This document shows positions 1 through 20,283 of a stretch of 20,283 bases of DNA, piece by piece. The notes below the pieces were generated by a model. The model made no database searches. It worked only from the letters and a program-made list of their open reading frames with translations, and had not been told where the DNA came from. How positions within the stretch are numbered: position 1 is the stretch's first letter; each line of letters begins with the position of its first letter. The stretch is from Trichoplax adhaerens (lineage: Eukaryota; Animalia; Placozoa): positions 1 through 20,283 of the forward strand of contig NW_002061028.1 of assembly GCF_000150275.1 (NCBI RefSeq), in the 5' to 3' direction. The position numbers were made by a program, and so were the translations under genes.

Positions 1-221
1 ATCTTCAATAATTGGAATATTAAATTCTTTATTTATTTTATTTGTAAGCGCTAAAATAAGCGCATCTAGGCAAATATAAAAATAAGTGGTAGAACAAAAG
101 CCTTAAAAAATAAAGACTAAAGATGCTATTAGAAAAAAAGAAAAGATTCGAAATATTATTGAATTGTTAATACAGGTAATATATAATTTTAGAAGTAAAA
201 TTTAAGAAATTAATTATCAAT

Positions 222-506
222 ATGGATGATTTTATAAATACTGAGTTAGATTATATTGAATCTCATGAAAATCAATTTAATATTTCCGTAACTTTAAGTC
301 ATTTAGAGAGTGAAGGTGATACTAATTCTACAAATAATAGCATATTACCAATTTTAGCTTCTATAGGAGCTATCTCTATAGTACTAGGGTGCTCTTGTGC
401 TGTAGGATATTACTGGTATATAAATGGCGTTGATATTAGTAAGTTGCCATTACCGTATAATAAATATTTTGAACGTAGTAAATTTAATTATAATGAAGTC
501 ATATAA
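222..506 (+). CDS. Hypothetical single-pass membrane protein (94 aa)
   Basis: ATG-started ORF with an acidic N-terminus and one hydrophobic stretch (ILPILASIGAISIVLGCSCAVGYYW). No family recognised. Confidence 0.5.
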   Translation: MDDFINTELDYIESHENQFNISVTLSHLESEGDTNSTNNSILPILASIGAISIVLGCSCAVGYYWYINGVDISKLPLPYNKYFERSKFNYNEVI

Positions 507-577
507 CCCTATGTCAGACTTATTTTTAAACACAAGTTTTGTAAATAGCAGCAATTTTTGTTATTTAGGTAATCAGC

Positions 578-904
578 TTAAGATAATGCATTAGTACCTA
601 TTTGCTTAATGAGTGTTTGTATTTGCTTGCCACTTATATAACCAAATCCACCAAAATTTACATTGATACCACCACATCCTACATCTATTGACGGCAAGTC
701 TAAGCTTATTAGTTGTAGATCACTCATTGGTGTTCTTGCATATAAACTACCACCTGTTGCGTAATTCCCCAATTGATCTTGCCATATCTCTGGTCGATTG
801 TAATTTGAACTCATCCCAAGCTTCCCTAATAAACCTGATTTTGCATTTACAATGGCAGGCTGAAATGTTATAATTGTTATCAATATAATAATGTATTTAA
901 ACAA
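578..904 (-). pseudogene. traH: F-type conjugal transfer protein TraH, N-terminal fragment (~108 aa, 3'-truncated)
   Basis: Signal-peptide-like LFKYIIILITIITFQPAIVNA is followed by TraH motifs Q.GNYATGGSLYARTP and PSIDVGCGGINVNFGGFGYIS. Likely TTG start at 904. Ends after NALS and the downstream sequence is no longer TraH-like. The ORF-track extension to 1303 is just the antisense of the DUF1640 gene. Confidence 0.8.
846..874 (+). promoter_or_regulatory. Candidate sigma70 promoter for the DUF1640 gene, located inside traH on the opposite strand
   Basis: TTTACA (846-851), 17-bp spacer, TATAAT (869-874), with TG at 866-867 giving an extended -10. Confidence 0.5.
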
Positions 905-916
905 TATTCTTTTATA

Positions 917-1252
917 ATGAGTAGATTTATGCACTACAAAACTTTTGACACACATAAATATATAAAGAGTCTTCAAGAAACTGGATTTAATGAGCAACAA
1001 GCTGAAGTACTTGTAAAATCTCTTCTTGAATCTAGAGATTTTGATCTCTCTATTCTTGCTACTCGTGAACAAGTATCTGATGTTAAAAAAGAGATCGTTC
1101 AGCTTGATAATAAATTGAGTAAAGAGATTTCTTCTACTCGTGAACAAATTTCTGATGTTAGAGGGGATATTAAGCAAATTAAAGTAGATATGCTGAAATG
1201 GATTGTTCCTATATTTATCACCATTCTTATTGCAATTTTTTTCAAACGATAA
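917..1252 (+). CDS. DUF1640/CCDC90-like coiled-coil membrane-anchored protein
   Basis: Head motif FDTHKYIKSLQETGFNEQQAE, ATREQ neck, coiled coil, and C-terminal TM helix (MLKWIVPIFITILIAIFFKR). Internal 27-bp duplication at 1059-1085 and 1134-1160. Confidence 0.8.
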   Translation: MSRFMHYKTFDTHKYIKSLQETGFNEQQAEVLVKSLLESRDFDLSILATREQVSDVKKEIVQLDNKLSKEISSTREQISDVRGDIKQIKVDMLKWIVPIFITILIAIFFKR

Positions 1253-1299
1253 AATATGAAAAAACCTGATGATTTGGTAACTCGGGAAGACCTTGAGTT

Positions 1300-2303
1300 T
1301 CAAACACAGCAGCTAAGAGCTACGTTAATTTGAAAATCACCGAAAAATTTGCTGATTTTTATTTTTATATATTTAAAGTTCTTGCATTCATTGCAACAAT
1401 TGGCTTGCTTATTATTTTTATAAAACTTCTTTAATCTTTCCATTACAACCTCNNNNNNNNNNNNNNNNNNNNNNNNNNNNNNNNNNNNNNNNNNNNNNNN
1501 NNNNNNNNNNNNNNNNNNNNNNNNNNNNNNNNNNNNNNNNNNNNNNNNNNNNNNNNNNNNNNNNNNNNNNNNNNNNNNNNNNNNNNNNNNNNNNNNNNNN
1601 NNNNNNNNNNNNNNNNNNNNNNNNNNNNNNNNNNNNNNNNNNNNNNNNNNNNNNNNNNNNNNNNNNNNNNNNNNNNNNNNNNNNNNNNNNNNNNNNNNNN
1701 NNNNNNNNNNNNNNNNNNNNNNNNNNNNNNNNNNNNNNNNNNNNNNNNNNNNNNNNNNNNNNNNNNNNNNNNNNNNNNNNNNNNNNNNNNNNNNNNNNNN
1801 NNNNNNNNNNNNNNNNNNNNNNNNNNNNNNNNNNNNNNNNNNNNNNNNNNNNNNNNNNNNNNNNNNNNNNNNNNNNNNNNNNNNNNNNNNNNNNNNNNNN
1901 NNNNNNNNNNNNNNNNNNNNNNNNNNNNNNNNNNNNNNNNNNNNNNNNNNNNNNNNNNNNNNNNNNNNNNNNNNNNNNNNNNNNNNNNTTAAACTAGGAT
2001 CAACAAGAAGTGCATCTTGCCAATTAGTTGTAACCACATCAGCTNTGGCAAACATCTCATTNTGATATCTGATAAACTTTATTGTGTTATCAACACTTGG
2101 GCGCATTATCATTGCTGCTTNTGCTTCGTCCAAATCTTCACTGAATTGCTTTAGTTCTTCTGTTGCTGTTTGCATTTGATTTGATTTTTTATTTATTTCT
2201 CGCTCTTCTTTATTCAAAACAGGCTTAGCCTGTTGCTCAAACCAAAACCAACCTCTTTTACTTCCTTTATAAAAATCTCCGTATGCAAAGGCTTCTCCCT
2301 TTA
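1300..2303 (-). pseudogene. traF: F-type conjugal transfer protein TraF, 5'-truncated by the Tn3 element and spanning the assembly gap
   Basis: The frame stays open upstream of 2217 to the transposon end: KGEAFAYGDFYKGSKRGWFWFEQQ...AAMIMRPSVDNTIKFIRY...NWQDALLVDPSL, matching the TraF N-terminal GWFW and P..N motifs. It lies upstream of traH, as in F-type operons. Confidence 0.7.
1453..1988. other. Scaffold gap (N run)
   Basis: Continuous N bases, with scattered single Ns just downstream indicating low-quality sequence. Confidence 1.
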
Positions 2304-2509
2304 AGGGAACTATGAACTTTTAGGTTAAAAAGTGGTCTAAGGCTATAGATATGATAATAAGAGAGGTTCAAAGGTTGTATTTAATGGTTTCTGTAAAATT
2401 CATTCAGTAAAAAGACATGTTTTAGGATCATCCAAATTTTCTGCATACTCCAATATACCGATACTCATATTTTATAACTTTCTGATAAAAGGTTATTTTA
2501 TTGAAAGAG
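2304..2509 (+). repeat. Left extended terminal inverted repeat (206 bp)
   Basis: Aligns without gaps to the reverse complement of 6207-6412. First 50 bp identical; 21 mismatches over 206 bp by manual count. Confidence 0.95.
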
Positions 2510-2565
2510 CGAATATTTCTTTTAATTTTATAATTTTCAAACATTAACTTTCCGTAAAATAATTA

Positions 2566-5457
2566 TTAGAGTATCATACTTTTATTAATATTGTACTCTC
2601 CATATAATACAACATTTTCCCATCCAATTGGACTTATATGTTTAATCATTGAGAGATCTACCCATTCTGGGATATCACTCTCCCTTAAAATTCGACTCAT
2701 CTCATTTGCTTGCCAATATATTATACAGGCCATTATTAAAGTTAAACAGTTACAACTATTTCTTTGTGCTATTAAATCACGTCCTGTAATCTTACCTTGA
2801 TTACCATAATTTATATCTCTTGCTAATTGATGCATTTCTTCTCCCTTCAATAAATCTTCATTTCTTTTTTTTCGTATTTCTGGGTCAACCATGCTTTTTA
2901 ATGTATTTGCTGTTTTAAATATACGGCCTAATTGTAAATTAGCTTTATAAAATTCATTTTTTGAGTTAAATGACAATAGCTTTCTCATTGCAAGAGATGC
3001 ACTAACATGCCCTGTAGATATAGAGGCATAAAAATGTGCCATTCTATCCCATTGATTGACTATACTTGTCATATCTATTGTACTTTCTTTATGAGTCAAT
3101 AGTGGACTCAAACTTTTATAATTTCTATTATTATCTATTTTAAATATATTATGATTTTGTATTCCTCTTATTCTTGGATTAAATTTACTTCCAATAAATG
3201 CAAAAGCAGAGAATGTTATTGCACCTGCTGCTGCCGTATCTGTAAAATGTTCTTCCAAAGGCAAATCACTTTCGTTATATAGCTTACCATCTAACACATG
3301 AGCTCCCTCACTTTCATAACATTGAATTGGCTTACTTAAAAATGGCGCATAATTGTCAGCAACAAAAGTATAAAATTTTAAAGCAAATTCTCCTAGCTTT
3401 ACACTAAACTCTTGCTGTAAAACTTTCTCTTTAAAGGTTACTAAATGGCTATCACTACTAGACCTCTTACCTTCTCCCCAATTCTTTGTAATATTTAATT
3501 TTGATATTGCATTTACTATCCATGCCAGTGCTGTTCTTAATGCTTCATCAGTTAATTGCCAATCTGTAATTCTCTTCATATAATCATATGATACATCGCT
3601 TACTAATTGAGCCATAGTATAAATACCTATATTACATCCATGGGCCATTATAGTTAATATAAGACCACATATATCTTCTTTAATTCTTAAGTTTTCTTGA
3701 TTGGGTAGCATAAATGCTTCTGTAAATTGTAATTTATTATCTACTTCTACTAATAAATCAGGTAATTTGATGCTTCTCAAATTACTTTCAATTAAATTTT
3801 TTAAAAATGTTAAGGATTCTTGTTGTTTTTTTGTTAATTGCTCCCCAGGATCACGTTTTAACTCCCACTTACCATCCACTATTCTAGCATGTTTATTACC
3901 TTTCTCTCCTATAAAATAGGTATCATAAGCTTGACCTAAATAGTTAGTTAAAAAAGCCTCAGCATTTCTCGCATTTGATGGAAGCTTATTGTTATGAAAA
4001 AATTCTGTCATATAGTTTTTCCAGATATATTCAGGCATAAAAAACCTATCGAAAGAACTAAACCTTTTTCCATTTTCTAGAACTAAATTGTTATGTTTTA
4101 AATCTTCTTTGATTTTAAATAATAATGCGCATTCCCAAGCTCTTCTATCTATTTTTCCATTTGTAATTACAAATTTCTTTATTCCCTTTGATATAAACTT
4201 AGTTGGAATATCTTTTGGCAATTGACGTTTTTTCTTTTTGTTTAAATTTTTTAAAATCTCTATTGCCTTTAGTATATCTGATTTACTTCCTTCTTCTAAT
4301 TTTATTTCTAAGCTTTCTACTAATTTAGGAGTAAATTGCCTAAAATATCCATACTTTTCTACAAATAAATTAAATGCATGCCTATATTTCCCTGCTAATA
4401 ATAATTCTAAGTTATCTTTTTTAATTAGCTCTGCTTTAAATTTTTTATATAAAACTGTTCTTAATTCAATATCTGGTACAGTTTCATCTCTTACTACTTC
4501 CTTTATTTTTGAATAATTTTCTAGAGCTTTCCTTATTTCTTTTTCGTTTTGTGTTACTTTTAGTTTAATAATTTTATCTGCTCTTTTATAACTAGAAGAA
4601 AGTAATTTTATGCAAGACTCTGCTAAAAAATCATTATTATCTTTGTAACTTTGGTGTAAGAAGCATACAATTGCTGCATACCTGTATAAAGGATCTATTC
4701 TCCTTAATCTTGTAATTGAATATGACTTAACTTCTCTTGTTAATATTTTTTGATAATTATTATTGATCATACTTACATCAATAGATAATGCTCCAGTACT
4801 CCTTATATATTCTAATTTCTCTAATAAATTAAGAATTCCGTTTACAGATGCTCGATATGGAGGTTTCTTTAAAAACTCTAATTTAGATATTGTGCTTTGG
4901 CTTTCTAATAATAAATTTAGATTATCAATAATTTCTAAAGATAATTTTTGTTGTACATTGTCAAAAATAGCCTTTCTTGCTCTTTGCCTTTCTCCTGATA
5001 TTATCTTTGATAATCTAATCTCTGTTGGTGACAATATTCTATTCTTTTTTAAATACAATATTGTTTTGCTCTTTAGTAAGCTTTTTGCTTCTAATCTTAA
5101 AGCTTCATTATATACATATTCTTTAGTTTTTACTTCATTTTCTGTATCAAATTTACTAATACATAAATAATTTGTAATCTCTTGTTGATGTTCTATGATT
5201 TTAAATCTGTTTCTAGAATATTTTTCAATTTTATCTGCATCTACCTTAATTTGTAGGCCTACAAACGTTACTATTTCTTCTATAACCTCAAAAGGTGCTA
5301 TTTTAGGAAAGTAATTAAATAATTTTACAAAGGCTACCTGATAACCAAATCCTAATTTATTATAATCATTCCTGCATCTATTAACAGCTTGTATATCAGT
5401 GTTCTTTAATGTGCCATATTCTACAAGACTTTGCTGTGAAAAATTTTTATCAGCCAT
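2566..5457 (-). CDS. tnpA: Tn3-family transposase (963 aa)
   Basis: DUF4158-like N-terminus (NKLGFGYQVAFVK). Motifs IDRRAWECA, LPDLLVEVD, WGEGKRSSSD, HFTDT, KGEEMHQLAR and HISPIGWENV. The D-D-E catalytic triad appears intact. Confidence 0.97.
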   Translation of the reverse strand: MADKNFSQQSLVEYGTLKNTDIQAVNRCRNDYNKLGFGYQVAFVKLFNYFPKIAPFEVIEEIVTFVGLQIKVDADKIEKYSRNRFKIIEHQQEITNYLCISKFDTENEVKTKEYVYNEALRLEAKSLLKSKTILYLKKNRILSPTEIRLSKIISGERQRARKAIFDNVQQKLSLEIIDNLNLLLESQSTISKLEFLKKPPYRASVNGILNLLEKLEYIRSTGALSIDVSMINNNYQKILTREVKSYSITRLRRIDPLYRYAAIVCFLHQSYKDNNDFLAESCIKLLSSSYKRADKIIKLKVTQNEKEIRKALENYSKIKEVVRDETVPDIELRTVLYKKFKAELIKKDNLELLLAGKYRHAFNLFVEKYGYFRQFTPKLVESLEIKLEEGSKSDILKAIEILKNLNKKKKRQLPKDIPTKFISKGIKKFVITNGKIDRRAWECALLFKIKEDLKHNNLVLENGKRFSSFDRFFMPEYIWKNYMTEFFHNNKLPSNARNAEAFLTNYLGQAYDTYFIGEKGNKHARIVDGKWELKRDPGEQLTKKQQESLTFLKNLIESNLRSIKLPDLLVEVDNKLQFTEAFMLPNQENLRIKEDICGLILTIMAHGCNIGIYTMAQLVSDVSYDYMKRITDWQLTDEALRTALAWIVNAISKLNITKNWGEGKRSSSDSHLVTFKEKVLQQEFSVKLGEFALKFYTFVADNYAPFLSKPIQCYESEGAHVLDGKLYNESDLPLEEHFTDTAAAGAITFSAFAFIGSKFNPRIRGIQNHNIFKIDNNRNYKSLSPLLTHKESTIDMTSIVNQWDRMAHFYASISTGHVSASLAMRKLLSFNSKNEFYKANLQLGRIFKTANTLKSMVDPEIRKKRNEDLLKGEEMHQLARDINYGNQGKITGRDLIAQRNSCNCLTLIMACIIYWQANEMSRILRESDIPEWVDLSMIKHISPIGWENVVLYGEYNINKSMIL

Positions 5458-6026
5458 TAATCATTCCAAAACTTTGTAAATTTTGTAGGTAGAATTTCAG
5501 TATATCTTACTGTATGCCTTATATTTTTATGCCCAAGATATTGTTGTATACTACGTGTATCATGCGATGCATTTGCTAATTTAAAACCAGTGGAATGTCT
5601 TAGCATATGGGGATGAATCGATAATTCTATTCCTGCATTCTCACCAGCTCTAGTTAATATTTTGCTAAATGTTGATGTAGTAAGAGGACTTTTTCTTTCT
5701 GAAACAAAAACATACTGAGTTTCTGGATACTCTCTTTTTACTTTCCTTAATGCCCTTAACTCAGGACCAAATAATGGATGTGCACTATCTATACCATTCT
5801 TTAATCTATTTATCTGTATAGTACCTATATTGAAATTTATTTGTTGCCATTTTAAAGTTAATAATTCTCCTACTCTGAGTCCATGCCTATAAGCCATTAA
5901 AATCATTGTTGCATCTCGATTTTTATGACGTCCTATATTTTTAGCTGCTGTAATTATTTTTTCTATCTCATCTTCTGTTAAATATTCACGCGCTCTTCTA
6001 TCTTTATTTTTAGGCTTTTTTAGCAT
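5457..6026 (-). CDS. FimB/FimE-like tyrosine recombinase (189 aa), probable cointegrate resolvase
   Basis: REYLT, RDATMILMAYRHGLRVGEL, RLKNG, HPHMLRHSTG, IQQYLGHKNIRHTVRYT give a complete R-K-H-R-H-Y catalytic set with no N-terminal core-binding domain. Its stop overlaps the tnpA start (TAATG). Confidence 0.93.
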   Translation of the reverse strand: MLKKPKNKDRRAREYLTEDEIEKIITAAKNIGRHKNRDATMILMAYRHGLRVGELLTLKWQQINFNIGTIQINRLKNGIDSAHPLFGPELRALRKVKREYPETQYVFVSERKSPLTTSTFSKILTRAGENAGIELSIHPHMLRHSTGFKLANASHDTRSIQQYLGHKNIRHTVRYTEILPTKFTKFWND

Positions 6027-6132
6027 AAGTTGTATAATGTTTATTTAATATTTATATCTTTCAGTAAAAAGGACATTGAGTCTAATTAACATTAGGATCT
6101 TTATCATAGCACTTGTCAAGTGAAAAATTTTT

Positions 6133-6166
6133 AACATTCAATAAAAGGTACCATTTACTGAATGTT
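6133..6166. promoter_or_regulatory. Putative tyrosine-recombinase core site (13-8-13)
   Basis: AACATTCAATAAA-AGGTACCA-TTTACTGAATGTT; the arms are inverted repeats with 1 mismatch. Located upstream of the recombinase gene. Confidence 0.7.
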
Positions 6167-6206
6167 TTTTATTGTAAATTTACATACTATAGGTAGTATT
6201 TTTAGC

Positions 6207-6412
6207 CTCTTTCAGTAAAAGAAACTTTTATCAGAAAGTTATAAAATATAAGCATCGGTAAATTGGGATGTACAGATAATTTGGATTATCCTAAAGCATG
6301 TCTTTTTACTGAATATATTTTACAGAAATCATTAAATACAACCTTTACATCTCTCTTATTCCCATATCTATAGCCTTAGACCACTTTTTAACCTAAAAGT
6401 TCATAGTTCCCT
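6207..6412 (-). repeat. Right extended terminal inverted repeat (206 bp)
   Basis: Reverse complement of 2304-2509 at about 90% identity. Confidence 0.95.
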
Positions 6413-6666
6413 TATTACAAAAATTAAGAAAAATATGAAGAACTGTTTGATGCATGTTAAGGATAAATTGATGCTTAAAAAGCGGTCATTGGTAGAAACC
6501 ATCTTCTCTTCAATGAAATGCTTGCAAACCCTAATTCACTCTAGACATAGGTCGCCTATCAACGCTTTCTCTCATCTTTTCGCTGGGTTAATAAATTATC
6601 AACTTAGATCAGATAAGCCTGCTATTGATAAAAATCTATTCATCATTTCTTAAATGCAGCTCGGGT
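6413..6666 (+). mobile_element. IS982-family 3' remnant (transposase C-terminus + right IR)
   Basis: ITKIKKNMKN..DKLMLKKRSLVETIF..HSRHRSPINAF is the IS982 C-terminal signature. The end reads 5'-ACCCGAGCTGCATTTAAG on the minus strand. Cut off at its 5' side by the Tn3 end. Confidence 0.85.
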
Positions 6667-6770
6667 TTATTTTAATTATTCATTATACAAATATAATCAC
6701 TTTTAAACATTTAATCTTTTAGCTGTTCATACTTTTATACATTAAACCTTTTATATGGTTGCATTTTCTT
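6413..6770 (+). repeat. 358-bp segment duplicated in inverted orientation at 19033-19390
   Basis: Appears identical to the reverse complement of 19033-19390; includes the IS982 end plus 104 bp of non-IS flank. Confidence 0.95.
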
Positions 6771-6923
6771 CTTTACACTTAATCTATTAGTGTCTAATTC
6801 CCCAAATCTAGCTCCGAGAAGTATCATTTTAATTATTCATCATATAAAAGTGATTACTTTTAAACATTTTGCCTTTTAAGTGCATGAACTTTTTAAGGTT
6901 AAATGTCTTTACTTTTAAAAGTA
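6700..6923. repeat. Centromere-like (parS/parC) array upstream of parA
   Basis: CTTTTA starts at 6700, 6716, 6732 and 6748, and CTTTT(A/T) at 6857, 6873 and 6889 (exact 16-bp period, two diverged blocks). Palindrome TACTTTTAAAAGTA at 6910-6923. Confidence 0.6.
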
Positions 6924-6936
6924 TATGTACTATAAT
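6908..6936 (+). promoter_or_regulatory. Candidate par operon promoter
   Basis: TTTACT (6908-6913), 17 bp, TATAAT (6931-6936); overlapped by the 14-bp palindrome. Confidence 0.5.
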
Positions 6937-6957
6937 GGTCAATAAAAAAGTCTGAAT

Positions 6958-7596
6958 ATGATTATTTCTCTTTTAAATCAAAAAGGTGGGGTAGGTAAAA
7001 CTACTTTGTCTATAAACATCGCAGGAGCTCTATCAGAAGAAGGTAATAAAGTTTTATTAATTGATGCAGATCCACAAGGAAGCGCATTAGACTGGGCAAC
7101 TAAAAGAAAAGCTGATTTGATTTTTAATTCTATAGCTATTAATAAACCCATAATACATAAGGAAATAAATGCTTTTGTTAAAGCTTATGATCACATCATT
7201 ATAGATGGACCACCTAGAGTTTATGATGTTGCAAGATCAGCAATAGCAGCAAGCAATCTGATTTTAATTCCTGTTCAAACATCTCCGTATGATGTATGGG
7301 CAGCATCTGAAATTGTAGATCAAATTAAAGAAGTAGCAGAACCTCTTTCAGAAATAAGAAAAATTAAGAGAGCTTTTTTAATAAATAGAAAAATAAAAAA
7401 TACTGCTATTGGTAGAGATGTAGCTGAATCACTAAGTAGTTATAACATAGATGTTCTTAATACTCATATACATTCAAGAATCATTTATGCTGAATCAGCA
7501 GCAGTAGGTTTATGTGTGCATGAATCTGAAAACGACCAAGCAAAAACTGAAATAAAATGCCTTGTTAAAGAAATTTTAACAAAATATGACAGGTAG
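6958..7596 (+). CDS. parA: ParA/ParF-type partition ATPase (type Ib)
   Basis: Deviant Walker A KGGVGKTT, LIDADPQGS and IIIDGPP; 212 aa with no N-terminal HTH. Confidence 0.95.
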   Translation: MIISLLNQKGGVGKTTLSINIAGALSEEGNKVLLIDADPQGSALDWATKRKADLIFNSIAINKPIIHKEINAFVKAYDHIIIDGPPRVYDVARSAIAASNLILIPVQTSPYDVWAASEIVDQIKEVAEPLSEIRKIKRAFLINRKIKNTAIGRDVAESLSSYNIDVLNTHIHSRIIYAESAAVGLCVHESENDQAKTEIKCLVKEILTKYDR

Positions 7597-7599
7597 TTT

Positions 7600-7839
7600 A
7601 TGGCAAAAAAGATAATAATAGATCAAAAACCTAGTATTAAAAGTACTGATATGATAGATCAGTGGGTTGAGAGTGGATCAATAAATAAAATTAAAAATGA
7701 TGATAAATCAAGGAAACAGAAGAAAATAACGATTTCTGTAAGCGAAGAATTGCACAAAAAAATAAAGTTATATTGTGCTCATAATGATATAAAAATCAAA
7801 GACCAAATTATAGAAATCTTAGAAAAAGAATTCCCATAA
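7600..7839 (+). CDS. ParG-like ribbon-helix-helix centromere-binding protein
   Basis: Starts 3 bp after parA; flexible N-terminus then KKITISVSEELHKKIKLYCA, a beta-alpha-alpha RHH pattern. Confidence 0.8.
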   Translation: MAKKIIIDQKPSIKSTDMIDQWVESGSINKIKNDDKSRKQKKITISVSEELHKKIKLYCAHNDIKIKDQIIEILEKEFP

Positions 7840-7958
7840 TATATATCAAAGTGTAACTATTATATTTATTTGTATAATTTATATACAAAAGTGAAAAAAG
7901 GTTTGACTTTCTTTATATCAAGGTGTAATGATTCTTATATATAATATTTAAACTATAT

Positions 7959-8141
7959 ATGACTATATCATCTAATAAAAAAAGAATCTTAGTTTCTTTA
8001 CCTATAGAGGTTTTGGATAAAATTGACTTTCATATCAAAAAAGAACACATAACCAGAACTAAATGGTTTGTTGATGCCGCATACGATAAAATAGCTAAAG
8101 ATAATAAGAGACGAGTAGATGAAATAGTAAATAAAAAATAA
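7959..8141 (+). CDS. CopG-like ribbon-helix-helix protein, probable rep regulator
   Basis: KKRILVSLPIEVLDKIDFHIKKEHITRTKWFVDAA fits the RHH pattern; directly upstream of rep. Confidence 0.7.
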   Translation: MTISSNKKRILVSLPIEVLDKIDFHIKKEHITRTKWFVDAAYDKIAKDNKRRVDEIVNKK

Positions 8142-8175
8142 AAAAGCGAAGTACTATACTCCGCCTTAATTCGCT
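8138..8175 (-). ncRNA. Candidate counter-transcribed antisense RNA (~38 nt) in the rep leader
   Basis: Minus-strand promoter TTGCAT (8210-8205)-17 bp-TATACT (8187-8182) and minus-strand terminator GGCGGAGTA-TAG-TACTTCGCT followed by TTTTTATTTTTT. Confidence 0.55.
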
Positions 8176-8249
8176 AGATTAAGTATACATCAATATGATG
8201 TATTATGCAAGGGTATATTGTACTTTTTTTAAAAAAGGAGAGTAATATT

Positions 8250-9599
8250 ATGCCCATAGAAAGGGGATTAGACCCACACATTAATCATGCCTCTGAAAAT
8301 AGTAAAAATTACATTAATTTTTTTACCTATTCAGAATATAAAAAAGAACAAACTAAATATTCATACTTTAAATTAGAAAAAGTATTCGGAACAAGGAAAG
8401 CTAATTTTATCAATAAATTAAAATATTGGTTAAGCAAATGTGGTAGAAATATCAATGGTATATCAGGCAAGTGGATATATAACCCCACTCATGAATGGGC
8501 AAATCAACTTAATTGTTCCACTTCTACAATTAAAAGATTAATTAAATCATTAGAAGAACAGGGTATTATATTATCCAAAAAAGTAAATGCTAAAAGATAC
8601 AATCAAACTAAATGGTATAGCTTAAATTTTAATTTACTTAATAATATGTTAACTTCCCAAGATATCAAAGATAATACTGTTAAAAATAAATGGACCAATC
8701 GATTAGTTCAAAATGAACCAATCATTATAAGTAACAATAGAAATAACTATACAAATACTTCTTCTAAAAAGTTTAAAAATAACTACTCAGATTCTAAAGA
8801 AGAAGAAATTAATTTTTCTAATGTTTTAAAAGAAAGAACAGCTCAAAAAACAAAATTAACAACTAATGAAACAAAGCTTGTAGAACAAATGGTATATTTG
8901 TGGAATAAAGTTTTTATCTACAGCCGTAACCCAATTAAAGCTTATATATCAAAAAGTAATAAAAAGGCATTAGTTGATGTTTTAAATAATCATTTTGAAG
9001 GAGATTTAGATAAATGGAGAGAGTACGCACTTGCAGTAAATAGTAGTCAGTTTCTGATGGGAGAGAAGGAAACAAAAAAAAATTTTAGAGCGATATTTTC
9101 ATGGTTAATAAAAGAAGAAACGTTAGAGAAGATCATGAATAATGAATATGGGATAGGGGATAGAGAATTAGATATGAATAATATATCGAAAAATATAGAA
9201 GAGAAAAAAGAAGAAGTAGTTAATAAAATGGATAAAAAGATATCAGAATATATGAAAATAAAAATAAATGATAAAAAAGAAAGAGAAGAATTTATAGAAT
9301 ATGTTAAAAGCGCAAGTATTACAGAAGATGATAGATATGGAATATTAAAAAACATAATAAAACAAGTGCCAAAAAATTATATATTAGAGAGAGAAGAATA
9401 TAAGGAAATAAAAGAGAATTTGTATGAAAGTTATGTAATGAAAAAACATTTGAGTATTACAAAAATAGAAGTAAGAGAAAAAATAAGAAATAAAATTAAA
9501 AAAATAATTGAAAATAAAGAAAACAGCCACAAATTATTAGAAGAATTAGATAAAAAGGTAAAAGAAATAGAAATTTTAGAATTAAATAAGTGTTATTAA
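8250..9599 (+). CDS. Plasmid replication initiator (winged-HTH, Rickettsia-plasmid DnaA-like/Rep type)
   Basis: KWIYN..EWANQL.CSTSTIKRLIKSLEEQGII...NQTKWYSLN HTH, plus a central LWNKVF...KWREYA..V.SSQFLMGE..F..IFSWLIKEE block. Adjacent to par. ATG 8250 has SD AAGGAG (8235-8240), so it is preferred over 8205. Confidence 0.8.
   Translation: MPIERGLDPHINHASENSKNYINFFTYSEYKKEQTKYSYFKLEKVFGTRKANFINKLKYWLSKCGRNINGISGKWIYNPTHEWANQLNCSTSTIKRLIKSLEEQGIILSKKVNAKRYNQTKWYSLNFNLLNNMLTSQDIKDNTVKNKWTNRLVQNEPIIISNNRNNYTNTSSKKFKNNYSDSKEEEINFSNVLKERTAQKTKLTTNETKLVEQMVYLWNKVFIYSRNPIKAYISKSNKKALVDVLNNHFEGDLDKWREYALAVNSSQFLMGEKETKKNFRAIFSWLIKEETLEKIMNNEYGIGDRELDMNNISKNIEEKKEEVVNKMDKKISEYMKIKINDKKEREEFIEYVKSASITEDDRYGILKNIIKQVPKNYILEREEYKEIKENLYESYVMKKHLSITKIEVREKIRNKIKKIIENKENSHKLLEELDKKVKEIEILELNKCY
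8688..8723. repeat. Iteron-like triple 10-mer inside rep (candidate oriV)
   Basis: TGGACCAATC (8691-8700), inverted GATTAGTTCA (8701-8710), TGAACCAATC (8714-8723); both direct copies are preceded by AAA. Confidence 0.5.
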
Positions 9600-9633
9600 A
9601 AGGTAGAGTTCATCAGGAGCACTTGCATCATTT

Positions 9634-10008
9634 ATGTTGACAGTACCTAATGAGTATGGAGAACCAAAGTATAGTGCTAGAGAAGTTTCAGAATTTATAA
9701 CGTATTGGCATAATTTAATAATAGATTATGAAAAAACAGGTTTTAAAACAAATGAGTTAGGATATAAAACTTTATTACAAGTATATGATAAAATATTTGA
9801 ATCAAAAAATTTAGAAACAGCAGTTAAATCAGTGTATGGTTATAGTATCAAATATAAAACACAAGGAGAAGAACTTAAATTATATAGTTGGTCGAGTGTA
9901 GGAGAATCAGCTAATAGGTATGCAGTCCGGATAGGTGTAATTTTCAGTCAATGCGTATTGGATGCACAATGTGAAATATTCGTATGTATTGGAGAGTCTG
10001 TCATATAA
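9634..10008 (+). pseudogene. Hypothetical protein, 3'-truncated by IS256
   Basis: The ORF runs into the IS256 IR at 9994, which supplies its stop. No family recognised. Confidence 0.4.
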
Positions 10009-11335
10009 TTTGTGTAAAAAGTGAACCCGGTATAGGGTAAAATAACATAAATAAAGGAGACAAAATGACAGAAAAATACAAAAATCAAATAGATGAAAAA
10101 CTGATAGATCAGTTAATATCACAAATAGATCCGCAAGATCTCATAAAAAAAGACGAAATATTCTCAGTAATGAAGAAGAAGCTAGTAGAAAGAGCATTAG
10201 AAGCAGAAATGAATCATGAATTGGGATATAGTAAACATGATCGAGGAGATAAAGAAAGTTATAATAGAAAGAACGGTAATTATGAAAAAACAATCATAGA
10301 TAATGAGGGAAGCAAAATAAGAATAAATGTACCAAGAGATAGAGAAGGAGAATATGAGCCACAGTTAATACCGAAGGGATTAAGGAGATTTGAGGGATTT
10401 GATGATCAAGTCATATCATTATATGCAAGAGGTATGACAATGGCTGAGATACAAGGACATATGAAAGATTTATATAAAACAGAAGTCTCAAAAGAATTAA
10501 TCTCAACAATTACGGATGAAGTAATAGATGAGGTAAATAAATGGCAAAACAGATATTTAGATAGCGTATATCCGATATTATATTTAGATTGTATACATGT
10601 AAAGGCCAGAGATAATCATACTATAATAAATAAAGCAGTATATTTAGCTATTGGAGTAAATATAGAAGGAAAAAAAGAATTACTAGGAATATGGATAAGT
10701 AAAACAGAAGGAGCTAAGTTCTGGATGCAGGTAGTAACAGAATTAAAAAATAGAGGAGTAGAAAAGATATATGTAGCGTGTGTAGATGGATTAAAAGGTT
10801 TTAGTGATGCAACCAATAGTATATTTCCAGATACAACAGTGCAGTTATGCATAGTTCATATGATTAGGAATTCAGTAAAATATGTATCTTATAAAGATTT
10901 AAAAGAAGTAACGACAGATTTAAAAAGAATATATACTGCAACAAATGAAGAAGAGGCATCATTAGAATTAGAAAGTCTTGCGGAAAAGTGGGATAAAAAA
11001 TATCCAGTTATTGCAGATATCTGGAAAAGAAATTGGACTGGGATAATCCCATTTTTTGTATTTCCAGAAGAAATTAGAAAAGCCATTTATACCACAAATG
11101 TTATTGAATCGGCAAATCGCCAAATCAGGAAAATTATCAAAAATAAGGGTGTTTTTCCAGATGATAAATCTATCCAGAAAATTGTATATTTGACACTTAG
11201 AAATGCTTCCAAAAATGGACCATGCCAATTAAAAATTGGCCTCTGACTTTAAACCAATTTGAAATTTTATGTGGAGATACAAGATATGATTTAGTTGTAA
11301 AAAATTATTAAATACACAAACTATATGATTGACTC
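9994..11335 (+). mobile_element. IS256-family element
   Basis: 23-bp IRs GAGTCTGTCATATAATTTGTGTA and (reverse complement) GAGTCAATCATATAGTTTGTGTA, 3 mismatches. The 8-bp flanks GTATTGGA and ATCTCTTG do not match. Confidence 0.92.
10065..11311 (+). CDS. IS256-family transposase with a late frameshift
   Basis: VPRDREG, SLYARGM, YLDCI, CVDGLKG, QLCIVH and IYTTNVIES. One more A in the run at 11211-11215 restores the usual KKWTMPIKNW tail ending at 11311. Confidence 0.92.
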
Positions 11336-11926
11336 ATCTCTTGAGGTAAAATTTCTGCCAAGCTCCTGTTTTATAGTATGGAAGCAAGATTCAGCAACTG
11401 CGGTATCAAGACAATTTGCTTTCCTTGAAAGACTTTGTGTCACCTCTAAATTTCTTAAAACTTTTTTAAGATCATTAGATGTATATTGTGAACCTCTATC
11501 AGAATGAAACATCAATCCTTTTTGTGGCTTTCTCTGCCAATAGGCCTTTAAAAATGTGTATAGGACTAATTCGTTATTAATTCTATCACTACATTCCCAG
11601 CCAACTATTCTTCTAGAAAAAAGATCTATGATAATGCATAAATAAACCCATCCTTGTTTCGTTTTGATGTAGGTGATATCAGATACCCATACCTTATTAG
11701 GAGCATTTGTAACAAAGTTTCTATTCAATACATTATCTATATTAACAGCCTTTTTAGCTGCTTTTGTTGTAACTTTAAATTTAATTCTTCTTTTAGAAAA
11801 AATATTATTTTCCCTCATCAGCCTGGCTACTTTTTTATGATTTATATCCTCCATGTTTTCTTTGAGTTCCACATGCACCCTACGATACCCATATGTCATT
11901 CTTGATGATTTATGAATATTTTTTAT
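11336..11926 (-). pseudogene. IS3-family OrfB fragment
   Basis: YGYRR, WVSDITYI, DLFSRRIVGW, HSDRGSQY and AVAESCFHTIKQE. 3' end cut by IS256; 5' part and orfA missing. Confidence 0.9.
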
Positions 11927-11929
11927 TTA

Positions 11930-11985
11930 TTTTATAGTAGGCTTTTGCTCTCTCTTACAACTTTTTTCTTAAATGCAGCTCGGGT
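11930..11985 (-). mobile_element. Isolated IS982 end (probably the left end)
   Basis: Same TTTCTTAAATGCAGCTCGGGT terminus as at 6646-6666 but a different inner sequence. Confidence 0.7.
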
Positions 11986-12330
11986 TATTTTAACTTCAAA
12001 TGCTTGATCTTGAATTAAAAAATCTACTTCATATCCTTCTTTTGTTCTCCAATAAGAAATATTATCTAATTTTTAGTTAAATTTTTATAGGCTATTAATT
12101 CTAAAAATATATAATGCTCAAATGCTTTACCAGTATCCACCCCAATCATTTCATTAAATTTATATCTCTTTAAATAATTAGCTATGCCTGTATCAAATAA
12201 GTAGAATTTAGGAGTTTCAGTAATAATCTGGCGCTTAACCTTTTTTCTAAACGGGTATAAACTATATCCTAGATACATATCTTCCATTATTTCGAAATAT
12301 GTACGAACAGTTTTAGCATCTACTCCGCAT
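11986..12330 (-). pseudogene. AAA_14/DUF4143 ATPase C-terminal fragment
   Basis: GVDAKTVRTYFEIMED, PKFYLFDTG and GKAFEH; after a frameshift at the T5 run 12070-12074 it continues YWRTKEGYEVDF..FEVK. Truncated on both sides by IS remnants. Confidence 0.8.
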
Positions 12331-12821
12331 TAGAGCGCAGATTTGGACTGAAAAGATTCATAACAAGATCAAAAAGACCAAGAAAATGCAGTAATTAGTC
12401 AAATACCTGAGTCCACAATTGTGGTTATTGAAAAAATAAGAAGAGAAAATCCAACATATGGTAAAGCTAAGATAGCTGTTATACTTTGTAAAAAATGCTC
12501 CATTTAAAGTTTCTTCTACACAAGTTGATGGTGGTCCTGAATTTATGGCTGAATTTGAACAAGCTTGCGCTGATTTAGATATAACATTGTTTGTTTTGAA
12601 AAAACCTAAATATAATGGTGGCTTTGAGCATTCAAACAGAATATTTAGAGAAGAATTCTATGCCAGAAACGACCTTCTCGCAGATTCTATAGGAGCCTTC
12701 AAGGTTGAACTAAAATCTGCCGTTTTCAAGTATAATTCCTATAGACCTCCTTACTACTTTTGAATATATTAAAAGGCGTAATGACTTTGTTCATTAGTTA
12801 AATATGTTATGAACTTGCACA
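12331..12821 (+). pseudogene. Degraded IS481-family transposase with internal deletion and probable right end
   Basis: Pieces SKRPRK, IRRENPTYGKAKIAVIL, QVDGGPEFMAEFEQAC, PKYNGG.E.SNRIFREEFY and YNSYRP. Ends ...ATGTTATGAACTTGCACA, consistent with IS481 TGT...ACA termini. Confidence 0.7.
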
Positions 12822-12899
12822 AAATAAATAATCAGTTGTAATACAAATAAAAGTGTGATAACTTTTAAATTAGGGTTAATAAAAAATTAAGTAAAGAAT

Positions 12900-14873
12900 A
12901 TGATTATAACAAATTTAAATCAAGATAATAGTTGCCATGTTAATGGTTTTGAAAGTTTATTAAAAAGAGCAGTTGATTGTACAGATCAGAGTTGTTCTAG
13001 TGGAGCTTACTTTGTAGAGCAAAATGATGGACAAGCTCTATATAATCTAGGCACTACTATTGGAGGGCCTCAAACAACGGTGCAGATGGGCAAGACAACT
13101 GAATGGAGTGAGAGTCGATACGCAATACTGATCGCAAAAGGTAACTATACAATGAATGGTTACTTTAAATTAGGATATTATACTCAAGTAGCTGGTGTTA
13201 GTGATAATAGTGATTCTGTTATATTATCTCCTGGTATAAATGTCTTAAATAATTGTGTTAAAGCTTTTAATGCTGATGGGAGTCAAAATTCTAGATGTTA
13301 TGCTCCTGGTGGACTTGATAATTTTTGGCGCAGTTTATCGGATTTGAAGATGAACATAGCTAATGATCCGGTATTACGTTTTGCTGTATCTCAAGCATCG
13401 CCAATTAGGGATATCAATATTGAAGGGAGTGCGGGCATATTAATGTGTGATTGGAATACAGACATAGGGTGTGGTTATACTAGTGGTGGCTTTATTGATA
13501 AGATGAAAGCATCAAGCATTGGGTTTGGCTCTCAACAACAATTTTATATATCAAATTCTCAATCTAATCAATTAATAGCTGGAGCTTGGAACATACTGTC
13601 TAATAATAATAATGTAGATAGCATAACGGGAGCGGGTGATGTTAATGTACAAAATAGATGGCCTGGATATCCATTTACAAAGATTGATGATACTACAATG
13701 ACTCGATTTCAAAAGCCTAAATTAGTAAAAGATGGAGATCAATGGCATGTACAATACGATTATAAGGCTAGTCCGATTAGTGATTTTATTGTGGTGCAAC
13801 TCAATCAAAAAGAAGATCGAACAAAAATATCTTCATATGATGTTCATAATATTAATAATCAATTAATAAACAAAGTAGGTATGATAGTTATGCCAGGTAT
13901 TTATGATCTTGATGATACACTGTATATACCTAACAATAAAATAGTATTAGGTATAGGTTTGCCGTCATTTGTTTGCCCACCTAATACTGGGAAGTGTATG
14001 ATAACAGAAAGTGAGGGTATAAGAATAGCTGGATTAGTATTTGATTCGCCAGTGGCTAGTTCTTTAGACACAAATAGTGATGCTATAATTTTGAATATAG
14101 GAGAAGAGGGAAGTGGTATATCTACGAATCCTGTTGTATTACAGGATGTGTATTGTAGAATTGCACATATAAAACCAGAACAAATTGCTTCTTCCGCATA
14201 TAGTTGTGTTAAGGTTAATGCAGATTATACAATTGGAGAAAATTTGTGGCTATGGAGAGCTGATCATGATGCGAAGTTTATAAATGTATTAGCAAATGCA
14301 GCTAAAGCTCCTTACGGATTAATAGTACATGGAAATAATGTAAAAATGTATGGTTTATTTGTAGAACATTTTCTAAATTACCAAACTGTTTGGTTTGGAA
14401 AAAATGGGCAAGTGAATTTTTATCAGTCTGAAATTCCTTATTACTTGCCAGAAGGAGGTATAACAAAATGTTCTTTACCTTATTCTGATTTGGTTGATGA
14501 GACTCCTGCTTGCGCCTCTTTGTATATTACTAAAAGTGCTACAGGATTTACTGCTAATGGTTTAGGTATATATTCTTATTTTCCCAATAAAAATGAAAGA
14601 GGCTCACAAGCAGGAGAAAAAGAATTTTATCAAGATACAATAAGAGCCAAGTCTGCAATTATAGTAGATGCAGAAAATGTTGTTTTGACTCATGGATTAA
14701 CCCATTTCTTAGATGGAGATTTAAGTAGTGGAATTGATAACGTAATTCAGTATAAAAGCAATTTGTACTATCCGGAAAATAGTTATGTTAATGGAAGTAC
14801 AAATAAAATAGGATATGCTTTTGATGAATTTCGCATTGATAGTGCTACAGTTAGTAGTAGTGATGAGCTATAG
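12900..14873 (+). CDS. Glycoside hydrolase family 55 (bacterial type) exo-beta-1,3-glucanase-like protein
   Basis: Ordered motifs RYAIL..G.Y, GYYTQVAG, NFWRS, AVSQASP, SGGFI, SQQQ, PGIY, VLGIG, WLWRADH, YGLFVEH, FYQSEIPY and GLGIYS match Streptomyces Lam55A-type enzymes. Confidence 0.85.
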   Translation: MIITNLNQDNSCHVNGFESLLKRAVDCTDQSCSSGAYFVEQNDGQALYNLGTTIGGPQTTVQMGKTTEWSESRYAILIAKGNYTMNGYFKLGYYTQVAGVSDNSDSVILSPGINVLNNCVKAFNADGSQNSRCYAPGGLDNFWRSLSDLKMNIANDPVLRFAVSQASPIRDINIEGSAGILMCDWNTDIGCGYTSGGFIDKMKASSIGFGSQQQFYISNSQSNQLIAGAWNILSNNNNVDSITGAGDVNVQNRWPGYPFTKIDDTTMTRFQKPKLVKDGDQWHVQYDYKASPISDFIVVQLNQKEDRTKISSYDVHNINNQLINKVGMIVMPGIYDLDDTLYIPNNKIVLGIGLPSFVCPPNTGKCMITESEGIRIAGLVFDSPVASSLDTNSDAIILNIGEEGSGISTNPVVLQDVYCRIAHIKPEQIASSAYSCVKVNADYTIGENLWLWRADHDAKFINVLANAAKAPYGLIVHGNNVKMYGLFVEHFLNYQTVWFGKNGQVNFYQSEIPYYLPEGGITKCSLPYSDLVDETPACASLYITKSATGFTANGLGIYSYFPNKNERGSQAGEKEFYQDTIRAKSAIIVDAENVVLTHGLTHFLDGDLSSGIDNVIQYKSNLYYPENSYVNGSTNKIGYAFDEFRIDSATVSSSDEL

Positions 14874-14897
14874 AAGTAGATAATAGCTTGAAGGGCA

Positions 14898-14940
14898 ATA
14901 ATGTTTTATTTTTGACTAACGCGCAAAGATAAAACATTAT
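14898..14940. terminator. Hairpin downstream of the GH55 gene
   Basis: 17-bp arms ATAATGTTTTATTTTTG and CAAAGATAAAACATTAT (one G:U on the + strand) with a 9-nt loop. AT-rich, with only a short U tail. Confidence 0.5.
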
Positions 14941-15791
14941 CTTTAGAGGGTATGTATTGCATGGTTATAATTATTTACAATAAAATTTTTAATAATTCCT
15001 TCCAATTCTGATAACTTGTATGTTTTCTTTTTTATTTTGAGTATGGATAATAGCTGTTGTTCCAAACTAAGAAAAAATCTCTCTATTTTACCTCTACCTC
15101 TTGGTTTTTCAACAATAGAATGAATTAAGTTAATCTTTAATTCTATACACGCTTGTTTGATATGATTTGAAGTAAAATCTGATCCGTGATCTGTATAAAG
15201 TATCTCTGGTATACCACAAATTGCCCATTCTTTATCCTGCTTATACCATATTGCTTGCCTCAATGCCAAGCCTGTTTGTAATGCTGACGGCCCTTCTATA
15301 AAAAGGGAAAACCCTGCTATTGCCCTACTAAAATCATCTATAACTATGGTTATCCATGGTCTCTTCTTTTGATTATCATAATCTATTACCTCTATATCAA
15401 GCATACTGTGATCAGTTTGCCATATATGATTGGGGTGCTCGCTTGTTTTTCGCATTATCATTTCGTATTTATCTTCATATACTTTATCACCGTTTTTTGC
15501 TAAAATCTTCAAATCATCTGGTATTGTTTTAACGATGCTTCTTATTGTAGAATATCCTACCTTATCAATTTTTGCTTAACACAATATTCATTAATTAGCC
15601 TAGTAATAGTGGCTATGCTCATGTTTTTCTTATTCAATGCTAAGCCTTCTATCCCATCTTTAAGTTTACTATTAATTGTTTTATAACTACCTGCATCTTT
15701 GCGCTTTTGCCTTGCTAACCCATCTAATCCATTAACTTTATAACTTTTTACCCATCTTTGTAATGTTCTTAAATTCACATTATCACATTAT

Positions 15792-17442
15792 CTGGACTTT
15801 TGACAAATTGTGATAAATTTGCAACTATAACTGAAGAATAAAAATAATTTAATGAAAAAAGTCAAAAATATTGAAGAGCTAAAAAAATATTTCAATAATA
15901 TTGAAAATCTTTTTTCCCTATGAAAAAAATTCATGCATTGATTTAATCTTTGCTTTAGCAACAAATTTTACATTAAAAGCAATGACAGTAGTTGAATTAA
16001 GCCTTAGTAGATTTTTTAAAAGAAAATATAGTAGCTTATATCGTGCTATTGGTGGTTATTTTACATCTCGCAAGAATAAAAAAAATAGAGAAGAAAAAAG
16101 AGCAGAAGCAAAGGAAAAAATAAAAAGTTTTTTGTTCGAGTCAGCAATAGAGGATACAGGGAATATACATACATTTGCAATAGATATTACTGGCAATATA
16201 AAAAAGCACTCAGCTAAATCAGAAGATAGAAGTTATATTCATTCAGGTTCTATTGGAGGAATGAGTATAGGGCATAATTACAGTGTTATAGCACTAAAAG
16301 AAGATTATGGTTGGATGCTTCCAGTGACAATAGATAGAGTGCCACATAGTGAGAATAAATATGATTTTAGTGTGATTCAAGCTGAATCTGTATTAGATAA
16401 AGTGCCTCAAGGCGATATATCTATAATAGTTGGAGATTCTGCATATTCATGTAATAAATTCATATATAAGCTTAGTAAGAGAGCTAATGTAGCAGTCATC
16501 ACAAGAATGAGGGTAAATAAGGCAATATATGAAAAATATGAAGATAAAAAAGAAGTTCTGGGAGAAAAGAAAAATATGGCAATAAATATTTGCTTAACAA
16601 ACCTGATTTACTACCTGATCCAGACTACACAGAAAGAATTTGAGNAGGGCGATTCAAAAGATTAAGTTATCATTATTTAAGGGTTATATATGCCGAGGGA
16701 ATAAGGATTGTACGATGTCAGAATACCAATAAATTTATTAGGGTGAAGTCTTAAGGAAAATGGAGAGAAAAAATATGATAGAGATTTATGGATTGGAGTT
16801 GCAGGTAAAGTTCGAGATAAAATAACAACTTTGGACGCCTTTAAAGAATATTCTGATAGATTTGATATTGAGCATTATTTTAAATTTTCCAAATCAAAAC
16901 TGTTGATGGATAAAATGCAATCATCTGATTCAAAAAAAGATGAAGATTTTATGTTGATGACAGCAATAGCTTATCACGTATTATGTAAAAGTTCTGATTT
17001 GCTAAATGAAATTAATGTTAGAGCTTGGGAAAATAAAAAAAGAATAAACTCCAAATCACCATCTAATATATTTAGAGCTGCAGCTATTAGTGATGTTTTT
17101 GATCAAGTATATACAGGTGAAATTAAAAAAAGAGGCATACCAGATGAGAGAAGTATAAGAAAAAGTTTTACATCAAAGAAAAATCAACCTATCATGCGCA
17201 AGTCTAGAGACCCCACAAAAGTGCAAGTAGAAATAAAGTCGAGTTTTGGAAAGATGCCTATTATTTCAAAAACCTCAATAAATACACAGCAAGAATCTAA
17301 GGAGAATTTTAGAAAGAAAATTTTAGAAAAAGCTGACCAAATATATGAAAAAATACACACAAAAGTAGCATAATTTTTCTAAATCACTTCTTTTTTAAAA
17401 ATGCCATTTTTGGCATAGGTTAGAGTTTTGTCAAAAGTCCAG
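15792..17442 (+). mobile_element. IS4-superfamily (IS701/ISH3-like) element with 5-bp TSD
   Basis: Perfect 16-bp IRs CTGGACTTTTGACAAA (15792-15807) and TTTGTCAAAAGTCCAG (17427-17442). ATTAT directly flanks both ends (15787-15791 and 17443-17447). Confidence 0.9.
15852..17373 (+). pseudogene. IS4-superfamily transposase with multiple frameshifts
   Basis: FAIDIT, VGDSAYS and YSDRFDIEHYFKFSK (Y..R...E......K). Frames break near 15910, 16546 and 16640-16750. Confidence 0.8.
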
Positions 17443-17524
17443 ATTATTCTCCAAAGCAATTTTCGATAAATTAACCTCTTTCTTTAAATATGGACTTATA
17501 ATATTATATTTTTCTAATGCTTTA

Positions 17525-18085
17525 TTACTCAAAACTTGCCTTCCAATTATATAATGTTTGTCGTGAAATTTTAGCCATTCTTGCAATATATGCAGATGTA
17601 TATTTACCACTATTAAGCATATCTACGTATTCTTTTCTAATGTTCTCATCTACTCCATAAGCTCTCCCTTTATATTTCCCTTGTTCCTTAGCTCTTTTCA
17701 CTCCCTCGTAAATTCTTCTGTTTATCAATTTTCTCTCAAATTCTGCTATTGATCCCATCATATTAAACATTAACATTCCAGTATCAGTGTTTGTATCCAT
17801 TTGCTCTTTTAAACTTTGAAATTTTACTCCTTTTTCTTGCAAATTATTAATTATTTCAATTAAATCCTTTAAACTTCTCCCTAATCTATCTATTGCAGTG
17901 ATCACAAGAATATCACCTTCTTGAACTTTATTTAATAACTTTGATAATTCTTTCCTCTTAGAATTAGCTCCACTTATTATTTCTGAATAAACTTCTTTGC
18001 ATCCTGATCTTTTTAACAAAGATATTTGCTGATCTAATGATTCGCATTGTTGTTTTGTAGAAACACGAGCGTAACCAATTTTCAT
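17525..18085 (-). CDS. Serine resolvase/invertase
   Basis: KIGYARVST, DRLGRS, AEFER and a C-terminal HTH (IARMAKISRQTLYNW). Its stop overlaps the TniA-like start. Confidence 0.95.
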   Translation of the reverse strand: MKIGYARVSTKQQCESLDQQISLLKRSGCKEVYSEIISGANSKRKELSKLLNKVQEGDILVITAIDRLGRSLKDLIEIINNLQEKGVKFQSLKEQMDTNTDTGMLMFNMMGSIAEFERKLINRRIYEGVKRAKEQGKYKGRAYGVDENIRKEYVDMLNSGKYTSAYIARMAKISRQTLYNWKASFE

Positions 18086-18398
18086 TAATCTATTTTTAAA
18101 AGTTGTCTAGTTCTTATAAATGAAATTTATTCCTTATAATGTCAAGGTTTTTACTTATAATTTACATATTTATGTTGTACATTTATTTAGGAATTATAAC
18201 CTTGAAGAAAAGCCTGATTGTGAATTTATAAAAAGCTATATAATTAAACATGTGTCTTCTTTTACATTTTTTGCTATTACATAATATGTTATAATCCACA
18301 ATCTATTATTTTGTATTACATATATTAAATAAAATAGTTATTATTATTTTTATATGCTATTATATTAATGTATATGAAAGATAACTTTATTTAATTAC

Positions 18399-18632
18399 AT
18401 GGAAAAATCTTTATACTCTACTATGAATGAAAAGGGCCAAATTACAATCCCTGCACCTATTAGAAATAAAATGCAACTACAAGCTAGTAACAAGTTTGAG
18501 TTTCTTAATAAAGGAGATTTTATTATCATGCTCCCTGTTAATAAATCTCTCAAAGATTTAAAGGGCTTTCTTCCCAAGCCTGTTAAAGCTTTATCATGTG
18601 ATGAAATGAATGAAATTATAAAAAATAGATGA
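18399..18632 (+). CDS. AbrB/MazE/SpoVT-fold antitoxin
   Basis: STMNEKGQITIPAPIR motif; abuts the PIN toxin gene. Confidence 0.9.
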   Translation: MEKSLYSTMNEKGQITIPAPIRNKMQLQASNKFEFLNKGDFIIMLPVNKSLKDLKGFLPKPVKALSCDEMNEIIKNR

Positions 18633-19034
18633 ATGATTGCTATCGACACCAATATTCTAGTTAGATACATTACTCAAGATGATGAAATACAATCTAAAAC
18701 TGCTGAAGACTTATTATCAGAATATAATGGAAAACCTCAATCAATTTTTATTAATAATATTGTATTATGTGAATTGGCCTGGGTTTTAGACAGGGGGTAT
18801 AAATATACTAAAGAGCAAATAGCTGCTACAATTAGAATTATTCTTTCAACAACTGTATTTACTTTTGAACATCATAATATTCTTTGGATCGCACTGGAGG
18901 ACTATGATCAGAATAAAGCTGACTTTGCAGACTGTTTAATTGTTCAATTAAATAAATTTCATGGCTTTCAACAAACTTTTACTTTTGATAAATCAGCAAC
19001 TAAGCACAATCTTTTTACTTTGTGCAATACTTAA
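18633..19034 (+). CDS. vapC: VapC-family PIN-domain toxin
   Basis: MIAIDTNILVR, LCELAWVL, ADFADCLI and FTFDK carry the acidic PIN residues. Confidence 0.9.
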   Translation: MIAIDTNILVRYITQDDEIQSKTAEDLLSEYNGKPQSIFINNIVLCELAWVLDRGYKYTKEQIAATIRIILSTTVFTFEHHNILWIALEDYDQNKADFADCLIVQLNKFHGFQQTFTFDKSATKHNLFTLCNT

Positions 19035-19390
19035 GAAAATGCAACCATATAAAAGGTTTAATGTATAAAAGTATGAACAGCTAAAAGATTAAATGTTTAA
19101 AAGTGATTATATTTGTATAATGAATAATTAAAATAAACCCGAGCTGCATTTAAGAAATGATGAATAGATTTTTATCAATAGCAGGCTTATCTGATCTAAG
19201 TTGATAATTTATTAACCCAGCGAAAAGATGAGAGAAAGCGTTGATAGGCGACCTATGTCTAGAGTGAATTAGGGTTTGCAAGCATTTCATTGAAGAGAAG
19301 ATGGTTTCTACCAATGACCGCTTTTTAAGCATCAATTTATCCTTAACATGCATCAAACAGTTCTTCATATTTTTCTTAATTTTTGTAATA
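19033..19390 (-). repeat. Inverted copy of 6413-6770
   Basis: Reverse-complement match; the boundary overlaps the vapC stop codon. Confidence 0.95.
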
Positions 19391-19431
19391 AGAGTTGTTC
19401 CTTGTTCAAATAAATTATTGAACAGCTTTTT
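19137..19431 (-). mobile_element. IS982-family 3' remnant, second copy
   Basis: Same as 6413-6666 plus 41 bp more coding sequence (KKLFNNLFEQGTTL) before the Tn3 end. Confidence 0.85.
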
Positions 19432-20283
19432 AGGGAACTATGAACTTTTAGGTTAAAAAGTGGTCTAAGGCTATAGATATGATAATAAGAGAGGTTCAAA
19501 GGTTGTATTTAATGGTTTCTGTAAAATTCATTCAGTAAAAAGACATGTTTTAGGATCATCCAAATTTTCTGCATACTCCAATATACCGATACTCATATTT
19601 TATAACTTTCTGATAAAAGGTTATTTTATTGAAAGAGCGAATATTTCTTTTAATTTTATAATTTTCAAACATTAACTTTCCGTAAAATAATTATTAGAGT
19701 ATCATACTTTTATTAATATTGTACTCTCCATATAATACAACATTTTCCCATCCAATTGGACTTATATGTTTAATCATTGAGAGATCTACCCATTCTGGGA
19801 TATCACTCTCCCTTAAAATTCGACTCATCTCATTTGCTTGCCAATATATTATACAGGCCATTATTAAAGTTAAACAGTTACAACTATTTCTTTGTGCTAT
19901 TAAATCACGTCCTGTAATCTTACCTTGATTACCATAATTTATATCTCTTGCTAATTGATGCATTTCTTCTCCCTTCAATAAATCTTCATTTCTTTTTTTT
20001 CGTATTTCTGGGTCAACCATGCTTTTTAATGTATTTGCTGTTTTAAATATACGGCCTAATTGTAAATTAGCTTTATAAAATTCATTTTTTGAGTTAAATG
20101 ACAATAGCTTTCTCATTGCAAGAGATGCACTAACATGCCCTGTAGATATAGAGGCATAAAAATGTGCCATTCTATCCCATTGATTGACTATACTTGTCAT
20201 ATCTATTGTACTTTCTTTATGAGTCAATAGTGGACTCAAACTTTTATAATTTCTATTATTATCTATTTTAAATATATTATGAT
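19432..20283 (-). mobile_element. Second, directly repeated copy of the Tn3-family transposon (partial, runs off the window)
   Basis: Appears identical to 2304-3155. Confidence 0.95.
19694..20283 (-). CDS. tnpA: Tn3-family transposase, 3' part (second copy)
   Basis: Translation identical to the C-terminus of 2566-5457. Confidence 0.9.
   Translation of the reverse strand, partial: HNIFKIDNNRNYKSLSPLLTHKESTIDMTSIVNQWDRMAHFYASISTGHVSASLAMRKLLSFNSKNEFYKANLQLGRIFKTANTLKSMVDPEIRKKRNEDLLKGEEMHQLARDINYGNQGKITGRDLIAQRNSCNCLTLIMACIIYWQANEMSRILRESDIPEWVDLSMIKHISPIGWENVVLYGEYNINKSMIL

Follow-up and report, generated by a model that had tools for sequence, protein, structure and literature searches.

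The window, meaning the whole stretch of 20,283 nucleotides that was analysed, contains a complete Tn3-family transposon of 4109 bp (2304–6412, minus strand; copy A) that carries a short tyrosine recombinase gene and tnpA. We assign a probability of about 0.7 to the reading that this is an intact, recently active element whose recombinase, a sister of FimB and FimE, resolves cointegrates via a proposed site array. Judged from sequence comparisons, the recombinase is most likely a cointegrate resolvase and would represent a fourth resolution module of the Tn3 family. The results set out below were obtained by computation: the genes present, the position of the recombinase in the tree, its linkage to tnpA, a swap between serine and tyrosine recombinases and a co-varying site array.

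Copy A was delimited by its inverted repeat (IR) pair, the tips of its relatives and its gene content. The IR search returned terminal repeats at 2302–2509 and 6207–6414, 208 nt long and 90% complementary. Comparison with relatives placed the real tips at 2304 and 6412 (AGGG...TAAG), so that the tnpA-side arm spans 2304–2509 (plus strand) and the recombinase-side arm 6207–6412 (minus strand). The first 38 nt of the tnpA-side arm (2304–2341, AGGG...TAAG) form a canonical Tn3-type end, and the 38-nt tip of the other arm lies at 6375–6412. Both tips read AGGGAAC...GGTCTAAG and fit the Tn3 criterion (~38 bp, GGGG-like start, TAAG end); the tip is kept in the 11 elements compared. The repeat extends beyond this tip to a length of 208 nt, unusual for the Tn3 family. 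Both genes lie on the minus strand, and no other ORF of at least 60 aa was found between the IRs, except for antisense ORFs within tnpA, in agreement with the first-pass annotation that nothing else lies inside the repeats. That annotation, which covered 2304–6412, did not include a second copy (B; 19432–20283, minus strand). Copy B is in direct orientation and 100% identical to 2304–3155 (852 nt); it comprises the tnpA-side IR arm and the 3′ part of tnpA and ends at the contig end. Copy A is intact and, as this 852-nt identical copy indicates, recently active. Its contig is plasmid-like and derives from a rickettsial endosymbiont represented in the assembly of Trichoplax adhaerens.

The tnpA gene (2566–5457, minus strand) is intact and encodes a Tn3-family DDE transposase of 963 aa. 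It was assigned by Pfam (DDE_Tnp_Tn3, 1.3e-100; DUF4158 in the N-terminal region, 1.3e-21), NCBIfam (transpos_Tn3, 600 bits with a cut-off of 500) and a full-length match to the Tn4430 TnpA structure 7qd8 (E 8e-92, residues 7–957). The second gene (5457–6026, minus strand) encodes a single-domain tyrosine recombinase of 189 aa, assigned by Pfam, alignment and tree. Base 5457 is common to both genes, as the recombinase stop TAA overlaps the ATG of tnpA (TAATG). The recombinase matches Pfam Phage_integrase (1.1e-46) over residues 15–178, and no N-terminal domain was found in its 189 aa. In an alignment with FimB, FimE, TnpI and XerD, residues R51, K76, H140, R143, H166 and Y175 are invariant; TnpI and XerD possess ~100 additional N-terminal residues, which FimB, FimE and the copy A recombinase lack. 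ORFs and Pfam thus bear out the earlier description of a catalytic-domain-only recombinase of 189 aa that is TAATG-coupled to an intact tnpA.

Two FimB/FimE 'tyrosine-type DNA invertase' models, PRK09870 and PRK09871, are the best NCBIfam matches of the recombinase, which scores below both cut-offs (165.2 bits vs 221 and 155.1 vs 222, respectively). It is 42–44% identical to FimB and FimE of E. coli. With phmmer, it scores 155 bits against FimB and 28 bits against Tn4430 TnpI. A phylogeny computed with IQ-TREE separates the recombinase family, FimB and FimE from Xer and TnpI with a support of 100/100, and an AU test rejects a clade of the recombinase family with TnpI (p 0.017). A TnpI-type resolvase is ruled out by the 28 bits, the 100/100 split and the AU test, and the grouping with TnpI that had been named for checking was not recovered. 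Within its side of the split, the recombinase family forms its own clade (97/99), with FimB and FimE as closest relatives. The sequences thus identify the copy A recombinase as a sister to FimB/FimE. The earlier label 'FimB/FimE-like' is correct as far as the nearest relatives in the tree are concerned, yet it does not extend to membership in the subfamily, which is ruled out by the sub-cut-off scores, the separate clade and the lack of paired inverted sites. Two inverted sites bracketing a short promoter segment were not found near the recombinase gene, where the core site described below is unique.

All 13 of the closest recombinase homologues, with 65–94% identity to the copy A enzyme, each directly precede a tnpA belonging to the copy A TnpA clade, which confirms the proposed consistent linkage. 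These homologues stem from Rickettsiales, Legionellales, Berkiella, Paraglaciecola, Megaera and metagenomes. The one-base stop/start overlap is kept in 13 further elements, mostly as TAATG, with TAGTG in L021 and TGATG in L044. Nine full-length TnpAs of coupled elements form one clade with a support of 100, within which the recombinase and TnpA trees give matching sub-groupings. The copy A TnpA is 91% identical to that of L014 and 43–48% identical to those of the remaining coupled elements. Based on these sequences, the gene-pair design is widespread and not unique to copy A.

The immediate sister TnpA clade consists of serine resolvase elements whose TnpAs share 36–45% identity with that of copy A (tblastn). 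Their resolvase gene lies directly upstream of tnpA and is co-directional in five elements, whereas L086 and Rickettsia asembonensis pRAS02 have it in divergent orientation. IR length follows the recombinase type: the two serine-type elements with visible ends, L085 and pRAS02, have IRs of 37–38 nt, and tyrosine-type elements have IRs of ~200 nt. This pattern suggests that a tyrosine recombinase functionally replaces a serine resolvase between sister TnpA clades. Linked members of the recombinase family also occur in at least three further TnpA lineages, the two genes being divergent, convergent or co-directional. About half of this family's more distant representatives lack a neighbouring tnpA, so that the family is not confined to Tn3 elements.

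The region preceding the recombinase gene contains 9-bp motifs, which form a phased and conserved array. The candidate crossover, or core site, is a 9-8-9 inverted pair, TTCAGTAAA-TGGTACCT-TTTATTGAA (6137–6162, minus strand), which was identified by alignment and occurs once in copy A. The proximal motif P (TTTACTGAA; 6060–6068, minus strand), found by motif search and alignment, lies 77 nt from the core arm and precedes the recombinase ATG by ~35 nt; it may serve as an accessory or autoregulatory site. Further sites lie in the IRs. Site B (6211–6236, minus strand), at the inner edge of the recombinase-side arm, is a 9-8-9 inverted pair with an AAAAG/CTTTT centre. Site A (6305–6327, minus strand), also found by motif search and alignment, consists of a motif at 6305–6313, exactly 100 nt from the tip, and a weaker tandem copy at 6319–6327. 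At the opposite end, site A′ (2403–2411, minus strand) is a single 9-bp motif TTTACTGAA that mirrors this position, 100 nt from its tip, with a weaker copy at 2389–2397. Site B′ (2480–2505, no strand assigned), at the inner edge of the tnpA-side arm, is a 9-8-9 inverted pair with one clear arm (2497–2505) and one degenerate arm. Sites A and B are present at both ends because they lie inside the ~208-nt IRs; the B sites are the only repeated full sites, ~3.7 kb apart with one per IR arm.

The array is constant in position and co-varies in sequence. In ten elements with readable tips, the distances from the tip are 100 for A, 176/193 for B, ~250–261/267–278 for the core and ~345–355 for P. Conservation in an 11-sequence alignment is limited to the tip and four islands, namely A, B, the core and P. 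The motif reads TTCAGTAAA in copy A and L014 and TTCCCTAAA in the others, switched at all sites together. Moreover, a core and a proximal motif 77–78 nt apart recur beside members of the family that belong to other Tn3 lineages or lie on plasmids. This portable core-plus-P module has lineage-specific sequences and is, as a rule, present once per locus.

We therefore propose the following mechanism. TnpA would work on the 38-nt AGGG...TAAG tips and produce a cointegrate with two direct copies of the element. Recombinase protomers would then bind the 9-bp motifs in the array upstream of their own gene, and strands would be exchanged within the unique 9-8-9 core, across its 8-bp spacer. P and the IR sites A and B would act as accessory sites, which may confer selectivity for resolution and repress the recombinase-tnpA operon. 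They could possibly also modulate TnpA at both ends, like TnpI in Tn5401. Binding of the motifs, the core as crossover point and resolution as the reaction are what we infer from the arrangement of genes and sites.

Several observations on the ends of copy A invite a further suggestion. No 5-bp target duplication was found around copy A, whose flanks are CTTTA and TATTA, and duplications are likewise missing from the related elements L015, L021 and L077. In the serine-type relatives L085 and pRAS02, 5-bp duplications were found (AATGA and AATTT, respectively). Copies may have exchanged flanks, or the assembly may contain chimeras across the long IRs, either of which could account for the missing duplications. 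The flanks of L075 are mirror images of each other. IR arms are 87–95% identical within an element vs 71–78% between orthologous arms, and this concerted evolution points to some exchange between the two arms. It is conceivable, if unlikely, that site B is a second crossover site at which the recombinase joins the transposon ends to each other or to the ends of other copies. If so, interior inversion, flank exchange between copies and homogenised arms would result, and the concerted arms, the loss of duplications in tyrosine-type elements only and the odd junctions of copies A and B would be explained together. A Tn3-family resolvase would then also remodel or control transposon ends. The two direct copies A and B seem to remain on a single contig, one on either side of a 13-kb replicon segment; one would expect an efficient resolvase to break up such an arrangement. 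However, the assembly may join isoforms, or copy B may be without a core.

A different role for the recombinase is distinctly unlikely, namely that it is mainly a plasmid-maintenance passenger that resolves multimers of the host plasmid, or a mere regulator that represses the operon and tunes the binding of TnpA to the ends, with cointegrates resolved by homologous recombination or by the serine recombinase of the plasmid. Such a separate serine recombinase is encoded on this contig (17525–18085) and is 34–42% identical to the resolvases of the sister transposons. Lone family members on plasmids (e.g. Francisella pFNE_1, Rhodospirillum rubrum) adjoin partition genes and have the same core-plus-P module, and in copy A, the ATG is closely preceded by motif P, and further motifs lie close to both tips. 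However, translational coupling ties the gene to tnpA, the two are inherited together throughout the clade, and retention of all catalytic residues opposes a purely DNA-binding role. As any site-specific system with one site per copy resolves cointegrates, this view is also largely compatible with resolution as the main reading.

FimB and FimE, the nearest characterised relatives, are invertases, not resolvases. Since site B has the core-like 9-8-9 geometry and is inverted between the two ends, inversion is mechanistically possible, and the exchange between the IR arms would fit such a reaction. The recombinase would then act as a FimB/FimE-like invertase at the inverted B sites, or at B with the core, and switch the expression of tnpA or of its own gene by flipping the transposon interior or a promoter-bearing piece, instead of resolving cointegrates. 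We regard this as very unlikely, despite the 42–44% identity and the best NCBIfam matches. Flipping the interior between near-identical IR arms would bring no functional change, the promoter region, located between core and gene, would be carried along with the genes, and only ~50 bp separate B from the core. In other Tn3 lineages and plasmids there is one core per locus without an inverted partner, the sister TnpA clade has serine resolvases in the corresponding position, and the scores fall under the FimB/FimE model cut-offs.

That recombinase and site form an independent integrative cassette, placed beside tnpA by chance and with no role in the transposon, is hardly credible: although family members occur in many unrelated contexts, including chromosomal loci beside secreted-protein genes without tnpA, the one-base overlap is kept in the 13 further elements, the two trees of the coupled clade agree in their sub-groups, recombinase motifs form part of each terminal repeat, and no separate boundary or repeat surrounds a cassette inside the element.

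According to a 2020 survey of the Tn3 family, its resolution modules are TnpR, TnpI (three elements) and TnpS with TnpT only. No description of the recombinase-tnpA pairing, and thus no named group, was found in the searchable full-text literature; ISfinder and TnCentral lay outside that search. Resolution by copy A would add a catalytic-domain-only recombinase with invertases as its best-known relatives, spread over intracellular bacteria, cyanobacteria and planctomycetes, and would suggest that resolution cassettes are freely exchanged between transposon lineages. It would also provide a very small natural resolvase-plus-site pair with natural specificity variants (AG vs CC in the motif), usable to study site choice and directionality in an enzyme without a core-binding domain. 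Annotation would improve as well, because the genes of this family are currently labelled only 'tyrosine-type recombinase/integrase'. Tn3-family transposons serve as the textbook case of replicative transposition and are major vehicles for genes of resistance and virulence.

When comparing copy A with known systems, FimB and FimE share its single catalytic domain of ~190–200 aa and are the sister group in the tree. However, they recombine two inverted sites around a short promoter segment, whereas copy A has one unique core and a recombinase gene coupled to a transposase. FimB/FimE belong to Enterobacteriaceae, whereas the hosts of the recombinase family are Rickettsiales, Legionellales, cyanobacteria and Planctomycetes. 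The Tn4651 group (e.g. TnXax1) likewise uses a tyrosine recombinase to resolve Tn3-family cointegrates, as proposed here for copy A. Its TnpS, 424 aa as annotated in pXAC64, is far larger than the 189-aa recombinase, and the group needs a divergently encoded helper, TnpT, whereas the copy A IRs enclose no third gene. A phmmer comparison of TnXax1 TnpS with the copy A recombinase gave no match at E ≤ 1e-5, and with two genes only inside the IRs, a TnpS/TnpT system was rejected.

The serine-type sister elements (e.g. pRAS02) have a tip similar to that of copy A, GGGTATTA...CGTAAAT...TAAG. Unlike L085 and pRAS02, copy A has ~208-nt IRs and no 5-bp duplication.

The closest architectural parallels are Tn4430 and Tn5401. 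In Tn4430 (in pHT73), IR, site array, recombinase gene and tnpA follow in the same co-directional order, and its resolution site also combines an inverted core with extra motifs sharing 9 bp; the Tn4430-like layout recognised in the first-pass annotation is thus seen in copy A. Its TnpA is homologous over the full length, yet only ~25% identical. TnpI is a two-domain, Xer-like protein of 284 aa, in contrast to the 189-aa copy A enzyme without an N-terminal domain, and the copy A array spans ~350 bp with a spacing of roughly 76 bp, compared with 116 bp in Tn4430. Copy A further differs from both elements in its ~208-nt IRs, which hold two of the sites, and in the one-base overlap of its genes. 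Tn5401, in which TnpI is autoregulated from the resolution site according to the 2020 survey, resembles copy A in having a recombinase motif near each end. Recombinase-transposase cross-talk, as reported for Tn5401, may thus have an independent second example in copy A, given the recombinase motifs in both of its long IRs.

The Tn3-family element at 2304–6412 (copy A) is borne out as the first-pass annotation described it, with an intact transposase, terminal inverted repeats (IRs) and tips placed at 2304 and 6412 by comparison with relatives. Its tnpA gene (2566–5457, minus strand) encodes 963 residues with the Pfam domains DDE_Tnp_Tn3 (1.3e-100) and DUF4158. The protein scores 600 bits against the NCBIfam Tn3 transposase model (cut-off 500), and the solved Tn4430 TnpA structure matches it over its full length (E 8e-92). 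The tyrosine recombinase gene (5457–6026, minus strand) encodes 189 residues (Phage_integrase 1.1e-46, residues 15–178), comprising the catalytic domain alone, in which R51, K76, H140, R143, H166 and Y175 are all conserved. The coupling proposed for the two genes is confirmed, as their reading frames share base 5457 in a TAATG overlap, and an ORF search of copy A found no further gene inside the IRs, again as claimed. These repeats measure 208 nt and are 90% complementary; their outermost 38 nt (AGGG...TAAG) resemble a normal Tn3-family end.

The top family models for the recombinase are PRK09870 and PRK09871, which describe FimB/FimE-type ‘tyrosine-type DNA invertases’. It scores 165 and 155 bits, under the cut-offs of 221 and 222, and shares 42–44% identity with the E. 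coli enzymes FimB and FimE. In phmmer searches, FimB reached 155 bits, reference XerC/XerD 38–60 and Tn4430 TnpI (reference sequence from pHT73) 28. The alignment places an N-terminal domain in TnpI and XerD, whereas the window recombinase is without it. In an IQ-TREE phylogeny of 31 catalytic domains, the enzyme and 19 homologues form one clade (support 97/99), and a 100/100 branch splits this clade, FimB and FimE from the Xer proteins and TnpI. An AU test rejected a tree uniting the family with TnpI (p 0.017). Taken with the phmmer score, these results reject a grouping with TnpI; membership of the element in the TnpS/T group was also rejected. The suggested likeness to FimB/FimE thus stands on models, phmmer scores and tree, but membership of that subfamily does not. 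Judged by these comparisons, the window recombinase belongs to a FimB/FimE-like sister family, whose genes are labelled in database records just ‘tyrosine-type recombinase/integrase’.

Relatives were collected by a scan with one genome per species, which yielded 52 loci, and by an alignment-based TnpA scan of metagenomes, which added 12; a single-sequence TnpA query of metagenomes gave zero confirmed relatives. In all 13 closest recombinase homologues (65–94% identity; L014–L021, L044, L075–L077 and L083, from Rickettsiales, Legionellales, Berkiella, Megaera, Paraglaciecola and metagenomes), the gene lies directly upstream of a tnpA related to that of the window, so the supposed linkage of the pair holds. 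All 13 have the one-base stop/start overlap, mostly as TAATG (TAGTG in L021, TGATG in L044). Nine full-length TnpAs form one clade (100), with inner groupings that agree with the recombinase tree. The sister TnpA clade (36–45% identity, tblastn) has a serine resolvase in place of the tyrosine enzyme, either just upstream of tnpA and co-directional (L078, L079, L081, L082, L085) or divergent from it (L086 and Rickettsia asembonensis pRAS02). As read from these sequences, two sister lineages of one transposase hold a serine or a small tyrosine enzyme in the same place. Of the comparative evidence, this swap argues most strongly that the small recombinase fills the role of a resolvase.

Predicted sites built on a 9-bp motif lie between the element tip and the recombinase gene. 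With one mismatch allowed, the window has 29 matches to the 9-mer TTTACTGAA, where 14.8 ± 3.8 are expected; six of the seven exact ones fall within the three transposon ends. Ten elements whose tip can be read share four motif positions, numbered from that tip: site A is one motif at 100, site B an inverted pair at 176/193, the core another inverted pair at about 250–261/267–278, and P one motif at about 345–355, ~35 nt before the ATG. Successive sites are spaced ~76–77 bp apart. In the window, the core (6137–6162, candidate crossover site TGGTACCT) and P (6060–6068) are unique in the element; sites A and B lie within the long IR, so that both ends carry them. The site B and core pairs both have the 9-8-9 format, which is common among tyrosine-recombinase crossover sites. 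An alignment of 11 sequences is conserved only in the 38-nt tip and the four site islands, with variable DNA between them; a stretch containing TTG is conserved between core and P. The motif reads TTCAGTAAA in the window and L014 and TTCCCTAAA in other elements, switched at all sites, as expected if the sites follow the specificity of a co-evolving protein. A promoter and terminator scan was uninformative, with 23 promoter-like sites where 26 would be expected in this AT-rich DNA.

An inverted core with a single motif 77–78 nt downstream, immediately before the recombinase gene, also adjoins family members elsewhere, with lineage-specific motifs and generally with a single core at each locus. 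It occurs in divergent and convergent Tn3 types (L009, L010, L023, L040, L049), on a Francisella plasmid and at lone loci (L032, L037/L039, L047, L056). From this recurrence in other contexts, recombinase and site behave as a portable cassette, which suggests that the ancestral crossover site is the core rather than site B.

We favour, with a probability of roughly 0.7, the reading that the recombinase is the cointegrate resolvase of the element. TnpA would produce the cointegrate, and the recombinase would bind the predicted array in both copies and exchange strands at the core, with P, A and B as accessory sites. This exchange would free donor and target with one element copy each.

More distant members of the family (50–63% identity) accompany no fewer than three further TnpA lineages; the gene order is the classical divergent one (Skermanella L010, L023, L040, L049), convergent (Nostoc L009) or co-directional (L036 and Legionella L006, the latter with a second recombinase gene in between). 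At L006 (Legionella pneumophila plasmid NZ_CP021280.1, 4992–9204), a FimB-like recombinase is followed by a short second tyrosine recombinase that groups with TnpI/Xer and by a coupled Tn3 transposase, which places two different tyrosine recombinases within one module. Roughly half of these distant members lack a tnpA within several kb; some of these are on plasmids, adjoining partition genes, and others are chromosomal, adjoining secreted or surface protein genes. A mainly regulatory or plasmid-maintenance role would suit the plasmid-borne members; given the coupling to tnpA throughout its clade and the full set of catalytic residues, we consider it unlikely for the window enzyme. The kinship with FimB and the presence of site B at both ends would suit a FimB-like invertase acting on inverted B sites; with a single core at other loci of the family and serine resolvases in the equivalent slot of the sister clade, this is rather improbable. 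Both explanations overlap partly with the resolvase reading. That an unrelated cassette merely sits beside tnpA, as the portability of the module might suggest, is highly improbable given 13 coupled homologues out of 13. Four lone chromosomal members (L026, L029, L032, L035) adjoin genes for large secreted or surface proteins (reprolysin-RCC1, He_PIG/PQQ, DUF7453, serpin), and L032 has one additional, inverted motif copy 1.1 kb downstream of the recombinase gene; some of these members might be true invertases.

IR length tracks recombinase type. Tyrosine-type elements have IRs of ~200 nt (window 208, L014 211, L077 207, L015 and L021 about 210–217), against 37–38 nt in the two serine-type sisters with visible ends (L085, pRAS02). 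The latter two also have a 5-bp target duplication, which is absent at L015, L021, L077 and copy A (tips tried at GGG, AGGG and TAAGGG). These absences may partly be an assembly artefact, as long IRs allow assemblers to join the wrong flank. At L075, the flanks (1–105 and 4221–4325) are mutual reverse complements and the IR (327 nt, 98%) reaches the contig ends, probably an assembly fold-back due to the long IRs; target duplications of such elements are thus unsafe to read from short-read contigs. The two arms within one element are 87–95% identical beyond the 38-nt tip (window 2304–2509 and 6207–6412; L014 141–351 and 4042–4252), compared with 71–78% between the window and L014 for the orthologous arm. 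By this measure the arms evolve in concert, spacer DNA between the motifs included.

Copy B, a partial second element in direct orientation, starts at 19432 and is 100% identical to copy A over 852 nt up to the contig end, so the element multiplied recently. Circular wrap-around as its origin is ruled out, since the DNA left of A is unlike that left of B; the prediction for a cointegrate, a right flank of A equal to the left flank of B, fails on the window sequence. An IS fragment, the C-terminal end of a DDE_Tnp_1_3 transposase, adjoins the recombinase-side end of copy A (6413–6770). An inverted copy, 37 nt longer and 100% identical over 360 nt, adjoins the tnpA-side end of copy B (19033–19431), so that the two bracket the 13-kb segment between the direct transposon copies. 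No single transposition or cointegration event giving this arrangement could be derived. The missing duplications, the odd IS junctions and the concerted arms feed the idea, in our view a minor possibility, that site B is itself recombined in addition to the core.

The window is an entire contig of 20,283 bp (assembly 105.6 Mb, 1,414 contigs), and the Trichoplax adhaerens assembly includes rickettsial endosymbiont DNA, plasmid-type parA among it (PMC3641634). The contig fits such DNA by its GC content of 21–32%, its gene content (ParA, fragments of TraF/TraH and of integrase cores, an IS256-type transposase and a serine recombinase) and the closest relative of the element, L014 from an uncultured lake Rickettsiales genome (94% identity for the recombinase, 91% for TnpA). 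Megablast of copy A against a plasmid collection gave zero matches. The serine recombinase (17525–18085, minus strand; Resolvase domain 2e-44) lies outside the transposon with no adjoining tnpA, is 34–42% identical to the serine-type sister resolvases, and may either serve the plasmid as its multimer resolvase or be what is left of a serine-type transposon. A PIN-domain protein (18633–19034, plus strand; 8.5e-12), possibly the toxin of a plasmid toxin–antitoxin pair, ends exactly where the inverted IS fragment starts, with a few hundred bases between it and the copy B end. An intact 657-aa ORF (12900–14873, plus strand) matches no Pfam family, even with the E threshold relaxed to 0.1.

In keeping with the first-pass annotation, which knew of no characterised example, searches of the full-text literature, as distinct from ISfinder and TnCentral, brought up no account of Tn3 elements with a FimB-type resolvase. 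A 2020 mBio survey of 190 Tn3-family members distinguishes three resolvase types, with TnpI in only three elements. The Tn3 transposon family is already known, and so is the principle that resolution modules can be exchanged; within the literature checked, the class of recombinase, the architecture of its site and the long IRs with their sites are undescribed. The nearest functional model for the proposed resolution is TnpI. Its Tn4430 site consists of an inverted core and two accessory motifs sharing 9 bp, which impose resolution selectivity, and in Tn5401 each end has a TnpI motif nearby and TnpI also regulates expression, according to the 2020 mBio paper.
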